Source: Alphaproteobacteria bacterium (GTDB taxonomy: Bacteria; Pseudomonadota; Alphaproteobacteria; GCA-2731375). Taken from it: a stretch of DNA of 64,000 bases. The translations under genes were made by a program, and so were the position numbers. The notes under the pieces are model-generated. The model was not told where the DNA came from and made no database searches. It saw only the letters and a list, made by a program, of their open reading frames with translations. Of this stretch, positions 1 to 64,000 are shown piece by piece. Positions within the stretch are counted from its first letter, which is position 1. Every line of letters begins with the position of its first letter. The DNA lies in assembly GCA_965225945.1 (NCBI GenBank), contig CBDDBZ010000038.1, positions 128,001-192,000 on the forward strand, in the 5' to 3' direction.

Positions 1-1081
1 GCTGGAAGGTCTCGGCCAAATCGACGAAACGCATCACCTTTTCGGAGGCGTCCGCCGTCCAGGCGCCGCCGTAGACGTAGGGATCGCTCGCCAGCACCGC
101 CACCGGCCAGCCGTCGAGCCGGGCGAGCCGGGCGAGCCCGGTGATCACCGAGCGGCCCCAGCGCCGCCCGATCTCCAGGAAACTCCCCCGGTCGACCACG
201 GCCTCGATGATGGGGCGCATCTTGTAGACCCGGCGGGGATCGCGCGGGATGGCGTCGATCAGCCAGTCCTCGCGGCGCTCGGGATCGTCCTCTACGAGAG
301 CGCGCGGGGCCAACTCGTGGACCGAGGACGGCAGGTAGGAGAGAAAGCGCCGCGCCGCCTCGAAGGCGGCGTCCTCGCTCTCGACCTCGTCGTCGACGGC
401 GCCGTTGCGGGTATGGATGTCGCTGCCGCCGAGATCGTTTTTCGAGATCTCCTCCGCGACCCGGGCGACCACGGGCGGGCCGGCGACGAACATCTGCGAG
501 GTCTCCTTGACCATCACCGAATAGTGGCTGGCCGCGACCCGCGCGGCACCCAGCCCGGCGACCGAGCCCAGCGCCAAGGCCACCACCGGCACCGTCGAGA
601 GGTTGTCCATCACCACGTCCCAGCCGCGCACCGCCGGCACGTAGGTCCGCCCCTCCATCTCGATGGTCTTGACCGAGCCGCCGCCACCGGTGCCGTCGAC
701 CAGGCGCACCAACGGCAGGCGCAGCTCGTTCGCCATCCGCTCGACATGGATCAGCTTCTCCCGGATGCCGGCGTCGTTGGCCCCGCCGCGCACGGTGAAA
801 TCATCGCCGGCGACGACGACCGGCCGGCCGTCCAGCCGGCCGCGCCCGGTCACCAGGTTGGCCGGGAGAAATTCGCTGAGCTCGCCCGATTCGTCATAGG
901 AAGCCTTGCCGGCGAGCGCGCCCACCTCGTGAAAGCTTTCCCGATCGAGCAGCCGGTCGATCCGTTCACGGAAATCGAGCTTGCCGAGGTTATGGTGCCG
1001 GGCGAGCTTTTCCGTGCCCCCCATCTCGCGGGCCAGTGCCTCGCGGCGGCGCATCTCCTCGATTTCCGGTTGCCAGCTCAT
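1..1081 (-). CDS. Acyl-CoA carboxylase carboxyltransferase (beta) subunit; 3' end runs off the window
   Basis: Manual translation from ATG at 1081 (AAGGAG RBS upstream): MSWQPEIEEMRRRE...GGTEKLARH..GKL..RERIDRLLD, DDFTVRGG, MFVAGPPVV, LGG.DIH..NGAVD. Absent from the ORF track because there is no stop in the window. Confidence 0.85.
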   Translation of the reverse strand, partial: MSWQPEIEEMRRREALAREMGGTEKLARHHNLGKLDFRERIDRLLDRESFHEVGALAGKASYDESGELSEFLPANLVTGRGRLDGRPVVVAGDDFTVRGGANDAGIREKLIHVERMANELRLPLVRLVDGTGGGGSVKTIEMEGRTYVPAVRGWDVVMDNLSTVPVVALALGSVAGLGAARVAASHYSVMVKETSQMFVAGPPVVARVAEEISKNDLGGSDIHTRNGAVDDEVESEDAAFEAARRFLSYLPSSVHELAPRALVEDDPERREDWLIDAIPRDPRRVYKMRPIIEAVVDRGSFLEIGRRWGRSVITGLARLARLDGWPVAVLASDPYVYGGAWTADASEKVMRFVDLAETFQ

Positions 1082-1109
1082 TGCCGTCTCCTTCACCTGG
1101 CGCCGGGCC

Positions 1110-1970
1110 TCAGAGCCCGTAGCGGGCCCAGAGTGCGCGTGCCTCCAGCGTCGACAACAGGCCTTCCAGCGCCGGCGCCAGGTCGGGCGCGGCCGCCGCC
1201 ATGCCGAAGCGCCGTTGCAGGAAACCCTTGCGGTCCTCGATCACCTTCAGCCGGACCTTATCGCCATAGAGCGCGCGCATCCGGCTCCGCATGTCGGCGA
1301 GCCCGTCCACCAGACCCAACTCCAGCGCCTTGGCGCCGGTCCAGAACTCACCGCTAAAGAGCGCCTCGTCCTCGCCCTTCAGGCGTTTCCCCCGGCGCGC
1401 GCGGACATGGCGCTCGAAGGATCGGTGCAAGGATTGCTGCAGCACCGTGAGCCGGGCCAGATCCTCCTCCCGCTCCGCCAGGAAGGGGTCGAGAAAGCTC
1501 TTGGCCTCGCCCGAGGTATGGAGGCGGCGTTCGACGCCGAGCTTGTCGAGCGCCCGCTCGAAGCCGAAGCCTTGAGTGATGACGCCGATGGAGCCGACGA
1601 TCGATCCGGCGTTGGCGTGGATGTCGTCGCCGGCGCAGGCGATCCAGTAGCCGCCGGATGCCGCGACGTCCTCGATGAAGACGTGGAGCGGTGTCTTCTT
1701 CTCCTCGGCGAGCGCCCTGAGCCGGTCGTGGATCAGCGCCGATTGCACCGGCGTGCCGCCCGGCGAGTTGACGGAGAGCGCCACGGCGACCAGGCGACGG
1801 GTCGCGAAGGCCGCCTCGATTCGCTGGGCGAGATCGGCGATGTTCAAGGTGGCGCGAAGCGGTCCCGAACGGGGACCGATCACGCCGTGGAGACGCAGCA
1901 CGGCGACCACCGGCGCGGGCTCGCGCAGGCGCTTGATGGGAATGTAGCGGCGCCATCGGGCGAGTTTCAT
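1110..1970 (-). CDS. S49 family peptidase (SppA/SohB-like)
   Basis: Motifs NSPGG, DVAASGGYWIAC, SIVGSIGVI, LFSGEFWTG..ALELGLVD. Confidence 0.9.
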   Translation of the reverse strand: MKLARWRRYIPIKRLREPAPVVAVLRLHGVIGPRSGPLRATLNIADLAQRIEAAFATRRLVAVALSVNSPGGTPVQSALIHDRLRALAEEKKTPLHVFIEDVAASGGYWIACAGDDIHANAGSIVGSIGVITQGFGFERALDKLGVERRLHTSGEAKSFLDPFLAEREEDLARLTVLQQSLHRSFERHVRARRGKRLKGEDEALFSGEFWTGAKALELGLVDGLADMRSRMRALYGDKVRLKVIEDRKGFLQRRFGMAAAAPDLAPALEGLLSTLEARALWARYGL

Positions 1971-2002
1971 GGCCCCACTCATAGCCGCCGGCGACGGCGG
2001 GC

Positions 2003-2758
2003 TCAAGCGCCGCCGGCCTCCAAGTCGAGCCCGGCGCCGGCCCGCAGCACCGCCTCGGCGGCGGCGGTGTAGCCGCGAGCGGGCCCGTGCAAGACCAGGC
2101 CCTCGGCGAGGCGGAGTGGCGCCTTGGCGCCCTTGCTCGCTCTCAGGATCAGCCGCTTGGCATCACGACCGGCGCGGGGGCGTAACGGAAAGACGATCAC
2201 CCCGCCGGCGTCCCCGGCGAGCGCGGCCAGCGCGGTATCCAACCGCGCCGCCGGCAGCACGAGACCGAGCGTGCCGCCGCTCCGAAGGCGCGCCAGGCAG
2301 GCCGAAATCCAGGCCTCGAGCGAGGCGCCATGGCGGGCGCGGGCGCGGCTCGGGTCGGGAGCCGGAGGCGCCGTCAGGAGATCGTGGAATGGCGGGTTGG
2401 AGATCACGTGATCGAAGTTTTCGCCACCCTCGGCCAATAGGTCGCCGGCGGCGAAGTCGACGCGGGCTGCGAGCCCGTTGCGCCGCGCGTTCTCTCCGGC
2501 GAGGGCGACCAGGCGGGAATCGATTTCGATGCCGGTGAAGCCGACCTCGGAAAGACGGCGCGCGGCGGCGAGCGCGACGATGCCGGCGCCAGAGCCGGCA
2601 TCGAGCACCCGCTCCCCCGGCCGGGCGGAGAGCGAGGCCGCCAGCAGCACCGCGTCGGAGGTGGCCCGGTGGCCGCGTTTCGGCTGCAACACGGAGAGCG
2701 CGCCGTCGAGGAAGCCGTCGTCGGTAAATTCGCCGTCGCCGGCGCTCGGTTCAGTCAT
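2003..2758 (-). CDS. SAM-dependent methyltransferase, tRNA1(Val) A37 N6-methyltransferase-like
   Basis: QPKRGHR..SDAVLLAA, VLDAGSGAG, SNPPF. Confidence 0.8.
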   Translation of the reverse strand: MTEPSAGDGEFTDDGFLDGALSVLQPKRGHRATSDAVLLAASLSARPGERVLDAGSGAGIVALAAARRLSEVGFTGIEIDSRLVALAGENARRNGLAARVDFAAGDLLAEGGENFDHVISNPPFHDLLTAPPAPDPSRARARHGASLEAWISACLARLRSGGTLGLVLPAARLDTALAALAGDAGGVIVFPLRPRAGRDAKRLILRASKGAKAPLRLAEGLVLHGPARGYTAAAEAVLRAGAGLDLEAGGA

Positions 2759-2969
2759 CTGGGAGCGCTATGCCGGCCTCGTCCAGGATCCGCCGGGCGC
2801 GAGGCGCGTCGTCGTCGGCGACCATCAGGCGCCTCGGCAAGGCGCCGATGGAGCCTTCCAGCACGCTCATATGGGCATCGAGCAGGATCGGCAGAATCGC
2901 CGCGTCGCGCAGCAGCGCCGACGACCAGCTTATCAGCACCGGATTGTTGGTTCTGAGCAGCTCGACCAT
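2751..2969 (-). CDS. DUF2007 family small protein
   Basis: MVELLRTNNPVLIS...LDAHMSVLEGSIGALPRRLMV; usual neighbour of this methyltransferase in alphaproteobacteria. Confidence 0.8.
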   Translation of the reverse strand: MVELLRTNNPVLISWSSALLRDAAILPILLDAHMSVLEGSIGALPRRLMVADDDAPRARRILDEAGIALPDD

Positions 2970-2994
2970 GCTCCCTCCCGACGCGCGCCCGACC

Positions 2995-3765
2995 TCAGCG
3001 GGAGATGAAACCGCCGTCGACCGGCAGCGGCACGCCGGTGATGTAGGAGGCCTCGTCGGAAGCGAGGAACAACCCGGCATAGGCGACCTCCTCGGGCCGG
3101 CCGGGGCGGCCGAGCGGGATCAGGGTCTTCATCCGCGCCAAATTCTCCTCCGGATCGCTCTGCTGGTCGGGCCGGCCCATGAAGATCTTCAGCATCGGCG
3201 TGTCGATCGGCCCGGGGCAGACCGCGTTGACCCGGATGTTGTCGACCGCGAGACGGCCCGCGAGCGATTGCATCAGGCCGACGACGCCGAACTTGGCGGC
3301 CGAATAGATCGGCGAGAAAGCCGAGCCCGCAAGCCCCGCCACCGAGGCGGTGAAGAGGATACTGCCACCACCCCTGGCCCGCATCGCCGGCACCGCATCG
3401 CCCGTGGTGACGACGACGGAACGAATGTTGAGGTCCATGGCGATCTCGTAGTCGCCCATCTCCACGCCCTCGACGCGGGCCGGACCGGGATGGCCGACAT
3501 GGTTCCAAAGGATGTCGAGCCCGCCGAAGGCCGCCACCACGTCGGAGACGATCCGCTTGGCGTCCTCGTCGCGTGAGAGGTCGGCCTGGATCGCCACCGC
3601 GCGACCACCCGCGCCGGTGATCTCCTCGGCAACGGCGGCGGCACCGTCCCCGTTCAGGTCGGCGACACCGACCTCGGCACCCTCGGCCGCGAAGAGCCGG
3701 GCCGCCGCCCGCCCCATGCCGGACGCCGCCGCCGTGATCAAGGCGATCTTGCCATCGAGCCGCAT
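2995..3765 (-). CDS. SDR family NAD(P)-dependent oxidoreductase
   Basis: ITAAASGMG, YSAAK catalytic motif, IRVNAVCPG, VDGG. Confidence 0.92.
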   Translation of the reverse strand: MRLDGKIALITAAASGMGRAAARLFAAEGAEVGVADLNGDGAAAVAEEITGAGGRAVAIQADLSRDEDAKRIVSDVVAAFGGLDILWNHVGHPGPARVEGVEMGDYEIAMDLNIRSVVVTTGDAVPAMRARGGGSILFTASVAGLAGSAFSPIYSAAKFGVVGLMQSLAGRLAVDNIRVNAVCPGPIDTPMLKIFMGRPDQQSDPEENLARMKTLIPLGRPGRPEEVAYAGLFLASDEASYITGVPLPVDGGFISR

Positions 3766-3854
3766 GGTCGTTCCCTCCCCCGTATCGCGGCGGCGAATCC
3801 GCCCCTCGACAACGATACGAACTGGTGGTGCGGCTTGGCAAACGCCGCCATTTC

Positions 3855-3869
3855 TTAACGCGATGTTAA
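3855..3869. promoter_or_regulatory. CtrA-like box TTAA-N7-TTAA
   Basis: TTAAcgcgatgTTAA in an AT-richer intergenic region about 90 bp upstream of the SDR start. Confidence 0.5.
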
Positions 3870-4168
3870 GGCGCCCCGAGCTATGCGTTTATCGCGGGGC
3901 TGCCATGTGTCCGTCCCCCTGGCAGTGGCGAAAAAATTTCGTAAGTTGAGCAACAAGTTTTTGCGGTGCACCCAACCTCCCTCGCGCCGCGATCCACGAT
4001 CGGAATTGGGATAAGGCTCGTCAGATGGTCAAGTTCGCGTTCGGTACGGTGGTTTGGATCGTGTTCATGACCTGGTTCCTCGACAATTACACCAATATTC
4101 TGGCCTAATGAGCCCTTCCGGGCGTCGCGCCCGGCTGCTCTCGAGTGATGGCGAGACGCAACCCGCCC

Positions 4169-6265
4169 TCAGAGATCGAGCGCCGCGACGTATTTGGAGA
4201 GCTTCTCCCGAGCGGCCTCATGGCCTGCACGGGCGTCCTCCCCCAGCAGTTGCAGCCGCTCGATCTCGTCCTCCTGAACGCCGAGCTTCCTCAGATAGCG
4301 ATTGTGGAGGCCGCTGCCGCGCGGCACGCGGGCGAGATTGTCGCGGATCCGCTTCTGGTTCTTGTCGATCGAGGCCAGGTGAGCCTTGATCCGCCCGACC
4401 TCGTGGGCGGCCGCGTCGACCGCCTTTTTCAGTGCCAGCATGCGCCGGAAGGCCTCGCGGATCGGCTCCGTCAGCTCCCGCGCGCCGATGAAGGCGCCGA
4501 CCCGCCCTTCGGTAATGTCGAGCAAGCGGATCCGCTCGGCGACCGGCCGCTCGGCCACCACCTCCACCTTGGCGCTTTCGCCCGCTTCGAAGACGCGGGT
4601 GAGGCGATAGTGGCCGGACGTGCGGTCGAGCTTCGAGGCCTCGGGCGTCACCAGCCGCCAGCCGCGCCGGATCGGATGCTCGATCATCACCTTGCGGGCC
4701 TCGCGCGCCGGGGCCTTGACCCGGTAGGTGGTGGTTCGCCGCTCGACGCGGGTGAAATGGAAGAGGCCACGATTGATCTTGCCCTTGGTGATCCAGCTCT
4801 TGGCGCCGGTCTTGACGTCGACCTTGGTCTTGTTGTCGACGGCGAAGCTCAACAGCCGATGCTCGCCCGCCGGCAGCGGCCCCATGCGCGCATCGCCCAC
4901 ATAGTTCACCGGGCCGCCGTGGCGCCGCTCGTAGAGCGTCAACACGCCCGGCGGCAGGCCGCTCTCGCCCTCGTTCACGAGCCTGACCGAGGAGAGCGGA
5001 TTGACGCCGCTCGCCGAGCCCGGGCGATGCAGCGCCAGCCGCTCCGCCGTGACCGAGCGGTCGACGATGGGGATCGCCAAGCTGTTGCCCGATTCGACGT
5101 CGATCGGCAGTCCGATGGTAAAGACCACCTGGGTCGTCGCCTCGCCCGCCCGTACGGCCATGGCGCCGCCCGCGGCACCAGGGATCGCCAGATCCTCCGA
5201 GACGGCAGCCGGTGCCGCCGCGTCCGTCGCCATCGGCGGGGGCTTGGCCACCGACATCGCCATGGTGGGCCGCGCGCGCTTGCGGCTTTCCAGCGCCGCC
5301 TTCTGCTGGTCGCCGAAGCGCTGCTTCATCGGTGCCGCCCGTTCCGCCTCGCCGGCCGCGACCAGGCCGGAATCGAGCTTCGGCAGGACCCGGCCCAGGA
5401 CCTCGACCGGCACCTCGGGGCGATCGACGAAATAGGCCTGATAGAGCGCCTGGCGGAAGGTCACGGGATTACCCGAGGCGAGGGTCAGCTCGACGCCCTC
5501 CCAGTGCTGGCCGCTCAAGTTCTCGACCACGGCCCAGCCCTGCAGCAAGCCCTCCTTGCCGGTCGGATCGGCGTCGAGCGTCAGCCGATAGGACGCCTTC
5601 CAGAGCGGCGCGCCGACGACATAGCCGACCCTGACCCGCCGCCTGCCCTCACCGCGCGACTGGATGGTCAGCGTGCGGCGGTCGCGGGCCCGGTGCGCAG
5701 CGACCTGGCGCAAGGCCTCCTCGACGGCCTCGCGCAGTCCCGGGTCGCGGAAGCCGACCGCATCCACGTCCTCCAGGATGAACTGGCGAATGCCACTCGG
5801 CGTCAGCAGGCTCACGCGATGGCGGGTGATCACGCCCTGCTCGCCGAGCGAAGTCTGCTCGGCGAGCACGCGAATGATCCGCCCCCTGAGCGGCCGAGCG
5901 CCGCCGACCACGATCTCCGCCCCCTGCAGCGCGTTCAGCAGCGCCACCGGAGAATCGAGCGCCCGCCGAGCGAAGGGGAGGTCGCGGAACACCTGCCCGA
6001 GCGGCTGGCGCCCCGGCAGCTCGATAGTGCCGACACCACCCTTGTCGTCGAACACGACGATGCTCTTCAACACGTCGTCGACTTGGTCCAGCCTGACGTC
6101 GAGCGCGAGGATCGCGTCGCCCTCGACCTCCGCCTGGTATTCGAAATAGCCGACGCCACCGGTCGACAGCAGAACCCGCGAGAGCTTCAATTCGTCTTGC
6201 GCCCAGCCCGGGGCGACAAGCAGCGCGAGAGCAAGAACGGCCGGCGCGAGCAGTTTCGAGGACAT
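4169..6265 (-). CDS. Secreted DUF4139-domain protein
   Basis: Signal peptide; LSTGGVGYFE, DDVLKSIVV.D, PLWKASYRL, LQGWAVVEN.SGQ.W, L.SG.PVTF.Q.LY. Confidence 0.75.
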   Translation of the reverse strand: MSSKLLAPAVLALALLVAPGWAQDELKLSRVLLSTGGVGYFEYQAEVEGDAILALDVRLDQVDDVLKSIVVFDDKGGVGTIELPGRQPLGQVFRDLPFARRALDSPVALLNALQGAEIVVGGARPLRGRIIRVLAEQTSLGEQGVITRHRVSLLTPSGIRQFILEDVDAVGFRDPGLREAVEEALRQVAAHRARDRRTLTIQSRGEGRRRVRVGYVVGAPLWKASYRLTLDADPTGKEGLLQGWAVVENLSGQHWEGVELTLASGNPVTFRQALYQAYFVDRPEVPVEVLGRVLPKLDSGLVAAGEAERAAPMKQRFGDQQKAALESRKRARPTMAMSVAKPPPMATDAAAPAAVSEDLAIPGAAGGAMAVRAGEATTQVVFTIGLPIDVESGNSLAIPIVDRSVTAERLALHRPGSASGVNPLSSVRLVNEGESGLPPGVLTLYERRHGGPVNYVGDARMGPLPAGEHRLLSFAVDNKTKVDVKTGAKSWITKGKINRGLFHFTRVERRTTTYRVKAPAREARKVMIEHPIRRGWRLVTPEASKLDRTSGHYRLTRVFEAGESAKVEVVAERPVAERIRLLDITEGRVGAFIGARELTEPIREAFRRMLALKKAVDAAAHEVGRIKAHLASIDKNQKRIRDNLARVPRGSGLHNRYLRKLGVQEDEIERLQLLGEDARAGHEAAREKLSKYVAALDL

Positions 6266-6394
6266 GGCTCCATTTCCCTTGAAGCGTTATGTGGAAGTCT
6301 CAGCCTGACGGTCGATTATGGCCCGAATGCGGCCTCAACGTGACCGCCCGGTGGTTTCCCCGCGCCATCCCCGGCTTCGGCGGGGCCGTCTCGC

Positions 6395-7342
6395 TCACCC
6401 GACGATGCGTCCGAATCGAACCGCAGTCTGTCCCCGACGCAACCGCTTCGACGGCATGATCAGCACGCATTCGTCGTAGGGCGTGGTCACCGGCTCGGCC
6501 CCGTCATGGCCGATCACCGTGCCCGCCTCGGGGATGATTTCCAGGCCCTGGTAATCCTCGACGAAGGCGAATTCTTCGCTCTCGATGGTGACGGGGCCGC
6601 TGACCTCGATCACCCGTTGTGGCGGCGGCGGCCGGCCGAGGTGCGGCGCCGCGTCCGCCTGGTCGATGGCGCCGGTGGCGAGGAGAAAACGGAACGTGAC
6701 CTCGATCGCCACCGCCACCGTGCTTTCGAGCCAATGCTGGCCGCATTCCACCAGCAAGGCCGTGCGTTTGCCCTCGGCCGCGCCAAATTCGCCGTGGTCC
6801 CGCATCCGGGCGCCGGCCCGGTGCCCCGCGTCGGCGACGATGTCGACCGGTACGCCCACCTCCCCGGCCAGCGCCTTGCCCCTGGGCGCGGTGCCACACA
6901 GCATGACCGGCTGGCTCGCGCCCTGCATCGAGTGGATATCGAGCAGAAAGTCGCTCTCGAGGACGAAGGGAAGATACTCGCGGGCGCGCCTGAGCTCGTG
7001 ACTGTCGCGGGGGCCGTCCAGCACCTCGGGCGACCAGAGCCGATTGAAATCCTCATCCACGAAGCGCGAGGCGCCGGGATTGTCGGGATCGAAGCGTTCG
7101 TAGGCGGCGACGTTGGCGAAGCTCAAGATCAACGTCCCGCGCCGGGGCCGGATGTCGTGCTCGAAGAGCCGCATCAGCGCATAGGCGCCGCAGAGCTCGT
7201 TGCCGTGGGTGAGCGCGTTCACCATCACCACCGGGCCGGCTGCGCCTGCCTCGAAGCGATGCACGTAATCGACGCCGGTGTTGCCGCGCGCGAAGGCCGC
7301 GATGTCGCTCGCCAGGACCTCGATTACGGGCTCGCTCACCAC
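6395..7342 (-). CDS. Succinylglutamate desuccinylase/aspartoacylase family (M14-like)
   Basis: HGNE, DFNRLW, LLDIHS, VECGQH. Confidence 0.85.
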   Translation of the reverse strand: MVSEPVIEVLASDIAAFARGNTGVDYVHRFEAGAAGPVVMVNALTHGNELCGAYALMRLFEHDIRPRRGTLILSFANVAAYERFDPDNPGASRFVDEDFNRLWSPEVLDGPRDSHELRRAREYLPFVLESDFLLDIHSMQGASQPVMLCGTAPRGKALAGEVGVPVDIVADAGHRAGARMRDHGEFGAAEGKRTALLVECGQHWLESTVAVAIEVTFRFLLATGAIDQADAAPHLGRPPPPQRVIEVSGPVTIESEEFAFVEDYQGLEIIPEAGTVIGHDGAEPVTTPYDECVLIMPSKRLRRGQTAVRFGRIVG

Positions 7343-7371
7343 TCCGCCTCGCTTCGCTTCATCGTCGACGC

Positions 7372-8598
7372 TCAGAGGCGGGAATAGTCGATCGGACGGG
7401 TGTGGTCCAGGGCAATACCCGCCACCGGCATCGGATATTTGAGGCCCGTGGCGCAGTTGAAGAGGACGACACGGGCGCCCACCTCGATCCGCCCCTCGGT
7501 CACGGCGCGCCGGTACGCCGCATAGGTCGCGGCGGCTTCCGGGCAGAGCAGAATGCCGCTGGCGAGCGCCGCCTCCCGCCTGGCCTCCATGATCACCTCG
7601 TCGTCGACCGCAAGGGCGAAGCCGCCGCTGTCGCGGACCGCGCGGAGGATCAGAAAATCACCGATCGCCACCGGCACCCGGATGCCGGCGGCGATGGTGT
7701 GCGCATCGGGCCAGAGCTCGGCGTGCTCGCGCCCCTCCTCCCAGGCGCGCACGATGGGCGCGCAGCCGCTCGCCTGCACGACGATCATCTTGGGCCGCTC
7801 GGGGCCGATCCAGCCCATCGCCTCCAGCTCCTCGAAAGCCTTCCACATGCCGATGATGCCGGTGCCGCCGCCGGTCGGGTAAAACACGGCATCCGGGAGC
7901 GTCCAGCCGAACTGCTCCGCCAGCTCCAGCCCCATGGTCTTCTTGCCCTCGATCCGGTAGGGCTCCTTCAAGGTCGTGGTGTCGAACCAGCCCATCGGCT
8001 CCTTGCCGTCGCCGACGATTTTGCCGCAGTCGTTGATCAGGCCGTTCACGCGGTAGACCTTGGCGCCGTGCAGCGCGATTTCGCGAAGATTGATCTCCGG
8101 CGTGTCCTCGGGGCAGAAGACGTCGGCCGCGATTCCAGCGGCACGGCAATAAGCGGCGAGCGCGGCGCCGGCATTGCCGTTGCTCGGCATCGCCATTCGC
8201 TCGACGCCCAGTTCCTTGGCCATGGAGACCGCGACGCTGAGCCCGCGTGCCTTGAAGGACCCGGTGGGGAGCCGCCCCTCCTCCTTGACGTAGACCTCGG
8301 GCCCCAGCGCGGGGGCATGGACGAGAGGCGTCATGGTCTCGCCGAGCGAGATCACGTTCTCGGCCCGCCGCACCGGCAACAGCTCGCGGTAGCGCCAGAA
8401 ATCCGGCGCCCGGGCGGCGAGCGTCGCCTTGTCGAGCGCGAGCGCAACGCCCTCCAGGTCGTAGCGCACCAGGATCGGCTTGCCTTCGGGTGAGAGGTTG
8501 TGCAACTCGCCGGCCGGCAGATGCTCGCCGGTGGCGCTGCATTCCAGATGACTTACGAAGTTGGGCCGTTTCGCCCGGACGTTGTCGAGATGGTGCAT
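7372..8598 (-). CDS. Threonine synthase-like PLP enzyme
   Basis: LPTGSFKARG, SNGNAG, RIEGKKTMG, PTGGGTG; start uncertain. Confidence 0.88.
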   Translation of the reverse strand: MHHLDNVRAKRPNFVSHLECSATGEHLPAGELHNLSPEGKPILVRYDLEGVALALDKATLAARAPDFWRYRELLPVRRAENVISLGETMTPLVHAPALGPEVYVKEEGRLPTGSFKARGLSVAVSMAKELGVERMAMPSNGNAGAALAAYCRAAGIAADVFCPEDTPEINLREIALHGAKVYRVNGLINDCGKIVGDGKEPMGWFDTTTLKEPYRIEGKKTMGLELAEQFGWTLPDAVFYPTGGGTGIIGMWKAFEELEAMGWIGPERPKMIVVQASGCAPIVRAWEEGREHAELWPDAHTIAAGIRVPVAIGDFLILRAVRDSGGFALAVDDEVIMEARREAALASGILLCPEAAATYAAYRRAVTEGRIEVGARVVLFNCATGLKYPMPVAGIALDHTRPIDYSRL

Positions 8599-8704
8599 GC
8601 GCCGATATCGCACGCGCCATGGCCGGCGACAAGTCGCGTCGAAACCAAGTATCCTCGGTGCCTCGGCCGCGGGCTTGACGGTTTCCAAACGGCGGTCCGG
8701 CGAA

Positions 8705-9712
8705 TTAGAGCAGCCGGGGCAGCACCTTCTCGGTGAAGGTGATGAAGGAGGCGTGGCTGAGCGGCGCGCACAGCAGATAGTCGAGGTGGATCTCCTCCTG
8801 GAGGCGCTGGAGCTGGTCGATCACGCGCTCGGGCGAGCCCCAGATGGTGACGCTGTGGAGATAACGCTCCACCGGATCCAACTCTCGGCTCTCGCCGTCG
8901 ACTTCGACCACCAGGGTCGGGTTGGCCATGCCCTTGGCTTCGTTCTTGTAGCTCTCGATGATCCAGGCGGCGCCGCGGCGCGCGACCTGCTCGGCCTCCG
9001 CGTCGGTGTCGGCCATGGCGATGAAGCGGGTCATCGGAATCTCCCGGCCATCCATCGCATGCCCGCTCGATTGCAGGCCGGCGGCGAAGATCCCGCGATA
9101 TTCCAGCAGCACGTCGAAGGTCGCATGCGGCCCCAACATCGCCGTGTAGCCGCGCTCGCCGGCCCATTTCAGCGCCGGCGGCGAGCCCGCCGCGACCCAG
9201 ACCGGCGGGTGCGGCGACTGCGCCGGCTTCGGCAGCACCTCGACATCCTCGAAGCACCAGTTCTCGCTCGCCCAAGTCAACCGCTCGTTGGTCCAGGCCG
9301 CGAGCACGATGTCCACCGCCTCCTGGAAGCGGGCGCGCGAGTGCTCCAACGGCACGTCGAAGGCGGCGAACTCCCTCGGATCGAAGCCCCGGCCGGCGCC
9401 CCAGTTGACCCGGCCACCGGTCAGCACGTCGAGCATCGCCACCTCTTCGGCCAGCCGCAACGGGTGGTAGAAGGCGGCCAGCGACACGGCCGTGCCGATT
9501 CTCAGATTCTCGGTCCGATCGGCGACGTGCATGCCCATCAGGTGGACCGACGGACAGATCGAATAGTCGGTGAAGTGGTGCTCGGCCAGCCAGACGCAGT
9601 CGTAGCCCGTCCGGTCCATCAGATCGATGCGCTGCAGCGCCCGCTCATAGACCTGTTCCAGCGCGTAGCGTCGACCCGGCCAGGAGAAGAACTGCAACAC
9701 ACCGAACTTCAT
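8705..9712 (-). CDS. LLM-class flavin-dependent (luciferase-like) oxidoreductase
   Basis: MKFGV, VWLAEHHF, HPLRLAEEVAMLDVLTGGR, PKPAQSPHPP. Confidence 0.9.
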   Translation of the reverse strand: MKFGVLQFFSWPGRRYALEQVYERALQRIDLMDRTGYDCVWLAEHHFTDYSICPSVHLMGMHVADRTENLRIGTAVSLAAFYHPLRLAEEVAMLDVLTGGRVNWGAGRGFDPREFAAFDVPLEHSRARFQEAVDIVLAAWTNERLTWASENWCFEDVEVLPKPAQSPHPPVWVAAGSPPALKWAGERGYTAMLGPHATFDVLLEYRGIFAAGLQSSGHAMDGREIPMTRFIAMADTDAEAEQVARRGAAWIIESYKNEAKGMANPTLVVEVDGESRELDPVERYLHSVTIWGSPERVIDQLQRLQEEIHLDYLLCAPLSHASFITFTEKVLPRLL

Positions 9713-9890
9713 GCGAACCATCCGCCCCCGTGCCCGACCCTCAAGCGCCGAGCCCCGGAAATACCTAGCCCATGGGCCGCTGCTGTCAAGCCGCGCAAAG
9801 GGTTTGCCATCAGCCGTCGGACGCCACATGATCAAGCCGTGATTCCGCCGCGACGCTTCCGTCGCGGCCATGGAGGGGAGAACTGATGCG

Positions 9891-10387
9891 ATGATCGGAA
9901 AGAGTTTGTTCAGTGGCCTGGCCCTGTGCGCGACGCTTCTCGTCGCCACCGCGCCTGCGCCCGAAGCCAAAGCGTAATCGGACCAGGAGGGCGTGAAGGT
10001 CGGCCTGCTCACCTGCAATGTCGGCAGCGGCTGGGGCTTCATCTTCGGCTCCTCCAAGGAGCTGAAATGCGTCTTCGCGCCCGCAGGCGACAAACCCTCG
10101 GAGCGTTATGCGGCACGATCGACAAGTTCGGCGTCGACATCGGCTACACCGCGGCCGGCGTCATCCTCTGGGGCGTTCTGGCGCCGACCAGCGACGTCGG
10201 GCCGGGTGCGCTGGCGGGCACCTATGGCGGCGCCACGGCGCAGGTGACGGCCGGTGTCGGCGTCGGCGCCAACGTGCTGGTGGGCGGTGGCAACTCGATC
10301 TCGCTGCAGCCGGTCAGCATCTCCGGTCAGAAGGGGTTGAACGTCGCCGGCGGCATCGCGGCGGTCACGCTCAGGGCGGCCCGCTAG
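9891..10387 (+). pseudogene. DUF992 family secreted protein, disrupted
   Basis: Signal peptide from ATG 9891, in-frame TAA at 9975-9977, then VKVGLLTC..GWGFIFGSSKEL.C; frameshift near 10110 into GTIDKFGVDIG...ISLQPVSISGQ.GLNVAGG. Confidence 0.8.
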
Positions 10388-10390
10388 GCT

Positions 10391-12487
10391 CTACTCGGGC
10401 GCCGTCAAGATCTGGACCCGGGCCTCGCTGCGCCGGCCGAGCGCGTCGATCAACACGAGCTCGGAAAATCCCGGACCGTCGACCCGCCACGCCGCCCGGC
10501 GAGCCCAGCGCGCGCTCGAGATCGGCCGGCCGTCCACCAGCCAGGTGAGCGGCCGCCGGCCGCCCTCGGCCTCGAGCGCGATTGCACCGTCGTCGCGGGG
10601 TCGAGGCAACACCGCCCGGTCGCGCGGATGGACGATCCGGGGCGGCGGGCCGGCGTGGACCCGGGCCGATCCGCGGCCACCGAGGCGGCGGAGCGCCGGG
10701 GGCAGGCCAGCGGCGGCCATGGCGCTGGCGCCCGGCGGGGGAATTGCCGCCGGCGCCGTGCTCGCCGGCAGTTGATCGAACACCCGGTACAGCAACGGCG
10801 CCGCGGTATTGACGCCGAAGTGGCCCGGCAACGGCGCGCCGTCGGGTCGGCCGACCCACACGCCGACCGTGTGATCGGCGGTGAAGCCGATCGCCCAGGC
10901 GTCACGGAACCCGTAGGAAGTGCCGGTCTTGTGGGCGATGCGTCGTCCCGCCGCGCGTCTTCCGCCGACGGCGTTCATGCTCCGGAGGATGCGGACGACC
11001 TGCCAGCGGGCGAGCGGGCGAAGTAGCGGCTCCCTCGCCGCCACGTTTCCCGGCGCGTCGGCGAGATGGCGCAGCGGGCGGACCCGCCCGTCGCTCGCCA
11101 GCGCGGCATAGAGCCGGACCAAATCCTCCAGCGTGATCCCGACCCCGCCGAGCGCCACCGCCAGACCCGGCCGCGCGTCGGGGGCGCCGAGGGCCAGGGC
11201 GATGCCTTCGCGCCGCAGCCGTTCGACGAAGGCGACCGGGCCCAACCTGTCGAGCAGCGCCACCGCCGGCACGTTCAGCGACAGGCGCAGGGCCTCCGCC
11301 AGGCTGATCTCGCCATAATGCCGGTCCATGAAGTTGGCCGGCGCGTAGTCGCCGAACTGGGTTGGCGCGTCCTCGACGATCGTCGCGGGGTGGGCGAGGC
11401 CGCGATCGAAGGCGAGGCCATAGATGATCGGCTTCAGGGTGGAACCCGGGGAGCGGACGGCGCGGGCGAAATCGACCCGGCCGTGACGCGTCGCATCGTG
11501 GAAGTCGGCGCTTCCGACGTGGGCCCGAACCGCGCGGCCAGCGTTGGCGACGACCAGAATCGCCACGTTGCCCGCCTGACCCACCTCGCGTGCCCAATCG
11601 CGGTCCATGGTTTGCAAGCGGCGCTGCAACACCGCGTCGAGGGTGGCGCGCACGACCGTGCCGTCGGGCGTGCCGGCACGCAGGCGATCGGCGAGATGGG
11701 GTGCCAGGAAGGCGGTCCGGCGGCGCGAGCGGCCCACCGGCTCGCGACGGGCCAAGGCGATCTCCGCCTTGGCGTAGCCCGCCCGCTCAGCCACCCGTGC
11801 CAACACCAGGTCCCGAACCGTTCGCGCCGCCGCCGGCGCGCGGTCGGGGCGGAGCCGGCCGGGCGCCCTCGGCAGGGCCACCAGCAAGGCCGCCTCGCCG
11901 GCCGTCAGCGCCTTCGGCTCGCGCCCGAAGTAGGCGCGCGAGGCCGCGCGCACGCCTTCCAGATTGCCGCCGAAGGGGGCGAGCGTCAGATACATGTCGA
12001 GGATCTCGTCCTTGGTGTGCCGCCGCTCGAGCTGGAGGGCGCGGAACATCTCGACCAGCTTGGCAGCCAGGCCGCGCGGACGCGGTCCCAGCAAGCGCGC
12101 CGTCTGCATGGTAAGGGTGGAGGCGCCGGAGACGATCCGGCCCGCCACCACGGCCTGTCCCGCCGCCCGCGCCAAAGCCAGCGGATCGACGCCCGGGTGA
12201 TCCCGGAAGCGCTTGTCCTCGAAGGCGATCAGCATCCGGATGTAGCGCGGATCGACCTCGCCGGCCCGGGTCGGCAGGCGAGCCATCCCGTCCGCGCTCA
12301 GATAGGACCGCAGCAGCCGGCCCTCCCGGTCGACGACCTCGGTCGAGAGGCGTTCGAGGCGGGAGAGGTCGGGCAGATAAACCGAATCGAGCAGCCGAAA
12401 GCCACCGAGCGCCAGGAGGCCGATCGCCGCCACCGCCAGGCCCGAGGCCGAGAGCCGGCCTCGGGAACTTTTGAGTCCGACTCTCAA
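10391..12487 (-). CDS. pbpC: Penicillin-binding protein 1C (transglycosylase/transpeptidase)
   Basis: EDKRF..HPGVDP, SGASTLTMQTAR, SPGSTLKP, SLN, KTGTSYGFRDAW; probable TTG start overlapping the stop of the upstream alpha-2-macroglobulin gene. Confidence 0.9.
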   Translation of the reverse strand: MRVGLKSSRGRLSASGLAVAAIGLLALGGFRLLDSVYLPDLSRLERLSTEVVDREGRLLRSYLSADGMARLPTRAGEVDPRYIRMLIAFEDKRFRDHPGVDPLALARAAGQAVVAGRIVSGASTLTMQTARLLGPRPRGLAAKLVEMFRALQLERRHTKDEILDMYLTLAPFGGNLEGVRAASRAYFGREPKALTAGEAALLVALPRAPGRLRPDRAPAAARTVRDLVLARVAERAGYAKAEIALARREPVGRSRRRTAFLAPHLADRLRAGTPDGTVVRATLDAVLQRRLQTMDRDWAREVGQAGNVAILVVANAGRAVRAHVGSADFHDATRHGRVDFARAVRSPGSTLKPIIYGLAFDRGLAHPATIVEDAPTQFGDYAPANFMDRHYGEISLAEALRLSLNVPAVALLDRLGPVAFVERLRREGIALALGAPDARPGLAVALGGVGITLEDLVRLYAALASDGRVRPLRHLADAPGNVAAREPLLRPLARWQVVRILRSMNAVGGRRAAGRRIAHKTGTSYGFRDAWAIGFTADHTVGVWVGRPDGAPLPGHFGVNTAAPLLYRVFDQLPASTAPAAIPPPGASAMAAAGLPPALRRLGGRGSARVHAGPPPRIVHPRDRAVLPRPRDDGAIALEAEGGRRPLTWLVDGRPISSARWARRAAWRVDGPGFSELVLIDALGRRSEARVQILTAPE

Positions 12488-13848
12488 CGCGTGATCTCCA
12501 GCCACCCCGTCGGCCCGCGCGCGTGATAGCGCGGCTTGTACATGTCCTCGACGAAACTGCCGGGGTTGACGAAGCGGCCCGGCGTCACCGCGCGGGCGAC
12601 ATAGGCGACGGCGAAGCGGCGGCGATTGCCCCGGATGTCGAGCGCCGCGACATAGCGGTCGTCCCGCGCCGCCTCGAAGGCGGTGCGGCTCAACGGCGGC
12701 AGGAAGGTGAAGCCTCGTTTTTGGGTGCCGCCGAGGGCCGCGTTCTCGATCTCGAGCCCCGCCGGCAATAGGTCGACGACCAGCACCTCCCGCTCGCCGG
12801 ATGCCTTCGCCTCGCCCTCGACCAGCACCACCAGCCGATCGTTCCGCCGGATGCTCGCCGGGTCGACCTCGCCGCCGTCGAGGCTGAAATAGCGCCGCAG
12901 AATTGTGAAGCCGTTCTCGACCGCCTCGGGCGGCGTCGAGGGCACGCCGCGCCGGCTCTCGATGACCCGCACCGGATGGTCGCTCCGGTTCCGGATCGCC
13001 ACGCCTTCGGCGTCGTCGACCGCGAGGCGCACGCGGATCGGCTTGCCGGGGGAGCTCCGGGGCGTGCCGTCGATGGCGACGTCGAGCGCGCCGACGGCGT
13101 CGGTGAAGGCGTTCGTCGCCAACAGCAGCCAAGCCTGCTCCTGGGTGGAGAACCAGCGGCGCTGGTCGAATTGGCTCTCGATCAGCTCGGCCACCCGTTG
13201 ACGCCGCGCCGGCGTCGTCGAGAGCTCGGCCAGCAACGTCGCCAGCGCCGCGCCGTCGCGAAGGTCGGAGCCATAGTCTCGGATCGCCAACCCCTTCGGC
13301 CTTCGCTGGCGGAGTGCCGCGGCGAACAACGGCTCGGCCCGCGCCGCCTCGCCCAGGATGGTGAGCGCGCCCGCCACATGACCTAGCGCCAACCGTGTCT
13401 GCAGCCGCGCCGTGTAGTTGTCGGCGAAGTAGCGCGCCTCGCTCGCCTTCACCGCGCCGACGCGGGCGAGCGTGTAGAGGGCGTAGGCCCGGGCATGGAG
13501 CCCGCTGTTTGAGCGCCGCGCGTTGTAGCGGACCAGCCAGTTCTTGGCATGGTCGTAAGCCGCCGCCGGCACCGTGTGGCCGCGCTCTCGCGCCCGGGTC
13601 AGAAAGTCGAAGGCATAGGCGGTGAGCCAGGCATGGGAAACGCCGAAGGATTGCCAGACGGCGAAGGCACCGTCGGCGCGCTGGCGATCGAGCACGCGGG
13701 TGATGGCGCGGTCGATCCGGCGCTGCTGCGCCAAGCGGCCGGGCGCCACGCCCCAACTCGTCTGCAGGCCCGCCGCCACCAGGGTCGGGAGCGCGCGGGA
13801 AATCGTCTGTTCCGTGCAGCCGTAGGGATAGTCCCGCAGGCTCGCCAA
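12484..13848 (-). pseudogene. Bacterial alpha-2-macroglobulin, C-terminal remnant (3' exon of the intron)
   Basis: Thioester motif YPYGCTEQ, YGS.LRD, STQE.AW, VDLLPAGLEIEN, RDDRYVAA, VEDMY.P; upstream of pbpC as usual; 5' part absent from the window. Confidence 0.88.
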
Positions 13849-14076
13849 GTTACGGTAGGAATGCGCATTGCTGCGCACCCCCCGCGGTTACGGTAGGAAT
13901 GCGCATTGCTGCGCACCCCCCGCGGTTACGGTAGGAATGCGCATTGCTGCGCACCCCCCGCAGTTACGGTAGGAATGCGCATTGCTGCGCACCCCCCGCG
14001 GTTACGGTAGGAATGCGCATTGCTGCGCACCCCCCGCGGTTACGGTAGGAATGCGCATTGCTGCGCACCCCCCGCG
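13849..14076 (-). repeat. Six tandem 38-bp units, each a group II intron domain VI/3' end
   Basis: Unit (+) gttacggtaggaatgcgcattgctgcgcaccccccgcg starts at 13849, 13887, 13925, 13963, 14001, 14039; one variant base (a at 13962); no spacers. Confidence 0.97.
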
Positions 14077-15957
14077 CAGATCCGGACGTGGTCGTTGAAC
14101 CATCCGGCTCCTACCTCGGGTGCTTGACGGCAAACCGCTGGTCCGGCCATGGGTGGCGGATGGAGGCGCGTGGCCACAGGATTTCGGTCATGCGCTCCAG
14201 TCGCTTCCAACTAAATCGGGCTCGCTGGGACCGGCGGCGTAGCGCCCGCATCCACCGGCGTTGCAGCCTGCGGAGGAACGCACGGATGAACCGGCCTGAC
14301 CCTGGGACGGCAAAGTAGTTGAGCCAGCCATTGCAGACTCGCCCCAGCCACCTACCAACTTCCCAGATGTCGTGGTGCCAGCGCTTGCGGAGCACCTCGT
14401 CGATGCGCGCCAGGGTCCTGTTGACCCGTTTGGCGACCGGTTTGCGACCAAGCCGAAAGCGTCCTCTCAGGGTCGTCGTGCAATAGTGCGTGAGGCCCAG
14501 AAAGTCGAAAGTCTCCGGCTTGCCCACCCCGCGCTGGCGCCGGTTCAAATCCGCGAACCGGCCAAACTCCACGAGGCGGGTCTTGTCCTGGTGGAGGCTG
14601 AGACCGAACCGGGCCAGCCTCTCCCGAACGTCGCGGAGGTACCGCTCCGCATCCCGCTTGTGTTGGAACCCGACAACGATATCGTCAGCGTAACGGACGA
14701 TGATCGCTTCGCCATCCGGGACGTTCGGGCGCCATTTCTTGTGGAACCACAAGTCGAGCACGTAATGCAGGAACACGTTCGCCAAGACGGGGGAGACTAT
14801 TGCCCCCTGCGGCGTGCCCATACCCGTATCTGCCCATGACCCACTCTCTATGACGCCGGCGTTCAGCCATTTCCAGATCAGACGGATGACCCGCCTGTCT
14901 CCGATGCGGTGCTCTAGGAACCTGATCAACCAATCCCGCGGGATCGTGTCGAAGTACGCCCGGAGGTCTGCATCGACTATCCAGCTGACCTTGCGCCGTT
15001 TTATCCCGAAGGCCAGGGCATCGAGCGCATCGTGCGCCCCCCGCCCCGGTCGGAACCCGTAGCTGAAGCCAAGAAACACCACCTCGTAGATCGGTGTCAG
15101 GATCACATCCACAACCGCCTTCTGGACGACCTTGTCCTCCAGCGCCGCGATCCCGAGCGGTCGTGTCCCCCCGTCCGGCTTGGGTATCTCTACCCGCCGA
15201 ACCGGCGGCGCCCGGTACGCTCCCCCTCTGTGCAGGCGCCGGTGCAGGTCGAGCAGGCGCTCATCCAGACCCTCGCCGTACATGTCCCACGTAACGCCGT
15301 CGACACCGGCTGCTGCGTCCTTCTTCAATGCGAAGTAGGCCGCACCGAGCGCGTCCGGCGTAATGTGGTGGAAGAGCGCAGTGAGACCTTCCTTCGGGTT
15401 TCTCTCTGCAGCTTTCCGTATCCGGGCCGCCGCCTGTGGCACGCTTACCCGACACTGGGTTCGGCGCGTGCTTTGGCAATCCGGATTCCCCTTGGTTGAG
15501 GCCCTTTCCTCCGGCGACTCCGCAGAAGCTCGCGCTCCCTTGTTCGCCGCCCTCACAGGTCGTATGGCCTCATCCGACTTCTTCAAACCGTTCATCATAG
15601 GCTTCGGTTTTCTCCATTCCCTACGCGGCCCCTTTACGACAACCGGGGCAGTTTGAAGACCTCCCAGGGTCCCAACAGAAGGCGTGCGAACGTGCATGGG
15701 TTCTCTGACACCGCGGGGCTCGCCGACATCTCACCAAAACGACGCCTGCGATATTGCCTTCGACCGATCTGAAAGCCTCGGCACCCCGGACCATCGCTTT
15801 TACGGTGCTCAATAGCCCTGCCCATCCATGCCGCTACCGACGCTTCGCCTGCCCCCTCACGGGAGCCAACGCACGGCTCGCGGAGAAACGTGGTTCGGTT
15901 ACTCCTTCGTTCCGGGGGACTTGCACCCCCTACCTTCTGCCAGTTCGCCTGGCGCAC
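14039..15957 (-). mobile_element. Group II intron, complete inner copy (IIB-type, probably bacterial class E)
   Basis: 5' end GTGCG at 15957; DV GAGCCGGATG...CACGTCCGGATC right after the ORF stop; DVI hairpin ending AAC. Confidence 0.93.
14111..15598 (-). CDS. ltrA: Group II intron reverse transcriptase/maturase, no endonuclease domain
   Basis: AAGVDG, IPKPDGGTRPLGI, SYGFRPGR, GTPQGAIVSPVLANVFL, YADD, FDFLG, C-terminal HPWP. Confidence 0.95.
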   Translation of the reverse strand: MMNGLKKSDEAIRPVRAANKGARASAESPEERASTKGNPDCQSTRRTQCRVSVPQAAARIRKAAERNPKEGLTALFHHITPDALGAAYFALKKDAAAGVDGVTWDMYGEGLDERLLDLHRRLHRGGAYRAPPVRRVEIPKPDGGTRPLGIAALEDKVVQKAVVDVILTPIYEVVFLGFSYGFRPGRGAHDALDALAFGIKRRKVSWIVDADLRAYFDTIPRDWLIRFLEHRIGDRRVIRLIWKWLNAGVIESGSWADTGMGTPQGAIVSPVLANVFLHYVLDLWFHKKWRPNVPDGEAIIVRYADDIVVGFQHKRDAERYLRDVRERLARFGLSLHQDKTRLVEFGRFADLNRRQRGVGKPETFDFLGLTHYCTTTLRGRFRLGRKPVAKRVNRTLARIDEVLRKRWHHDIWEVGRWLGRVCNGWLNYFAVPGSGRFIRAFLRRLQRRWMRALRRRSQRARFSWKRLERMTEILWPRASIRHPWPDQRFAVKHPR

Positions 15958-16804
15958 CAGATCCGGACGTGGTCGTTGAACCATCCGGCTCCTACCTCGG
16001 GTGCTTGACGGCAAACCGCTGGTCCGGCCATGGGTGGCGGATGGAGGCGCGTGGCCACAGGATTTCGGTCATGCGCTCCAGTCGCTTCCAACTAAATCGG
16101 GCTCGCTGGGACCGGCGGCGTAGCGCCCGCATCCACCGGCGTTGCAGCCTGCGGAGGAACGCACGGATGAACCGGCCTGACCCTGGGACGGCAAAGTAGT
16201 TGAGCCAGCCATTGCAGACTCGCCCCAGCCACCTACCAACTTCCCAGATGTCGTGGTGCCAGCGCTTGCGGAGCACCTCGTCGATGCGCGCCAGGGTCCT
16301 GTTGACCCGTTTGGCGACCGGTTTGCGACCAAGCCGAAAGCGTCCTCTCAGGGTCGTCGTGCAATAGTGCGTGAGGCCCAGAAAGTCGAAAGTCTCCGGC
16401 TTGCCCACCCCGCGCTGGCGCCGGTTCAAATCCGCGAACCGGCCAAACTCCACGAGGCGGGTCTTGTCCTGGTGGAGGCTGAGACCGAACCGGGCCAGCC
16501 TCTCCCGAACGTCGCGGAGGTACCGCTCCGCATCCCGCTTGTGTTGGAACCCGACAACGATATCGTCAGCGTAACGGACGATGATCGCTTCGCCATCCGG
16601 GACGTTCGGGCGCCATTTCTTGTGGAACCACAAGTCGAGCACGTAATGCAGGAACACGTTCGCCAAGACGGGGGAGACTATTGCCCCCTGCGGCGTGCCC
16701 ATACCCGTATCTGCCCATGACCCACTCTCTATGACGCCTGAGTCGGACCCGATTTCCTTGGACACAGAATTGGTTTAATCGAAGTGTCCAAGGAGGACCG
16801 GAAC

Positions 16805-17215
16805 ATGACCGACAATTTTGAGAACAAAGTTGCTGTTGATGGGCCTGTGGTAAACGAGGGCGAGCTTGGCTCGTCCACGTTTTCCCCGGGCCAGGTTTCG
16901 CCGGCAGGCCCGCTGGGACTTGGCCAGCGGTGGACGGTGACGCGCAAGCGTGAGGTTGCCCTGCGGCTTTTGCGTGGCGAGCCGGTGGAACTTTTGTCGC
17001 GGCAGTTGGGCGTGGAGATTTTCCGGCTCGAGCAGTGGCGTGAGAAGGCGATCGCCGGGATCGATGCCTCGCTCAAGGAACGCAAGGGCGATCCGGTAAA
17101 GGCGGAACTGGACATCGCCATGAAGCGGATCGGGGAGTTGATCATGCAGGTGGAACTGCTGGAGGCCAAGACGGAGACGTCCGGCCCTTTGGGGCGGCGG
17201 AGGTCGCGGCGATGA
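16805..17215 (+). CDS. IS3-like transposase OrfA (HTH)
   Basis: RWTVTRKREVALRLLRGE...LSRQLGV; AGGAGG RBS. Confidence 0.8.
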   Translation: MTDNFENKVAVDGPVVNEGELGSSTFSPGQVSPAGPLGLGQRWTVTRKREVALRLLRGEPVELLSRQLGVEIFRLEQWREKAIAGIDASLKERKGDPVKAELDIAMKRIGELIMQVELLEAKTETSGPLGRRRSRR

Positions 17216-18123
17216 GTGCCGCCACCTCTCCCGGCACGGGTTTGGCCTACGGCCTCCAGCGGGTCTGTGCGGCCTGGGGTTTTGCCCGTTCCTCGTTCTA
17301 CGCCATGAAATCCCGGCAGCAGGCCACCGCTGAGCGCCCACCAGCAAAGCGCCGGGGACCGAAGCCCTCGATCTCGGACGAGGCTCTGCTGGTGGCCATC
17401 GAGGCCGACCTGGAGGCATCCCCCTGGGAGGGCGAGGGACACCGCAAGGTCTGGGCTCGGCTTCGGGTCTGTCGTGGCATCCGTGTTTCCCGCAAGCGGG
17501 TGCTCCGGGTGATGCGCGAGAACAACCTGCTCTCGCCCCATCGCTGCCGCCGCCGTGGCGGAAATCCCCATGTCGGTGAGATCATCACCCATGCCCCCAA
17601 CCTCATGTGGGGCACGGACGGCGTTCGGGTGTTCACGGTGGACGACGGCTGGGGCTGGATATTCACCGCCATCGAGCATTGGAACGCCGAGTGCGTCGGC
17701 TGGCATGTGTGCAAGCGAGGCGACCGCTTCGCCGCCCTTCAGCCAATCTCCATGGGGCTTGCGAGGCTGTATGCCTCGACCTCCGCCGGTGCGGCGCGGG
17801 GGCTGGCCTTGCGGATGGATCACGGCTCCCAGTATCTGTCGGACCACTTCACCAACCAGATCAAGTTCTGGGGCATCCAGCCGTCCTACGCCTTCGTCGA
17901 ACAGCCCCAGACCAACGGCGTCGCCGAGAGGTTCAATCGCACGCTCAAGGAACAGATCATCCATGGCCGCATCTACCGCAACATCGCGGAGCTGCGGAAC
18001 GCCGTCCGCGGGTTCGTCGAACAGTACAATGCCCAGTGGATCGTGGAGAAGAACGGCTACCTGAGCCCCGCTCAAGCTCGTCAGGCGTGGCACACCGCGA
18101 TGTCACTCAGGCCCGCCGCATGA
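17212..18123 (+). CDS. IS3-like transposase OrfB (rve DDE)
   Basis: WGTD, DHGSQY, PQTNGVAERFNRTLKE; ATGA overlap with OrfA. Confidence 0.9.
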   Translation: MSAATSPGTGLAYGLQRVCAAWGFARSSFYAMKSRQQATAERPPAKRRGPKPSISDEALLVAIEADLEASPWEGEGHRKVWARLRVCRGIRVSRKRVLRVMRENNLLSPHRCRRRGGNPHVGEIITHAPNLMWGTDGVRVFTVDDGWGWIFTAIEHWNAECVGWHVCKRGDRFAALQPISMGLARLYASTSAGAARGLALRMDHGSQYLSDHFTNQIKFWGIQPSYAFVEQPQTNGVAERFNRTLKEQIIHGRIYRNIAELRNAVRGFVEQYNAQWIVEKNGYLSPAQARQAWHTAMSLRPAA

Positions 18124-18452
18124 GACAAACTTGTGTCCAAGGAACCGGGTGCGATACACTCTCTATGACGCCGGCGTTCAGCCATTTCCAGATCAGACGG
18201 ATGACCCGCCTGTCTCCGATGCGGTGCTCTAGGAACGTGATCAACCAATCCCGCGGGATCGTGTCGAAGTACGCCCGGAGGTCTGCATCGACTATCCAGC
18301 TGACCTTGCGCCGTTCTATCCCGAAGGCCAGGGCATCGAGCGCATCGTGCGCCCCCCGCCCCGGTCGGAACCCGTAGCTGAAGCCAAGAAACACCACCTC
18401 GTAGATCGGTGTCAGGATCACATCCACAACCGCCTTCTGGACGACCTTGTCC

Positions 18453-19499
18453 GATTGAGCAACCTGATGTGTGGAAATTCGGAACGCCGTTGATCAGTCA
18501 TCCTCTGCTTTCCAAGTGATGTAGGGTTTTTCGGTGGTTTCCCATTTCTCGTCGATTTCGACGAGGATGGCGGTGACCAGACGTTCGAGCGAGGCCTCGT
18601 TGGGAAAGACCCTGACCTTTACGGTGCGGCGCTTGATCTCCTGCTGGATGGATCGCTCCATGGGGTTCGAGGTTCGCATGCGCTTTTGGTGGCGCTCGGG
18701 CAGGGCGAAGACGGCGAGGCCCTCGGGGATCGCCGTCTCCAGCCAATCGGCGAGCTTGGGGGCGCTGTCGCGGTAGGCCGCCACCAGATGGCCCAGCTCG
18801 GCCTCGGCGGCCTTGCCGTCGGCGGCGTTCCAGACCCGGCGCAGCTCCTTGCCGATGGCCTTTCGGATGGCGAGGTTGGGGGCGTGATGGATGGCGTTTT
18901 GAGCCAGATGGTACTGACAGCGCTGCCAGACGGCGCCGCCGAGGACGGCCTTGCGCGCGGCGCCGAGGCCTGGATGATCATCGGAAACGATATAGGCGAC
19001 ACCGCGCATGCCACCGGCAACCAGGGTCTCCAGGAAGGCGCGCCAGTGCACTTCGGCCTCGGAGAGCGCACAGGAAACACCGAGCACCCGGCGGCGCTGG
19101 TCGGGGCCGATGCCGATCACCGAGAGCACGGCGGCGTCGCGCACCACGCCACCCTCTCGGACTTTCTCATAGCGCGCGTCGAGGAGCAGGTAGCGGATCT
19201 CGCCCAGCGGCCGGTTGCGCCAGGCATCCAGCTCCCCATCCAAGAGCTTGGCGGCGCGGCTGACCTGGCTCGACGACAGGCTCTCCAGGCCGAACTCGCG
19301 CATCACCGCCTCGGCGTCACGGGTGGAGACGCCTTTGATATACATCTCCGCCACGGCCAGCATGACAGCGCGGCAGGAGCGCCGTCCGCGCTCCAGGGCT
19401 TGGGGGTAAAAAGGCGCCTCATGACCGGCGGTCTTGGGAACCTCGAGCCTCACCGTACCGGCCGGGGTGTCGATCTTCTTGGGTCTGGTGCCGTTGGCG
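18453..19499 (-). mobile_element. IS256 family element, 5'-truncated by IS21
   Basis: Transposase ending at 18494: EMYIKGVSTR, LLDARYEKVR, WQRCQYH, RTSNPMER; upstream ANGTRPKKIDTPAG is cut at 19499. Confidence 0.9.
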
Positions 19500-19702
19500 T
19501 GTCAATCGGCGTTGAACATTGACCCCCTATCGGCGTGCAATGTTGACCCCTTTGGGGATGCACGGCGGAGGTCGTACAGGTAGTCCATAGGAGGGGCCCG
19601 CGCGCGGGCCGACGCGCCCACCACGCGGCTGGCGGCGGACCGCGCGTGGGAGGTTCCTGTGGGCCCACCTGGGCGACCGGGCGGCAGGTGGATCGGTTGC
19701 CT

Positions 19703-20431
19703 TTAGGACCGATTCTTGAAGCGCCAGGAGTCGTTTCCGGTCTCGATGATCTCGCAGTGGTGCGTCAGACGATCGAGGAGCGCGGTGGTCATCTTGGCGT
19801 CGCCGAAGACGGACGGCCATTCGCCGAAGGTCAGGTTGGTGGTGACGATGATCGAGGTGCGCTCGTAGAGCCGGCTGACGAGGTGGAACAGCAGCTGGCC
19901 TCCGGTTTGGGCGAAGGGCAGGTAGCCGAGCTCGTCGAGGATGACGAGGTCGCGCCGGGCCAGCTGATCGGCGAGCCGGCCCTGGCGGCCGGCGCGGGCT
20001 TCGGCCTCGAGCCGGTTGACCAGGTCGACGACGTTGAAGAAGCGGCCCCGGGCGCCATCGCGGATGCAGGCCCGCGCGATGGCGACGGCGAGATGGCTCT
20101 TGCCGGTGCCGGTGCCGCCGATCAGCACGGCGTTGCGCTGGTTGGCCAGGAAGCCGCCGACCGCCAACTCGCGGACCAGCGGCTCGTTGACCGGGGTGTC
20201 GGTGAAGTCGAAGTCGGCCAGCTCCTTGGCCAGCGGCAGCTTGGCGCCACTCATCTGGTACTTGATGGATCGCGCCTGCTTGTCGGCGATCTCGGCCTTC
20301 AACAGCTCGCCGATGATTCGCTGCATCGGATGCTGGCGCTTGAGGCCGTCGGCGAGCACCTCGTCGAACGCGTCGCGCATGCCGGCGAGCTTGAGTGCGG
20401 CCATCATCTCCAGGACCTCATGGCGCTCCAT
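19703..20431 (-). CDS. istB: IS21 helper ATPase
   Basis: [29 protein letters not shown]. Confidence 0.95.
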
Positions 20432-21929
20432 GGCCGACCCCCCTCAAGCGGTCGTAGCGGGTGCAATCGGCCACCGGCTCAAAGCGAAGACGCAGGTTCG
20501 CGGGCGTCGGGATCGGCGCCGTCTCGGACGGCTGGCGCCGACGATTGAGGATGTTGAGCACGACGTCGGCGCTGCACACGCCGCCAGCGAGCGCCTCGGC
20601 ACAGGCGGCCTCCACCGCCGCCAGCCCATCCGCCAGCACGGCGGTGAGGATCTCGACCATCTGCCTGTCGCCGTCGTCGTGGCCGGCGAGCCGGACGCGC
20701 ACGCGACCCAGGGCGCCGGGCAGCGCCCAGTCCTTGAACGGCGCGCCGTTACGAAGCGCACCGGGCTTCCTCGCCAGCACGGGCACGTAGTGCCACGGGT
20801 CATAGACGGTCTGGTCGCGGCCGAAGCGCCGGGCATGCTCGGCGACGATCTCGCCGTCCTGGCGGATGACGATGCGATCGGCGTAGGCATGGACCTCGAC
20901 CGGACGGCCGACGGCGCGCGCCGCCACGCTGTACTTGTTGCTGTCGAAGCGCACCAGGCAGGTCTTCGACACCGACGCCGGGACCGCGTGGAAGCCGTCG
21001 AACGGCCCGCGATAGCCGACCAGGGACGGACGCTCGTCCTCGAACACCTGCCAGACAGTCCTGTCCTTGAACACCGGGTGGGGATGACGCCGGGCGTAGG
21101 CGACGCACTGGTCCAAGAGCCAGGCGTTGAGCTCGTCGTAGGTCTTGAAGCGCAGCCGCGGGGTGAAGAACCGACCGCGGATGATCCCGACCTGGTTCTC
21201 GACCTGCCCCTTCTCCCATCCCGCTCCCGGCGTGCATGCTGTCGGTTCGACCAGGTAGTGGCCACACATCTGCACGAAGCGCCGGTTGAACGCGCGCTCC
21301 TTGCCGATGAGGACGGTCTGCACCGCCGTCTTCATGTTGTCGTAGATGCCTCGCCGGCAGGCACCCTGGAACAGCCGGAATGCCCGGTCGTGGGCGTCGA
21401 ACACCATCTCCTGGCTCTCGCGCGGATAAGCGCGGACGAAGAACATTCGGCTGTGGCACAGCCGGACGTGCGCGACCTTGACCTTGGTCGTCACCCCCGC
21501 CAGCACCACGTACTCGTGGCTCCAGTCGAACTGATAGGCCTCGCCCGGCGAGAACACCAACGGCACATAGGTCTGCGCCGTCGATGCCGAACGGCGCCAC
21601 CGCCACGCCTTGGCGTAGCGCCGCACCGCGTCGTAGCCGCCGCCATAGCCCAGACCCTCGAGGGCTTCGGAGATCCGTAGCAGCGTCAGCCGCTCCCGCT
21701 TCGACTTGGTCTCGTTGGCCTCCAGCATCCGCTCCAGCTCGGCCGTCCACGGCCCCAGCTTCGGCATCGGCTGGACCCGCCGGTCGTAGGTGAACGCCGT
21801 CGCCTGCGAACGGATCACCTTGCGCACCGTGTTGCCCGAGACCTTCACGTCCCGCACGATCTCCTTGATCGGCTTCCCCTTGACAAAATACTCCCGCCGG
21901 ATCCGCGCTATCGTCTCCACGACCAACAT
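20418..21929 (-). CDS. istA: IS21 transposase
   Basis: [24 protein letters not shown]. Confidence 0.95.
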
Positions 21930-22044
21930 CCCCCACCACCTCGTCCGCCCAAAAACGAGGTGACTTGGACTAGCCAGGCTCAGGGGGTCAAATTTGGACG
22001 CCGATCACCCCTCAACAGGGGTCAACTTTGCACGCCGTTCCACA

Positions 22045-22580
22045 CCCCGGAACGCCGGCCGCCGAGGTAGGCATCGTCCATCTCCACCCGCCCGGTGAGC
22101 GGCAATTTGGCATCGCGCTCGAGCATGGACTGCATCAGTTTCTGCTTGATCTTCCAGGCCGTGGTCTGGGTGACGCCGAGCCGGCGGCCGAGTTCGAGGG
22201 AGGAGATCCCTTTCTTCGATTGGGTCATGTGATAGATCGCCGAGAACCACAGGGTCAGCGCCAGCTTGGTCGCGTGGAAGAGCGTGCCGGCGGTCAGCGA
22301 GACTTGATGACGGCAGGCGGCGCATTGGTAGAGTTTTCGCCCGGCGATCTCGCAATGGCGCGTGGCGCCACATCGGGGCAGGCGAACCCCTCCGGCCAGC
22401 GCCAGCGGAAAAGGGCCTCGCGACACTGCTCCTCGGTACCGTACAACTCACGAAAACGCGGCTCGCTGAGCCCCTTCTGGAACTGAACCTTGTTGCGTGG
22501 CATTGTGAACCTCCAGAAAAACCGCCATTTGTTCACGATTTGTACCACATCAACCCGGCTGAGTAAAGTGCGTAATCAGG
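22045..22580 (-). mobile_element. IS1595 family remnant (frameshifted transposase N-terminus, truncated by IS21)
   Basis: [11 protein letters not shown]...RWPEGFACP, frameshift, then CG...[30 protein letters not shown]; outer boundary approximate. Confidence 0.85.
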
Positions 22581-22673
22581 CAACCATTTGGCGCGGAGCG
22601 TGGCAAGCGATCCATCGGCTCGATTCGTGATAGGATCGGATCGGGCCGGTACACGATGACAGGGGGACATGAA

Positions 22674-23456
22674 ATGGCGATCGACGAGGCACCGGTGGTC
22701 GACGACGTCGCGTTGCGCGAGGAGGTGCGCAAGAAGTATCGCGAGGTGGCGCTCGAACCGAATGGCGAATTCCACTTCCATACCGGGCGGCCGCTGGCCC
22801 GGCGGCTCGGCTACGACGACGCGGTGGTCGACGCGCTGCCGGACGCGGCGGTCGAGTCCTTCGCCGGCGTCGGCAATCCCTTCGCGCACCGCCGCCTCGA
22901 GGCGGGCGAGCGGGTGCTCGACATCGGCTCGGGCGGCGGCTTCGACTGCTTCATCGCCGCCGGCCAGGTCGGCGCCCGGGGCCAGGTCGTCGGCATCGAC
23001 ATGACCGAGGAGATGCTGGCCAAGTCGCGCGCCACGGCCCGCGCGATGGGGCTCGACAGCATCGAATTTCGCGAGGGCCTGATCGAGGAGATGCCGCTCG
23101 AGGACGGCTGGGCGGAGGTGGTGATCTCGAACGGCGTGATCAACCTCTGTCCCGACAAGGCCCGAGTCTTCGCCGAGATCCGCCGGGTGCTCAAGCCGGG
23201 CGGGCATCTGCAATTCGCCGACATCGCCAACGGCCAGCCGGTGCCGGAGGCGGCGATGCAGAACATAGACCTCTGGACCGGCTGAATCGCCGGTGGCCTG
23301 CCGTGCGCGGGCTGGCGGAAGATGCTGGTGGAAAGCGGCTTCGTCGACGTGCTGATCGGCGCGCCGCACGACACCTTCGGTGGTGCCGGCGGCGAGCCCA
23401 ACGCGCGCCGCTTCGAGGTCTACGGCTACGACTTCATCGCCCGGAAGGCAGCCTGA
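22674..23456 (+). CDS. ArsM-like SAM methyltransferase, probable selenoprotein (UGA at 23283-23285)
   Basis: VLDIGSGGGFD, GIDMTEEML, ISNGVINL, LWTG[TGA]IAGG where ArsM has LW.GCIAG; frame stays open to TGA at 23454. Confidence 0.8.
23288..23317 (+). promoter_or_regulatory. Putative bacterial SECIS hairpin
   Basis: CGCC/GGCG lower stem, GGU bulge, GGCCUGC/GCGGGCU upper stem, loop CGUGC starting 16 nt after the UGA. Confidence 0.55.
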
Positions 23457-23512
23457 TCGGCGCGGCGCGGGGGCGACGTCGCTGACGACCCGTTCACTTG
23501 AGACGCTTGATC

Positions 23513-24591
23513 ATGCCCCCGACCAACCCCGCCCTCGCCCGCGCCGAGGCCTTTTGCGCCAGCCACGAGATCAGCGCGCCCATTTTGATGGCGCCGATGG
23601 CCGGCGCCTGTCCGGCCTCGCTCGCCATCGCCGTCGCCAACGCGGGCGGCCTCGGCGGCTGCGGCGCGCTGCTGATGACGCCGGAAGCCATCGGCGCCTG
23701 GGTCCGCGAGATGCGCGCCGGCAGCAACGGCGGCTTCCAGCTCAACCTTTGGATCCCCGATCCCGAGCCGGCGCGCGACGCGGCGGCGGAGGGGGCGGTG
23801 CGCGGCTTTCTCGGGCAATGGGGACCGGAGGTCGAGCCGGCGGCCGGCGACGCGAGACCGTACGACTTCACAGGCCAATGCGAGGTGATGCTGGAAGCCG
23901 GCCCCCCGATCATCTCCTCGATCATGGGGCTCTATCCGCCGCCCTTCGTCGAGGAGATGAAGGCGCGGGGCATCAAATGGTTCGCCAACGTGACCACCCT
24001 CGCGGAGGCGCTGGCGGCCGAGGCGGCTGGGGCCGAGGCCGTCGTCGCCCAGGGCATGGAGGCGGGCGGCCATCGCGGCGCCTTCGATGCGGCGGGCGCG
24101 GAGGCGCGCATGGTCGGCCTCTTCTCGCTGCTGCCGCAGGTCGTGGACGCGGTGGACGTGCCGGTGATCGCGACCGGCGGCATCGCCGATGCGCGCGGCG
24201 TCGCGGCGGCCCTGCTGCTGGGCGCATCCGCCGCCCAGGTCGGCACCGGCCTACTGCGCGCCCCCGAGGCCGAGCTCGCACCCGCCTGGGCCGCGGCGCT
24301 TCGCACCGCGCGGCCGGAGGAGACCCTGGTGACACGGCCTTTTCCGGCCGGCCGGGGCGTAGCCTCGCCACCGCCTACGCCCGCGCGGCGGCGACGCCCG
24401 AGGCGCCCGCGCCCGCGCCCTACCCAGTGCAGCGCGGCCTGACGAAAGCGATGCGGGACGCCGCGGCCGAGTCCGGCGACATCGAGCGCATGCAGGCCTG
24501 GGCCGGCCAGTCCGCCGGCCTGGCGCCCGCGCGCCCCGCCGGCGAGATCGTCCGCGACCTCTGGGAAGGTGCCCGCGCCCTGCTGGCCTGA
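23513..24591 (+). pseudogene. Nitronate monooxygenase family, frameshifted near 24335
   Basis: PILMAPMAG, QGMEAGGHRG, ATGGIADARG; C-terminal AFSGRPGR..PYPVQR..WAGQS lies in another frame (mutation or sequencing error). Confidence 0.8.
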
Positions 24592-24699
24592 GCGGGTGGT
24601 TCCGTCAGGTCGGAGGGTCCAGGCGGAATTGACACCGGGATAATCAGCGATCGAGGGACCAGACGCGATCAGGGGTTGGAATTGTCGTCGTCCGAGTCG

Positions 24700-25473
24700 T
24701 CAATCCGACGGCGCGGCGCTCTCCTCGGCTTCGGCCAGTTCGGCCGGCTTCGAGCCCAGGATGGCGTTCACCGCGTCGACGACCTCATCGTCGACGACCG
24801 CGTCGTGGACCTCCTTGTTGGTGATCTGGCCCAGTATTGCCGCCAAGGTGGCCCGTTCGTCAACGGTGAGCGCCGGGTCTTCCGTGAGGTCATTGACGGT
24901 GAGGTCGTTCAGGGCCCGCGCGTAATCCGCGATCAAGCCGACCATGGAGGTCGGCGCGGCGTTCTGCATCGCCGTCACCGAGGCATGCGCCGCGTTCAAA
25001 TTGCCGAGCTGGCTGGCGATGGCGCCATGGTTGTCGTGCGCTTCCTCGGAATGTGCGTGCCCGTTGCCGTGCCCGTGGCCGTGCCCGTGGCCGTGCCCGT
25101 TGCCGTGACCGTTGCCGTGACCGTTGCCGTGACCGTGCTCCTGTCCATGACCCTGCCCGTTGCCGTGGCCGCTACTGGCCGTGTCCGGACCCTGGCCGAC
25201 GCCATTGGCACCTGCATTGCCGCGCCCACCGCCGTGGCCATTGCCATGGCCACCGCCCTGGCCGCCAGCGTTTTCGCTACCGCCACCGTTGCCGTGGCCG
25301 CCGGCGTTTTCGCTACCGCCGCCGCCGCCTCCACCGCCCCTGGCTTCGGCCGTGGCGATGTCGAGGGTGAGGCCGGAAGGCGCCGCATGCACCAGGTATG
25401 CCCCGCCGGCGATGGCCAGCGCGCAGGTCGCGCGAAGCAGCAGCGAACGAAACTCTCGGAGCCGGGTAGACAT
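24700..25473 (-). CDS. Secreted Gly/His/Asn-repeat protein
   Basis: Signal-like N-terminus, (GHGN)n/(GH)n tract, then HGAIASQLGNLNAAHAS domain. Confidence 0.75.
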   Translation of the reverse strand: MSTRLREFRSLLLRATCALAIAGGAYLVHAAPSGLTLDIATAEARGGGGGGGGSENAGGHGNGGGSENAGGQGGGHGNGHGGGRGNAGANGVGQGPDTASSGHGNGQGHGQEHGHGNGHGNGHGNGHGHGHGHGHGNGHAHSEEAHDNHGAIASQLGNLNAAHASVTAMQNAAPTSMVGLIADYARALNDLTVNDLTEDPALTVDERATLAAILGQITNKEVHDAVVDDEVVDAVNAILGSKPAELAEAEESAAPSD

Positions 25474-25503
25474 GGCGAATTCACCTTTCCAAGCAAATCC
25501 TAA

Positions 25504-25535
25504 AGGTCAATATGACCTCAAGGTCAATATGACCT
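25504..25535. promoter_or_regulatory. Tandem pair of palindromes AGGTCA-ATA-TGACCT
   Basis: 25504-25518 and 25521-25535, 30 bp upstream of the His-rich gene. Confidence 0.55.
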
Positions 25536-25669
25536 CCGCGCGCGAATAAATCATCCCCCAAACGGGTGAATCGGCGGCGACCGCTTCGATCGCGCCGAAA
25601 CATGATCTAGGGTCGATTGGGGCGCAAGGCCGGCGCCGACAGTGACGGCCGTCACCGCCGCCGCGCGCC

Positions 25670-25869
25670 CGCATCTGCATGTGCAGACGGTGAACAGCCG
25701 CCACAGCCGGTTGAAGGACTTCCTGCGTCCCCGCCGCGGCATCGCCACCCGCTATCTGGACAACTACCTGAGCTGGTTCCACCTCGTCGGCCTCGCCCCC
25801 GGCGCCAATGACCGAGCCTGCCTCGCCGCCGCCGTAACAAGGTGACGCATACAATTCACGCATTGAGCC
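25670..25869 (+). mobile_element. IS1595 transposase C-terminal remnant with probable right end
   Basis: HVQTVNSRHSRLKDFL...GIATRYLDNYLSWF; bracketed by duplicated host sequence. Confidence 0.7.
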
Positions 25870-26040
25870 TAAATCATCCCCCAAACGGGTGAATCGGCGG
25901 CGACCGCTTCGATCGCGCCGAAACATGTCCCGGCGCCGACAGTGACGGCCGTCACCGCCGCCCGCCCGCGCGGCGCGCAGCTCCGCCCGATCCCGACCCT
26001 CGCCCCCCACGTTGCCGCCGGAAATCGACTCCGCCAGGCC

Positions 26041-26799
26041 TCACGTCTTGCGGAAGACGGCGCTCGCCAGCCAGCCGGAGAGCAGCGCGATCACGATCGC
26101 CAACACGCCGTAGGCCGCCGCCTGACGGTGGGCGAAGTCGTAGACCTTGGCGCCGATGCCGATCCTGGAGACGACCAGGGGGATGGTCTGGGCGTTGACG
26201 ACGTTGCCCGCCCGCAACAGATAGACCGTCACCGTGTAAGTCCCCGTCGGCACGTTCGAGGGGAAAGTGACCCGGGTCCGGAATAGGTTTTCGCCCAGGA
26301 AGGTGACCGCGCCGGCCTCGGCGCCGAAGACGCCGAGACGGGCCTTGTTGCGCAGCAGCGCCCGGTGGAATTCCTCCGACGAGACGCCGGTGCCGGCGGC
26401 GGCGGCACGGAAACGTAGATTGGCGAGCCCGATCTGGTGGCTGGCAAGTGCGTCGTCGGCCTTCAGATCGGCGAGCGGCCGGCTGCTCGCGACCTTGTAG
26501 AAGCTCGGCACGCCCTCGAAGGTGAAGGCATCGCTATTGACCCAAATCCCGACGGCTGAGCGCACCTTGCGACGGATCGTCGCCGGCCCGTCGGGCCCCC
26601 GGACGACGACGATCACATCGCCTTCGTCCCGTGTCGCGCCGAACAGGAGCAGCTCCGTCCCCGAAAACCCGGTCGAGACCTTGACCAGGTGGCTGGAGAG
26701 GTCGGCGACCAGCACCTGAGCGACGGCGACGCCGGCCGAGCTGGCCGAGAGCAGTGCCGCGACCCCGAGGCGGAGGGCGATCCGGCGGAGCCGTCTCAT
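26041..26799 (-). CDS. TIGR02186 family membrane protein
   Basis: LVADLSSH.V...GFSGTELLLFGA, GIWVN, LFRT...PSNVPTGTY. Confidence 0.85.
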   Translation of the reverse strand: MRRLRRIALRLGVAALLSASSAGVAVAQVLVADLSSHLVKVSTGFSGTELLLFGATRDEGDVIVVVRGPDGPATIRRKVRSAVGIWVNSDAFTFEGVPSFYKVASSRPLADLKADDALASHQIGLANLRFRAAAAGTGVSSEEFHRALLRNKARLGVFGAEAGAVTFLGENLFRTRVTFPSNVPTGTYTVTVYLLRAGNVVNAQTIPLVVSRIGIGAKVYDFAHRQAAAYGVLAIVIALLSGWLASAVFRKT

Positions 26800-27716
26800 G
26801 GCGCCACCAGAGAGACCAGGGTGAAGGCGTCGGCCGGGGTCGCGAACAGGCGATAGCCGAGGATCGTGCAAACCGCCAGCACCAGCACGGCCAGCAGGCT
26901 GCGCAACTGTTCGCCTTGCAGCGCCACGCTCGCCCGCGTGCCGACCTGGGCCCCGACCACGCCGCCGACGAGAAGCACCAGCGCCAGCAGGATGTCCACG
27001 GTTTGGTTCTGCCAGGCCTGCAGGAAGGTGACGTTGGCGGTGACGAAGACGATCTGGAACAGCGAGGTGCCGATCACGACCGAGGTCGGCATGCCGAGCA
27101 GGTAGATCATCGCCGGCACCATGACGAAGCCACCGCCGACGCCCATGATCGCCGCGAGGACGCCGACGAAGACGCCGATGCCGAGCGGCAGAAGCGCGCT
27201 GATATAAAGCTTCGAGCGGCGGAACCGCATCTTGAACGGCAGGCCGTGCAGCCAATTGTGCTGGTGCAGCTTGCGCCGAGGGCCACCCGGATGCTTGCGC
27301 CGACGCATCGCGCGCAGGCTCTCGACCAACATCAAGCCGCCGATGGAGCCGAGGAAGACCACGTAGGCGAGCGAAATCACCAAGTCGATCTGTCCGAGAT
27401 CGCGCAGGAACTTGAAGAGCTGAACACCCAGGGTCGAGCCGATCAGGCCGCCGACCAGCAGGACGCTGCCCATCTTGATGTCGACGTTGTTGCGCCGCCA
27501 ATGGGCGATGGCGCCGGAGACCGAGGAGGCGACGATGTGATTGGCCTCGGTGCCGACGGCGATCGCCGGCGAGACGCCGTTCAGGATCAACAGCGGTGTC
27601 ATCAGGAATCCGCCGCCGACACCGAACAGACCCGAGAGGAAGCCGACACCGCCGCCCATGGCGAGCAGCAGGAACACATTCAGAGAAAGCTCGGCGATCG
27701 GCAGGTAGATCTGCAT
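26796..27716 (-). CDS. TSUP (TauE/SafE) family transporter
   Basis: MQIYLPIAE, SGLFGVGGGFLMTP, MGVGGGF.MVPAMIY.LGMPT. Confidence 0.9.
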   Translation of the reverse strand: MQIYLPIAELSLNVFLLLAMGGGVGFLSGLFGVGGGFLMTPLLILNGVSPAIAVGTEANHIVASSVSGAIAHWRRNNVDIKMGSVLLVGGLIGSTLGVQLFKFLRDLGQIDLVISLAYVVFLGSIGGLMLVESLRAMRRRKHPGGPRRKLHQHNWLHGLPFKMRFRRSKLYISALLPLGIGVFVGVLAAIMGVGGGFVMVPAMIYLLGMPTSVVIGTSLFQIVFVTANVTFLQAWQNQTVDILLALVLLVGGVVGAQVGTRASVALQGEQLRSLLAVLVLAVCTILGYRLFATPADAFTLVSLVAP

Positions 27717-27993
27717 CGAAGCACAGCCCGATGTTCGAACCAGGGACGCCGTCCGATTCCGGCGTGGACATCGGCACACATCATGGCGAGGACGCGCGAG
27801 GGACCGAAGGCGACGAGGAGGGCATCAATATCACTTGTCGGGCGCCGGTCAATAGGACCCTCGGCAACGAAGCGGAACTCATGCCAACCGCCCCGGGTGG
27901 CGGCTCCCCGTGCCGCCCTGCTTCCCCGATCGTCTCGCCGGGCCAAACCACCCAGGTAAGGCACCCTCGCGGGTGGCTGGGAGGGGCAGGGGT

Positions 27994-28293
27994 TCAGTCC
28001 GGGAACAACTCCTGCAAGGTCGCCATCATCGTCGGCACCTTATCGCTGACCAAGTGATAGTAAATGTTCTGCGCCTTTCGCCGCGTGCCGACGATGTTGT
28101 CGCGCCGCAGACGCGCAAGGTGCTGCGAAAGCGCGGACTGGCTGATCCCGATCATGTCCTCCAGTTGGCCGACGGATTTCTCCCCGCCGATCAGGTGACA
28201 AAGGATCAACAGTCGGCGCTCGTTGCTCATCGCCTTCAGGATGACGGTCGCCGCCCGTGAGTTGCGATGAATCTTTGCAATGTCGATATTCAC
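27994..28293 (-). CDS. ArsR/SmtB family regulator (BigR/SqrR-like)
   Basis: LKAMSNERRLLILCHL, SQSALSQHLARLR, TRR.AQ.IYY. Confidence 0.9.
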   Translation of the reverse strand: MNIDIAKIHRNSRAATVILKAMSNERRLLILCHLIGGEKSVGQLEDMIGISQSALSQHLARLRRDNIVGTRRKAQNIYYHLVSDKVPTMMATLQELFPD

Positions 28294-28425
28294 GTCTCGT
28301 TATCTCCTGGTTCGGAAGCCCCTGGGCCGGTCGCCTCGCTTTCGGATTATCTAATACACCATTCGCCGATGTCTATCGCGACAAGACGTCTCGCTCGACC
28401 GATCGAGAGGAGAATTGCCTTCCGC

Positions 28426-29172
28426 TCAACCGATTTCGGCCAGAATGGGGAAACTCTCGATCAAATAGAAACCAATGATCTCGAAATAATTGAATACGAA
28501 CAACAGGCCGGTCAGAACGAGAAGCCCGCCGATCGACATTTCGACTTTCCGCAGGTGGCGGCGGAAACGCCGCATCCATCCGAGGAAGGGGCCCGCCGCG
28601 ACCGCCGCGATCAGGAACGGAACGCCGATGCCGGCGGCGTAGACGAAGAGCAGCGAGGTCCCGTAGGCCAGCGAATCGCTTTGCGCCGCCACCGTCAGGA
28701 TCGTCGCCAGCACCGGCCCGATGCAGGGTGTCCAGCCGAAGGCGAAGGCGAGGCCGATGACGAAGGCGCCGAGCAGGCCGGCGGGCTTTCGCTCCAGATG
28801 TACCCGGGCCTCCCGGTTGAAGAGGCTGACGCGAAGCAAGCCCATGAAATGCAGGCCGAACAATATGATCAGGACGCCGGCGATTCGCCCGAGGATGTCC
28901 TTGTGCTCGAGGATCAGACCGCTGAGCGCCGAGGCGGAGGCGCCGAAGGCGACGAAGACGAGCGAAAAACCGACCACGAAGGCGAGCGCGGCCATGGTGA
29001 CGCGCCACGAGCGCACGGCCCGCCCGTCTTCCGTCCGCGCCGTCAACTCCTCCAGCGACACGCCACCGAGGAAGCAAAGATAGGCCGGCACCAACGGCAG
29101 CACGCAGGGCGAGAGGAAGCTGAGCAACCCGGCCCCGGCCGCGCCGGCGTAGGAGATGTCGATCACGGCCAT
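28426..29172 (-). CDS. ccdA: Cytochrome c biogenesis thiol-disulfide transporter
   Basis: SFLSPCVLPLVP, FGWTPCIGP. Confidence 0.92.
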   Translation of the reverse strand: MAVIDISYAGAAGAGLLSFLSPCVLPLVPAYLCFLGGVSLEELTARTEDGRAVRSWRVTMAALAFVVGFSLVFVAFGASASALSGLILEHKDILGRIAGVLIILFGLHFMGLLRVSLFNREARVHLERKPAGLLGAFVIGLAFAFGWTPCIGPVLATILTVAAQSDSLAYGTSLLFVYAAGIGVPFLIAAVAAGPFLGWMRRFRRHLRKVEMSIGGLLVLTGLLFVFNYFEIIGFYLIESFPILAEIG

Positions 29173-29322
29173 CGTGGCCCGCCCACCTTTCTTCCAGCCA
29201 CCTTTCTTCTAGACTGACCTGAGTATGGGGTCGCCGCGGCCTCGTCGCCACCCCTCAAAGGGCATGGAGGGCGGTGTTCACGGCCATTTGACGCGCCGTT
29301 GATGGCGCGACGCGAGGTCGCC

Positions 29323-29580
29323 ATGGTGGATCGAACGCTCAACGCCGAAGGCCTGCTTTGCCCGCTACCGGTGCTGCGCGCGCGTAAGGCGTTGGCCGAG
29401 ATGGAGGCCGGCGCCGTGCTGGAGGTGCGCGCCACCGATCCCGGCGCGCGTAAGGATTTCGAGGCCTTCGCCGAGGCGGCGGGACATGACCTGTTGCGGA
29501 GCGACGAGGCCGACGGGGTGCTGATCTTCCATCTGCGGAAGGCGTCCCCGCCGTCGTCGGCTCCGCGTATTTCCCCGTGA
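29323..29580 (+). CDS. TusA/SirA family sulfur carrier
   Basis: GLLCPLPVL, ATDPGA..DF. Confidence 0.88.
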   Translation: MVDRTLNAEGLLCPLPVLRARKALAEMEAGAVLEVRATDPGARKDFEAFAEAAGHDLLRSDEADGVLIFHLRKASPPSSAPRISP

Positions 29581-29659
29581 CCCGGCCACCGGCTTGGCGC
29601 TATATCTCGCGGCTCACCAAGCGTGCCCGCTCCCGGGCGGCGCTGCAGCAGACCTCTCC

Positions 29660-29942
29660 AGTGGATAGAATCCAACATATGGTACCCCTACGATCCCATA
29701 TCCTGGTTTCTCGCCAGGAGGGCGCCCGCCGGCGATGCCGGGGCATCGTCAAGGGTGCCCGACGCCCCGAGAAGCCAGGATTTGGGAGAAGCCAGGATAT
29801 GGTACCCGAAGGGCGGCTTCCCGAGCCCGCCGGACGCGTTGCCCGGCGCTTGTGATGCGCCCGCATCACGGCGCACCGGGCGCCTTTCCGGACGAGCTCG
29901 GGAAACCGTCGTAGGGGTACCATATGTTGGATTCTATCCACT
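29660..29942. repeat. MITE/REP-like element with 34-bp perfect terminal inverted repeats
   Basis: agtggatagaatccaacatatggtacccctacga at 29660-29693, reverse complement at 29909-29942; nested internal IR; end motif recurs at 30596-30611. Confidence 0.75.
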
Positions 29943-29965
29943 AGCCCTCGCGGAGGGATACGATC

Positions 29966-30187
29966 GTGGCCGAAACGCGCGTCAAGTCGGAGATCGCGGG
30001 CAAGGTTTGGCAGATCGAGGCCTCGCCCGGCGACCGCCTCGAGGAAGAGGATCCCATCATCATTCTCGAATCGATGAAGATGGAGATACCCGTGGCCGCG
30101 CCGATCGAGGGCACCTTGCGACAGATTCTCGTCAGCGAAGGCGATTCCGTCCAGGAAGGCCAAGACGTCGCGATCATGGACACTTGA
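29966..30187 (+). CDS. Biotin/lipoyl carrier protein
   Basis: ILESMKMEIPV. Confidence 0.9.
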   Translation: MAETRVKSEIAGKVWQIEASPGDRLEEEDPIIILESMKMEIPVAAPIEGTLRQILVSEGDSVQEGQDVAIMDT

Positions 30188-30206
30188 TGGCCGAAGGGAT
30201 CGAAGT

Positions 30207-30575
30207 TCACTCGCCGATGAAACGACGCACGGTCTCCAAGAAGGTCTTGACCGAGATCGGCTTGGCGAGATAGGCCTCGCATCCCCCCTCGCGAATTTGT
30301 TCCTCGTCGCCCTTCATCGCGAAGGCGGTGATCGCCACGACGGGCGTCGACTTCAATTCGTCGTCCTCCTTCAGCCACTTGGTGACCTCCAGACCGGAGA
30401 TCTGCGGCAACTGGATATCCATCAGGATCAGGTCCGGGCGATACCGCCTGGCCATCGAAAGCGCCTCCAGGCCGTCCCCGGTCTGCAGCGTCTCGTAGCC
30501 ATGCGCCTCCAGAAGGTCGTTGAACAGCTTCATGTTGAGGGCGTTGTCCTCGACGATAAGCACGACCTTGGCCAT
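30207..30575 (-). CDS. divK: Single-domain response regulator DivK
   Basis: [58 protein letters not shown]. Confidence 0.9.
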
Positions 30576-30798
30576 GGGCCTCGAGGCTCCCCAAGCTAGT
30601 GGATAGAATCCGCTAGGTCTTCCCGCGTCGATTCCGGCGCCGATACAGCCGGTCCCGATCGAACGCGCCCGACAGACTAGCCAAACTTAGTAAAATTTGA
30701 CTAAGAGTCCGAGGCGATATGTCACATGAATAGTGCTCACCGAATGCCCGCCTCGTTCGATCTCGTCGATCGGCGGGCAAACCGAGCGGCCCGGAGAC

Positions 30799-31488
30799 AT
30801 GAACACGACGGCCAGCCCTCTCGACGAAGCGGTGCGACGCCAGATCGATCGGATCAAAATCGATTCGGCGCGCCCGCTCCTGATCACCGATGCCGACGAG
30901 GTGCTGTTGCAGTTCGTCCGCGCGCTGGAAACCCACCTCCTCGGCATCGATCTCTATCTCGACCTGAGTTCATTCGCGCTCACCGGTAACATCAAGCAGC
31001 GGGCCGACGACCGCGCCCTGGAGGCGAGCGAGGTAAAGCGGGTGCTCGCCGATTTCTTCGAGGCGAGGACCGAAACCGTGGCGCCGGTGATGGGCGCGGC
31101 GGAGGCGCTGGCCGAACTCTCCCGCCGGGCGCAAATCGTGGTGCTTTCGAACATGCCCACACACCTCGCCGAGGCGCGGCGCCGGGGCCTGGCACGCCAT
31201 GGCATGGACTATCCAGTGATCGCCAACAGCGGTAAAAAGGGCCCGCCCGTGCGCTACCTGGCGGCGGCGGCGGCGCCGGCCCCGAGCTTCTTCATGGACG
31301 ATATTCCGGGCAATCACGACTCCGTCGCGGCCGAGGCGGGCGAGGTCATTCGGCTGCATTTCGTCGCCGATCCGAGGCTCGCGCGCCTGGTGAAGACCGC
31401 CGAGAGCGCCCATGTCAGAATCGACGATTGGCCGGCCGCGCGCAACTATATCGAACGGCACCTCGACGGGGCCGGCCAGGAGGCGTGA
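30799..31488 (+). CDS. HAD-like conserved hypothetical protein
   Basis: RPLLITDADEVL, N.G.KG, F.DD. Confidence 0.7.
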   Translation: MNTTASPLDEAVRRQIDRIKIDSARPLLITDADEVLLQFVRALETHLLGIDLYLDLSSFALTGNIKQRADDRALEASEVKRVLADFFEARTETVAPVMGAAEALAELSRRAQIVVLSNMPTHLAEARRRGLARHGMDYPVIANSGKKGPPVRYLAAAAAPAPSFFMDDIPGNHDSVAAEAGEVIRLHFVADPRLARLVKTAESAHVRIDDWPAARNYIERHLDGAGQEA

Positions 31489-31492
31489 GGAA

Positions 31493-32410
31493 ATGCGCAT
31501 CGGTGTCGACCTCGGCGGCACGAAGATCGAGGCGATCGCGCTCGGCCCCGACGGCGAGATCCGGGTCCGCGAACGGGTGGCGACGCCGAAGGGCGATTAC
31601 GCCGCCACCATCGCCGCCGTCGCCGCGCTGGTGGAGCGCGTCGCCTCGGCCGGCGGCGCGGGCGCCCTGACCCCCGTGGGCGTGGCGATACCGGGCGCGA
31701 TTTCGCCCGCGACCGGTCTGGTGAAGAACGCCAATTCGATCTGCCTGATCGGCCACGCCTTCGATTCGGACCTGGCGGAAGCGCTCGCCCGCCCGGTGCG
31801 GATGGCCAACGACGCCAACTGCTTCGCCCTCTCCGAGGCGGCGGACGGCGCCGGGCGGGGCGCGTCTTGCGTCTTCGGCGTCATCCTCGGCACCGGTGTC
31901 GGCGGCGGCTTGGTGGTCGACGGGCGGCTGGTCGACGGCGCCAACAGAATCGCCGGGGAATGGGGCCATAATCCGCTGCCCTGGGCCGACGCGGCGGAAT
32001 CGGCGACCGCCTCGCCCTGCTATTGCGGCAAGCGGGGTTGCATCGAGACCTTCCTCTCCGGCCCGGCGCTCTCCCGCGACCATCGAAGCCGCACGGGCCA
32101 GGACCTCGAGGCGGATGAAATCGCCACCAGGGCAGAGGCCGGCGACGGCGAGGCGGTGGCAACGCTCGAGCGCTACGAACGGCGCCTCGCCAAGGCCCTC
32201 GCGGGACTGATCAACGTCGTCGATCCCGCCGTCATCGTCCTCGGCGGCGGTCTCTCCAACCTCGCCCGACTGTATGAGAACGTGCCGCGCCTGTGGGCCG
32301 CGTACGTGTTTTCCGACGAGGTCGCCACGATCCCGCGCCCGGCGCTGCACGGCGATTCGAGCGGTGTTCGGGGCGCGGCCTGGCTCTGGCCCCGGGAGGG
32401 CGCGGCATGA
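31493..32410 (+). CDS. ROK family sugar kinase (Mak/fructokinase-like)
   Basis: IGVDLGGTKIE, ANDANCFA, GEWGHNPL, CYCG..GC.E, GDSSGVRGAA. Confidence 0.9.
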   Translation: MRIGVDLGGTKIEAIALGPDGEIRVRERVATPKGDYAATIAAVAALVERVASAGGAGALTPVGVAIPGAISPATGLVKNANSICLIGHAFDSDLAEALARPVRMANDANCFALSEAADGAGRGASCVFGVILGTGVGGGLVVDGRLVDGANRIAGEWGHNPLPWADAAESATASPCYCGKRGCIETFLSGPALSRDHRSRTGQDLEADEIATRAEAGDGEAVATLERYERRLAKALAGLINVVDPAVIVLGGGLSNLARLYENVPRLWAAYVFSDEVATIPRPALHGDSSGVRGAAWLWPREGAA

Positions 32411-33687
32411 CGGCGATGCCCGCCTTCTGCCGCGACTGCGGCGGCGATGGCGCAGGACGCGAGACGCGCTGCCCCGCTTGCGGCTCGCCTCGCGTCCTCA
32501 GCCACCCGGAGCTCGAAATCTTGGCGATCGCCCATATCGACTGCGACGCCTTCTACGCCTCGGTGGAGAAACGTGACGATCCCGGGCTCCGCGACCGCCC
32601 GGTGATCGTCGGTGGCGGCCGGCGCGGCGTCGTCAGCGCCGCCTGCTACATCGCCCGCACCCGGGGCGTCTATTCGGCGATGCCGATGTTCAAGGCCCTG
32701 TTGGCGTGTCCGGAAGCCAGGGTGATCCGACCGGACATGGCCAAGTATGCGACCGCCGGCCGCGAGATCAGGGCGATCATGCGGGCTTACACGCCACTGG
32801 TCGAGCCGCTGTCGCTCGACGAGGCGTTCCTCGATCTCTCGGGCACGGAGGCGCTGCACGGCAACACGCCGGCGCGCACGCTCTGCGAAATCATTCGCCG
32901 CATCGAGGCCGAGGTCGGCGTTACCGCCTCGGTCGGCCTCAGCTACAACAAGTCGCTCGCCAAGATCGCCTCCGACCTCGACAAACCCCGGGGCTTTGCC
33001 GTGATCGGCCGGGAAGAGGCGACCCGCTTCCTCGCCGAACGGCCGGTGAGCCTGATCTGGGGCGCCGGCAAGGCTCTGCAGCGCCGCCTGGCGCGGGACG
33101 GGATCAGCCGGATCGGCCAACTGCAGAGCCTCGACGAGGCCGGGTTGGTCGCGCTCTACGGCGTGATGGGACGCCGGCTCGCCCAATTCGCCCGAGGCGA
33201 GGATACTCGCGTCGTCAACCCGAGCGCACCCACCAAGAGCCTTTCCGCCGAAACCACCTTCGAGACCGACATCACCGACTTCGCGGCCCTCGATCGGAGG
33301 CTCTGGCGCCTCACCGAGAAGGTCGCGGGCCGACTCAAGCGGGCCGAGCTTTCGGGCCGTACCGTGACCCTCAAGCTCAAGAGCGCCGAGTTTCGCATCC
33401 GCACGCGCGCGACCACCCTGATGGCCCCGACACAGCTCGCCGACGTGATCCATCGCGGTGCTTCCGAGCTCCTGCGCCGCGAGGTGGACGGCACGCCCTA
33501 TCGCTTGATCGGTGTCGGCGTCTCCATGCTGGGGGAAGCGAGCGGCGAGGATCCGATCGACCTCGCCGATCCGGGGTTCGGCCGGCGCGCCAAGGCGGAA
33601 CGGGCCATGGACCAAGTACGCGATCGCTTCGGCGGCGCCGCGATCGTCAAGGGTCGGGGCCTCCCGGCCGGCCCGGTGGAGGGCTGA
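32407..33687 (+). CDS. dinB: DNA polymerase IV
   Basis: HIDCDAFYASVE, SLDEAFLD, LAKIASD..KP. Confidence 0.95.
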   Translation: MTAMPAFCRDCGGDGAGRETRCPACGSPRVLSHPELEILAIAHIDCDAFYASVEKRDDPGLRDRPVIVGGGRRGVVSAACYIARTRGVYSAMPMFKALLACPEARVIRPDMAKYATAGREIRAIMRAYTPLVEPLSLDEAFLDLSGTEALHGNTPARTLCEIIRRIEAEVGVTASVGLSYNKSLAKIASDLDKPRGFAVIGREEATRFLAERPVSLIWGAGKALQRRLARDGISRIGQLQSLDEAGLVALYGVMGRRLAQFARGEDTRVVNPSAPTKSLSAETTFETDITDFAALDRRLWRLTEKVAGRLKRAELSGRTVTLKLKSAEFRIRTRATTLMAPTQLADVIHRGASELLRREVDGTPYRLIGVGVSMLGEASGEDPIDLADPGFGRRAKAERAMDQVRDRFGGAAIVKGRGLPAGPVEG

Positions 33688-33754
33688 GGTGAGGTCCTGA
33701 AACGACGAGTTTCGGGGCGCCTCGCGACGACGGCAACGTGACCGGACGGCGAGG

Positions 33755-34552
33755 TCAGCAGGACGAAGCCGGCAAGACCTCCAGATCCGAAAGCTCGCCC
33801 TTGATGGCGTAGTCTTGGAAGGTCAGGCGAAATCCGGCGGCGACGCCGTTGGCGTAGAGCACGAAGCCGATTTCCTGTTCCGGCGTTCCCTCGGGCACGT
33901 CCTCGCGCGGTTTTACCGGGAAATAGGCGAGGGTCACGGGCCAGGAATATTGACCCTCGACCAGCGGGCGGCCCGAGGCTTCGGGCCCGCGCCGCTCCCC
34001 GAAGACGACGAAGACGTCATAGTGCGAATCTAGACGGCCGCCATCGAACAGCCGGTAGCCCGCCGTCCGCTTGCCCGCCTCCGCATCGCGCAGCACCGAG
34101 ACCATCAACTGCGTGGGAAACAGGGTCGATGGCGGTAGCTCGAGTTCGGATACTTCCGGTTCCTGAAACGCGACCCTGGCACCGCCGGCGGTTCTTGCCG
34201 CCTCGCCGCGCACCGCCTCGAACGTTTTGTGGTTGATGTCGTGACGGGTCGAGAAGCGGAAGCGCTCGCCATCGCGACTCTCCCAACTGGCAACGTTGAT
34301 TTCGTTCAGTATTTTCCTGCCGTTGACGTCGGTCAGGAGCGTCTTCATGTGCTGGCTGGTGACGAAGCCCTCGCACTCCTCCGACCATTCCGTCAGCAGC
34401 TTCCCCTCGAGCTGGGCGATACCGCTACCGGAATTGCTGGTCAGCAAGGTCAATTCGTACCCCGCGCGGTGCGAGAGCAGACGGATATCGGCCGCGCCGG
34501 CCTGGAGGGCCGGAACACAGGCGAACAGTAGCGAGACGAACAGGCGCCACAT
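33755..34552 (-). CDS. DUF1849/EipB family periplasmic protein
   Basis: Signal peptide, L.SHRA.Y.L.L, CEG, SWESRDG.RFRF, LY.NGV, terminal Cys. Confidence 0.75.
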   Translation of the reverse strand: MWRLFVSLLFACVPALQAGAADIRLLSHRAGYELTLLTSNSGSGIAQLEGKLLTEWSEECEGFVTSQHMKTLLTDVNGRKILNEINVASWESRDGERFRFSTRHDINHKTFEAVRGEAARTAGGARVAFQEPEVSELELPPSTLFPTQLMVSVLRDAEAGKRTAGYRLFDGGRLDSHYDVFVVFGERRGPEASGRPLVEGQYSWPVTLAYFPVKPREDVPEGTPEQEIGFVLYANGVAAGFRLTFQDYAIKGELSDLEVLPASSC

Positions 34553-34830
34553 GCCCAATTCTCCTTCTGCCTTGCGACGGCTTCGCGTCGAGGGGCCCCT
34601 CTCGTCGACTCGGTGGGATTGTAACCCTTCCAAGCGCTTTCGACAGGACCGAGTTGGGTAAAATCTTCCCCCCGGCGGGAAAATATCGCCCCGTCGCCGA
34701 CCCGAGAACGAGTCCGGGCGGGTGTTCAAGGCGGGAAACTCCGGAATTTCGCCGCCCCTTTGATGGCACGCCCGTTGCTTGGTGTTCCCCGCGTCGGCGA
34801 AATACCGACAACGAGTTCGCAATCGAAGTC

Positions 34831-36006
34831 ATGAAAGAACCGACCATGGACATTCGACGTTTCCGCTGGGCCTGCAAGCCAATGCCGACGAAGTTGAGCC
34901 GCACGCGGGCCGCGCTCGCCCAAACTTCGCTAACCGGCCTCGAACTCGATCCCTGGGAGATGGCGCGAACGGCGATCGACATGGCGGCGAGCGCGCGCCA
35001 GACGATCCGCCAGCAGCGGTCACGGATCGACGAATTGGAAAACCTGATCATGACGGACGAGCTCACCGGGCTCGCCAATCGCCGGGGTTTCCTCGCCGGG
35101 CTCGATCACGTCCTCGGCTGCGCCGAGCGATATCGCGACGGTGGCGCCCTGGCCTTCCTCGACATCGATGCCTTCAAGCAGATCAACGCTTGCCTATCCG
35201 GTTATCACCCACACCCCTATATGTACGACTCGCGCCAGCGATCCGGCTAATTCTTGGTTCTGAAAACCGAACCGGAGTTTAATTCACGTCACGTACTTAA
35301 ATCGGGGGACGGAACGGTGGCGACCAAGGGAAAAACGGACCCACGGCCAGACGGGAAGCTGCTGATGAAACGACATCGTCTGAGCGATTGACGGCACTAG
35401 TCGCGACTTGGCGCGCACGAATCGTTCGAAGAACCCGTCCGCGCCGGCGCGTTTTGAGTCGCAGCGAAGACGAAGCGACACGCAAGAACGCCAATCGCCG
35501 TATTGGGTTTCCTCCGCCGGGCTCGATCACGTCCTCGGCTGCGCCGAGCGATATCGCGACGGTGGCGCCCTGGCCTTCCTCGACATCGATGCCTACATAT
35601 AGTGGGTGTCAAGCAGATCAACGACACCCACGGCCACGCCAGCGGGGACTCCGTCCTGCGCAAGGTCGGCGAGGTGCTGATCGCCAATACGCGCGGCAGC
35701 GACGTCGTCTCCCGCTTCGGCGGCGACGAGTTCGCCGTGCTTCTGTTCCGCCTCGGGCGGCGCGCAGCGATGGCCCGGGTCGAGCAGCTCAACGGCATGC
35801 TGAACAGCACCGTCGCCCGGCACGGGCCGACGGAGATACCGATCCGCGTAAGTTTCGGCGCGGTGCCGTTCGGCCCCGATGACGACGCCGAAGATCTTCT
35901 GCGCCGGGCCGATTCGGCGATGTATCGTGAAAAGCTGTCGGCGGCCGGGCCGCGCCTGGTGGCCGGTTACGAAACCTCGCCGTCCGAGCTGAGCAGCGCA
36001 CCGTAA
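34831..36006 (+). pseudogene. Diguanylate cyclase (GGDEF), interrupted
   Basis: DELTGLANRR and DID.FKQIN in the 5' half; INDTHGH.SGD and RFGGDEF in the 3' half; insert from 35189 starts with an IS1595 end and includes a duplicated segment. Confidence 0.82.
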
Positions 36007-36848
36007 AGTTCGGGGCGTCGATCGCGAAACAATCCCCAGGAATCGCGCGCCCGTGCGATCGCCGCCAGATCGAGGCGATACAGCACGATCTCGTCGACCG
36101 AAGCGCCGAGATCGGCGACGATTTGGCCGGTCTCGTCGGTGATGAAGGACCGTCCGTAAAAGCTGATCTCGCTCTCGCCGCCGCGCTCCGTGCCGATCCG
36201 GTTGGCGGCAGCCACCGGTATCAGGTTGGCGGCGGCGTGGCCCTGCATCACACGGCGCCAATGGTCGCGGCTGTCGAGCGCCGGGGCCTGAGGTTCCGAG
36301 CCGATCGCGCTCGGGTAGAGTAGGATTTCGGCACCCTTCAACGCCATGGCGCGCGCCGCCTCCGGGAACCATTGATCCCAGCAGATCGCGACGCCGATCC
36401 GGCCGACGACCGTGTCCCAGACGCGAAAGCCGCTGTCGCCGGGGTTGAAGTGATACTTCTCCCGGTAGCCGGGGCCGTCGGGAATGTGGGACTTGCGATA
36501 GAGGCCGAGCGCGGCGCCGTCGGCATCGAAGACCATCACCGCGTTGTAGCGAGCCATGTTGGCGCGCTCGAAGAAGCTGATCGGCAGCACCACGCCCAAC
36601 TCCGCGGCCAGCGCGCCGAAGCGCTCCAGCGTCGGATGATCGGCGACGGGCGCCGCCAGTTCCAGGTTCTCCGGGATCTGGTCCTGCGGGAAGTAGGGCG
36701 TCTCGAAGAATTCCTGCAGCAAGACCAAACGGGCCCCCTCGCCCGCCGCGCGCCGCACCAGCGTCTCCGCCCGGTCCAGATTGTCGGCGCGATCGCTCCC
36801 GCAGCGCATCTGCGCCACCGCCATGACCAGCTCGCGCTCGGCTCTCAT
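35967..36848 (-). CDS. aguB: N-carbamoylputrescine amidase
   Basis: YRKSHIPDGPGY.EK, ICWDQWFPE, AIGSEP, MQGHAAAN. Confidence 0.92.
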   Translation of the reverse strand: MRAERELVMAVAQMRCGSDRADNLDRAETLVRRAAGEGARLVLLQEFFETPYFPQDQIPENLELAAPVADHPTLERFGALAAELGVVLPISFFERANMARYNAVMVFDADGAALGLYRKSHIPDGPGYREKYHFNPGDSGFRVWDTVVGRIGVAICWDQWFPEAARAMALKGAEILLYPSAIGSEPQAPALDSRDHWRRVMQGHAAANLIPVAAANRIGTERGGESEISFYGRSFITDETGQIVADLGASVDEIVLYRLDLAAIARARDSWGLFRDRRPELYGALLSSDGEVS

Positions 36849-37882
36849 GGCCGGGCCTCGCCGCCCGCCGGTTCCTGCAACGTGATGCAGTGGAGCCCGC
36901 CACCGCCGCCGACGATTTCGGCGCAAGACAGTTGGACCACGTCGCGGGTCGGAAACTGCTCGGCGAGGATAGCGCGCGCGTGATCGTCCATCGGATCGCC
37001 GAAGCTCGGCACGAAGACCGCACTGTTGGCGACGAAGAAGTTCGCGTAGCTCATCGCCAGCATGCCGGATTGGCCGCGTCTCGGCGCCGGCAGGGGCAAT
37101 TCGACGACGTCCAATCGACCTCCGCCGCCCGAGGACGTGCTCCGCAGGACCTCCAGATTCTCCTCCAGCCGTGCCCGATTGGGGTCGTCATCGGCAGAGG
37201 CGGCGGCGGCGACCACGCGGCCGGGCGAAACAAAACGGGCGACGTTGTCGACATGTCCGTCGGTCTCGTCGTCGACCAGGCCGTACGGCAGCCAGATGAT
37301 CCGCCCGACGCCGAGATAGAGCGCCAGGCGTTCCTCCACCTGGCGGCGATCGAGCGTCGGGTTGCGGTTGGCATTGAGGATCGAGGGTTCCGTCGCCAGC
37401 AGTAGACCGGCCCCGTCGACGTCGATGGCGCCGCCTTCCAGAACCATCGGCCCATCGTATCGCGGCAGCTCCAGTGCCTCCAGCATGGCATCGGCGAGGC
37501 GCGCGTCGGCGTCGTGGGGATGATGGCGGTTGCCCCAGCCGTTGAAGCGCCAAGCGACGCCGGCGCAGCCACCGGAATCATCGGCGAGAAAGGTCGGTCC
37601 GGTATCGCGGGTCCAGGAATCGTCGATCTCGGCCTGACGAACCTCGACCTTTCGGCCGAGCTGCAGGCGCGCCGTCGCCTCGAGCGCTTCCGGCACCAGC
37701 ATGACCACCGGTTCCGCCTCGGCGATGGTCCGCGCCACCCGGGCATAAGCGCGACAGGCCGCGTCGAACCCCGCCCCCCAAAGCGAAAGACGGCAGGGCC
37801 AGGCCATCCAGCAGCGCGCGTGCGGCGCCCATTCCGGCGGCATCCGGTAACCGTCCATCGCCGGCAGGCGCTCGTCCATCAT
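36845..37882 (-). CDS. aguA: Agmatine deiminase
   Basis: MPPEW.PH, DDSWTRDTGP, LEGG, DETDGHVDN, GGGGLHCIT.Q.P. Confidence 0.92.
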   Translation of the reverse strand: MMDERLPAMDGYRMPPEWAPHARCWMAWPCRLSLWGAGFDAACRAYARVARTIAEAEPVVMLVPEALEATARLQLGRKVEVRQAEIDDSWTRDTGPTFLADDSGGCAGVAWRFNGWGNRHHPHDADARLADAMLEALELPRYDGPMVLEGGAIDVDGAGLLLATEPSILNANRNPTLDRRQVEERLALYLGVGRIIWLPYGLVDDETDGHVDNVARFVSPGRVVAAAASADDDPNRARLEENLEVLRSTSSGGGGRLDVVELPLPAPRRGQSGMLAMSYANFFVANSAVFVPSFGDPMDDHARAILAEQFPTRDVVQLSCAEIVGGGGGLHCITLQEPAGGEARP

Positions 37883-38049
37883 TCCGTCCCCGCCCCCGAT
37901 CGACCCCTCGGATCGCCTGGGAGCATAGGCGAAGCACGCCCCGGCGACGAGAGGCCCGGGGTCTGCCCGAGGTCTGACGATTTCACTTGTCGGGCCGGCC
38001 GGCGGCGATATCATCCGGGCGCGATCGAGGTGCAACAGGGGAGAAAACC

Positions 38050-38508
38050 ATGGCCGGCAAGATCGACGCGCGGCTCGCCGAACTCGGGATCGACTTGCCG
38101 GATGCCCCGGCACCGGCCGCCAATTACGTGCCCTTCGTGGTCAGCGGCGCCACGGTCTACATCGCCGGACAGTTGCCTTTCCTCGACGGCGGCCTGAAAC
38201 ACAACGACCGGGTCGGCGAGACCTATTCGGTCGCGGAAGCGAAGGCGGCCGCGCGGCTCTGCGGCCTCAACATCCTGGCGCAGCTCCGCAATGCCTGCGA
38301 CGGCGATCTCGATCGCGTGGTCCGCTGCTGCAAGCTCGGCGGCTTCGTCGACGGCTTCGCCGGCCAACCGGAGGTGGTGAACGGCGCCTCGGACTTGATG
38401 GTCGAGGTGCTGGGCGAGGCGGGACGGCACGCGCGCTTCGCCGTCGGCGTCAACGCGCTGCCCCGCAACGTGCCGGTCGAGGTCGACGCGATCTTCGAGA
38501 TTTTCTAA
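38050..38508 (+). CDS. RidA/YjgF family protein
   Basis: PAANYVP, V.NGASDL, GRHARFAVGV..LP. Confidence 0.9.
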   Translation: MAGKIDARLAELGIDLPDAPAPAANYVPFVVSGATVYIAGQLPFLDGGLKHNDRVGETYSVAEAKAAARLCGLNILAQLRNACDGDLDRVVRCCKLGGFVDGFAGQPEVVNGASDLMVEVLGEAGRHARFAVGVNALPRNVPVEVDAIFEIF

Positions 38509-38511
38509 GGC

Positions 38512-39282
38512 ATGATCCGCGCGCCCGGCATCGGCCGGCCAACCGCTTCCCCGCCGGCATGGCTCGTCGAGCGGCCGATCGCACACCGCGGCCTGCATGA
38601 TGCCCGTCGCGCCATCCCCGAGAATACGCTGGCCGCATTTCGGGCGGCGATTCGCGCTGGCCATCCGATCGAACTCGACACCCGGCTCTCGGCCGACGGC
38701 CGGGCGATGGTGTTCCACGATTGCGAACTCGAACGCCTGACCGATCTGGCCGGACCCGTGGTGGCGCGGACGGCGGCGGAGTTGGGCCAAGTCCGGGTGC
38801 TCGGCACCGTGGAGCGGATCCCGACCCTGGACGAGGTCCTCGATCTGGTCGCCGGGCGGGTCCCGCTGCTGATCGAACTCAAAATCTGGACGGCCGACAT
38901 CGGCGCCTTGGGCTCGGAGGTCCGAGGCCATCTGCGAGACTACGAGGGGGCGGTGGCGGTGCAGTCCTTCAACCCGCTCAGCCTCGCCTGGTTCCGCCGC
39001 CTGGCACCGGAATATGCGCGCGGCCAGATCTCCGGCGACTTTCGACGCTATGACATCGACCAGCCGGCGTGGCGGGGCGTGATGCTCGGGCGGATGCAAT
39101 CGACTCGGGAAAGCGCGCCGGACTTCATCGGCTACGACGTCCGCGACCTGCCGTCGGCCGTGGCCGCCCGGGCGCGGCGGCGCGGACTGCCGGTGCTCGC
39201 CTGGACGGTCCGAAACCGTCGCGAGCTCGCCCGCGCGCGCCATCACGCGGACGGGGTCATCTTCGAGCGGATCAGGCCCTGA
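38512..39282 (+). CDS. Glycerophosphodiester phosphodiesterase
   Basis: IAHRGLH, PENTL.AF, IELD, VFHD, LIELK. Confidence 0.88.
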   Translation: MIRAPGIGRPTASPPAWLVERPIAHRGLHDARRAIPENTLAAFRAAIRAGHPIELDTRLSADGRAMVFHDCELERLTDLAGPVVARTAAELGQVRVLGTVERIPTLDEVLDLVAGRVPLLIELKIWTADIGALGSEVRGHLRDYEGAVAVQSFNPLSLAWFRRLAPEYARGQISGDFRRYDIDQPAWRGVMLGRMQSTRESAPDFIGYDVRDLPSAVAARARRRGLPVLAWTVRNRRELARARHHADGVIFERIRP

Positions 39283-39368
39283 ATATCCCTAAATATCGCC
39301 GCCATCGACAACCGGGGCCCTCCGCGCCATGCTTGGCGCCATGACTAGCCGTTGCTCGGAAGTGCTTC

Positions 39369-40574
39369 ATGGGTGACATCGAGCCCGAAACCATCACCGT
39401 ACGCGTCGCCCGCAAGCTCGCCGATATTCCGGCCGCCGAATGGGATGCCTGCGCCGGCGACGATAACCCCTTCGTCTCGCACGCCTTTCTGGAAGCGCTG
39501 GAGAGTTCCGGCTGCGTTCGCGCCAAGACCGGTTGGGCGCCCTATCACGTGGCTGTGGAGGACGACCGGGAGCGTCTGCTGGGCTGCGTGCCGCTCTACC
39601 TCAAGGGTCATAGCCAAGGCGAGTTCGTCTTCGACTACGGCTGGGCCGACGCCTATGAGCGAGCCGGCGGTCGATATTACCCGAAGCTGCTCTCCGCCGT
39701 GCCCTTCACGCCGGTCACCGGGCCACGCCTGCTGGTCCGCCCCGGCCTCGACCGGGAGATGATGTACGACCGGCTGATCGCCGGTTGCGTCGCCGTCGCC
39801 CGCCAGCTCGAGATCTCGACCCTCCACGTCAACTTCTCGACCGAGGCGGAGTGGCGCCGCATGGGAGCCTTCGGACTGTTGCAGCGTACCGACCAGCAGT
39901 TCCACTGGCTGAACGACGGTTACGACACTTTCGACGACTTCCTCGAGTCGCTCTCCTCGCGCAAACGCAAGACCATCCGCCGCGAACGGCGCGCCGTCGC
40001 CGAGAGCGGGATCGAGATCGAGGTCGTCTCCGGCCCCGACATCCGGGAGCAGCACTGGGAGGCCTTCTATCGCTTCTACATGGATACCGGCTCGCGCAAG
40101 TGGGGCCGGCCCTATCTGAACCTCCGCTTCTTCAAGCTGCTGGGCGAGCGGATGGCCGACCGCGTGGCTCTGGTGATGTGCCGCAACGACGGGCGCTGGA
40201 TCGCCGGCGCGCTCAATTTGATGGGCCGCGACACGCTCTACGGGCGCTATTGGGGCTGCATCGAGGATCACCGCTTCCTGCACTTCGAGACCTGCTATTA
40301 TCAGGCAATCGAGCACGCCATCCGCCTCGGGCTGAAACGCGTGGAGGCAGGCGCGCAAGGGCCGCACAAGATCGCCCGTGGCTATCTGCCGGTGCGTGTC
40401 TACAGCGCCCACTGGATCGCCGAGAAGCGGTTCCGCGACGCGGTGGAGGACTATCTGCGGCACGAGCGGCGAGAGATCGACCACAGTATCGAGCACCTGG
40501 CCGAGTTCGCCCCCTTCCGCAAGGGCGGCGAGGATCGGCCGAGCGATCGAGCAGGAGAAGGCCAAGGAAGATGA
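39369..40574 (+). CDS. GNAT/FemAB-like (DUF482) protein
   Basis: HSQGEFVFD.GWA, YYPKL, PFTPVTG, LYGRYWG, HFETCYYQ, EAGAQG.HK. Confidence 0.9.
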   Translation: MGDIEPETITVRVARKLADIPAAEWDACAGDDNPFVSHAFLEALESSGCVRAKTGWAPYHVAVEDDRERLLGCVPLYLKGHSQGEFVFDYGWADAYERAGGRYYPKLLSAVPFTPVTGPRLLVRPGLDREMMYDRLIAGCVAVARQLEISTLHVNFSTEAEWRRMGAFGLLQRTDQQFHWLNDGYDTFDDFLESLSSRKRKTIRRERRAVAESGIEIEVVSGPDIREQHWEAFYRFYMDTGSRKWGRPYLNLRFFKLLGERMADRVALVMCRNDGRWIAGALNLMGRDTLYGRYWGCIEDHRFLHFETCYYQAIEHAIRLGLKRVEAGAQGPHKIARGYLPVRVYSAHWIAEKRFRDAVEDYLRHERREIDHSIEHLAEFAPFRKGGEDRPSDRAGEGQGR

Positions 40575-41611
40575 GCCTGTTTTACGACAACGCGCCGAGC
40601 GACATGGCGGCGGCGCTTCGGCGCCTCCCGGTGATCGAGCTGGCCGATGTCTTCGCGGGTGAGGCTGAGGCCCTGGAGCACGCGGCCGAGGAGATCCGCG
40701 CGGCTTGCGAGGAGGTCGGCTTCTTCTACATCCGGGGCCACGGCGTGGCGGAAGCGGTGATCGAGGAGGCTTTCGCGCAATCCCGTCGATTTCACGCCCT
40801 GCCGTTGGCGGAAAAACAGCCCCTGGCGCTGGACCAGAACAACATCGGCTACCTGGGGATGAACACCAGCATGCAGGCCCATTCCGCCGTGCACGAGGCG
40901 ACCAAGCCGAACCAGAACGAATCCTTCTTCGTGACCCACGACCGGGCGCCTGGCCATCCCGATGTCGTCGCCGGCACGCCCTTCCGCGGCCCGAACCAAT
41001 GGCCCGACGACCTGCCGGAATTCCGCGAAGGCGTGATGGCCTATTTCGAAGGCCTGAACGCTCTCGGCCAGCGCATGCTGGCGCTCTTCGCCCACGCGCT
41101 GCGCCTGCCGGCGGATGGCTTCGAGGCCGACTTCGAGGACGAGAACCACGCGACGCTCCGCCTGCTGCACTATCCCCCGACCGAGGGGGAGGACAACGAC
41201 TTCGGCACCGGGCCGCACACCGACAACAGCTTCTTCACGATCCTGGCGCGGGCCGAGGTGCCGGGCCTGGCGATCCGGCTGCCCGAGGGCGATTGGCTGC
41301 CACCGCCGCTGATCGAGGGGACCTTCCTCGTCAACATCGGCAACATGATGCGGCGGATGTCGAACGACCGATTCCACTCGACGCCGCACGGCGTCATCGT
41401 CGAGGGCGCGAAGGACCGCTACTCCATCGCCTATTTCCACAGCCCGCATGCGTATTCGATGATCCGCGTGCTTCCCTCGTGCATCGACGCGGAGACCCCG
41501 GCTAAGTATCCCCCGGTCCGCTATGCCGACCTGATCCGCGAGTTTTACAGCGTCAACTACTTCCACCAGAAAACCCACGGCGAGGCCGGTGTCCGCAATC
41601 GCTACGCGTGA
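40571..41611 (+). CDS. 2OG-Fe(II) dioxygenase, isopenicillin N synthase family
   Basis: GFFYI.GHG, PNQWP, LRLLHYP, HTD, HSTPH, RYS. Confidence 0.9.
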   Translation: MSLFYDNAPSDMAAALRRLPVIELADVFAGEAEALEHAAEEIRAACEEVGFFYIRGHGVAEAVIEEAFAQSRRFHALPLAEKQPLALDQNNIGYLGMNTSMQAHSAVHEATKPNQNESFFVTHDRAPGHPDVVAGTPFRGPNQWPDDLPEFREGVMAYFEGLNALGQRMLALFAHALRLPADGFEADFEDENHATLRLLHYPPTEGEDNDFGTGPHTDNSFFTILARAEVPGLAIRLPEGDWLPPPLIEGTFLVNIGNMMRRMSNDRFHSTPHGVIVEGAKDRYSIAYFHSPHAYSMIRVLPSCIDAETPAKYPPVRYADLIREFYSVNYFHQKTHGEAGVRNRYA

Positions 41612-41717
41612 GGGTGCGATGCCGGCGCATGGATCTCGGCATTTGCGGCGCGCGAGATCGCGGCCGCGTCCGGTAGCGGTCACGCGGGAGGCAAATCGCA
41701 CGTGGCGGCGAACCGAT

Positions 41718-42758
41718 TCATTTGAGCCGGTAGCGGTTGGTTTCCTGCACGTAGTCGCGGACGTCAATTCTGTCGTGCGCCATGCCGACCAATACTTGCC
41801 GCATGTCGGCAACGACGTTCGGGCTATCGAGGAAGTTCGGGCTATCGAGGAAGTAGGAATGCTCGAGGACGCCGTGAACGACGGGCGTGCAGTCGATCAG
41901 CGTGACCTTTCCCGGAATGCCGCGCGGCACGCGCGGGCCGTCGTCGCCCAGCCGGTCCGGATTACCCTTGGTCTTGTCCGAAATCGCCATGGCTCGATCG
42001 TTGTTGTTGAAGTAGACGTTGACGCGCTTGGCCAGTCTCGGTAGCGGCTTCAGCTTGTAGTCGTGCTCGAAGGCGTCGTCGTCCTCGTCGGCGGCCATCA
42101 GGAAGACCTGGTCGAACAGACGCACCGGGTGGCCGGACGCATGCGCCACCATTTCCTGCACAGTATGTCGCAGCACGTAGTTGCCCATCGAGTGCGCGAC
42201 CAAATGGATGGACTGGTCGCACGCCTCGGCGGGCGTCGAACCGCGCAGGAAATCGGCGAGTTTGAGGAGGCCGCGGGCGAAGGCCGGACCCGAGGCCGCC
42301 GCGTCTTGGCGGTCGTTGGCATAGGCGATGTAGGGCATCATCGAGCCGTCGGACGGCCACGAGAACAGCACGACGTCGACCCCGGGTCCGCCGCTCGCGG
42401 TGGAGAAATTCCGCTTGAGCCGGGCGGCGCTGGTCAGCGCTTGCTTGAAACTGACGTTGTAGCCGTGAATGAAGACCACCGTGTCGCGGGAATGGTCGAT
42501 CATTTTCCGGCGCACGCGCCCGAAGACCTCGAGGCTGCCCAGTCTCGAGCCCTCGCCGTCCCTTTCCTTGCGATCGGCATCCTTGCGCAACCGCTCGGGC
42601 GCAACGTGGAGAACGTAGGAATCCAAATCGTCCCCGGTGACCTCCGCCATGCCGAAACGCAAATTGGCGAGGCCCGCCTCGCTAAAGCCCTGGCCGAAAT
42701 CGTTTGGTACCGATTTCCGGTTGGGCTTCCTGTTGGTACCGAAATAGACCTTGACCAT
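41718..42758 (-). CDS. DUF900 alpha/beta hydrolase
   Basis: FGTNR, FIHGYN, FSWPS, AHSMGN; 18-bp in-frame duplication (FLDSPN twice). Confidence 0.85.
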   Translation of the reverse strand: MVKVYFGTNRKPNRKSVPNDFGQGFSEAGLANLRFGMAEVTGDDLDSYVLHVAPERLRKDADRKERDGEGSRLGSLEVFGRVRRKMIDHSRDTVVFIHGYNVSFKQALTSAARLKRNFSTASGGPGVDVVLFSWPSDGSMMPYIAYANDRQDAAASGPAFARGLLKLADFLRGSTPAEACDQSIHLVAHSMGNYVLRHTVQEMVAHASGHPVRLFDQVFLMAADEDDDAFEHDYKLKPLPRLAKRVNVYFNNNDRAMAISDKTKGNPDRLGDDGPRVPRGIPGKVTLIDCTPVVHGVLEHSYFLDSPNFLDSPNVVADMRQVLVGMAHDRIDVRDYVQETNRYRLK

Positions 42759-43181
42759 ATTCTCCTCCCTGCGACGCGAGGCCGTGCTTGCATTAATAAC
42801 TACGATTATTTCTTAAAAACCGTTCTAACTTAAATTATCGGTGACGGGAAACCAGTACCTATCCGAATTGAATATCCAAGCCCACAGTACACGACTCGTT
42901 CATGCTGGCTTTGGCCTGGGCACCTGGACTGGTGGTTTTCCGGGGACGAGGAAACGAATCAGCTCAATGGCTTGACGCCTGTCGATAGGATTGACGAGCT
43001 GTCGCCTTATCCACTCGAAACCGTATCGGAAGGTAACTACCCAGGTACCCCGCTCTTGACCGCGAGAGGATGATGTAGGTGGTCGCCGGGGCCGGGTTTC
43101 CGCCGCCGCGTCGTTGATCGTCTCTTGACTCCATAGAATCGGGCGTCTATGGGTTGCGCTCTCGTGTGACGGGAGCGGCGC

Positions 43182-43847
43182 GTGGAATATTTTGGGTCGA
43201 AGGCGACGAGCGGTCTGTGCCAGGCGCTGATTGCGCTGATGCCGCCGCACAGCGTTTACATCGAGAGCCACCTGGGGGGCGGTGCGCTGATGAAGCGCAA
43301 GCCAACGGGCGTGCGCTCGATCGGCATCGACCGCGATGCGCAGGCGCTCGAGGCCTTTGCCTGTGACTACCCGGTCGAGTTGGTGCATGGCTGTGCCCAT
43401 GCCTTTTTGGCCTCGTTCCCGTTTCTGGGCCCGGAGCTGGTCTACAGCGATCCCCCCTATCTGCACGCGACCCGCCGTTCGGCACGGCGCTATCGCTTCG
43501 ACTACGAGGAGGTCGACCATGTCGCGCTCCTGGACCTGCTCAAGGATCTGCCCTGCCAGGTGATGGTCTCGGGCCATCCCTCGGCGCTCTATGACGAGAT
43601 GCTGGCGGGCTGGCGCAGTCTGGCGCTGCAGGTGACGACCCAGGCCCAGGTGCGGACCGAGGTCGTGTGGTTCAACTTCGCGCCCGACCGGGTGCATTGG
43701 GCGAGCTACGCAGGCCGGAACTTCACCGACCGCCAGCGCATCAAGCGTAAGGCGGCCAACTGGGGCCGGCGTTACAAGGCCTTGCCGGCGGGCGAACGCC
43801 TCGCGGTGCTGGCCGCCATGATGGCCGTCGATGCCGAGGACCCGTGA
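43182..43847 (+). CDS. Dam/D12-like DNA adenine methyltransferase (IS passenger)
   Basis: YFGSK, PH.VYIE.HLGGG (motif I-like), VYSDPPY (motif IV). Confidence 0.78.
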   Translation: MEYFGSKATSGLCQALIALMPPHSVYIESHLGGGALMKRKPTGVRSIGIDRDAQALEAFACDYPVELVHGCAHAFLASFPFLGPELVYSDPPYLHATRRSARRYRFDYEEVDHVALLDLLKDLPCQVMVSGHPSALYDEMLAGWRSLALQVTTQAQVRTEVVWFNFAPDRVHWASYAGRNFTDRQRIKRKAANWGRRYKALPAGERLAVLAAMMAVDAEDP

Positions 43848-45382
43848 CGCTGTCGCGCTGGCACGAGGACCTCGCCGCCCATGACGAGGCCTTCGCGTGC
43901 CTGCAAGATCTTCTTGACCCCTCATCCTTCGCAATCACAGTCGTCAAGGCCTTCCGGGAATGGGGCCAGGGGCTGTTGCGCCTGGCCACGGCGCTCGTCC
44001 GGGAGAATGCCGCGCTCGAGCGGGAGAACGCGACCCTGCGGGACCGCATCGCCGAGCTCGAGCGGAGCGCGGCGCTTGACAGCACCACCAGCAGCAAGCC
44101 GCCCGCCAGCGACGGCCTGCGCAAGAAGAGCGGAACCCAGAGGCGCACCCGAAGCCAGCGCGGCAAGTCCGGCAGGCCAAGCGGCGGCCAGCCGGGCCAC
44201 AAGGGAACGACGCTGGCGCGGACCGAGAGCCCGGACCATGTTGTGGATCATGACCCCTCCGCCTGTTCGGGCTGCGGCGCACCGCTGTCGGACGCCGACC
44301 GTCACCGCGCGCCCGTCTGTCGACAGGTCTTCGATGTGCCCGAGCCACGCCCCCTGGAGGTCACCGAACACCGCGCCCATCGCTGCCTCTGCGGCGCCTG
44401 CGCCACCGTGACAGGAGCCGTCTTCCCGGACGGCGTGACCGCCCCGGTCCAGTACGGGCCACGCATCACCGCCTGGGTGAGCTACCTGCTGTACGCCCAG
44501 TTCGTTCCCGAGAAGCGCTTGGCCGAACTCATGAGCGACCTCTTCGCAGTGTCCATCTCCACAGCCACGATCACCGCCATGGGCCGGCGAATCGCCAGGC
44601 GCTTCGAGCCCTTCCTCGCCCATGTCGCAGACGTGATCCGCACAGCGGTCCCGGTCAAGCACCTCGACGAAACCGGCCTGCGGATCGCCGCCCGTACCCG
44701 CTGGCTCCACGTGCTGTGCACCCCATTCCTGACCGTCCTGCGCATCGGCGCGGGACGCGGCGATGTCGAAAAGGACCTCGAAGGCATCCTCATCCATGAC
44801 GATTACGCCGCCTACTTCACCCTCAAGGGCGTGCGCCACGGCGCCTGCAACGCCCATCACCTGCGCGAACTCCAGGCCCTGATCGACATCGAGAAGGAAG
44901 ACTGGGCAAAGAGCATGCACCGCCTCCTTGAGCGCGCACACAGGGCTACCCGCTTCTCCCGTGAGAACGGCCGCGACGTGCCCGCCTCCCTGGTGGCCCG
45001 GATCTCGCGGGCCTGGGCCCGCATCCTCGACCACGCCATCGCCTTCCACGAGGCGCAGCCGCCGCTCCGGACCGGCAAGCGCGGACGAAAGAAACGCCGC
45101 ATCGGTCATAACCTCGCGCTCCGCCTCCGCAAGCACAAGGAGGGATGCCTGCGATTCCTCACCGACCCGCGCACGCCGTTTACGAACAATGAGGCCGAAC
45201 GTGACCTCCGAATGGCCAAGCTGCGCCAGAAGATCTCCGGTGGCTTCCGCTCCGAGAGGGGTGCCTACAACTTCGCCAGAATGCGTGCCGTCATCGCCAC
45301 CGCCCGAAAGCAAGGCTGGAACGTCCTCCAGACCCTGGTGCATCCCGATCCGATGCAACTAATCCCCCAACTGCGCCTCTGA
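43844..45382 (+). CDS. IS66 transposase
   Basis: DSTTSSKPPASD, GGQPGHKG, HLDETG, HHLREL, FTNNEAERDLRM.K..QKISG.FRS. Confidence 0.93.
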   Translation: MTLSRWHEDLAAHDEAFACLQDLLDPSSFAITVVKAFREWGQGLLRLATALVRENAALERENATLRDRIAELERSAALDSTTSSKPPASDGLRKKSGTQRRTRSQRGKSGRPSGGQPGHKGTTLARTESPDHVVDHDPSACSGCGAPLSDADRHRAPVCRQVFDVPEPRPLEVTEHRAHRCLCGACATVTGAVFPDGVTAPVQYGPRITAWVSYLLYAQFVPEKRLAELMSDLFAVSISTATITAMGRRIARRFEPFLAHVADVIRTAVPVKHLDETGLRIAARTRWLHVLCTPFLTVLRIGAGRGDVEKDLEGILIHDDYAAYFTLKGVRHGACNAHHLRELQALIDIEKEDWAKSMHRLLERAHRATRFSRENGRDVPASLVARISRAWARILDHAIAFHEAQPPLRTGKRGRKKRRIGHNLALRLRKHKEGCLRFLTDPRTPFTNNEAERDLRMAKLRQKISGGFRSERGAYNFARMRAVIATARKQGWNVLQTLVHPDPMQLIPQLRL

Positions 45383-46539
45383 GAACACCGGCACCGCTAC
45401 CAGCCCGGACCCCCACGATCCCTCACATACAAACGCTCGGGCCAATCAGACCTGGGTAGTTACATCGGAAGATGGATTTTGCCATCCTTTTGTGGGTTTT
45501 GAGGCGGATCGGCTCGGCCTCGTGGAGCCAATCGCCGACTTTGTGCGCCCAGCAGAAGGTGATGGAAAGGACGGCGGTGAGCTTGGAGATGCGCTCCGGG
45601 TCGGTCATGTGGGTGTCTTCGAGGTTGAAGCCACGGGTTTTCAAGGCGGCGAAGAGGGTCTTGATTTGCCAGCGCTGGGCGTAGATGGCCAAGGCCTCCT
45701 CGGGCGCGTCGTTGGTCACGACGATCAACAGTTCGCCGGTCTTGAGATGGAGCGCGGCGACGAAGACGGGCCTGGCCTTGGGTTTTCTGGCCTCCGAGAG
45801 GCGCCTGGCGTTGGAGAGGATGCGGCTTTCCCCGGGTTTGAGGTCGCGAAACAGCTCCCTCGCCTTGACCATGCGACCACGCGTGTTGGCGATCTTGATG
45901 TTGGATCGGATGCGGATGTGAAAGGGGATGGCCTTTTCCTGCAACCATGCCAGCCAGGCGTCGCCGATGAATTCCCGGTCGGCCAGGAGGCTGGCGATCT
46001 TGTCGACCCCGAAGAGCCGGAGGACGTGTTCGAGGATCGCGATCCGCTCCTTGGTATTGGAATTGCCCGCCTTGTCGAGCACCCGCCAGCACACGGGAAT
46101 GGCGATGGCGCGGTTGACGATGCCGATCATCAAGATGTTGACGTCGCGGCGACCCAGCCGCCAGTTGGTCCGGTCCATGGTCAGCCGCCACGGCCCCGCC
46201 TGGAGCCCCATCATCGCGACCAGGAACTCGGCGAGGCGATCGTAATCGAAATCGACTTGCTCGAAAAACCGTTGCAGGCGCCGATAGTTGGAGCTGGATC
46301 GCGCGCGCCCCGGAAAGTGGCAGGCCAAGTGAGAGAGGTTCACCGTCCGGGCGACGAACACGCCGAAGACCAAGACGCAAAGGCTCTCCAGACGGCTCTT
46401 GCGAAAGGCGAAGCCGCATCGTAGCGTCTCACGCAGGGCGTTGATCGGGTTGTCTCGCATGATTTCCCTCTTGACTCGTCGTGGAGTGAATCGGGAATCC
46501 TACAACCTTTTCAACGTCCTACGTAAATGCCGTCGTGTA

Positions 46540-48141
46540 CCATGGATTCTGCTATAAGAATCAATGCAATACCGTCAGCGTTACGGGCAAACCCGATGTC
46601 ACCCGGCGGGTGAATCAAGAAACCCCCATTTGCGGGTCGATTTCGACAGTCGACTGAAGCTTGAGTTCCACGGTTCCAAGGTCACCTCCGACGCTGGGTT
46701 TATCGCCTACCGGGAGCTTGACGATGCCCTTGGCCTGACCGAGGTTGCCGGGGGCCTTTTCCAAGACAGCCGTACCGGCAAGAACGGGCGGCATGGCATG
46801 GTCGGGCAGTTTCGCCAGTCCGTTTATGGCCGTCTTGGTGGCTACGATGACGTGAACGACGCCGACCGTCTGGGCCGTGATCCCGCCATGCGGTGGATCG
46901 TCGGCGGCCATGCTGTCACCAAACAGGCCGCTTCCACCAGCCAGATGGGACGCTTCGAGACGGAGCTATTGGCCAGCGACGAGAACTTTGCCGCGTTGAC
47001 CGACTTATCCGGCGTTTGGATCGACAAGGTTCATGACCGCCGCCCACCGAAGATGATCATCCTCGACATGGACTCAAGCGTCAGCCCGACCCATGGCGAA
47101 CAAGAGGGCACCGCCTACAACGGTCACTTCGGGTGTTCCTGCTATCACCCTCTTTTCGTGTTCAACCAGTTCGGTGATCTGGAGCGGTGCGCCCTGCGTC
47201 CCGGCAACGTTCACAGCGCCGATGACTGGGAAGGCGTGTTGAAGCCGGTTGTCGTTCGCTACAAGGGTCGGAAGGTACGACTGTATTTCCGGGGCGATGC
47301 CGCCTTCGCCGCGCCGGAGATGTACGAATACCTCGAAGCCGAGGGCTTCCTGTACGCGATTCGCTTACCGAAGAACCAGGTTCTTCAGGAAAGCGTCGCT
47401 CATCTGCTGACGCGACCCGTCGGCCGCCCGCCCAACCACGTTCTGCGCTTCTATGCCAGCTTTAGCTACCGGGCTGGAAGCTGGGACAAGAAGCGGCGCG
47501 TGGTAGCCAAGGTGGAATGGCATCCCGGTGAACTGGTTCGCCGTGTCGGTTTCATCGTCACCAACCTGTCCCGTTCCGCCGAGCGGGTGACATGGTTCTA
47601 CAATCAGCGGGGCAAAGCGGAGCAATACATCAAGGAAGGCAAGAACGCGATCAAATGGACCCGATTGTCGTGCCGCAAGTTCCGCGACAATGCCGTTCGG
47701 CTGCAGCTTCATGCCCTCGCCTATAACCTCGCCAACTTCATGCGCACGCTGGCTTTGCCGAAGGAGGTGGAGCACTGGTCATTGACGACGCTGCGGGAGA
47801 AACTGGTCAAGATCGGCGCCAAGGTGGTCCGCCATGGCCGGTACGTCACGTTCCAATTGGCCGAGGTGGCGGTCCCAAAGGATCTGTTCCGGAAAATCCT
47901 GCGCCTGATTGATGATCTGCGACCAAGACCCGCTCCGGCGTAGGCCGGGGGAATCGACGGCGATGTGAAAAGTGCGGGAGAGGTGCGTCTGGATGGCGAA
48001 AAACCGGGCCGAATGGGCTTCTGGACACCGCCAACTGACAAGAATCGGGCTATCAGACGGCTGCGGAGGGGAACTCATTCCAGTGGCGGTGCAATCAGGG
48101 TATCATCGCAATAAATTTGAGGGCCATCTGGGAAATGTCGG
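46540..48141 (+). mobile_element. IS1380 family element (transposase 46564-47943)
   Basis: VTSDAG, LDMDSS, YHPL, RGDAAF, YNQRG.AEQYIKEGK; right end ggaaatgtcgg; boundaries approximate. Confidence 0.88.
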
Positions 48142-48228
48142 TTGACACACTTGACAAGACTTGCGTGGAGTCAAATACAATAGCGGGTCCGATGGCCGTC
48201 TGGCCATAACTCTTCTGGGAGGAAGTCG

Positions 48229-49293
48229 ATGAAATCGTTTAAAACCTATGCCATCGCTGGCGCGTTCGGCGCCGCCATGGCGATGACGGCCGGCACGGCG
48301 TTCGCCGAATGCTCGGCGGGAGACTATAAGGGCTGCGCAGGCAAGCCGTGGGTCGACGGCACTGTCATGGATACGCCGCTCGGTTCCAAGTGGTGGCCGC
48401 ACCCGATCTGGGGAGCCGGTGACGAGGCCGGCTCGACCAACTATTACAAGCAGACCGAGGTGGTTCTGCGCGCCCTTTCGGTTATCAAGAAGGGCCAGAC
48501 CATGGAAATCGGGCATGAATATCATGCCGACATGCCGCTGTTTGGCCAACGCAAGTTCAGCCTGCGGATTCCGGGCAACCCGACCGGCGGCACCTGGGGT
48601 GGCAACTCGATCGTCTATCACGACGAGTTCCTGGCCACCGAGATCGGCCAGGTCGGCACCCAGTTCGACGGTCTCGGCCATGTCGGCGTGAGTGTCGGAG
48701 CTCTTAACGACCGTTCCGAGCAGCGTTTTTACAACGGTTTCACCGTGGAAGACATGCAGGGGGCCTATGGGCTCGCCAAGCTCGGAACCGAAGAGCTGCA
48801 TCCGATCATCGCCCGCGCCGTCATGCTCGACATCTCCGCCGTCAGAGGCCGTATCCTGGAGAAGGGCGAGATCATCACCATGGCCGACGTCAATGCCGCG
48901 CTGAAAATGCAGGGCATGGAAGGCTACAAGTTCATGCCGGGCGACGCGATCGTCTTCCGCACCGGTTGGGAAGCCTATTGGGAAGACCCGCCGAAGTATA
49001 ACGACGGCTGCCCCGGCATCGGCATGGAAGTCGCCCGTTGGATCGCCGAGGAAATACAGGCTGGCATCACCGCTGGCGACACCTGGCCTGTTGACGCGGT
49101 GCCGAATCCCGATCCGGATTGCGTGTTCTGCGTGCACAACTACTTGCAGACCCGCCACGGCATCGTCAATCAGGAAAACCTGCGGCTCACGGAACTGGCC
49201 GAGGCCGGTGTCTACGAGTTCGCATACTTCTTCGCGCCGTCGCCGATTCGGGGCGCCACGGGCGCGAACGGCAATCCGGTCGCGATCTGGTAA
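48229..49293 (+). CDS. Secreted cyclase family (kynurenine formamidase-like) metallohydrolase
   Basis: Signal peptide; WG.GDE.G, QVGTQFDGLGH, RTGW, GI.N.ENL, GATG. Confidence 0.82.
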   Translation: MKSFKTYAIAGAFGAAMAMTAGTAFAECSAGDYKGCAGKPWVDGTVMDTPLGSKWWPHPIWGAGDEAGSTNYYKQTEVVLRALSVIKKGQTMEIGHEYHADMPLFGQRKFSLRIPGNPTGGTWGGNSIVYHDEFLATEIGQVGTQFDGLGHVGVSVGALNDRSEQRFYNGFTVEDMQGAYGLAKLGTEELHPIIARAVMLDISAVRGRILEKGEIITMADVNAALKMQGMEGYKFMPGDAIVFRTGWEAYWEDPPKYNDGCPGIGMEVARWIAEEIQAGITAGDTWPVDAVPNPDPDCVFCVHNYLQTRHGIVNQENLRLTELAEAGVYEFAYFFAPSPIRGATGANGNPVAIW

Positions 49294-49314
49294 TCGCGTC
49301 CACACTGAAGCGTA

Positions 49315-49352
49315 AAGCAGCGGGGCGTGCCTTGGGCACGCCCCGTTTGCTT
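49315..49352. terminator. GC-rich hairpin, possible intrinsic terminator
   Basis: aagcagcggggcgtgcc-ttg-ggcacgccccgtttgctt just after the cyclase stop. Confidence 0.6.
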
Positions 49353-49376
49353 GTCGCTATGCGCGGATAGCCAGCC

Positions 49377-49652
49377 ATGGCCGACGATCCCGAACGGCTC
49401 GACGAGTTCCTCGCCTTCAGCGGACGCTTGGCGGACGCGGCGCGCGCCGTGATCGTTCCCCATTTCCGCGCCGACCACGAGATCGAGGACAAGCCGACCG
49501 CGTCCAGCGCCGAGCAGCCCGTCACCCGCGCCGACCGCGAGGCCGAACAGGCGATCCGCGACCTGATTATCGAAACCTATCCCGAACACGGAATCCTTGG
49601 CGAGGAACTGGGCGAACACAACCCGGGCGCCGACTACACTTGGGTGATCGAC
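49377..49652 (+). pseudogene. Inositol monophosphatase/HisN family, 3'-truncated
   Basis: PVTRADREAE, HGILGEE, WVID; similarity stops where DPIDGT is expected. Confidence 0.8.
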
Positions 49653-49696
49653 CTCAAAATGCTTCGAGAAATGACAAGGGTCGAGCAAGATGAATG

Positions 49697-51354
49697 CTTG
49701 CCTATCCGGTTAACGCCCATGACCGCTACATGTAGGGTGCCGCCACTCTCCCGAGTAAAGCTCGGCATAGGTTGGAGCAGAGGTGTCGCCCGCGATGCCG
49801 AGCAATGAGCGGAAGGCGTTGAACGGGTAGAACCGCCTGTTGAAGCGGAAGGTGAACTCGTTGAGGTAGGCTTGTAGGTGCTGGTGGCTAACGCCGTGGT
49901 GGATACCGATCAGCCACGTCTTCAGGTTGGCGAAAACCAGATGGATGATCGGCAGGTATTGCTCGGCAACCTCTGGATCACCACACTCGGCAACAACCTC
50001 TGGATCACCACACTCGGCAACAGCGAAGTGCTCATAGCCGCGCTTACCGAGGCCAGCATAGCCGCTCCAATCGTCAGTAACGATCAGCGATCCCGGCGCG
50101 ACGGTGCTCTCGACGAACCCACAGAGCGACTCGGCGCTACGGTCGAGCACGACGGCGAGCCGAACGCGTCCGGCATAGCGTCCGTCTTTCCGGTTGTCGA
50201 GCTTGGTGCCCGGCTTTCGATGACGCACCTCGATGGCACAGGAGACGAGAACCTTGTGGTGAACACCACGGCCTTCCCCACGCGTTCGCCCGCCAACCCA
50301 GGTTTCGTCCACCTCAACATGGTTCTTGGGCTGTCCACCGATCCTGTCTTGGTTGGGCCGCACCATGCCCGAGCGGAGCTTGTGGAGAATTTGAAAGGCC
50401 GTCTCGTAGCGCGAAAGACCAAGTTGCCGCTGAAACTGCACGGCGGACATGCCGGGCGTCTGACTGGCGACCAGATAAGCGGCCCAGAACCAGACGTTCA
50501 GCGGAGTGTGGCTACGCTCCATCACTGTTCCCACCGTCAGCCCGGTGTTCTGGCGGCACTTGCGGCAGCGCAGGACGCCAGGGCGGTTTTCAAAGTGGAA
50601 CGGCTCTCCCGCCGTGCCGCAGTGCGGGCAGGCAAAGCCGTCTCCCCAGCGGGCTTTCTCCAGGTAGGCGGCGCAGGCCGCATCATCGGGGAAAAGTCGC
50701 TGGAACTCGGGTAGCGAATGCGGGAATGGGAGATCGGCGCGGTCGAGAACATCCATGGCGCGCTCCCCTATATCCGGTTTGCGCCCATTCTAGCCCTAGT
50801 GGGTGTGGGTGTAAACCGGATAGGAAAGCAACGAACCAGGACCACCGCAGTGCGTCATCGAAAGCCGGGCACCAAGCTCGACAACCGGAAAGACGGACGC
50901 TATGCCGGACGCGTTCGGCTCGCCGTCGTGCTCGACCGTAGCGCCGAGTCGCTCTGTGGGTTCGTCGAGAGCACCGTCGCGCCGGGATCGCTGATCGTTA
51001 CTGACGATTGGAGCGGCTATGCTGGCCTCGGTAAGCGCGGCTACGAGCACTTCGCTGTTGCCGAGTGTGGTGATCCAGAGGTTGCCGAGCAATACCTGCC
51101 GATCATCCATCTGGTTTTCGCCAACCTGAAGACGTGGCTGATCGGTATCCACCACGGCATTAGCCACCAGCACCTACAAGCCTACCTCAACGAGTTCACC
51201 TTCCGCTTCAACAGGCGGTTCTACCCGTTCAACGCCTTCCGCTCATTGCTCGGCATCGCGGGCGACACCTCTGCTCCAACCTATGCCGAGCTTTACTCGG
51301 GAGAGTGGCGGCACCCTACATGTAGCGGTCATGGGCGTTAACCGGATAGGCAAG
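49697..51354. mobile_element. Fold-back IS1595 family unit
   Basis: Full transposase 49710-50756 (-), inner left end near 50813-50828, inverted 3'-half copy 50851-51354; outer ends cttgcctatccggtt / aaccggataggcaag; 8-bp DR gatgaatg on both sides. Confidence 0.85.
49710..50756 (-). CDS. IS1595 transposase
   Basis: CPHC...CRKC, VEVDETWVGG, TDDW.GY, YLNEF.FRFNRR; 27-bp in-frame duplication. Confidence 0.9.
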   Translation of the reverse strand: MDVLDRADLPFPHSLPEFQRLFPDDAACAAYLEKARWGDGFACPHCGTAGEPFHFENRPGVLRCRKCRQNTGLTVGTVMERSHTPLNVWFWAAYLVASQTPGMSAVQFQRQLGLSRYETAFQILHKLRSGMVRPNQDRIGGQPKNHVEVDETWVGGRTRGEGRGVHHKVLVSCAIEVRHRKPGTKLDNRKDGRYAGRVRLAVVLDRSAESLCGFVESTVAPGSLIVTDDWSGYAGLGKRGYEHFAVAECGDPEVVAECGDPEVAEQYLPIIHLVFANLKTWLIGIHHGVSHQHLQAYLNEFTFRFNRRFYPFNAFRSLLGIAGDTSAPTYAELYSGEWRHPTCSGHGR

Positions 51355-51590
51355 GATGAATGTTCAGGGGTGAGCAGTTCGTGAACTGACACGCAAGGTC
51401 CAGTCTTCTTGTCGAGCCGGTTTAGCGTAGCGGCGATCGCGCCATCCGCTTGCTGTCTCGCCAGCGTCCGGATCAGATCGTCCACTCTGATGCTTCGGAC
51501 CCGCTCTCGAAGGTATTCCCGTCTCACCTGAGGGCTCTTCTGGCTAAGCCAGATCGCTTGACATGGGAGACTGCGCCCCTGTATGGAATG

Positions 51591-51643
51591 GTTCCCGTTT
51601 TGGGAACACTGTACTTGACACGCAATCGGGAACGGTATATATA
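51591..51643 (+). promoter_or_regulatory. Probable higBA operator/promoter
   Basis: Palindrome GTTCCC-N5-GGGAAC at 51591-51607, TTGACA at 51615-51620, TATATA run just before the ATG at 51648. Confidence 0.55.
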
Positions 51644-51647
51644 GCTT

Positions 51648-51941
51648 ATGCGGATCATCGCCAAGAAGACGCTCCGGGAGTTCTGGCAGCGTCACTCAGA
51701 TGCCGAAGAGCCGCTTCTCGCTTGGTACCGGGAAGTGAAGCAAGCGGATTGGGATACACCGGCCACCCTGAAGGAGATGTACGGCAACGCGAGCATCGTT
51801 GGCGACAACCGGGTGATCTTCAACATCAAGGGCAACGATTATCGCCTCGTGGTGAAGATCAATTACCAGTATCGCGTCGTCTACATCCGCTTTGTGGGTA
51901 CGCATGCCGAGTACGACGCCGTAGACGTGGAGGAGGTGTGA
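51648..51941 (+). CDS. higB: HigB-type toxin (RelE superfamily)
   Basis: MRIIAKKTLREFW, RVIFNIKGNDYRL, IRFVGTHAEYD. Confidence 0.92.
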   Translation: MRIIAKKTLREFWQRHSDAEEPLLAWYREVKQADWDTPATLKEMYGNASIVGDNRVIFNIKGNDYRLVVKINYQYRVVYIRFVGTHAEYDAVDVEEV

Positions 51942-51942
51942 G

Positions 51943-53163
51943 ATGGCCAATATCAAGCCAATCCGGTCCGAAAGGGACTACGAGGCGGCTTTGGGCCGGA
52001 TCTCTGAACTCATGGATACGGAAGCCGACAGCCCGGAGGGCGATGAGCTCGATGTCCTGGTCGATCTCGTTGAACTGTACGAAAGCAAACAAGTGCCGAT
52101 GGGTTATCCGAGTCCGATCGCCGCGATCGAGTTTCGTATGGAACAGGCAGGTCTGCGCCCCGCAGACCTTGCCTCGTTCATCGGAAGCCGCGCGAAGGTC
52201 TCGGAAGTTCTCTCCGGTAAGCGCGCAATCACCATGCCGATGGCGCGCGCGCTACATGAGCATCTCGGGATTCCGGCGGACGTGCTACTGCAGGAGCCGG
52301 ATGTCGACTTAGACGATCCGTGGGCCGACATGGAGTGGAGCCGGTTTCCCGTCAAGTCGATGGCAAAGTTGGGCTGGATTCCGGACAGGCCCGATCTAGC
52401 GGGATGCGCCGAGCATGTCATGCGGGACCTTATCAATCGGGCAGGGGGACTGGATGTCGCGGGCGCCGCGCTCTACCGAAAGAACGATCACGTGCGCGCG
52501 AATGCCAAAATGGACCCCTATGCGCTCAAGGCGTGGTGCTGGCAGATCCTTGCAAGAGCCAACGAGGACCTTCCGAAGGCGGGCTATGAGCGTGGCACCG
52601 TAACTTTGGACTTCCTGACGAAGGTCGCGCGGCTGAGCTGGTCGGAAGACGGTCCGCGGCTGGCGAAGGAATTGCTGGTCAAGCGTGGCATTTCACTCGT
52701 GATCGAAAAGCATCTGCCGAAGACGTATCTCGACGGGGTGGCACTCCGGCTCGGTGATGGCAGACCGGCAATCGGACTCACTCTGCGCTACGACAGAATC
52801 GACAATTTCTGGTTCTGCTTGCTGCACGAGTTGGCCCATGTGGGTCGACACATGGACAACGACAGAGGCGAAGCCTTCGTCGACGACTTAACGCTTCGGA
52901 AACTCGAAGGGAGACGGGAAGACCCTAGGGAGATGCAGGCGGACGAATGGGCGGAAGAAGCGCTTATTCCGCGCTCGGTTTGGGAAGCGAGCGCAGTGCG
53001 GGATCGGCCGACGACCATGGCCGTGATGAATCTCGCCAACGCCCTGCAAGTGCATCCGGCGATCGTCGCAGGGAGGGTTCGATACGAACGGAAGAACTAC
53101 CGGCTGTTATCGCAATTCGTTGGGACCGGCGAGGTCCGGCGACAGTTCGGCTTGGTATCGTGA
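51943..53163 (+). CDS. higA: HigA antitoxin fused to an ImmA/IrrE metallopeptidase domain
   Basis: IKPIRSE.DY, AIEFRMEQ, VSEVLSGKR HTH; C-terminal RYDRIDNFWF.LLHELAH, E.QAD. Confidence 0.85.
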   Translation: MANIKPIRSERDYEAALGRISELMDTEADSPEGDELDVLVDLVELYESKQVPMGYPSPIAAIEFRMEQAGLRPADLASFIGSRAKVSEVLSGKRAITMPMARALHEHLGIPADVLLQEPDVDLDDPWADMEWSRFPVKSMAKLGWIPDRPDLAGCAEHVMRDLINRAGGLDVAGAALYRKNDHVRANAKMDPYALKAWCWQILARANEDLPKAGYERGTVTLDFLTKVARLSWSEDGPRLAKELLVKRGISLVIEKHLPKTYLDGVALRLGDGRPAIGLTLRYDRIDNFWFCLLHELAHVGRHMDNDRGEAFVDDLTLRKLEGRREDPREMQADEWAEEALIPRSVWEASAVRDRPTTMAVMNLANALQVHPAIVAGRVRYERKNYRLLSQFVGTGEVRRQFGLVS

Positions 53164-53175
53164 AGTAACGGGCCG

Positions 53176-54123
53176 ATGAACTTCCATAGCGGACTGGGAG
53201 CTGGACTTTCCTCGCCGCCGCTAGGCGGAGCAATTCGGTGGTACTACGTCCGGCCTCGTTTCCGAGCGTTTCTTGAAAACCTGAAGATCACCGAGGATCA
53301 GACCAACGATGGCCAGACCAAGTATCGGGGTGTCGTCTCCTGCCTGAACCGCGGCTACTGGAACAGCAGTGACGATGCCATACACCGAATTCTGATCGGC
53401 TCCTGGGGGAAGTTGACCCCGGTTCGCCCGCCGCGTGATGTCGACATTCTCTTTGTCCTGCCGGTTGAGGTGTACTGGCGATTCCAGCAACGCTCGGGCA
53501 ATCGGCAGTCGCAGCTCTTGCAGGAAGTTAAGAGCTGGCTTCAGAGCACATATCCGCAGACCGACGTTCGATGAGACGGGCAGGTCGTCGTCGTGCCTTT
53601 CAATTCGTGCAAGGTGGAGGTTGCGCCGGCTTTCCCGTGCCAGGGAGGTGGTTACCTCGTATGCGACACCCACGAAGGCGGACGCTACAAGTGGGTCCAT
53701 CCGGAAGCCGAGATTGCCGCGCTCGATGGCGCCGATACAGCGCTGAACGGCAACGTGCGGAAACTTACCCGGATATTCAAACAGTGGCAGCGTCACTGTA
53801 ACGTGCCCATCAAGTCATTCCAGATTGAAGCGCTCGTTATGGAACTGTTGCCGCGCTTGAGCTACGGCGGCTGTGATGAATTCTGGTTCGACTGGTTGGT
53901 GCGGGATGCCTTGGGCCACATGATCAGCCGTGCCAACGGTTGGTTCACGATGCCGGTCACTGGCGAAGTGATCCAACTTGGAGATGCATGGCTCAGCAAG
54001 GCTTCGAGTGCTCACGAGCGCGCGCTTAGGGCCTGCGTATTGGAAGACGGCAACTGGGAAACTCTGGCGGGTGACGAGTGGCAAAAGATCTTCGGCACGA
54101 TGATTCCAACGAGGATCGGCTGA
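53176..54123 (+). pseudogene. SMODS (CD-NTase/cGAS-like) nucleotidyltransferase with a premature stop
   Basis: GSWGK.T.VRPPRDVD, QSQLLQEVK, DVR[TGA 53572-53574]DGQVVVV.F, EVAPAF, K.W...NVPIKSF, W.KIFG; both halves in one frame. Confidence 0.82.
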
Positions 54124-54479
54124 ACGAGGTGTGCGCCGCGCTCGTGCGTGAGTGCGAGCGGGAAGAGGAAAACTGCCTCTATACCTCGACAAGCTTTTTG
54201 ATTTGGGTGCGCTGTCTGCGCTACGTGCGGGCTGCCCTTTGGTTCTGCGCGGCCGCCGCGAGCGCGGTCGCGGCTTCGCACATTCTGCGCGGTGATCCGT
54301 CGTATCGAATACTCATCGCGGCAGCGGCGTTGGGGGCGGTAATCCTCCCCGGCATCGGGCGTGCCGTACGCATCGACGCCGCGATCCGCGATTACGCCGC
54401 CGCCGCGGCCGCGTTCAAGAATTTGCAGAGCGAGTTCAGGCGGGCGGCGCAGGTTTGGTCGCTGAAACCCTATCCCGAG
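54120..54479 (+). pseudogene. SLATT-like two-TM effector, truncated by IS21
   Basis: EENCLYTSTSF..W followed by two hydrophobic helices, directly after SMODS; start approximate. Confidence 0.65.
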
Positions 54480-57024
54480 TGTCAATCGGCGTTGAACATT
54501 GACCCCCTATCGGCGTGCAATGTTGACCCCTTTGGGGATGCACGGCGGAGGTCGTACAGGTAGTCCATAGGAGGGGCCCGCGCGCGGGCCGACGCGCCCA
54601 CCACGCGGCTGGCGGCGGACCGCGCGTGGGAGGTTCCTGTGGGCCCACCTGGGCGACCGGGCGGCAGGTGGATCGGTTGCCTTTAGGACCGATTCTTGAA
54701 GCGCCAGGAGTCGTTTCCGGTCTCGATGATCTCGCAGTGGTGCGTCAGACGATCGAGGAGCGCGGTGGTCATCTTGGCGTCGCCGAAGACGGACGGCCAT
54801 TCGCCGAAGGTCAGGTTGGTGGTGACGATGATCGAGGTGCGCTCGTAGAGCCGGCTGACGAGGTGGAACAGCAGCTGGCCTCCGGTTTGGGCGAAGGGCA
54901 GGTAGCCGAGCTCGTCGAGGATGACGAGGTCGCGCCGGGCCAGCTGATCGGCGAGCCGGCCCTGGCGGCCGGCGCGGGCTTCGGCCTCGAGCCGGTTGAC
55001 CAGGTCGACGACGTTGAAGAAGCGGCCCCGGGCGCCATCGCGGATGCAGGCCCGCGCGATGGCGACGGCGAGATGGCTCTTGCCGGTGCCGGTGCCGCCG
55101 ATCAGCACGGCGTTGCGCTGGTTGGCCAGGAAGCCGCCGACCGCCAACTCGCGGACCAGCGGCTCGTTGACCGGGGTGTCGGTGAAGTCGAAGTCGGCCA
55201 GCTCCTTGGCCAGCGGCAGCTTGGCGCCACTCATCTGGTACTTGATGGATCGCGCCTGCTTGTCGGCGATCTCGGCCTTCAACAGCTCGCCGATGATTCG
55301 CTGCATCGGATGCTGGCGCTTGAGGCCGTCGGCGAGCACCTCGTCGAACGCGTCGCGCATGCCGGCGAGCTTGAGTGCGGCCATCATCTCCAGGACCTCA
55401 TGGCGCTCCATGGCCGACCCCCCTCAAGCGGTCGTAGCGGGTGCAATCGGCCACCGGCTCAAAGCGAAGACGCAGGTTCGCGGGCGTCGGGATCGGCGCC
55501 GTCTCGGACGGCTGGCGCCGACGATTGAGGATGTTGAGCACGACGTCGGCGCTGCACACGCCGCCAGCGAGCGCCTCGGCACAGGCGGCCTCCACCGCCG
55601 CCAGCCCATCCGCCAGCACGGCGGTGAGGATCTCGACCATCTGCCTGTCGCCGTCGTCGTGGCCGGCGAGCCGGACGCGCACGCGACCCAGGGCGCCGGG
55701 CAGCGCCCAGTCCTTGAACGGCGCGCCGTTACGAAGCGCACCGGGCTTCCTCGCCAGCACGGGCACGTAGTGCCACGGGTCATAGACGGTCTGGTCGCGG
55801 CCGAAGCGCCGGGCATGCTCGGCGACGATCTCGCCGTCCTGGCGGATGACGATGCGATCGGCGTAGGCATGGACCTCGACCGGACGGCCGACGGCGCGCG
55901 CCGCCACGCTGTACTTGTTGCTGTCGAAGCGCACCAGGCAGGTCTTCGACACCGACGCCGGGACCGCGTGGAAGCCGTCGAACGGCCCGCGATAGCCGAC
56001 CAGGGACGGACGCTCGTCCTCGAACACCTGCCAGACAGTCCTGTCCTTGAACACCGGGTGGGGATGACGCCGGGCGTAGGCGACGCACTGGTCCAAGAGC
56101 CAGGCGTTGAGCTCGTCGTAGGTCTTGAAGCGCAGCCGCGGGGTGAAGAACCGACCGCGGATGATCCCGACCTGGTTCTCGACCTGCCCCTTCTCCCATC
56201 CCGCTCCCGGCGTGCATGCTGTCGGTTCGACCAGGTAGTGGCCACACATCTGCACGAAGCGCCGGTTGAACGCGCGCTCCTTGCCGATGAGGACGGTCTG
56301 CACCGCCGTCTTCATGTTGTCGTAGATGCCTCGCCGGCAGGCACCCTGGAACAGCCGGAATGCCCGGTCGTGGGCGTCGAACACCATCTCCTGGCTCTCG
56401 CGCGGATAAGCGCGGACGAAGAACATTCGGCTGTGGCACAGCCGGACGTGCGCGACCTTGACCTTGGTCGTCACCCCCGCCAGCACCACGTACTCGTGGC
56501 TCCAGTCGAACTGATAGGCCTCGCCCGGCGAGAACACCAACGGCACATAGGTCTGCGCCGTCGATGCCGAACGGCGCCACCGCCACGCCTTGGCGTAGCG
56601 CCGCACCGCGTCGTAGCCGCCGCCATAGCCCAGACCCTCGAGGGCTTCGGAGATCCGTAGCAGCGTCAGCCGCTCCCGCTTCGACTTGGTCTCGTTGGCC
56701 TCCAGCATCCGCTCCAGCTCGGCCGTCCACGGCCCCAGCTTCGGCATCGGCTGGACCCGCCGGTCGTAGGTGAACGCCGTCGCCTGCGAACGGATCACCT
56801 TGCGCACCGTGTTGCGCGAGACCTTCACGTCCCGCACGATCTCCTTGATCGGCTTCCCCTTGACGAAATACTCCCGCCGGATCCGCGCTATCGTCTCCAC
56901 GACCAACATCCCCCACCACCTCGTCCGCCCAAAAACGAGGTGACTTGGACTAGCCAGGCTCAGGGGGTCAAATTTGGACGCCGATCACCCCTCAACAGGG
57001 GTCAACTTTGCACGCCGTTCCACA
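54480..57024 (-). mobile_element. IS21 family element, copy 2 (istA 55398-56909, istB 54683-55411)
   Basis: Direct repeat of 19500-22044 at offset 34980; two substitutions seen near the istA start. Confidence 0.95.
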
Positions 57025-57653
57025 CCTGGTCCCGGCACCAGGCGATCAAGGCGGGCGAACCGTAGAAACGGTCGCCCATCAGCACAGGCTTGGCGCTGGC
57101 GGGCAGCAACGCCACGACCGCCTCCAATGCCTCGCGCTGCTCGCCAAAGCCGATCGCCCCTCGGGTCTCCTTGATCCGCCATGACAGCGGCAACGCCCGC
57201 CCGGCGATCCGCACCGCCACCATCACCGCCTGATGGCGGGCCGTCAACTGGGTCTGGTCCATGATCAGGACAATTTGTTGCCCGCCTGCCCCGACCCGCG
57301 CCAGAACGTCGCGTCCGTAAGGCGCCATCACCGCGTCAACCTCGATCAAGTCGTTGCCCAAAAGCCGGCTGATCCACTGATAGCGCATGTCCAGCCGTTC
57401 TGCCGCGCGCGGCAGGGACGCCGCCAAGTCCATCAGGTTCGCGCTCCGAACGTCCAGCATCGTCGCCACCAAAAGCGACAGTCCCTCGCGCTGTTTCTTG
57501 TTCTGCCCGGCAAGACGCCCCAGCATGTCCTCACCGATCGTCCCCGACAGCATCTCGATACCAACCATCCGTCGAACTCCGCCTGTGAAAAGGGCGGATT
57601 CCTTGAATCACATCAAGATTCTACAAGGCAAGCAAAATCTGATGGGTGGTAAG
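57025..57653 (-). mobile_element. IS4-like transposase N-terminal remnant, truncated by IS21
   Basis: LIMDQT, RALPL.W, LMGDRFYG; outer end ctgatgggtggtaag. Confidence 0.72.
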
Positions 57654-57682
57654 GTGTGGGCCGTCGTCAACGGAGGCACACG

Positions 57683-57844
57683 ATGGGCGAGAATCGAGAG
57701 AAGCCGGTTGTCCGACTCAAGCCGTCCTCCTACCAACCGAGCAAGGCCGAGCTCGAGGAGGACGTGGCGATCGAGGCGACGCCGCAGGAACTCCTGCGCG
57801 CGGTGGTGCGGGATGTGAGGATCGAAACCGACGACGATGCCTGA
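57683..57844 (+). CDS. Small hypothetical protein
   Basis: GGAGG RBS; MGENREKPVVRLKPSSYQPSKAELEED..EATPQELLRA. Confidence 0.5.
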   Translation: MGENREKPVVRLKPSSYQPSKAELEEDVAIEATPQELLRAVVRDVRIETDDDA

Positions 57845-57900
57845 TCGGAGTCGTTGTTACTCTACTACCTAATCCCCCATGAACTGATGGAGGCCAGGGA

Positions 57901-59156
57901 TGGACCCTGCTGACGAAAGTGGAGACGTCCTGCGATAGGATTTTGATCGCAGGAGGTGCAAATGTCGAAGCAGAATGGGAACAAGGGCCGGCGGTTTGAT
58001 CGGGCCTTCAAGGAAGAAGCCGTCCGTCTTTTACAGACGAGCGGGCGCAGGCGGCGGCAGATAGCAGGAGATCTTGGGATCAGCGTCAGCGCGCTCGGCC
58101 GCTGGGTCACAGAATTGCGTGCGGAGGATTTGCTTTCCGGTCCGCATGAGGATGCAGCGAAGGAGATTACCCGCCTACGCCGAGAGCGTGATCTGGCCCG
58201 TCAGGAACGTGATCTGCTAAAAAAAGCGCTGGCCTTCTTCGCCAGGGAAAGTCGATGAGGTTCCGGTTCATCGACGCGGAGAGGGCCGGGTTGGCGATGC
58301 CGATATTCCGCCTGTGCAGACTGCTGCAGGTCAGCGTCTCAGGCTTCTACGCTTGGCGCAATCGCGGCCCAAGCCAGCGACAGCTCGATGACATGGTTCT
58401 ACTCGCTCATGTCCGGGCAGCCTTTCGGCGCAGCCGCGAGAGCTACGGTGCAGAGCGGGTCCATCACGAGCTTGCCGAGAATGGGATTGAGGTTGGACGC
58501 CATAGGGTGGCTCGGCTGATGCGGGGAAATGGGTTGTCTCCAAAACGGAAACAGAAGTTCAAAAAGACGACGGACAGCCAGCACAACAAGGCCGTCGCAT
58601 CGAACCTTCTCGACCAGAACTTCTCCGCCGAGGCACCCAACGAGAAATGGGCTGCCGACATCAGCTATATCTGGACGGCACAGGGCTGGCTGTACTTGGC
58701 CGTCATGCTCGACCTCTACTCCCGGCGCGTCATCGGCTGGGCCGTGGGCGCTCGCATGACCAGCGACCTGCCGCTCAGGGCGCTTAACCGTGCTATCGGG
58801 CTGCGCCAACCTGGCGCCGGTGTGATCCACCATAGCGATCGGGGAAGCCAGTACTGCTCAGACGCATACCAGACGCGCCTCGGTGAACTCGGTTTCCTCG
58901 CCTCAATGAGCGGTAAGGGAAATTGCTATAATAACGCCGTCGTCGAGACCTTCTTCAAAACCATCAAGTCAGAACTGATCTGGAGGACTGTGTTCATGTC
59001 AAGAAGCCAAGCTGAAACTGCCATAGCCGGATACATCGATGGGTTCTATAATCCAGTCCGTCGGCACTCGACGCTGGACTTCACAAGCCCCGTCAAATTC
59101 GGGGCAGAAGCAATGCAAACGGTGTAGGGCGCCTCCACTTTTCCTGGATGGGTCCA
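57901..59156 (+). mobile_element. IS3 family element (OrfA 57962-58258, OrfB to 59127)
   Basis: IRs tggaccc..aaagtggag / ctccacttt..gggtcca; A-AAA-AAG slippery site near 58220; WAADISY, HSDRGSQY. Confidence 0.9.
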
Positions 59157-59192
59157 AGTACAGTATGGTGGGAGAAACGGAGGATTCGAGGA

Positions 59193-59366
59193 ATGGCCAG
59201 CAAGAAGCCGGACTTCAAGGGCGCGACACCCGAAAAGCTGGCGAAGGCGCTCGCGCGTCCCGTCAAGCGGTCTCGCAGCGGCAAGGCATCGGCCCCACCA
59301 CCCGCCGAAGACGAAGAGCCGCGAAAGTCCGGCCGGCGGCTGACTCGCAAGCCGGCGTCAAGTTAA
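59193..59366 (+). CDS. Small basic hypothetical protein
   Basis: MASKKPDFKGATPEKLAKALARPV. Confidence 0.45.
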   Translation: MASKKPDFKGATPEKLAKALARPVKRSRSGKASAPPPAEDEEPRKSGRRLTRKPASS

Positions 59367-59371
59367 GTATG

Positions 59372-61275
59372 TAATACCAATTGGCCTTGAGGGAGACTCA
59401 CTTTGAGGATTCCCATGGTGGATGATTTCTGACTCAATTCCGGTGATTCGGAGTTGAGGAGGTTCACCATGGGAGCGGCGATCGGGTTACGAGAGGATTT
59501 CGATGCGGCGGAGCTGCGTCGCTTGGCGAAGCTTTCCAAGGATGCCGGCCAGAGCCGCCGGCTCTTGGCTCTCGCGGTGATCTATGACGGTGGGCGGCGG
59601 ACGGATGCGGCACGGACCGGCCACGTGGGGCTTCAGGTGATCCGAGATTGGGTGTTGCATTTCAACGCCGAGGGCCCGGACGGCTTGATCGATCGCAAGG
59701 CGCCCGGTGCGGTGGCGAAGCTCGGACGATGCACAACGCCAGGCGCTGGGGGCACGCGTCGATGCGGGGCCGAACCCGGCGGTCGACGGCGTGGTGCGCT
59801 GGCGGCTGAAGGATCTGGCGGGCTGGATCCGGGATATGTTCGCGATCTCGCTCGACGAGACCACGGTGAGCCGGGAATTGAAGGCGATGGGCTCCACGTC
59901 GCCGGCCACAGACCTGATCGTTGCTGATGCGCCAACTCATCGGCGCCGGCACCATACGCGCAGGCCGAGGAGGGCGATCATCGAGGTATTTTAAAAAAAT
60001 GCTCACGCCCACCGGGGATGCTGGTCGCACTGGGGGTCTCGCAAAGCGGCCAGACGGTTTTCGCCGCTGCATTCCGCATCGGAGAGCCGGAGATAGCCAC
60101 TTAATCAACTGGTGTTGCAGGGAGACTCACTTTGAGGATTCCCATGGTGGATGATTTCGGCTCAATTCCGAAGATTCGGAGTTGAGGAGGTTCACCATGG
60201 GAGCGGCGATCGGGTTACGAGAGGATTTCGATGCGGCGGAACTGCGTCGCTTGGCGAAGCTTTCCAAGGATGCCGGCCAGCGCCGCCGGCTCTTGGCTCT
60301 CGCGGTGATCTATGACGGTGGGCGGCGGACGGATGCGGCACGGACCGGCCACGTGGGGCTTCAGGTGATCCGAGATTGGGTGTTGCATTTCAACGCCGAG
60401 GGCCCGGACGGCTTGATCGATCGCAAGGCGCCCGGTGCGGTGGCGAAGCTCGACGATGCACAACGCCAGGCGCTGGGGGCACGCGTCGATGCGGGGCCGA
60501 ACCCGGCGGTCGACGGCGTGGTGCGCTGGCGGCTGAAGGATCTGGCGGGCTGGATCCGGGATATGTTCGCGATCTCGCTCGACGAGACCACGGTGAGCCG
60601 GGAATTGAAGGCGATGGGCTTCACGAAGATGACGGCGCGTCCGCGCCACCATGCCCAGGAGGAGGGCGTCATCGAGGATTTTAAAAAAATTCCCCGAGCT
60701 GGTGGCACAAGCCCGCCGGCGCCTACCCGACGGCACCGAGATAGAAATCTGGTGGCAGGACGAAGCCCGTGTCGGCCAGAAGAACAAGATCACTCGGCGC
60801 TGGGCGCGGCGCGGAACCCGGCCCCGCGCACCGCATGACCAGCGCACCAAATCAGCCTATATCTTCGGCGCCATCTGTCCCGAACGCGGCGTCGGCGCCG
60901 CCCTCGTGCTCCCCCACTGCGACACCCAGGCCATGCAGCTGCATCTGGAGGAGATCTCCTCCCGGGTAGGCGCGCGCGCGCATGCCCTCCTGCTCCTCGA
61001 TCAGGCGGGTTGGCACACCACGGACAAGCTGAAGATCCCCGCCAACGTTACCCTCCTGCCCCTGCCACCACGCTCGCCGGAGCTCAATCCGACCGAAAAC
61101 ATCTGGCAGTTCATGCGCGACAACTGGCTGTCCAACTTGGTCTTCCAATCCGACGAGCAGATCATCACCTCCTGCTGCGAAGCCTGGAACAAGCTCATCG
61201 ATCAACCATGGAACATCACGTCCATCGGGCGGCGTAAATGGGCGCATGAGTTCTGATTAATGCCGATTGGTATTA
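59372..61275 (+). mobile_element. IS630 family element with a duplicated 5' part; frameshifted transposase about 60197-61256
   Basis: Ends TAATACCAATTGGC / GCCGATTGGTATTA; WQDEARVG, DQAGWH, SPELNP.E; TTTTAAAAAAA slippery site; ~59390-59890 repeats ~60120-60620. Confidence 0.85.
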
Positions 61276-62456
61276 GTGTCCCGATTCCGAAGTTCGCATG
61301 ATTTTCGCCTGCTGTTCAGCGATTTCGATTGTTCGGAGGCAGAACCGCTGGATGGCGCCGAGGATGTCATCGGCGGATTTGGTCCATTTGAAGGGTTTGG
61401 GGTTCTGGTTTGTCGTGTCGATGTAGTCGAGGATGGTGCGCTCCAACTCCTTGGTGGAGCGATGGACGCCGCGCCTGATCTGCTTGTCGGTCAGCAGCCC
61501 GAACCAGCGCTCGACCTGGTTGAACCAGGAGGCGCTGGTGGGTGTGAAATGGGCCTGCCAGCGCGGCCGTTTGGCGAACCAGTCGCGGATCGCCTTGGTC
61601 TTGTGGGTCCCGTAGTTGTCCATGACGATGTGGATGTCGAGATCACCAGGGACGTTCGCCTCGACGAGGTCGAGGAATTTGCGGAACTCTCGGGCCCGAT
61701 GGCGCGGGAAACATTTGCCGATGATCTCTCCCGTGGCGATGTCGAGGGCCGCGAAGAGAGAGGTCGTGCCGTGGCGCTTGTAGTCGTGGCTGCGCCGCTC
61801 CGCCTGCCCGGGGCGCATCGGCAAGAGGGGCTGGGAACGGTCCAAGGCCTGGATCTGGCTCTTTTCGTCGACACAGAGAACCAGGGCACGATCCGGCGGC
61901 GCCAAATACAGACCGACGATGTCGCGGACCTTCTCCACGAAGAAGGGATCGCTCGACAGCTTGAAGGTCTCCGAGCGATGCGGCTGCAAGCCGAAGGCCC
62001 GCCAGATGCGATGAATGGTCGAGGGCGCGTGGCCGCTCGCCCGCGCCATCGAGCGAAGGCTCCAATGGGTCGCGTCCGGCGGCGTCTCTTCCAGCGTCAG
62101 CCGGACCGCTTCCGCGATGGCGTCATCGCCGATTTGACGCGGCGCGCCGGGGCGGGGTTCGTCGTACAGACCGTCGAGGCCCTCCGCCGCATAGCGGCGA
62201 CGCCACTTGCCCACGGTGTCCGCGCTCGCCTCGAGACGAACGGCGATCTCCTTGTTCTCCAACCCTTCCGCCGCCGCCAAGACGATCCGAGCCCGCCGCG
62301 CAAGCCCCTGCGACGTCTTGCGACGACGAGACAGCGCCTCCAATTCGGCGCGCTCGTCATCGCTCAAAGAGATCGTCACCGCCACTCTCGCCATCAATCG
62401 CGCCTCCTGAAAACAAATAGAGACATAATCATACCAATTTATCGATCAGGACACTA
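61274..62456 (-). mobile_element. Second IS630 family element (transposase 61273-62397)
   Basis: [39 protein letters not shown]; TA-flanked ends gtgtcccgat / atcaggacac; shares its TA with the neighbouring IS630. Confidence 0.92.
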
Positions 62457-62491
62457 GGCTCGAATAGGTCTTGAAGGCGAGGGCGAATAGA

Positions 62492-63847
62492 ATGCGATTC
62501 CTTCTCACAGCTGTCTTGGTATTTTTCACGCTCGGCGGCGCCGCGCAAGCGGAGACGTTTCTGGGTGAGTTGGATATTTTGCTGAACACGCACCCGCGTC
62601 TTCAGGCTTCCGGCGCGGCGATTCGTTCCTCGGAGTCCGGCGAGGGGATCGTCAGAAGCGGTTTTCTCCCCGTGCTGACGGTGACGGGGGATATCGGCGC
62701 CGAGGAGACGGACAGTCCGGCGACGCGGGCGGCGGGTGGCGATTTTGAGTCGGATCGTTATTCGAGCTCGGTGTTTCTGACCTTGAACGTGTTCGACGGC
62801 TTCCAGACCACGAGTGACTTGAGCGCGGCGCGTCAGGCGACGGGGGTCGCGGCCCAGTCGCACCGCGGCACGGTACAGACGGTGATCCTGGAGGCGGCGA
62901 CGAGCTATCTGGACGTGCTGCGGCAAGGCACGCTGGTGGCGCTTTCGCGGGCCAACGAGCAGACCATCCAGGAGCAGTTGTCGCTGGAGGACGAGCGGGT
63001 TCGGCTCGGCTCGGGGATCAAGGTCGACGTGTTGTTGGCGAAATCTCGGCTGCAGGTCTCGAAGGAGCGTCGGACGGCGTTCGAGACCTCGCGCGCGGAT
63101 GCCTTGAGCCGTTTCGAGCAGGTTTTCGGCCATCCGGCGGCGGCCGGCGCGTTGAAGCCGCCGGCGCTGCCGGAGGCGGCGTTGCCGGGGAGCCTGGGGA
63201 CGGCGCTGGAGCAGGTGACGTCGTCGCATCCCGCGGTGCTGACCAGCCAGCGCCAGATCGACCGGGCGAACGCGCTGAGGCGCTCGGCGAGGGGCGGTTT
63301 CTTCCCCAAGCTGGACCTGGTGGCCCAGCACAACGTGGAGGACGACGTCGACGGCGTGGTGGGGACGCGGCGCGACCACGCGGTGCTGGCGCGGGTGACC
63401 TGGGAGCTCTTCAGCGGCTTCAAGACCAAGTCGCGGGTCAGCCAAGCGGCGGCGGAATATTCGGCGGCGGTGGAGAATGCGCGTTTCGTCGACCGCGAAG
63501 CCCGCGAGGAGGTGGCGCTGGCGTGGCACCAGATGGGCAGCGCGGCGGCGCGGCGCGATCTGCTGGCCAACGCGGTGACGATCGCGGCCGAGGTCTTCGC
63601 GGCGCGGCAGAAGCTTCTGGAGGCGGGCCAGGAGACCCCGCTCAATGTGCTGGACGCGGAAAACGAGAAGCTGAACGCCTGCATCAACCTGGTGAACGCG
63701 GACTTCGAGCATCGGGTCTCGGTCTATCGGGTTCTGTTCACGGTGGGCCGTTTGGAGCGCGAGGTGGTGGGCACGGCGGGCGAGGTCGGCCCGAGCCTGG
63801 CGGAGAGCTTGCCGGAGAGCGCCGAGGCCTGCGGTTTCGCGAGTTAG
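62492..63847 (+). CDS. TolC family outer-membrane protein
   Basis: Signal peptide; HPRL, FLP.L, VFDGF.T, AYLDVLR-like, G....LNVLDAENE. Confidence 0.88.
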   Translation: MRFLLTAVLVFFTLGGAAQAETFLGELDILLNTHPRLQASGAAIRSSESGEGIVRSGFLPVLTVTGDIGAEETDSPATRAAGGDFESDRYSSSVFLTLNVFDGFQTTSDLSAARQATGVAAQSHRGTVQTVILEAATSYLDVLRQGTLVALSRANEQTIQEQLSLEDERVRLGSGIKVDVLLAKSRLQVSKERRTAFETSRADALSRFEQVFGHPAAAGALKPPALPEAALPGSLGTALEQVTSSHPAVLTSQRQIDRANALRRSARGGFFPKLDLVAQHNVEDDVDGVVGTRRDHAVLARVTWELFSGFKTKSRVSQAAAEYSAAVENARFVDREAREEVALAWHQMGSAAARRDLLANAVTIAAEVFAARQKLLEAGQETPLNVLDAENEKLNACINLVNADFEHRVSVYRVLFTVGRLEREVVGTAGEVGPSLAESLPESAEACGFAS

Positions 63848-64000
63848 GGCCAAAACGCCCACTGGCACCCGAATGGGGGGTGACAAGCAATTCTTGATCG
63901 CGGATACTGAGACCCGATAGCCGTCCCCGCGCGGGCGGCGATGGTGGGTCCGAGGAGCCGGGTGGGATGAGCCGAAGCGGAAACTTCGATCGGGGCGGCG

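Follow-up and report, generated by a model that had tools for sequence, protein, structure and literature searches.

The DNA analysed here is a window of 64,000 nucleotides, meaning the whole stretch under study, from a MAG of an alphaproteobacterium (96.55% complete, 5.58% contamination, 39 contigs). It contains the 3' exon of a bacterial alpha-2-macroglobulin (A2M) gene, which encodes the thioester CTEQ motif and the TED and MG10 domains, and an array of group II intron sequence joined to this exon (Table 1). The array includes six tandem 38-nt units and a complete inner intron of 1919 nt, made up of a 1881-nt body and a 38-nt domain VI, the latter being the unit nearest the body (14039-14076). 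The minus-strand sequence of each unit is CGCGGGGGGTGCGCAGCAATGCGCATTCCTACCGTAAC, except that the unit at 13925-13962 has T and not C as its first base. The GTGCG start of the inner body at 15957 directly adjoins CCGGATCTG of a second, outer copy at 15958, and the sequence at this point is identical to that preceding the first domain VI unit at 14077. The arrangement is that of a twintron: a complete intron lies inside an intron, and both junctions fall exactly at the ends of the inner intron (15957|15958 and 14038|14039). A sequence-only reading of this DNA had placed the bodies, junctions, and units at these coordinates, and all were borne out on re-examination of the window.

Table 1. Features of the intron array and its surroundings in the window.
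Feature	Position	Strand	Evidence or remark
3' exon, C-terminal A2M part	12487-13848	-	Pfam bMG10, TED_complement
Domain VI (DVI)/3'-end units, 6 tandem x 38 nt	13849-14076	-	TRF: period 38, 6.0 copies, 98% matches
Inner intron body, domains I-V + UG linker, 1881 nt	14077-15957	-	GTGCG to CCGGATCTG
Intact self-target GAUCUG, last 4 nt of domain V (DV) + UG linker	14077-14082	-	DV boundaries: RF00029 alignment
Intron-encoded protein (IEP), 495 aa, ATG behind GGAG motif	14111-15598	-	Pfam RVT_1 128.7 bits
EBS1 CAGAUC, 9-nt loop of domain I (DI) hairpin	15766-15771	-	Loop position unpaired in RF02005 alignment
Used self-target GAUCUG of outer copy, now joined to inner-copy GTGCG	15958-15963	-	
Outer intron copy, nt 1101-1881	15958-16738	-	0 differences to inner copy in 781 nt
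IS3-type IS (integrase-core transposase) interrupting outer copy	16739-18156	+	Pfam rve, rve_3, HTH_21
Outer intron copy, nt 821-1116	18157-18452	-	2 substitutions vs inner copy: 18237, 18316
Terminus of multicopy IS cutting off outer copy	18453-19500	-	Pfam Transposase_mut 252 bits

The outer copy is cut by two insertion sequences. The IS3-type element that splits it is 1418 bp long, has the 16 bp of intron nt 1101-1116 as a direct repeat on either side, and is present in 38 full-length copies genome-wide. The second element carries a Mutator-family transposase ORF (18494-19453), and at least 20 copies of it in the genome end at the same base as in the window. The outer copy does stop at 18452, where a deletion had been proposed; the boundary is the terminus of this multicopy IS. 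Intron nt 1-820 of the outer copy are absent beyond it, and no partner fragment was found in the genome.

The 5' exon of the A2M gene lies on another contig (C31:258685-260174), where it is followed by two full intron bodies and one partial body. A part of the bodies that had been thought missing from the window is thereby located. An A2M ortholog with an empty, intron-free site is present in the relative G002 and reads ...CCGGGTCTG|CTC. The two full bodies on C31 differ from each other at 8 of 1881 positions, the inner copy of the window differs from the second of them (C31_2) at 7 positions, and the outermost intron copy carries G1>T. At least three haplotype groups, separated by 5-8 differences, can be told apart among the bodies beside the A2M exons, and this divergence points to several donors rather than to assembler looping.

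The ribozyme and the protein are those of a group II intron. Domain I matches RF02005 (group-II-D1D4-6) at 15699-15923 of the minus strand with 163.7 bits (gathering score 49) over the full model, 1-225. The RF00029 alignment of DV and DVI at 14039-14112 is also full length (1-77), with a score of 35.4 bits that is under the gathering score of 40 (E 2e-5). DV has the AGC triad and the 2-nt bulge, and each DVI unit folds as a hairpin (-21.4 kcal/mol, z -4.2) with a bulged A31 7 nt from the 3' end, within the 7-8 nt that define a branch-point A. The IEP, encoded in domain IV, has a reverse transcriptase (RT) domain and a maturase (X) domain (Pfam GIIM 21.6 bits, just below the cut-off of 23); a Pfam search gave no HNH match or endonuclease domain. 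In the PDB the protein is most similar to RTs of group II introns (7uim, E 6e-45). The ORF is intact in the inner copy of the window. Genome-wide, 15 bodies include everything from the start codon through the 3' end, and 13 of them have an intact ORF, which encodes 495 aa in 12 bodies and 499 aa in C37_2. Near-identical copies at many sites suggest recent mobility of the intron.

The six bases that directly precede domain VI, GAUCUG, mimic an IBS1. EBS1, CAGAUC, is their perfect complement, and CAGATC occurs once in the first 560 nt of the intron. Insertion sites were collected by similarity, not by motif, from this genome (G000; sites A2M/C31, C34b, C20, C24=C37, and C34a), from G002 (L002, L005, L008, and L011), and from G029 (L003 and L006). 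All 11 distinct 5' flanks of this unbiased set can pair with EBS1: GRTCTG (GATCTG or GGTCTG) ends 10 of them and GGTTTG one, so that CAGAUC faces GAUCUG, GGUCUG, or GGUUUG. Tabulation of the flanks in the genome and its relatives had been proposed in the sequence-only reading, and the flanks do converge on the complement of EBS1. Ten further sites in another MAG share this ending; these were found with the GRTCTG pattern and are hence biased. The GAUCUG before DVI thus matches the flank of independent copies. At +1 the self-site departs from most natural sites, having C where T stands in 12 of the 15 collected without the motif. GRTCTG occurs at 8,685 sites in the genome, the background to the junction counts given below. 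The intron also occupies the V/VI linkers of other introns, namely host X (C24 and C37) and host Z (C34a) in G000, host Z again in G029 (L003), and a 70-71%-identical host intron in OZ242200 (L050). No unoccupied GRTCTG|TGCGGGG junction is left in G000.

Similar arrays recur across the genome. With B for an intron body and D for a 38-nt DVI unit, there are 8 B|B, about 17 D|D, and 10 B|D junctions, the last corresponding to one intact target per array, and no head-to-tail D|B junction (3' end to GTGCG). The recurrence of these exact abutments means that the structure is not due to chance. It had been argued that slippage should give arrays starting at variable positions; all six multi-unit arrays begin right after GATCTG and finish at the intron 3' end before differing flanks. 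An ordinary slippage minisatellite is rejected, the repeat phase being fixed to the intron boundaries in all six. C39 has one body and three units and is one SNP apart from C34a, and C38b has three full bodies and one partial with 0 differences, an identity equally compatible with serial insertion and with unequal exchange, gene conversion, or assembler unrolling. Not all of the loci are fully independent, because the window and C33 have 1.95 kb of upstream IS context in common (99.6%), C24 and C37 a 5' flank, and C24 and C33 a 3' flanking intron Y. Three arrays touch contig ends, and three contigs end inside bodies. In relatives that share the self-site and have almost the same ribozyme, the intron occurs as single copies only: over nt 1-330 and 1790-1919 the ribozyme of G002 differs at one position and that of the CBDHDN MAG at two. 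A search of 185,579 species genomes and of JGI metagenome contigs gave neither B|B nor D|D junctions; among the genomes and metagenome contigs searched, the arrays occur only in this genome.

Based on the anatomy, pairing, target spectrum, and recurrence, all of which are observed directly, it is probable that the intron repeatedly homed into its own V/VI linker, giving nested bodies and DVI runs, and that bodies were later lost. The following steps are envisaged. An RT-encoding intron without endonuclease would recognize DNA mainly via the 6-bp EBS1-IBS1 pairing of CAGAUC with GAUCUG or GGUCUG. Since the end of domain V and the linker spell GAUCUG, the intron RNP would also target V/VI linkers, reverse-splicing into those of related introns and of its own copies already in place. 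Each event would place a whole intron (B + D) between the B and the D of the host copy, giving B B D D, and would make exactly one new intact B|D target; the process would therefore be repeatable, up to B^n D^n. Later, IS insertions, and homologous recombination from one 1.9-kb body to another, would remove or truncate bodies, and the 38-bp D units, as putatively poor recombination substrates, would persist as a tandem array. The window array, sitting in the A2M gene, would have its outer part and the 5' exon now on the other contig. Inside-out splicing of the nested transcript, as predicted from the anatomy, would restore the outer intron.

Self-homing at the DV/DVI junction, first proposed from the window by itself, gains support from the complementarity of EBS1 and GAUCUG, from the target spectrum, and from the invaded linkers of other introns. 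The accompanying claim that the target is rebuilt in every copy agrees with arrays that are in phase, have one intact target each, and are free of head-to-tail junctions. The notion of the units as a tally holds in approximation only: the fully flanked array C34a has one body and three units, and the fully flanked C37 has two bodies and one unit. Secondary loss or gain must therefore be assumed, and recombination or slippage can change the number of bodies or units. Repeated self-homing is also weakened by the C at +1 of the self-site, the identity of the C38b bodies, the single copies in relatives, the lack of either junction in the other genomes and contigs searched, the flanks common to several loci, and the origin of the genome as a MAG in which three arrays touch contig ends.

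Such changes could have played a larger part. It is conceivable, if rather improbable, that there were one or a few founding self-insertions, after which arrays were resized by unequal crossing-over or slippage and spread by composite elements or inter-array recombination. A composite such as B-D-D-D would be spliced at its last unit, and the unit number would be uninformative on insertions. The identical bodies of C38b, the likeness of C34a and C39, the flanks and IS context common to several loci, and the disagreement of body and unit counts all fit this scheme. It needs at least one self-insertion anyway and is thus a variant of repeated self-homing, not an alternative origin. Composite mobility moreover presupposes use of the distal DVI, and local duplication does not yield the haplotype groups beside the A2M exons.

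There is very little chance that the nested structure exists in no cell and that a high-copy repeat was unrolled or mis-joined in assembly. The contamination and number of contigs of the MAG, the contigs that stop inside bodies, the identical C38b bodies, and the confinement of both junctions to this one among the public assemblies scanned would suit an artefact, but assemblers do not invent novel junction sequences. The B|B and D|D junctions are exact, recur at loci with different flanks, and lie at the position set by the EBS1 complement. There are SNPs between bodies of one array, and one unit in the genome is substituted and another has a 2-nt deletion; the two body substitutions (18237 and 18316) and the variant unit that had been cited against an artefact are all present. 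In addition, a 60-nt contig of run X1, which may be the source sample of the genome, crosses a D|D junction with 30 nt on each side and no mismatch, and missed a 31-nt rule by 1. Least credible is an RT error, in which, within one retrohoming event, the RT would halt at domain V after copying DVI and start again from the intron 3' end, producing several DVI copies together, with tandem bodies arising separately: template switching is a known property of group II RTs and one-body/three-unit arrays exist, but the 8 exact B|B junctions are left unexplained, re-initiation needs a homology between the DVI start and each different 3' exon that is not present, and a switch from the RNA 5' end predicts the D|B junctions that number 0 in the genome.

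Repeated self-homing suggests that the most conserved RNA motif of a retroelement may serve the element itself as a landing site, permanent and harmless, where copies stack up without new damage to the host. More tentatively, the V/VI linker of the intron's own class, itself included, could be a self-renewing safe harbour, with arrays that amplify copy number and DVI arrays that record insertions. An insertion there would be costless to the host because the inner copy would splice out first, restoring the outer ribozyme. If so, n active lariat RNPs would come from each transcript of an array n levels deep, and copy-number amplification would be built into the array. The DVI arrays, resistant to recombination, would preserve earlier rounds of insertion as a fossil record that can be read. 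Introns would in this way proliferate within introns, in a bacterium that is host-associated and ridden with ISs. The arrays bear on the way in which group II introns multiply in genomes where selection is relaxed, and that question is linked to how spliceosomal introns originated. Arrays of bodies and DVI units are a natural experiment in insertion vs recombinational loss, and a target rule this short, a 6-bp EBS1 with its context, is readily testable. Annotation pipelines are reported to miss or exclude twintrons (PMC8919778; PMC4028801), and similar structures elsewhere may thus be overlooked.

Several known systems share single traits with these arrays, as far as the consulted sections of the papers describe them. 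In Clostridium tetani, C.te.I1 has repeated DV/DVI (PMC3919590, PMC4424553), and several copies of the 3'-terminal domains likewise lie downstream of one body; its repeats comprise DV plus DVI, each before a different exon ORF, and serve alternative splicing (PMC4424553). A reading of this type is rejected here, the units being 38-nt DVI only and abutting without an exon between. In the tandem integration of EcKTE56.groEL, a second copy enters the site rebuilt by the first, as in our arrays, because IBS pairing survives insertion (PMC12584367). Those copies stand head to tail, with the 3' end joined to the next GTGCG, and a tandem of the groEL-intron type is rejected by the absence of such junctions from the genome.

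Nested introns are also known. The twintrons of Thermosynechococcus elongatus, proposed as a route of proliferation, have an ORF-less intron inserted in domain IV of an intron from another family, with a start codon on either side, and are one level deep, without self-insertion or repeat arrays in the account consulted (PMC2882425). In Phlegmariurus mitochondria, cox1i1149g2 is a group II intron 'invading itself', similarly inserted in its own copy; it lies in a plant mitochondrion and in its own domain IV, at one level and with no arrays in the sections concerned, its inner copy being degenerate and its splicing not seen (PMC7049729). A further counterpart is Methanosarcina acetivorans, with up to five nested group II introns (Dai & Zimmerly 2003; PMC4424553, PMC2882425), in which repeated homing into introns at a perpetual homing site is offset by deletion through homologous recombination (PMC4424553). 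The sequence-only reading knew of no self-renewing array; repeated homing into introns was already in print in these sources, and self-homing at J5/6 with domain VI arrays was not found in the literature searched. The likeness to M. acetivorans lies in nesting by repeated homing and its offset by recombinational deletion. There, the host is an archaeon, homing is into the ORFs (domain IV) of related introns according to the title of the paper, different introns invade each other, and coding flanking exons are absent from the nests as described. A nest with a domain IV ORF target is rejected here, the target being the linker after domain V. In contrast, the present host is a bacterium, and the intron targets the 2-3 nt that link domain V to domain VI, invading itself as well as its relatives, with a run of bodies joined to a run of domain VI units, once in a protein gene.

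The arrays described here consist of a run of 1881-nt bodies of a group II intron followed by a run of 38-nt domain VI (DVI) units, one body and one unit making up the 1919-nt intron. This observation is confirmed. Its interpretation as nested self-homing at the linker between domains V and VI is the most likely one, and it is supported for the mechanism and loosely for the counting of insertions.

The window array lies entirely on the minus strand and is read 5' to 3' in descending coordinates.

Features of the window array, in 5' to 3' order
Feature	Window coordinates	Strand	Remark
Multicopy IS	terminus at 18453		5' limit of array
Outer intron copy, nt 821-1116	18452..18157	minus	
IS3-type element, 1418 bp	18156..16739		between the two outer-copy pieces
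Outer intron copy, nt 1101-1881	16738..15958	minus	
Complete inner body, 1881 nt	15957 (GTGCG start) to 14077 (CCGGATCTG end)	minus	
Six 38-nt units	14076..13849	minus	
A2M (alpha-2-macroglobulin) 3' exon	13848 downwards	minus	

Re-mapping bore out the coordinates of the sequence-only reading together with two details it had reported. The bodies differ by two substitutions, both in the outer nt 821-1116 piece (2 of 296 positions, against 0 of 781 in the other piece), and one unit (13925-13962) has T for C at its first base, the other five being identical. Tandem Repeats Finder gives a period of 38, 6.0 copies and 98% matches. Intron nt 1-820 of the outer copy has no counterpart fragment anywhere in the assembly, and upstream of the array the contig runs on into IS elements and other DNA. 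Intron nt 1101-1116 occur on both sides of the IS3-type element as a 16-bp direct repeat; IS3-family duplications are usually 3-4 bp, which is far shorter. This element has 38 full copies in the genome, the IS at 18453 has 20 or more, and an element of about 1 kb that interrupts another group II intron, Y, has about 60 near-identical copies spread across most contigs (e.g. window 25673-25874). The genome thus looks heavily IS-expanded, and the crowding may be a sign of relaxed selection.

The Rfam model RF02005 (group-II-D1D4-6) matches over its whole length at 15699-15923 (163.7 bits), and RF00029 aligns domain V, the UG linker and domain VI at 14039-14112 with a score (35.4 bits, E 2e-5) below its gathering score of 40. 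The 38-nt unit is predicted to form a hairpin with a bulged A 7 bases from the 3' end (-21.4 kcal/mol, z -4.2) and, in this fold, looks like domain VI with its branch point. The ORF in domain IV begins with an ATG at 15598 and encodes 495 aa, with an RT domain and a weak match to the maturase domain; the best solved-structure relatives of this intron-encoded protein are group II intron RTs, and no endonuclease domain was found in its 495 aa. The 3' exon encodes the TED (thioester) and MG10 domains of a bacterial A2M. Downstream of the broken A2M gene lies a pbpC-type penicillin-binding protein gene (10391-12480, minus strand; transglycosylase, transpeptidase and BiPBP_C), A2M with pbpC being a usual gene pairing in bacteria.

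Further arrays were located with a BLAST search of the genome's 39 contigs for the intron and a subsequent motif map.

Arrays of intron bodies and DVI units in the genome of the window (C, contig; a and b, separate loci)
Locus	Bodies	DVI units	Remark
Window	2 (one truncated)	6	A2M 3' exon
C38b	3 full + 1 partial	4	partial body at contig end
C33	1 + 1 cut by an IS	5	one unit without 2 nt
C37	2	1	fully flanked
C31	2 + 1 partial	none assembled	contig stops inside third body; A2M 5' exon
C34a	1	3	fully flanked
C39	1 (5'-truncated)	3	
C35	1 partial	2	partial body at contig end
C24, C34b, C20	1 each	1 each	

The mapped arrays total 27 units and 19 full or partial bodies. By exact-pattern count the genome has 8 body-body junctions, 10 intact body-unit junctions (one per array), each an intact self-target, and 0 head-to-tail unit-body junctions. 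The pattern of a unit end followed by GCGGGG gives 20 matches, namely 17 unit-unit junctions, one fragment in the C33 flank and two joins of a unit to a host DVI. The sequence-only reading had proposed the start of the arrays relative to GATCTG as a test of phase, and the arrays pass it: every multi-unit array begins directly after GATCTG and ends with GTAAC, and the flanks differ.

The loci are not all independent, since the window and C33 have 1.95 kb of upstream IS context in common (99.6%) and C24, C33 and C37 have flanking introns X or Y in common. In the former pair the same two ISs abut the truncated body in the same order (window 18453-20400 and C33:307776-309729; 99.6% over 1948 bp), with body truncation at nt 821 (window) or nt 845 (C33); either these are duplicate loci that diverged later by 24 nt, or the flank moved by recombination between arrays. 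On the other side of the C33 array, the 3' flank after the five units (C33:304538-304670) consists of intron Y nt 17-39, the last 17 nt of a unit, the first 15 nt of a unit and Y from nt 47, and it looks like a small scrambled, microhomology-like join.

The target is probably explained to a large part by EBS1. CAGAUC (intron nt 187-192, window 15766-15771) lies in a 9-nt loop that is unpaired in the RF02005 alignment, with no second CAGATC within the first 560 nt of the intron. It is exactly complementary to GAUCUG, which in the RF00029 alignment spans the four 3'-terminal bases of domain V and the two bases of the linker. Insertion sites were collected by similarity to the intron, the motif not being used, and all 11 distinct 5' flanks fit the rule: GATCTG (5), GGTCTG (5) and GGTTTG (1), a G at -5 giving a G-U wobble with EBS1. 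These sites are in the genome of the window (A2M/C31, C34b, C20, C24 with the same flank as C37, and C34a), in G002, a genome of the same genus with a 98% identical intron (L002, L005, L008, L011), and in G029, of another family, with a 94% identical intron (L003, L006). Of the 15 readable 3' flanks in this set, 12 have T at position +1; the intron's own domain VI begins with C. Scanning 185,579 species genomes with a sequence pattern yielded 10 further sites in another MAG, whose intron is 99.2% identical, and one in the record OZ242200; GRTCTG was built into that scan, so that its 11 sites, all ending in GRTCTG, are no test of the rule.

GRTCTG occurs 8,685 times in the genome of the window, and therefore more than EBS1 must contribute to targeting. 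A CG(C/T) core lies some 9-12 nt upstream of many insertion sites, and AGCGAUGG, a variable single-stranded stretch of domain I, is a candidate for EBS2. Two distinct sites, L002 and the one common to L038 and C20, have CATCGC upstream; most others have the CG(C/T) core there, at a spacing that varies from site to site. An EBS3 position was looked for in the intron and not found.

Other introns, too, are regularly hit at their V/VI linker. The intron is inserted directly behind ...GGGATCTG of intron X on C24 and C37 and behind ...CGGGTCTG of the small intron Z on C34a, where Z's own domain VI then follows. It occupies the equivalent place of a Z-like ORF-less intron in G029, with that host's domain I about 500 nt upstream, and in OZ242200 it stands behind domain V of a 70-71% identical intron. 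No unoccupied junction of GRTCTG with TGCGGGG is left in the genome of the window. The RF00029 consensus for the domain V end and linker is GGUUCuG, and thus the intron's IBS1 is one base off a highly conserved group II string. On C24, intron Y (RF02005, 168.9 bits; C24:80986 downward, L010 1236-1460) begins behind the first 6 nt of intron X's domain VI, just after the insertion of the intron studied here, in the order ...GATCTG, our intron, TGCGGG, GTGCGCCGG.... The loop of Y at the EBS1 position is CCCGU and could pair with the preceding GCGGG; judging from this sequence, Y may be another member of the class that homes into the DV/DVI region of relatives.

The A2M gene is split between two contigs. 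Its ortholog in G002 is uninterrupted and reads ...GACGCCCCGGGTCTG followed directly by CTCTCGGCC... at the homologous point. The 1.5 kb upstream of this empty site match the genome of the window solely at C31:258685-260174, and the match stops exactly at the start of the C31 array (...GCGCCGGGTCTG, then TTGCGCC...). Therefore, on C31 the A2M 5' exon leads into two full bodies and a partial one, and in the window six units, one full body and one damaged by an IS stand ahead of the 3' exon. The bodies beside the two exons are different copies by their SNPs: C31_1 and C31_2 differ at 8 of 1881 positions, C31_2 and C31_3 at 1 of 1623 plus a 1-nt insertion, the outer window fragment and C31_3 at 1 of 296, and the inner window body shows 5 differences from C31_1 and 7 from C31_2. 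The outermost C31 body (C31:260175) starts with TTGCG instead of GTGCG; a mutated first G is expected of the oldest layer, and with this 5' splice site the body should no longer splice. On the assumption that both pieces were once one array, there were at least five bodies with six units, a lower bound that presupposes the link of C31 to the window. The C31 end is compatible with the window array and equally with the C38b end, the haplotypes agreeing over nt 1010-1623. The window copy of A2M is dead in any case because two IS elements disrupt the outer intron copy.

In the proposed mechanism, the RNP of the endonuclease-less intron would reverse-splice into DNA where EBS1 and further context meet GRUCUG, a rule that the intron's own V/VI linker would satisfy. 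Each self-insertion would nest a full intron between the resident body and its domain VI, yielding just the two junction types observed plus one fresh target, and n rounds would give n bodies followed by n units. Transcripts of an intact nest could resolve inside-out, removal of the inner intron restoring the outer DV-linker-DVI, as the anatomy alone would imply. Retrohoming into the intron's own DV/DVI junction, as put forward in the sequence-only reading, is supported by the EBS1-GAUCUG pairing, the fit of 11 of 11 sites and the exact recurrent junctions. The same reading took the unit count as a tally of about five insertions; several rounds are upheld but the figure of five is not, C37 having two bodies with one unit and C34a one body with three. 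Homologous recombination acts readily on direct repeats of 1.9 kb and poorly on repeats of 38 bp. Therefore, bodies are expected to vanish faster than units, which agrees with the excess of units.

Other processes may have shaped single arrays. The C38b bodies are identical to one another, which fits nested insertion and is also compatible with unequal exchange, gene conversion or unrolling by the assembler. C34a and C39 have a common form of one body and three units, one SNP apart, and the composite element may therefore move whole. An assembly artefact is very unlikely. The genome is a MAG (96.55% complete, 5.58% contamination), the read evidence consists of Logan k-mer contigs of four runs, which are too short to count units or bodies and do not span the array, and their cover of the unit array and the body-body junction is ambiguous, both being repeated inside the stretch. 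Against an artefact argue the junctions themselves, which are new sequence and not repeat overlaps and recur with different flanks, the SNPs between copies, and a 60-nt contig of run X1 (13857-13916, 0 mismatches) that crosses a unit-unit junction with 30 nt on each side, one under the 31-nt rule, and is the sole such contig. X1 may be the source sample. Word depth in the intron exceeds that in the exon by far (in X1, for instance, 119.6 and 3.3), which is not a copy number.

The unit-unit pattern has 0 matches in the 185,579 species genomes and 0 in JGI metagenome contigs, the body-body pattern has 0 in the latter, and the species-genome collection yielded neither junction. The 5'-end pattern gives 39 loci in species-genome contigs, of which 14 contain all or part of the intron; in the remaining 25, similarity to the intron is confined to the 20-nt pattern, and they were dropped as presumed chance matches. 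Relatives with the same self-site and a nearly identical ribozyme have single copies only. In a comparison of the ribozyme parts with four relatives, G002 departs at nt 241 and the other MAG at nt 208 and 1826, none of these positions lying in EBS1 or the target. An isolated 100-nt piece (L032 2496-2595) on a contig titled Candidatus Binatia MAG has 14 nt identical to the domain V end and linker and continues into the first 86 nt of the intron (96.5%), as in a body-body junction; this fragment in a record of a different phylum could be a transfer, a binning error or a relic.

Nested and repeated group II introns take several forms in the passages of the papers cited here. Methanosarcina acetivorans has up to five nested introns, ascribed to repeated homing into other introns set against recombinational deletion, with 'a perpetual homing site' (PMC4424553; PMC2882425). 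Thermosynechococcus has twintrons with a conserved site in domain IV (PMC2882425), a lycophyte mitochondrial intron is located in its own domain IV (PMC7049729), the groEL intron forms head-to-tail tandems (PMC12584367), and in C.te.I1 the DV/DVI is repeated with separate exons (PMC4424553). In the full-text literature searched, the original 2003 Methanosarcina paper and supplements lying outside its scope, no description was found of self-homing at J5/6 with a body run and a DVI run. The underlying logic is common to the archaeal nests and the present arrays; the latter differ by their J5/6 linker target, their largely self-directed insertion, their body-run and DVI-run form and their bacterial host. 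They add a variant to the known nested group II intron arrays.

What the first reader, a model, noticed from the sequence alone, without database searches (positions are those of the whole stretch)
15766..15827. The intron's putative EBS1/EBS2 are complementary to its own domain V end
Seen: + strand gatctg at 15766-15771 gives RNA 5'-CAGAUC-3' in GGCUUU-CAGAUC-GGUCGAAGGCAA, the context where IIB introns carry EBS1. It pairs 6/6 with GATCTG at -6..-1 of the self-insertion site. RNA GGAUG (15823-15827), at the expected EBS2 position, pairs with CGTCC at -12..-8 with one U-G wobble. This gives a base-pairing mechanism for self-targeting. It also suggests EBS1 could pair in cis with the catalytic DV stem. 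The EBS assignment is by analogy, not by folding.
Basis: partly seen in the sequence, partly recalled or inferred. Interest (0 to 1): 0.85.

Follow-up and report, generated by a model that had tools for sequence, protein, structure and literature searches.

The report
Group II intron that invades itself

Summary
On the minus strand, an intact 1,919-nt endonuclease-less group II intron (window 15957-14039, Rfam RF02005) sits exactly after ...GGAUCUG of an older copy's domain V/J5-6.

CAGAUC (15771-15766) is the real EBS1. It lies in a hairpin loop whose stem covaries. The equivalent loop covaries with the 5' exon in 43 relatives (0 of 2000 permutations reach the observed value). In 23 of 25 distinct insertion sites where the copy's loop could be read, it pairs 6/6 with the 5' exon.

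GGAUCUG is conserved at the domain V end in 30 of 42 relatives, so this intron lands in itself and in related introns. In this genome, 8 of 14 intron 5' junctions are self-insertions. Arrays are at least 4 units deep, and up to six tandem domain VI copies are left behind.

The proposed EBS2 (GGAUG, 15827-15823) is not supported. Its match is at chance level and that region shows no covariation. A better EBS2 candidate is AGCGAUG (15798-15792), which gives only 3 pairs with the self site.

Hairpin-directed (IIC-like) targeting was tested and found no support. The cis-pairing idea remains untested.

Nested intron arrays are already known, so this is a new variant of a known kind.

The parts
14039..15957 (-). 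Intact inner copy of the intron ('F1'), 1,919 nt. It runs from 5' GUGCG at 15957 through domains I-V to its own domain VI, ending ...CCGUAAC at 14039.
   Evidence: sequence. RF02005 hit 15923-15699, 163.7 bits; unique 5' end; 100% self match; fold of domains V and VI.
15766..15771 (-). EBS1, RNA 5'-CAGAUC-3', in the terminal loop of the hairpin GGCU-UUCAGAUC-GGUC.
   Evidence: structure line. consensus fold (stem columns 149-170 and 150-169 change on both sides). Covariation with the 5' exon; 23 of 25 sites pair 6/6.
15792..15798 (-). Best-supported EBS2 candidate, RNA AGCGAUG, in the 13-nt internal loop on the 5' strand of the Id arm. The core GCG (15795-15797) pairs with CG(C/U) at -12..-10.
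   Evidence: internal loop against -14..-7 gives 7 of 32 relatives with 5 or more pairs, against 2.59 expected (P=0.008; statistic chosen after seeing the data); variant AGACGAUG pairs 8 bp with its site CATCGTCT. CGC at -12..-10 in 8 of 21 non-domain-V sites, against 4.7% for the null.
15823..15827 (-). Not supported.
   Evidence: P=0.13; P=0.90; 3 such 5-mers in domain I, against 3.5 expected.
14111..15697 (-). Intron-encoded protein ORF (528 aa from the first ATG; the true start is uncertain). Reverse transcriptase plus maturase, with no endonuclease domain. The stop codon abuts domain V.
   Evidence: TIGR04416, 344.9 bits. RVT_1 171-403 and GIIM 426-498.
14077..14110 (-). Domain V (14110-14079) plus J5/6 UG (14078-14077) of the inner copy. 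GAUCUG at 14082-14077 is an unoccupied copy of the target.
   Evidence: (21 CGTCCGGATCTG sites in the genome, 8 occupied).
13849..14076 (-). Six tandem 38-nt domain VI units. The first (14076-14039) belongs to the inner copy. The other five are the 3' remains of successively older host copies. The fourth unit starts with U instead of C.
   Evidence: (period 38, 6.0 copies, 98% matches).
15958..15969 (-). Self-insertion site in the outer copy: IBS1 GAUCUG (15963-15958), G at -7, and CGU at -12..-10 (15969-15967).
15958..16738 (-). Outer (host) intron copy, intron nt 1121-1901, ending in domain V plus UG.
   Evidence: C38 144738-143958, 100%.
18157..18452 (-). Further fragment of the outer copy (intron nt 841-1136). 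An insertion sequence separates it from the rest, and a second transposon truncates it upstream.
   Evidence: (C38 146452-146157, 99.3%).
16784..18123 (+). Two-ORF insertion sequence (rve-type transposase) that interrupts the outer copy's protein gene.
   Evidence: rve, rve_3, HTH_21.
12487..13848 (-). 3' exon: C-terminal part of an alpha-2-macroglobulin gene (LASLRDYPYGCTEQ...). The matching 5' exon lies on another contig (C31), followed by at least 3 nested units.
   Evidence: (TED_complement, bMG10).

Best explanation
This is an endonuclease-less, IIB-like group II intron retroelement (Rfam RF02005 type).

Its EBS1 loop CAGAUC base-pairs with GAUCUG, the last four bases of domain V plus the UG linker before domain VI. 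That sequence is conserved across its intron class. The excised intron RNA-protein particle therefore reverse-splices into the domain V|VI junction of related introns and of its own copies, and is copied into DNA. That step is inferred from how such introns are known to move.

Each insertion splits the host copy into a domain I-V block upstream and a domain VI downstream. It also brings in a fresh, intact target. Repeated rounds therefore build [I-V]n[VI]n nests.

Homologous recombination between the 1.88-kb blocks then removes units and leaves surplus domain VI repeats (inferred). Upstream recognition is weak: G at -7, and a 3-bp contact of a short EBS2 in the Id internal loop with CG(C/U).

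Splicing must proceed from the innermost copy outwards. Each splice restores GAUCUG|CGCGGG in the next copy out (this follows from the sequence; it has not been shown experimentally).
For: Shown:
- EBS1 is unpaired in a covarying hairpin.
- EBS1-IBS1 covariation: CAGAUC/GAUCUG; a near-identical variant intron with CAGAGU sits at ...ACUCUG; other lineages show GGGUC/GACCC, CCCGU/GCGGG, UCUGCU/AGCAGA, CCAAUG/CGUUGG and UCCAUA/UAUGGA. In 43 distinct metagenomic relatives the mean longest duplex is 5.56 against 3.83 when permuted, and 0 of 2000 permutations reach it.
- There are 28 distinct 5' flanks of this intron, from the window's genome, two handled genomes and named MAG records. Of the 25 with a readable EBS1, 23 pair 6/6 and 2 pair 5/6.
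- 7 of the 28 flanks are domain V ends: its own, four other domain V sequence types (one present in two single-base variants), and one degraded remnant.
- In this genome, of 14 intron 5' junctions, 8 are in its own domain V, 3 are in other introns' domain V, and 3 are elsewhere.
- Arrays: at least 4 units plus 4 domain VI copies at the C38 contig end; at least 3 units on C31; 6 domain VI copies in the window.
- The domain V end is GGAUCUG in 30 of 42 distinct class members and GGGUCUG in 3 more.
- The intact alpha-2-macroglobulin allele ends GGGTCTG at the homologous point.
- A contig of an RNA library (X12) joins the domain V end directly to the intron 5' end.
- Multiple domain VI copies occur only in the genome that has self-nesting. 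All 6 full copies in G002, both copies in G037 and the 5 MAG copies with a readable 3' end have a single domain VI.
Against: - The same-genus genome G002 carries 6 full copies with identical EBS1, EBS2 and domain V end. They differ from this genome's copy at one ribozyme position (241 C/T), yet G002 has no self-insertion. Complementarity therefore permits self-homing but does not force it.
- The self site has C at +1, whereas 18 of 23 other sites have T (hand tally). It is a suboptimal target.
- Base pairing alone under-explains the bias. The genome has 2,259 GG(A/G)TCTG sites and 165 with CG(C/T) upstream, yet 11 of the 14 occupied sites are domain V ends. Selection against genic insertions, local re-insertion near the donor, or the hairpin may contribute.
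- Unit and domain VI counts disagree at several loci (for example 2 units with 1 domain VI on C37).
- Three contigs end inside arrays, so array depths are minimum values.
- No mobility or splicing experiment exists.
Confidence: 0.8

Rival explanations
1. One reading: EBS1 (CAGAUC) plus EBS2 (GGAUG at 15827-15823) together read about 11 bases of the domain V end.
For: The pairing arithmetic is correct for the self site, and for 3 other domain V-derived flanks carrying (C/U)GUCC.
Against: At 21 non-domain-V sites the mean is 2.33 of 5 pairs against 2.03 for the null (P=0.13), and only 1 of the 21 has 5/5. The linker does not covary with the exon in 32 relatives (P=0.90). Three equally good 5-mers exist in domain I, against 3.5 expected. 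The enriched upstream motif is CGC, which mismatches the A of GGAUG.
Confidence: 0.05
2. IIC-like targeting: the particle recognises domain V as a DNA hairpin that mimics a terminator, and the short IBS1 only sets the cut point.
For: - The best PDB relatives of the protein are IIC reverse transcriptases (7uim 156.9, 5hhj 147.1 and 6ar1 146.1 bits, against LtrA 125.9 and the TeI4h protein 117.2).
- The ribozyme is small, at about 470 nt without the ORF.
- Domain V sites are over-represented among occupied sites.
- The alpha-2-macroglobulin site has an 8-bp hairpin in the same register as domain V.
- A sister lineage (2a) sits after a long terminator-like inverted repeat.
Against: The 21 non-domain-V sites show no hairpin enrichment. 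Mean DNA folding energy is -7.16 against -6.54 kcal/mol (P=0.16). A 3' stem end within 6 nt occurs in 48% against 53% for the null. IBS1 is 6 bp, and an EBS2-like contact exists. No class E or F protein structure may exist in the PDB for comparison (recalled, not checked).
Confidence: 0.12
3. One or a few self-insertions, followed by unequal recombination, movement of whole nests as composite introns, or repeat mis-assembly, produced the arrays, rather than many rounds of self-homing.
For: The units are nearly identical (0-7 differences), so events cannot be ordered. Unit and domain VI counts are unequal. Three contigs end in arrays. Composite mobility of twintrons is discussed in PMC2882425 (passages read).
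Against: Exact insertion-type junctions occur at 5 separate loci with different outer contexts: the alpha-2-macroglobulin gene, a 2a-family intron, the C33 locus, the C38 contig end and the window. Simple tandem duplication would give I-VI/I-VI repeats, not [I-V]n[VI]n. An independent RNA-library contig also holds the junction.
Confidence: 0.15
4. EBS1 pairs in cis with the intron's own domain V end and acts as a folding or regulatory switch.
For: The duplex is predicted at -8.4 kcal/mol. Freeing the last four domain V bases costs about 3 kcal/mol, because a G-A mismatch weakens the basal helix.
Against: The GAUCUG end is shared by 30 of 42 class members whose EBS1 loops differ. Only 3 of the 42 have a 6-bp match to their own end, and two of those are this intron and its variant. 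The feature therefore looks like target capture, not a conserved intramolecular pairing. No covariation test is possible within one lineage.
Confidence: 0.07

Closest known systems
Nested group II intron arrays of Methanosarcina acetivorans (Dai & Zimmerly 2003, as summarised in PMC4424553 section 'Twintrons' and PMC2882425 Discussion; the original paper was not held)
   Same: Repeated site-specific homing of introns into other group II introns. Up to five nested copies. Insertions balanced by deletion through homologous recombination. The nest acts as a perpetual homing site.
   Different: Those introns home into intron ORFs (per the paper's title). Here the target is the domain V|VI junction of the ribozyme itself. 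The invader and host are the same element. The decay product is a tandem array of domain VI.
Thermosynechococcus elongatus twintrons (PMC2882425, passages read)
   Same: [quoted passage not shown]
   Different: The target there lies between two start codons in domain IV. The inner introns are ORF-less and of a different family from the host. There is one level of nesting.
Self-invading cox1i1149g2 in lycophyte mitochondria (PMC7049729, abstract and passages read)
   Same: An intron inserted into a copy of itself.
   Different: It is a single ancient organellar event. The inner copy does not splice and has weak EBS-IBS pairing. There are no arrays, and the site is not the domain V end.
Group IIC introns that insert after terminator or attC hairpins (PMC1702495 abstract; PMC4424553 passages)
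   Same: Endonuclease-less, small ribozyme, loose target specificity dominated by a short IBS1, and many ectopic sites.
   Different: Hairpin dependence was tested here and found no support. IBS1 is 6 bp, and an EBS2-like element is present.
Group IIE/IIF introns (PMC3753933, passages read)
   Same: IIB-like introns without an endonuclease. There is an extra stem-loop after the EBS1 hairpin in Id. Relatives have 5-nt domain V loops (my reading of the sequences). EBS1 is decisive, while EBS2 is present but dispensable.
   Different: Class membership could not be tested, because no named reference sequences were available. This intron's own domain V loop reads as 4 or 6 nt.
Clostridium tetani C.te.I1 with repeated domain V/VI units (PMC4424553 passage; PMC4024640 abstract)
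   Same: Several 3' domain repeats lie downstream of a single domain I-IV.
   Different: Those are V+VI repeats used for alternative 3' splicing to different exons. Here the repeats are domain VI only, lie head to tail, and are explained as remnants of nesting.

Membership tests
Group II intron (Rfam RF02005, group-II-D1D4-6) | Covariance-model match above the gathering score | tested here: met
   163.7 bits against a cut-off of 49, full length 1-225; 21 matches in the genome, 20 of them above the cut-off.
Group II intron (general) | 5' GUGYG, domain V hairpin with the AGC triad and a 2-nt bulge, domain VI with a bulged A 7-8 nt from the 3' end | tested here: met
   GUGCG; fold of domain V (GAGCC...GGAUC, AC bulge) and domain VI (bulged A eighth from the end, my reading). 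RF00029 itself does not reach its cut-off on this domain V/VI.
Group II intron (general) | Reverse transcriptase/maturase encoded in domain IV | tested here: met
   TIGR04416, 344.9 bits (cut-off 300). RVT_1 plus GIIM, with nothing after residue 498 of 528.
Group IIC (class C) | Insertion directly downstream of a hairpin (terminator or attC) | tested here: not met
   21 non-domain-V sites show no enrichment (P=0.16).
Group IIC (class C) | No EBS2; IBS1 of only 3-5 bp | tested here: not met
   IBS1 is 6 bp in 23 of 25 sites. An Id internal loop covaries with -14..-7 (post hoc). CGC is enriched at -12..-10 (P=3e-6).
Group IIC (class C) | Protein belongs to the class C clade | tested here: inconclusive
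   the top three PDB hits are IIC proteins, but by a modest margin. No phylogeny with named class references was possible.
Group IIE/IIF (IIB-like, endonuclease-less) | Alpha-prime at the tip of a stem-loop in Id3; 5-nt domain V loop (as listed in PMC3753933) | tested here: inconclusive
   A covarying hairpin follows the EBS1 hairpin. Alpha pairing was only eyeballed. The 5-nt loops are read in relatives, not clearly in this copy.
Twintron / nested intron array | An intron with intact ends lying inside another intron, such that excision restores the host | tested here: met
   the junctions ...GGATCTG|GTGCG and ...CCGTAAC|CGCGGGG. Joining the flanks recreates the uninterrupted V-VI sequence seen in single copies.

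The most novel reading that the evidence does not exclude
The V-J5/6-VI sequence conserved across this intron class (GGAUCUG|YGCGGGGGG) serves as a dedicated, self-renewing landing pad against which several lineages have tuned their EBS1. This intron reads GAUCUG. An ORF-less sister (2b) reads GCGGG six bases downstream.

Because this intron's landing pad is also part of its own catalytic core, two further possibilities follow:
- EBS1 could compete with domain V folding, as a built-in brake or switch.
- Surplus domain VI units could arise not only by deletion of units but also by aborted reverse transcription completed by homology with the resident copy. That would give a ribozyme with several alternative branch sites.
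Probability: 0.2. Interest if true: 0.75.

Novelty: new variant of a known kind. Interest (0 to 1): 0.55.

Why it matters
It gives a clean natural example in which six bases of RNA-DNA pairing account for an intron colonising its own catalytic core, and that of its relatives.

It provides a ready system for three questions:
- Can nested identical ribozymes splice in order?
- Can a distant or alternative domain VI be used?
- How do safe-haven insertion and recombination balance intron load?

It is also a caution for annotation. Pipelines drop nested copies (PMC4028801 and PMC8919778, passages read), and the standard domain V/VI model (RF00029) misses this class.

The host gene here, a single-copy alpha-2-macroglobulin, is split across two contigs by the array and by transposons.

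Tried and rejected
- **IIC-like hairpin targeting.** This was my working idea. I rejected it as the main mechanism.
Rejected.
- **Single-sequence folding of domain I**. It gave z=-0.11 against shuffles and an alternative long helix that partly pairs the EBS1 region. It is uninformative and is overruled by the comparative structure.
- **First version of the EBS2 covariation statistic** (mean longest duplex, 10-nt loop against -16..-7). It was not significant without this intron's own rows (215 of 2000 permutations). Only a narrower statistic, chosen after seeing the data, was significant.
- **Loose regular-expression hunts** for domain V hairpins and for domain V|intron junctions in metagenome loci. 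These gave mostly noise and no further convincing nested cases.
- **EBS3.** Not identified. No column tracked the +1 base by eye.
- **Intron class (E, F or other).** Not resolved. PMC3552965 (parts 1-2 read) gave no usable signatures, and supplements are closed and were not requested.
- **Dai & Zimmerly 2003.** Not held.
- **Literature searches**. They found no description of homing into the domain V|VI junction or of tandem domain VI arrays. This covers only the held library.
- **Read laying**. All runs are contigs. The lack of cover over 15968-16100 and the varying depths say nothing. X1 may be the source sample, so it is not independent.
- **The search of earlier findings.** Closed.
Full report
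**What is at the coordinates**

Read on the minus strand, the window holds a group II intron. It begins with GUGCG at 15957. It matches Rfam RF02005 (group-II-D1D4-6) over 15923-15699 at 163.7 bits, full length.

It encodes a 528-aa reverse transcriptase/maturase with no endonuclease domain (15697-14111; TIGR04416 344.9 bits; RVT_1 and GIIM). Domain V lies at 14110-14079 and is followed by UG. Domain VI lies at 14076-14039.

CAGAUC is the minus-strand reading of 15766-15771, and GGAUG that of 15823-15827. Immediately upstream of the 5' end lies ...CACGUCCGGAUCUG, which is the domain V end plus UG of a second copy (the 31-mer occurs at 14077-14107 and 15958-15988, with 0 expected by chance).

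**Is CAGAUC really EBS1?**

Yes, on three lines of evidence.

- *Structure.* In the Rfam alignment it lies in the loop of the hairpin GGCU-UUCAGAUC-GGUC. An RNAalifold consensus of nine lineages keeps that hairpin. Its inner stem pairs change on both sides (columns 149-170: GC 3, CG 2, UA 1, AU 1), and the EBS1 columns stay unpaired. A single-sequence fold is uninformative (z=-0.11).
- *Covariation with the 5' exon.*
  - A near-identical intron in another assembly has CAGAGU in this loop and sits at ...ACUCUG.
  - Other lineages read GGGUC/GACCC, CCCGU/GCGGG, UCUGCU/AGCAGA, CCAAUG/CGUUGG and UCCAUA/UAUGGA.
  - In 43 distinct relatives from a metagenome scan, the mean longest loop-exon duplex is 5.56, against 3.83 after permuting partners. 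None of 2000 permutations reaches it.
- *Independent insertion sites.* I collected 28 distinct 5' flanks of this intron from the window's genome, two handled genomes and named MAG records. Of the 25 whose copy has a readable EBS1 loop, 23 pair 6/6 (G-U allowed) and 2 pair 5/6.

The intact alpha-2-macroglobulin allele of a same-genus genome reads ...CCGGGTCTG|CTCTCGG at the homologous point. This genome's own 5' exon, on contig C31, ends the same way.

**Is GGAUG EBS2?**

No.

- Five-mers able to pair with CGUCC occur three times in domain I, against 3.5 expected in shuffles.
- At 21 non-domain-V sites, GGAUG forms 2.33 of 5 pairs on average, against 2.03 for 8,672 G(A/G)TCTG sites of the genome (P=0.13).
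- Across 32 non-redundant relatives with a credible 5' boundary, the linker that holds GGAUG shows no excess complementarity to -14..-7 (11 with 5 or more pairs against 12.9 expected; P=0.90).

The 13-nt internal loop on the 5' strand of the Id arm does show an excess. Seven of 32 relatives have 5 or more pairs against 2.59 expected (P=0.008), and four have 6 or more against 0.79 (P=0.005). I chose this statistic after seeing the data; a broader one gave P of about 0.11.

In this intron that loop reads AAGCGAUGG (15798-15792 for AGCGAUG). A variant intron that reads AGACGAUG there sits at CATCGTCT|GGATCTG, which gives 8 pairs.

At this intron's non-domain-V sites, CGC occupies -12..-10 in 8 of 21, against 4.7% for the null (P=3e-6). 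G occupies -7 in 13 of 21, against 26% (P=5e-4). The positions were picked post hoc.

With the self site, this EBS2 makes only three pairs (G-U, C-G, G-C with CGU). Self-recognition therefore rests mainly on EBS1.

**Why domain V?**

Among 42 distinct introns of this class for which both domain I and domains V/VI were on one contig:
- the domain V end plus linker is GGAUCUG in 30 and GGGUCUG in 3;
- domain VI starts YGCGGGGGG in nearly all;
- only 3 have an EBS1 loop with a 6-bp match to their own end, and two of those are this intron and its variant.

The target is thus a class-wide conserved sequence, and this lineage's EBS1 has come to read it.

Consistent with that, 7 of the 28 flanks are domain V ends: its own, four other domain V sequence types (one present in two single-base variants), and one degraded remnant. 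Some of these are in chromosome-level assemblies.

An ORF-less sister element (2b) in this genome has EBS1 CCCGU. It sits after UGCGGG, six bases further into the domain VI of a 2a-family host.

**Self-nesting in this genome**

Of 14 intron 5' junctions, 8 lie in the intron's own domain V end. Two lie in a 2a-family intron, one in a third family, and three elsewhere: the alpha-2-macroglobulin gene, a transposase gene, and one uncharacterised site.

Array sizes:

| Locus | I-V units | Domain VI copies |
|---|---|---|
| C38 contig end | at least 4 | 4 |
| C31 | at least 3, up to the contig end | not reached |
| Window | 1 intact, plus an outer copy broken by two transposons | 6 (period 38, 6.0 copies) |
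| C34 | 1 | 3 |
| C39 | 1 | 3 |
| C37 | 2 | 1 |

The junctions are exactly those expected of insertion (...GGATCTG|GTGCG and ...CCGTAAC|CGCGGGG). Joining the flanks recreates the single-copy sequence seen in G002.

A contig from an RNA library of another study (X12) joins the domain V end to the intron 5' end, with 652 and 212 nt on the two sides. This shows the junction outside this assembly. It does not prove transcription.

Multiple domain VI copies were seen only in this genome. That ties them to self-nesting.

I infer that units are lost by recombination between the 1.88-kb direct repeats, as described for Methanosarcina (PMC4424553). Addition of domain VI alone by aborted cDNA synthesis is an untested alternative.

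**What does not fit neatly**

- The same-genus genome G002 (5 contigs) has six full copies with the same EBS1, EBS2 and domain V end. Only one ribozyme position differs (241 C/T). Yet it has no self-insertion and one domain VI per copy.
- The self site carries C at +1, while 18 of 23 other sites carry T (hand tally). It is a poor target by that criterion.
- The genome has 2,259 GG(A/G)TCTG sites, and 165 also have CG(C/T) at -12..-10. Yet 11 of 14 insertions are in domain V ends.

Possible contributors are purifying selection against genic insertions, re-insertion near the donor locus, or some role of the hairpin. The hairpin hypothesis was tested on the 21 non-domain-V sites and found no support (P=0.16), but the test cannot exclude a contribution at domain V itself.

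**Cis pairing**

The EBS1/GAUCUG duplex is predicted at -8.4 kcal/mol. Freeing the last four domain V bases costs about 3 kcal/mol, because the basal helix carries a G-A mismatch. Pairing in cis is therefore physically possible.

Nothing in the comparative data calls for it, however. The GAUCUG end is shared by relatives with unrelated EBS1 loops.

**Comparison with what is known**

Twintrons and nested arrays formed by introns homing into other introns are established:
- *M. acetivorans*: up to five nested, balanced by recombination (PMC4424553 passage; PMC2882425 Discussion).
- *T. elongatus*: a conserved site in domain IV (PMC2882425).
- A single self-invasion in lycophyte mitochondria (PMC7049729).

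My five literature searches found no description of homing into the domain V|VI junction, of homotypic arrays of this depth in bacteria, or of tandem domain VI remnants. The library is incomplete, and the key 2003 paper was not held.

The class of the intron is unresolved.
- The protein's nearest solved relatives are IIC enzymes.
- The tested IIC features (hairpin targeting, no EBS2, short IBS1) are not met.
- Features listed for IIE/IIF in PMC3753933 (an extra Id stem-loop, 5-nt domain V loops in relatives, a dispensable EBS2) look similar, but were not rigorously tested.

**Verdict**

Its core interpretation, that EBS1 complementarity explains self-insertion, is well supported. The EBS2 half is wrong in both place and substance. 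The cis-pairing idea is open. The phenomenon is a new variant of a known kind.

Noticed in passing
window 13849-14076: Six head-to-tail 38-nt domain VI units, each with its own bulged A and 3' splice sequence. The fourth starts with U instead of C. A single domain I-V block is thus followed by several potential branch and 3' splice sites.
   Followed up: partly
G000 contig C24 about 80,300-81,000 (locus L008) and C33 about 303,950-304,650: An ORF-less relative (2b, about 690 nt) has EBS1 CCCGU. It is inserted after UGCGGG in the 5' strand of a host intron's domain VI and is followed by the rest of that domain VI. The C33 copy is a mosaic with pieces of the main intron's domain VI.
   Followed up: partly
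L002 (G000 C37 about 367,770-367,835); empty site on C33 about 303,750-303,900: The 2a-family intron sits directly after the 3' arm of a 15-bp imperfect inverted repeat (GGGTCATT...AATGACCC). An unoccupied copy of that repeat is followed by CTTTTCTT, so it looks like a terminator. Two other 2a copies share only ...TAGAATGACCC.
   Followed up: no
window 12487-13848 and G000 C31:258001-260174: The single-copy alpha-2-macroglobulin gene is split. Its 5' exon (with at least 3 nested units) ends contig C31. Its 3' exon is in the window, behind an outer intron copy truncated by transposons. This is either a rearrangement or an unresolved assembly path. A PBP1C-type gene (Transgly, Transpeptidase, BiPBP_C) follows downstream.
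   Followed up: partly
window 16784-18123 (+), 18497-19453 (-), 20421-21929 (-): A cluster of transposase genes lies upstream of the intron nest: a two-ORF rve-type element inside the outer intron copy, a Mutator-family transposase, and a Mu-type transposase. The same 24-nt tandem motif is reported at 19505-19550 and at 54485-54530, which suggests a second copy of one element.
   Followed up: no
loci L031-L046: Exact 24-nt matches to this intron's 5' end occur in MAG records labelled Alphaproteobacteria (several), Candidatus Binatia and Arenicellales. This implies horizontal spread. The Binatia and Arenicellales copies are truncated.
   Followed up: no
loci L115, L157: In some metagenome contigs, a class member's 5' end directly follows what looks like another intron's domain VI 3' end (...CCCTACCGCGAC|GTGCG). 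These are tandem rather than nested introns, and the downstream intron's EBS1 does not match that flank.
   Followed up: no
one search run list: Runs holding most of this stretch include sponge metagenomes and metatranscriptomes from several studies. The intron, or its host, seems to recur in that kind of sample.
   Followed up: no
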